Shown in pieces: positions 1 to 9,019 of a stretch of 9,019 nt of DNA. Within the stretch, counting starts at the first letter, position 1. Each line of letters opens with the position of its first letter. Under the pieces are notes generated by a model. The model saw only the letters and a list, made by a program, of their open reading frames with translations. It searched no databases and was not told where the DNA came from. Made by a program: the position numbers and the translations under genes. This DNA is from a virus (taxonomy: Duplodnaviria; Heunggongvirae; Uroviricota; Caudoviricetes): IMG/VR virus record IMGVR_UViG_2657245439_000015; one strand, written 5' to 3'.

Positions 1-715
1 AGTTGATATCCTCATAAAAGGTAATTTCTTCACCTTTATTTTCAACCCTATATGCATCCAATCCATTTTTGAAAGAAGGTGCATAGTCATTTCTATAAAA
101 CTCTGATAACTTATGCAATTCAACCAATTGTCTGCTAACTCTTGCCCTAGGTTTTTTTTGCATTTTTCTCTTTACCTCAATAGGGACAGGATCACTCATT
201 CCTAACGCACAAACATCCCCATGACGTATGACATTAGTAATATCACACAAAACCACTGGAATATTGCATCGCAGCCCCATTTTGAAAACCTTCCACTCTT
301 GCCTGAACCCCTCTTTTCCTGAAATAAAACCTGCATCTTCCTTTACATTATAGTCATCATCATAATATAGAACTTTCAAATTAGAGTTCGGAACATAAAT
401 ATTTGCAATGCCATCCCCGAAAAATCGCCACGTGACTATCAATTCTTTCCTAGCACTCAGCCTAGAATCTATTTTTTTAAGAATTTCCTTTATACCTTTT
501 GACTCTACCTTATTTAACCTCCCACTTCCTTTTATTTTCTTTAAGCGCGCACGTGCTTTCTTAAGTCGGTGTATTCTCTTTTCTTCCTTAACTATTTTTC
601 GTATTAAGAACTTATGAAACTCAAGCAATAAATAATAATTACCCGGTTCTTTTTTTAAATCACCTATAAACCTTGATGCTTCAACAAAACCACATTGATA
701 TTGAGGAAAACGCAT
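1..715 (-). CDS. Hypothetical protein, 3'-partial: at least 238 codons open from ATG 715-713 and continuing past window position 1. Low-GC, lysine-rich cargo gene in the cos-proximal variable region of the P4-like element; function unknown.
   Basis: Hand translation of the minus strand from the ATG at 715-713 gives MRFPQYQCGFVEASRFIGDLKKEPGNYYLLLEFHKFLIRK...VFKMGLRCNIPVVLCDITNVIRHGDVCALGMSDPVPIEVKRKMQKKPRARVSRQLVELHKLSEFYRNDYAPSFKNGLDAYRVENKGEEITFYEDIN with no stop through position 1. An in-frame stop lies just upstream (743-745) and a G-rich Shine-Dalgarno-like GGGG sits 5 nt before the ATG. A 238-codon open frame in AT-rich DNA is very unlikely by chance. Not in the supplied ORF track, presumably because it has no stop in the window. 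Confidence 0.6.
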   Translation of the reverse strand, partial: MRFPQYQCGFVEASRFIGDLKKEPGNYYLLLEFHKFLIRKIVKEEKRIHRLKKARARLKKIKGSGRLNKVESKGIKEILKKIDSRLSARKELIVTWRFFGDGIANIYVPNSNLKVLYYDDDYNVKEDAGFISGKEGFRQEWKVFKMGLRCNIPVVLCDITNVIRHGDVCALGMSDPVPIEVKRKMQKKPRARVSRQLVELHKLSEFYRNDYAPSFKNGLDAYRVENKGEEITFYEDIN

Positions 716-1063
716 GAGCCACCCCGTTACATTTCACTGATAATCATAGAAAAACTCATAGTGAGGTGCAGGTCAAGCAACAATTTTGAAAATTGCGTAG
801 TTCCCCCTCATAATTTACTTATTGGGTTTTTATATACACTTAAGATAAAAAAATCTCAGCTAAATTCGTAGATCGTTTCTGATTCAGATGCATTGGCAGT
901 TTATGGTCACCACAGGAAAGAATACTTCAGGTTAATATCTATAACCGAAGTGAGCGGTTTCAGAAGCAACAGAATCGGCATCATACCCACTACCCCCCCC
1001 TACTCAGCTCTGTGATACGTTCAGGCCGTAAAAAAATAAATAAACAGTTAATGCATGCGCGCG

Positions 1064-1082
1064 GTGCTTTCCCCGCCTCGCC
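1064..1082 (-). other. cos: P2/P4-type cos site: 19-nt cohesive-end sequence
   Basis: Plus strand reads GTGCTTTCCCCGCCTCGCC, the reverse complement of GGCGAGGCGGGGAAAGCAC, which I recall as the 19-nt cohesive end shared by P2 and P4. It lies just beyond the 3' end of psu, as cos does in P4. Flanked by GC-rich dyads (e.g. CCGCCC..GGGCGG at ~1081-1102). Confidence 0.65.
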
Positions 1083-1183
1083 CGCCCGCTTTGCAGGGCG
1101 GTTTTAATGCAGTTGCACAGTCACGCTCAGGCCGCGCCGGGAATGGCGCGGTCTGCAGAAAATGAGGCAGGGAAACGCATGCA

Positions 1184-1216
1184 AAGCCATGCACCTTATC
1201 GATGCATGGCTTTTTT
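1184..1216 (+). terminator. Hairpin with T-tract between cos and the psu 3' end (intrinsic-terminator-like)
   Basis: AAGCCATGCA (1184-1193) pairs with TGCATGGCTT (1203-1212), loop of 9 nt, followed by TTTTTT on the plus strand and preceded by an A-run as seen from the minus strand. The U-tract is strong only for plus-strand transcripts; it may act weakly in both directions (the psu end is at 1247). Confidence 0.35.
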
Positions 1217-1246
1217 CAGTAAAAACGGGCGGATTTTCGGGGAATT

Positions 1247-1819
1247 TTACACAGACTGACGTGATGCCAGTTGCGCACTTTTACGCGAAAAAATCATGTT
1301 CTGCGCAGGGGTGAATTTTTCACGGCTGCCATCCACCGAAGCCGCGTCAGGCCTGAATCCGATGGTCGTTAAAATGTCGCTATCCTGTGCGGAATAATTA
1401 ATTTTTTCCCCCTTCGCAAGCCAGGACAGGAGGGCTTCACGCAGGGCATCTGTGGCACGCTGTATGGCACAGTTTCGGGCAATGGCCGTCAGCTCACTGT
1501 AGCCCATCAGCTCCGGTGCCAGTGCGGCCGCCAGTACTGTGCCGTGCTGCTGCATAAAATCATTCAGCCGGTCGCGGATGCTGATGTGCTGAACGGCTTC
1601 ATGCGAACGAATATAACGACTGGCGGCCTGATTCACCTGCCATTTTCTGACTTCGATAATATTGCGTAATTCGTCCAGGCGACTGACGTTTCTGCCTTCT
1701 CCTGACAGAAGCCGCAGGTATTCCTGTTCGGCCGCTGCCAGCTCATTTTTGCGTTGCAGCCATGCTGCTTTGTTATTCTGACAGGTGTCAAAGGCCTGCT
1801 GTAAGGCTGTGCTTTCCAT
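1247..1819 (-). CDS. psu: Psu, polarity suppression protein (P4 capsid decoration protein / Rho antagonist), 190 aa
   Basis: Complete ORF, ATG at 1819-1817, stop at 1249-1247. Length (190 aa) and position as the third gene of sid-delta-psu, next to cos, match P4 Psu. Recognised from family knowledge, not searched. Confidence 0.85.
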   Translation of the reverse strand: MESTALQQAFDTCQNNKAAWLQRKNELAAAEQEYLRLLSGEGRNVSRLDELRNIIEVRKWQVNQAASRYIRSHEAVQHISIRDRLNDFMQQHGTVLAAALAPELMGYSELTAIARNCAIQRATDALREALLSWLAKGEKINYSAQDSDILTTIGFRPDAASVDGSREKFTPAQNMIFSRKSAQLASRQSV

Positions 1820-1892
1820 CGTTATCTCTTTCTCATCATGCTGAAGAATAAAAATACGGTGTGCGGCGACGGCCGGGGTTAACCGGCAGCCC

Positions 1893-2393
1893 TCATTCCA
1901 GACGCAGCGAATATGATTGTGTTTTTAACCGTACTGGCGGCAGTTCCTGTTTTTCATGCAGGCGTTCTGCCAGTTCGTCCGGTGTGACCGGGCGGACAAT
2001 GAAGCGGTTGATGGTCTGAAGCGTTTTAAACACCAGACCACAGCCCGGATCCGTGCACACATAAAAACGCTCGGTGACTTCCTGAGACAGACGCCGCGAT
2101 GTTCTTGACAGTGCAAGGCCTTTACATCTCCGACAACAATATCCGGTAACAAGCATTCTTTTCGGGCGTTTCATGCTACCGGAGGCTGACGTCAGTGAAT
2201 CGCGGTATCTCTGTTTGCCTGAAATGTATTCCATTCCTGAATCTTTACAGTCAGAGAAAAAGCTTTCACTCGCTTCAAATGTCGCAGAGCAATAAATATT
2301 CCGGCACTGTGCAATCATTATCTTGGTGCCATCGTCCATGAAATGTGCGCGACGGGTGTGAGCAACATGTCCACACGACGGGCAGTAAATCAT
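1893..2393 (-). CDS. delta: Delta, late-gene transcriptional activator of the Ogr/Delta zinc-finger family, 166 aa (two Ogr-like modules in one chain)
   Basis: Translation shows two Cys-rich modules: CPSCG...CRNIYC near the N-terminus and CCRRCKG...CTDPGCG in the second half. Length 166 aa. Its ATG (2393-2391) overlaps the sid stop (2392-2390) as ATGA. Confidence 0.85.
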   Translation of the reverse strand: MIYCPSCGHVAHTRRAHFMDDGTKIMIAQCRNIYCSATFEASESFFSDCKDSGMEYISGKQRYRDSLTSASGSMKRPKRMLVTGYCCRRCKGLALSRTSRRLSQEVTERFYVCTDPGCGLVFKTLQTINRFIVRPVTPDELAERLHEKQELPPVRLKTQSYSLRLE

Positions 2394-3124
2394 GACAGCA
2401 GCCCTCTGGCCTTAAGCTCTGCTCCCTGCTGGTCTATTTTGTCCTGCCACACCTTGCGCTGTGCCGGTGTGCCAGCCACCTCATAATCCATGTGCGGAAG
2501 TGTTGCCGCTGACAGTCCGGTCAGCCGGAGAACCGGCTCGCCGCTGAGGCTGATTTGCATCTGTTTAATTTTCTGTTCCAGCGATGATTTCACCTGCTGC
2601 ATGACAGCCTTATCGGGTGCGACGTAGCCCTGATGGCCGGTGGTGTTGGCGAGCGGATTTTCCTGTACCAGAATGCTCAGATGCATTGCCCGGACAAGCG
2701 CCTCACAGGTTTCATTCAGGGCGTGTTCCAGCTCATGCTCTGCATACAGACTCAGAAGGTGATGATGTGCCTTCCGGTAGGCGGTGGCCGTGCTGTCACA
2801 CGCCCCTTTCAGGCGTTCACGTTCAAAATTCAGCACCACGGCCAGATTGTCATATTCCTGTACCAGCTCCCGGCGTGCCACGCGCTCAATGTGGCGCTGT
2901 TTCAGCTCGTCGCTCAGGACACCACCGGCTGCACGAAAGGCTGTGCGCCAGTCATCAGCGTCATTTCCGTCGGCCTGCGCCAGCGCATTTTTTTCCTGCT
3001 CTGCCCGTTCAATGGCCGTGACGGTCTCATCCATCAGTCGGGCGTTCTCAAGGTGGGCGGCTCTGGCCTTTTCCAGTTGTGCCAGTGCGGGTTGCAGATA
3101 TTCAGGGATGGTGTTGTCAGACAT
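2390..3124 (-). CDS. sid: Sid, capsid size-determination (external scaffold) protein, 244 aa
   Basis: The track ORF 2390..3142 starts at a GTG; the ATG at 3124-3122 (MSDNTIPEYL...) is preceded by GAGGAG and gives 244 aa, the length I recall for P4 Sid. First gene of the late operon, downstream of a TGT-N12-ACA activator dyad. Confidence 0.85.
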   Translation of the reverse strand: MSDNTIPEYLQPALAQLEKARAAHLENARLMDETVTAIERAEQEKNALAQADGNDADDWRTAFRAAGGVLSDELKQRHIERVARRELVQEYDNLAVVLNFERERLKGACDSTATAYRKAHHHLLSLYAEHELEHALNETCEALVRAMHLSILVQENPLANTTGHQGYVAPDKAVMQQVKSSLEQKIKQMQISLSGEPVLRLTGLSAATLPHMDYEVAGTPAQRKVWQDKIDQQGAELKARGLLS

Positions 3125-3149
3125 TTTCCGGCTCCTCGTCACTTCAGGT

Positions 3150-3214
3150 TAAGAAAATTGTGACGTACACCGGACAACAACACGACGCATTGCAGATGTG
3201 CCAGCCCTGACACA
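3150..3214 (-). promoter_or_regulatory. P_sid-like late promoter with Ogr/Delta-type activator dyad TGT-N12-ACA (3197-3214) and -10-like CACAAT (minus strand; plus 3157-3162)
   Basis: Dyad TGT gccagccctgac ACA at 3197-3214; its centre sits ~55 nt upstream of the transcription start predicted from the -10-like element, the geometry of P2/P4 late promoters. A second TGT-N12-ACA at 3159-3176 overlaps the -10 region. Confidence 0.5.
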
Positions 3215-3293
3215 GGAGACTCATCCTCACACCGGCAAGCCAGGAAAAGGTCGCAGGAAAAACCGGCTTACTGTTTGTTTTTTTATATTTTAC

Positions 3294-3397
3294 TGTTCAC
3301 CTCTGTTCACCATAAGAAAAAAGATAAGTAATACAGTAAGTTAAAGGGTGAACAATCGCAGTAATGACTGTTCACCGTCTGTTCACCACTGTTCACC
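3294..3397. repeat. ori1-like iteron cluster: six copies of TGTTCACC/GGTGAACA (alpha-protein binding sites)
   Basis: TGTTCACC at 3294-3301, 3304-3311, 3369-3376, 3380-3387, 3390-3397 and inverted GGTGAACA at 3347-3354; several are spaced ~10-11 bp apart. AT-rich flanks. The same octamer recurs in the repeats at 8121-8418. Lies between the divergent late promoters. Confidence 0.6.
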
Positions 3398-3555
3398 CGC
3401 TCATGGACTTTTTGTGCTGTTTACTACTGTTTATTTTTATTAATTCACTGAAATAAATAAGAAAAAACAATTTGTATTTCACTATAAAAAATTCCAGGTC
3501 CTTCAGAACCCTTTGAGACCCTTCAAGTCCGGATGGATAAAAAACACACAGCCAT

Positions 3556-3620
3556 TGTAAGGCTGCCGGCACAAATCCCCCCTGTTGCGTCTGCTGAAAA
3601 TATTCACAAAATAAAGCGCT
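3556..3620 (+). promoter_or_regulatory. P_LL-like late promoter of the left operon: TGT-N12-ACA dyad (3556-3573) with -10-like CACAAAAT (~3605-3612)
   Basis: Dyad TGT aaggctgccggc ACA; the -10-like element is again ~43 nt from the dyad centre, and its TCACAA core resembles the one at P_sid. Predicted start ~3619, about 395 nt upstream of the predicted P_LE start, matching the ~400-nt spacing recalled for P4 P_LL and P_LE. Confidence 0.45.
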
Positions 3621-3675
3621 ACCCGAAGCCGGACGGACTTATCCGGTGCTGTATGGACATTAACGAGGTAGCCCG

Positions 3676-3942
3676 ATGCAAGCTGTTTTTTCTTCCCCGT
3701 CTCCCGCCCCTGTGACGCCACTGATGCCGCTGCCGGACATCACACAGGAGCGTTTTTTACGTCTTCCGGAAGTGATGCACCTGTGCGGCCTGTCACGCTC
3801 GACCATCTACGAACTCATCCGTAAGGGGGAATTTCCGCCGCAGGTGAGTCTTGGCGGTAAAAATGTGGCCTGGCTGCACTCTGAAGTCACCGCATGGATG
3901 GCCGGACGCATTGCCGGACGCAAACGGGGGTACGACGCATGA
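3676..3942 (+). CDS. vis: Vis/AlpA-family small DNA-binding regulator (excisionase-like HTH), 88 aa
   Basis: ATG at 3676 preceded by GAGG. The translation contains an AlpA-type HTH segment ([44 protein letters not shown]). Length 88 aa and position as the first gene after the late promoter match P4 orf88 (vis). Confidence 0.85.
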
Positions 3943-3977
3943 TGATGCCCGCTCTGCAAAAACTCCCTTTTTCTGGC

Positions 3978-4007
3978 TTGCCTTTTTCCGGCATTTGCGG
4001 ATATAGT
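3978..4007 (+). promoter_or_regulatory. Sigma70-like promoter (P_LE candidate): -35 TTGCCT (3978-3983), 18-nt spacer, -10 TATAGT (4002-4007)
   Basis: Read directly from the sequence. It lies just downstream of vis and upstream of the structured leader, the position of P_LE in P4. Confidence 0.45.
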
Positions 4008-4070
4008 TTTTCCGCTGCCGCAAAATCGGCAGCCGGGCGTGGAAACCCGAGCAATTCACAGGCGACATAT

Positions 4071-4092
4071 GACGCGCCATGCGTCTTTTTTT
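4071..4092 (+). terminator. Intrinsic-terminator-like hairpin in the leader: GACGC-GCCAT-GCGTC followed by T7
   Basis: 5-bp GC-rich stem (4071-4075 / 4081-4085), 5-nt loop, then TTTTTTT (4086-4092), about 75 nt downstream of the predicted P_LE start. Consistent with premature termination in a P4-type immunity leader; the stem is short, so strength is uncertain. Confidence 0.4.
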
Positions 4093-4239
4093 GTGTCGCA
4101 ATCAACGCCACAGAGCGCCAGATTATGGTGTGGTGTGTGGTCAGTCGTGCAGATGGCATTCCGTGCATCCTGCCCGCGTCCGCTCATTATGCCGCAGAGT
4201 CAATGGTAGCTCAGGCGGGGCAGCCTCCGGGCTGGCCGG

Positions 4240-4310
4240 TATCCTGTGAAGCCGGTATTTCCACCCCCGTCTGGGCTATCGCCATCGAGCGTGGAAACTC
4301 CGGCGATAGC
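4240..4310 (+). ncRNA. Candidate CI-like immunity RNA / leader RNA element (approximate boundaries)
   Basis: Two same-polarity boxes GCGTGGAAAC (4037-4046 and 4289-4298), with a partially complementary segment between them (GCCGGTATTTCCACCCCCG, ~4250-4268; TTTCCAC at 4258-4264). A perfect 9-bp stem (GCTATCGCC 4275-4283 / GGCGATAGC 4302-4310) presents the second box in an 18-nt loop. This resembles the seqA/seqB/seqC logic of P4 RNA immunity. Boundaries and processing sites cannot be set from sequence alone. Confidence 0.25.
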
Positions 4311-4340
4311 GTTATTTGCTATTCACAGGAGGCTGCCATC

Positions 4341-4538
4341 ATGGCTACAACCCTTACCCCCTCACACCCTGAATTTGTCTTTGTGTTTGCGGCTGTCCGT
4401 CGCGCAGACCGTCATCCCCGTATCTGCATGCTTCGCACCGTCGCCGGTGATGAACGCAGCGCCCGCCGTTCCCTTGTCCGTGACTATGTGCTCTCCCTTG
4501 CTGCCCGTCTGCCGGTGGTGGAGGTGTCCCGTGCGTAA
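4341..4538 (+). CDS. Kil/Icd-like small protein (host cell-division inhibitor-like), 65 aa
   Basis: ATG at 4341 preceded by AGGAGG (4327-4332). Translation [65 protein letters not shown] resembles what I recall of Icd-like proteins of P4-like elements. The track's longer in-frame ORF from 3894 would run through the promoter and leader and is probably not translated. Confidence 0.6.
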
Positions 4539-4818
4539 TAAAAAAGCCCCTCAGACCGTCTCAGCGCGTCATGACGCCCGTGAACACCTCAGCATTGAGG
4601 CTTACCATAAGCTCAACCGCGCCAGCGCCGTATCCCAGTTTGTTGGGGGTGATTTGATTCACCGTGAACTCTCCGGCCTGCATCAGCTCTACATTCCGCA
4701 TATTTTCAGCTACCTGAATGAAGATATTGATTTTGTGCTGAATGAGCTGAAAGCCAAAGGCCTGTGCCGCGATTTTCTCGCCCAGCAGAAAGACCGGGGA
4801 GACAGGACGCATGTTTGA
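4531..4818 (+). CDS. Small ORF, 95 codons with GTG start; possibly the epsilon/eta-position gene of the left operon
   Basis: The frame is open from 4246, but that would overlap the kil/icd-like gene. GTG at 4531 is preceded by GGAGG (4520-4524) and overlaps the upstream stop by 8 nt; its own stop overlaps the next ATG (ATGTTTGA at 4811-4818). No in-frame ATG downstream. Start choice and identity are uncertain. Confidence 0.45.
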
Positions 4819-5266
4819 TTTTCCCCAGCCCGGTGAGATTTACCGTTCTGCCGGTTTTCCCGATGTGGCCGTGGTCGGCATTCTGGAAGACGGTATTCCG
4901 TGGGAAATGCCGTACCGCTGCCCGGACATTGTCTGGAACCCGTACCGCCGTAAATTCAGTATCCTTGTGCGTATCCTCGCTGACGGACGCACCACAGACA
5001 TCCCGCTGGGGCGTTTTCTGCGGGAATTTACCTGTGACCGTCCTGACCTGTTTAAACGCAGCCCCGTAAACCGGCATGCGGTACTGAAAGAAATGGCCGG
5101 AGACCCGGAATTACAGAAATGGCGGGAAAAATATCTGGATATTTACCCGCAGGACACTGTTCCGGTCAGCCGGGCAGCACCGGTGGCGCGGGAATGGCGG
5201 GAAATTCCCCGCACGGAGCCTGACCCGGAAACCACCCCGGATAACAGTTACCGCAATTATCTGTAA
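4811..5266 (+). CDS. Hypothetical protein, 151 aa (P4 orf151-position protein)
   Basis: Complete ORF whose ATG is coupled to the upstream stop; the length equals that recalled for P4 orf151 in the same operon position. No recognisable catalytic motif. Confidence 0.7.
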   Translation: MFDFPQPGEIYRSAGFPDVAVVGILEDGIPWEMPYRCPDIVWNPYRRKFSILVRILADGRTTDIPLGRFLREFTCDRPDLFKRSPVNRHAVLKEMAGDPELQKWREKYLDIYPQDTVPVSRAAPVAREWREIPRTEPDPETTPDNSYRNYL

Positions 5267-5401
5267 TTAAAAAACGACACCCGAAAAATTAAATGTGCGT
5301 ATTCGCGCAGGGATACGCACGTCTTCAGGAGACGCAGATATGCCTTATCAGTTAATGCAACCGGCACGGAATGCAGTCATCTGTCACAGGGAGGAAAACA
5401 A

Positions 5402-5722
5402 ATGAAAACACCCTTACCGCCCGTCTTACGCGCTGCCCTTTACCGTCGCGCTGTCGCCTGTGCCTGGCTGACCGTGTGCGAACGTCAGCACCGCTACCCG
5501 CATCTCACCCTTGAGTCACTGGAGGCGGCCATCGCCGCTGAGCTGGAAGGCTTTTATCTGCGCCAGCACGGTGAGGAAAAAGGGCGTCAGATAGCCTGTG
5601 CCCTGCTGGAAGATTTAATGGAATCCGGCCCCCTGAAGGCCGCGCCGTCGCTGTCCTTTCTCGGGCTGGTTGTGATGGATGAACTCTGTGCCCGTCACAT
5701 AAAAGCGCCGGTACTGCACTGA
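5402..5722 (+). CDS. Hypothetical protein, 106 aa, immediately upstream of the primase (possibly Cnr-like copy-number regulator)
   Basis: ATG at 5402 preceded by GGGAGG (5388-5393); ends 15 nt before the alpha start. Size and position match the small gene upstream of alpha in P4. The cnr assignment is from memory and not confirmed. Confidence 0.65.
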
Positions 5723-5736
5723 AGGAGAACAACACC

Positions 5737-9019: not shown

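Follow-up and report, generated by a model that had tools for sequence, protein, structure and literature searches.

The leader upstream of kil in a P4-like satellite prophage: sequence evidence for the RNA-based immunity region of P4 in a common natural variant

The locus considered here raises the question of what lies between a sigma70-like promoter and the kil gene in a 9,019-nt viral sequence (IMG/VR record IMGVR_UViG_2657245439_000015; the whole stretch that was analyzed is called the window), where hairpins and repeated boxes share the same DNA with long open reading frames. A preliminary description, made from the sequence without database searches, had read positions 3978-4340 as a structured untranslated leader resembling the RNA-based immunity of satellite phage P4. 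It had taken the overlapping reading frames for probably spurious and had allowed for a diverged variant, as the complementarity appeared imperfect. Comparison with P4 gave a firmer answer. The 1.2 kb at 3600-4800 are 98.5% identical to P4 (X02534, X51522, NC_001609), and window positions 1083-8416 are colinear with P4 coordinates 11624 to 4291 at 98.2% identity over 7.3 kb, a part that holds psu, delta, sid, ori, orf88/vis, the immunity region, epsilon, orf151, orf106, alpha and crr. Three Rfam families scored above their gathering thresholds, namely the C4 antisense RNA (RF01695; 76.6 bits vs. 45; model positions 1-87 of 87, window 4199-4286), isrK (RF01394; 74.9 bits vs. 50; window 4014-4091) and, by a narrow margin, c4-a1b1 (RF03163; 50.2 bits vs. 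46.7; window 4001-4053). In the P4 field, the structural homologs of IsrK and C4 go by the names seqA and CI RNA (PMC3632133, PMC4825925). Alignment to the characterized P4 region recovered all P4 immunity elements in the same order: promoter PLE, the seqA (IsrK-like) leader with its terminator, the CI (C4-type) antisense RNA, the seqC hairpin and then kil. The genes 3′ of kil (epsilon, orf151, orf106, alpha) also follow as in P4. Taken together, the 98.5% identity and the three families above threshold go beyond mere resemblance and indicate that 3978-4340, judged by its sequence, is P4's RNA-based immunity region itself, in a common natural variant. The P4-type RNA immunity system encountered here is already known, and its mechanism is unchanged by the present data. 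Chromosomal copies of similar sequence occur in 1040 of 5426 complete E. coli genomes.

The P4-colinear part is flanked by non-P4 sequence at 1-1082 and 8417-9019. The left end lies beyond cos/psu, at the known variable cargo position of P4-like satellites, and its small ORFs had no Pfam matches. The right end has a weak Arm-DNA-binding match at 8666-9001 and matches integrase-domain genes in E. coli. Rfam matches to IsrM and Atu_L1 at 8286-8641 were far under their thresholds and were dismissed; the partial IsrM match (8451-8641) reached 45.8 bits vs. a gathering threshold of 376 and was treated as noise.

The features of the locus, with the basis for each assignment, are as follows.

3676..3942, plus strand: orf88/vis, an AlpA-type regulator (P4 annotation and PGAP annotation in E. 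coli)
3939..4538, plus strand: eta, 199 codons, spanning PLE and every RNA element (PGAP, Pfam, NCBIfam, open frame)
3978..4007, plus strand: promoter PLE, with TTGCCT (3978-3983), an 18-nt spacer and TATAGT (4002-4007)
4014..4092, plus strand: seqA/IsrK-like leader RNA (Rfam isrK and c4-a1b1), from the presumed transcription start to the end of the terminator U-tract
4014..4033, plus strand: 5′ hairpin of 7 bp, GCUGCCG/CGGCAGC, with loop CAAAAU (covariation)
4034..4049, plus strand: seqA hairpin of 4 bp whose loop displays box 1, CI-pairing residues 4035-4045 (Rfam, covariation)
4054..4062, plus strand: leader copy of box 2, ATTCACAGG, target of the CI major-hairpin loop (repeat search, covariation)
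4071..4092, plus strand: Rho-independent terminator, GACGCG/UGCGUC followed by U7 (terminator-like by scan)
4093..4198, plus strand: variable spacer between the two conserved RNA blocks, within eta (alignment of homologs)
4204..4282, plus strand: CI RNA, a C4-type antisense RNA (Rfam C4), with predicted mature ends
4243..4250, plus strand: box 2′ in the CI loop, CCUGUGAA, pairing with 4055-4062 and 4322-4329
4258..4268, plus strand: seqB (UUUCCAC-CCC), pairing with seqA 4035-4045 and seqC 4287-4297
4275..4310, plus strand: seqC hairpin, 9 bp (4275-4283/4302-4310), with box 1 at 4287-4297 in an 18-nt loop (covariation)
4321..4332, plus strand: kil copy of box 2, ATTCACAGG (4321-4329), overlapping the kil Shine-Dalgarno AGGAGG (4327-4332)
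4341..4538, plus strand: kil, 65 codons, an Icd-like cell-division inhibitor forming the last part of eta (NCBIfam NF033153, 76.1 bits)

Several elements that the preliminary description had picked out in the first half of the region were recovered at the same positions. The sigma70-like promoter was the sole such site in a scan of 3400-4700, a yield not above chance (1 found vs. 1.0 expected). Its TATAGT coincides with the -10 annotated in P4 record X02534, and the promoter is conserved in homologs, with TTGCNT in 88 of 93, TA[TC]AGT in 92 of 93 and the 18-nt spacer in 90 of 93. Folded alone, the seqA leader is not unusually stable (z = -1.0). In its 5′ hairpin 99.8% of cells are paired over the homologous leaders, with both-side changes in 5/7 pairs. 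The T7-tailed hairpin was scored terminator-like, and its stem shows G-C to C-G compensation in 12 sequences; we take it to be the terminator t1 of the P4 literature. According to what is reported of the work of Briani et al. in 2000, t1 is a Rho-independent terminator between PLE and cI, enhanced by CI and seqA, that serves CI autoregulation. The two same-polarity boxes are also as described, GCGTGGAAAC having its only two copies in the window at 4037-4046 and 4289-4298 (vs. 0.04 expected by chance; 0/200 shuffles gave two). A second repeat had been missed by the first reading: ATTCACAGG is found at both 4054-4062 and 4321-4329, with a chance expectation of 0.06.

Unlike the rest of the stem, which covaries, the loop and closing pair of the 5′ hairpin (4020-4027) are near-invariant. 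All 86 leaders share GCAAA, U and C, and 85 keep the fourth A, with an A-to-C change in L022. The same invariant loop is present in the Rfam isrK and c4-a1b1 consensus, and neither a partner nor a function for it was found in these two models or in the 86-leader alignment.

The second half of the region is dominated by CI, which combines a 17-bp stalk (4204-4220/4265-4281) with a minor hairpin (4221-4234) and a major hairpin (4235-4256). Folded alone, CI has an MFE of -49.3 kcal/mol (z = -5.4), and the MFE fold reproduces the C4 architecture, in which a long stalk surrounds minor and major hairpins and a single-stranded recognition segment lies 3′ of the major hairpin. Over 86 sequences, 100% of cells are paired in the stalk and both hairpins; the stalk and minor hairpin also contain compensated pairs. 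The segment earlier noted as partially complementary to the box was located, and its core is seqB. Between seqB and seqA, 10/11 pairs form around one conserved C.C mismatch exactly as in P4, so that the complementarity is no more imperfect than P4's own. The loop of the major hairpin, CCUGUGAA, is complementary to ATTCACAGG, pairing with the stretch UUCACAGG both 3′ of seqA and next to the ribosome-binding site of kil. The perfect 9-bp stem with the second box in its 18-nt loop was likewise upheld; the seqC hairpin is 99.4% paired over the homologs, with 4/9 pairs compensated. With its U-rich tail, it is a candidate part of terminator t4. In the work of Briani et al. from 2000, t4 is reportedly located between cI and the Rho-dependent timm. 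The 3′ arm of the CI stalk and the 5′ arm of the seqC hairpin share positions 4275-4281, which makes the two folds mutually exclusive. Positions 4279 and 4281 covary with their partners in both (44:42 splits), indicating that both alternative folds are under selection. The MFE fold of the whole leader mixed the elements into long-range pairings and was set aside; the family structures were tested by covariation.

Homologs were collected with the Eta protein as bait; species-representative genomes yielded 54 loci and viral contigs another 80, and 86 distinct leaders equivalent to 4008-4345 were aligned. Nucleotide conservation falls into two blocks, 3960-4098 and 4202-4360, with the variable spacer between them. 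In the set of intramolecular helices (5′ hairpin, seqA hairpin, terminator, CI stalk, CI minor and major hairpins) 99.8% of cells were paired, with both-side changes in 17/44 pairs, vs. 30-44% pairing in slid controls. The intermolecular pairings behaved in the same way. CI paired with its seqA-side targets in 98.6% of cells (both-side changes in 12/18 pairs; slid controls 44-57%), where no shuffle matched the observed pairing or covariation score, and with its seqC/kil-side targets in 98.8% of cells (12/17 pairs compensated; slid controls 35-45%). Two modules are involved. The first consists of seqB (4258-4268, the single strand of CI together with the top of its stalk) and its partners 4035-4045 and 4287-4297. 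In the second, the CI loop 4243-4250 has one partner immediately 3′ of the seqA hairpin, 4055-4062, and another, 4322-4329, at the kil Shine-Dalgarno. CI is thus complementary to an upstream (seqA) and a downstream (seqC) site on one transcript, as is typical of P4. The covariation check that the preliminary description had proposed was therefore passed decisively, for the helices and for the CI-target pairings alike. Its logic of two boxes and a complementary segment stood, and what it lacked was the second interaction module, CCUGUGAA with box 2. Like the sequence identity and the membership in RNA families, the structures and the covariation of the helices and of both intermolecular modules are direct observations.

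Five box-1 types and 13 box-2 types were distinguished in the alignment, each changing in concert at three sites, and they occur in 28 combinations. Zero mismatches over all 35 intermolecular pairs were found in 61/86 leaders, and in a cross-type table of duplexes the cognate duplex was the most stable in every row and column. In three hybrids (L067, L084, L038) the seqA-side boxes are non-cognate to their own CI, whereas on the seqC/kil side the boxes match in every case. The pattern points to recombination within the variable spacer, and to tighter linkage or selection on the seqC side. About eight genomes carry several elements, and most of these hold satellites of differing immunity types, as chance expects given 28 combinations; one genome (L057/L060) carries the same immunity type twice.

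The preliminary description fared less evenly on the reading frames. It had called the overlapping ORFs spurious, which is true of two on the minus strand and not of the one on the plus strand. The listed ORF 3894..4538 shares its frame with kil and has a conserved start at 3939, where the vis stop overlaps the eta start codon (ATGA, 3939-3942); the first ATG is at the 3939 position in most divergent homologs and at 3894 in close relatives. PGAP annotates the equivalent of 3939..4538 as an Icd-like protein in E. coli genomes. In 83/86 homologs the eta frame runs without interruption from a point upstream of the promoter through to the kil stop, block (multi-nucleotide) indels in the spacer are all multiples of three, and the frame-breaking exceptions are a few single-nucleotide indels (L040, L044, L046). 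Eta matches Pfam PF10554 (Phage_ASH) with 94.1 bits vs. a cut-off of 26 over residues 22-146, and Kil matches NCBIfam NF033153 (Icd-like), with 72-76 bits for Eta/Kil vs. a cut-off of 25. Variable columns by codon position number 19/10/47 of 59 in kil, while the eta-specific spacer 4093-4198 shows no codon-position signature, with 16/22/20 of ~35 variable columns. Selection on amino acids is seen in kil only. Upstream of kil, what is conserved appears to be translation as such and not the amino-acid sequence. On the codon-position tests, we rejected both the reading of the eta N-terminus as a conserved protein domain, for which the eta-specific part gives no codon-position signal, and the reading of the eta frame as meaningless. 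The minus-strand ORFs 3793..4101 and 3887..4168 were rejected as genes, since their spans are erratic among homologs (147-855 nt open vs. a steady ~550-650 nt for eta), and they had no Pfam or NCBIfam matches.

That the leader is untranslated, as first described, also holds in part. PLE transcripts start downstream of the eta start codon, and the leader is therefore untranslated on these transcripts only; on transcripts from the upstream late promoter PLL, eta is translated through the leader according to the literature. A passage of PMC10111431 that cites Forti 1999 states that eta is translated only from PLL, coupled to the alpA homolog, that Kil is a truncated form of Eta, and that translation of eta prevents termination. 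The Phage_ASH match (Eta residues 22-146, window 4002-4376) covers exactly the stretch that encodes the seqA, CI and seqC RNAs, and this family may largely model translated RNA genes instead of a conserved protein domain. In the P4 RefSeq record NC_001609, 8168..8584 (window 4122-4538) is still labelled "transcriptional repressor" (cI gene product, AA 1-137). This cI gene product is a historical protein reading of the eta/kil frame; the immunity factor is RNA, and the real translated products are Eta and Kil.

Two other explanations of the region were weighed against an RNA that acts in trans. One holds that the immunity factor is a protein, encoded by the 137-codon cI/ash frame (4125..4538), and that hairpins and boxes are incidental. 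It draws on P4 records that annotate a 4125..4538 CDS as cI or ash and on the Phage_ASH match of Eta. We consider it extremely improbable, as the frame upstream of kil lacks the codon-position bias that kil itself displays (16/22/20 vs. 19/10/47), no Shine-Dalgarno precedes the ATG at 4125, conservation is concentrated in blocks that match the RNA elements and not the protein, and the three-way compensatory changes freely alter the encoded amino acids. A stop codon after 4125 that kept the RNA pairing is also said to have been made in P4 and to have left immunity intact. Moreover, the immunity factor has been identified as a processed RNA (PMC4825925, PMC5499578). The other explanation dispenses with a trans-acting small RNA and makes the leader a cis-only attenuator that works through the alternative folds of seqC hairpin and CI stalk. 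The sharing of 4275-4281 by these two structures and the covariation of both alternatives speak for it. Such a model accounts neither for the covariation of two distant target sets with the same elements of CI nor for the stalk that resembles an RNase P substrate, and the trans-acting immunity published for P4 prophages (PMC4825925) contradicts it. It is, in our judgement, highly unlikely.

We consider it very probable, instead, that the region is the lysogeny-maintenance (immunity) switch of a P4 satellite prophage. Under this explanation, the constitutive PLE would initiate transcription near 4014 and yield a transcript composed of the seqA leader (two hairpins and t1, 4014-4092), the spacer, the cloverleaf-like CI (~4204-4282), the seqC hairpin and the kil ribosome-binding site, the exact RNA ends being predicted. 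CI would be excised from the PLE transcript and accumulate. Mature CI of P4 is a stable RNA of about 79 nt. For CI processing, for termination and for the role of eta translation, our account follows the literature; release of CI from the leader transcript involves RNase P and trimming of the 3′ end, according to a passage of PMC5499578 that cites Forti 1995. The accumulated CI would pair in trans with new PLE transcripts via its two separate elements, single-stranded seqB (4258-4268) binding box 1 in seqA and seqC, and the major-hairpin loop (4243-4250) binding box 2 after seqA and over the kil Shine-Dalgarno. Premature termination and a block of kil translation would follow. Pairing of the CI loop over the kil Shine-Dalgarno would keep ribosomes off kil and expose the transcript to Rho, so that downstream Rho-dependent termination would keep epsilon to alpha, the replication genes, switched off. 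When transcription comes from the late promoter further upstream, the transcripts would carry the eta start (3939), and the ribosomes translating eta would cross the leader and override the block. In P4, CI acts as an antisense RNA on seqA and seqC, causing premature termination and keeping the replication genes off in lysogens (PMC4825925), and P4-like prophages of S. Typhi need the IsrK-like part (PMC3632133).

Although locus, order, structures and flanking genes are those of the P4 immunity region (PLE - seqA - cI/seqB - seqC - kil/eta) worked out by Deho, Ghisotti and co-workers, the seqA, seqB and seqC boxes are not identical to P4's, and the window belongs to a different box-1 type. Its box 1 differs by dinucleotide swaps at three sites, reading GA vs. 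AG at 4042-43 (seqA), TC vs. CT at 4260-61 (seqB) and GA vs. AG at 4294-95 (seqC). The three swaps keep the pairing within the window's own element. Box 2 and all helices are identical between window and P4, and 3978-4340 holds four other single-base differences, at 4013, 4014, 4080 and 4106. The suspicion of a diverged variant is accordingly right in that the boxes depart from P4's; the departure is a compensated swap and not decay. The variant is common, since the exact window type (65-nt CI core plus seqC) was found in 137/5426 complete E. coli genomes; the exact P4 type was found in 267. At 4013-4014 (X02534 2378-2379) P4 reads GC, while the window and 84 other leaders keep a closing G-C/G-U pair, so that P4 alone is unpaired at the base pair closing the 5′ hairpin. 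The P4 GC is probably an error in the 1980s sequence.

Because the swap is compensated in seqA, seqB and seqC, a changed immunity specificity is expected, and that of the window is predicted to be at least partly distinct from P4's. With P4's non-cognate partner the predicted stability of the seqA duplex falls from -16.6 to -12.0 kcal/mol, and that of the seqC duplex from -9.5 to -4.9 kcal/mol. As box 2 is identical to P4's, cross-immunity may be merely weakened and not abolished. It is even conceivable, though on balance we find it unlikely, that the element is homoimmune with P4 and that the swap is a pair of changes fixed by neutral drift, the swapped box 1 still forming a duplex with P4 targets. 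The shared box-2 module and the -12.0 kcal/mol that the non-cognate seqA duplex retains favor this reading, and the natural hybrids with non-cognate seqA sides imply that partial mismatch is tolerated. Against it, three sites have changed in concert, and the pattern recurs for five box-1 types almost without intermediates, which points to selection on exact pairing; the drop in the non-cognate seqC duplex also argues against homoimmunity. Single-base mutations in seqB, seqA or seqC are said, in work by Sabbattini from 1995, to alter P4 immunity, which would likewise count against it. Turning to the reading with a distinct specificity, we give about even weight to a wider proposal. In this proposal P4-like satellites would carry a two-part RNA address, made of the seqB strand and the major-hairpin loop, whose parts reassort freely and so generate many heteroimmune classes, the window's element forming one such class without cross-immunity to P4; the sole reason for an open eta-specific frame would be the transit of ribosomes that override CI, and not the encoded protein. 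The principle of heteroimmune RNA types is established for P4/phiR73 and P1/P7. No survey of two-module box diversity was found in the searchable literature, and a large census of P4-like elements (PMC8628076) makes no mention of "CI RNA", "antisense" or "seqB". The two-module diversity and the open but unconstrained eta frame may perhaps have gone unsurveyed before.

Other systems share parts of this design. Retronphage phiR73 reportedly has a P4-type CI/seqA/seqC set with a specificity of its own and is heteroimmune with P4, as Sabbattini et al. are said to have described in 1996 (in Virology 216:389). The phiR73 sequence was absent among the phage-collection matches to 3600-4800, and unlike phiR73 the window has no retron within its 9 kb. 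The P1/P7 immI operon (c4 antisense RNA - icd - ant) belongs to the same Rfam families, C4 and c4-a1b1, and resembles the window in having target copies on both sides of the RNA and an Icd-like first downstream gene. Its c4 is described, in a passage of PMC8198154 and by Citron & Schuster 1990, as a processed RNA in the leader of the operon it represses, with two recognition elements. P1 controls the antirepressor ant under the protein repressor C1, whereas P4 controls a replication operon without a protein repressor, and in P4, unlike P1, the whole leader lies inside a translatable frame, eta. In Salmonella Gifsy-1 (IsrK/STnc1160), IsrK is a structural homolog of the seqA leader with the same Rho-independent terminator and with short and read-through isoforms, but here the short isoform stimulates translation of the read-through one, the orf45-anrP mRNA, and STnc1160 has only been suggested to act as a CI-like repressor (PMC4825925). 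The telomere phages N15, phiKO2 and PY54 are a different type of element from the window. The CI-to-icd segment of the window shows weak DNA similarity to phiKO2, PY54 and relatives, with 70-79% identity over ~100-230 nt, and in the N15-type anti-immunity system a processed small RNA controls an antirepressor operon, according to the account of Ravin 1999 given in PMC7567579.

The value of these findings lies mainly in annotation. The region should be labelled as a P4 immunity locus (seqA/IsrK-like RNA, CI RNA, seqC, eta/kil), and neither as a "transcriptional repressor" protein nor as spurious ORFs. The comparative data also provide an unusually clean natural case of an antisense RNA that co-evolves with two targets via two recognition elements independent of each other. 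The same data suggest numerous immunity classes among the many P4-like satellites of Enterobacterales; if this is true, it would bear on which satellites can coexist in a cell and which exclude each other from it.
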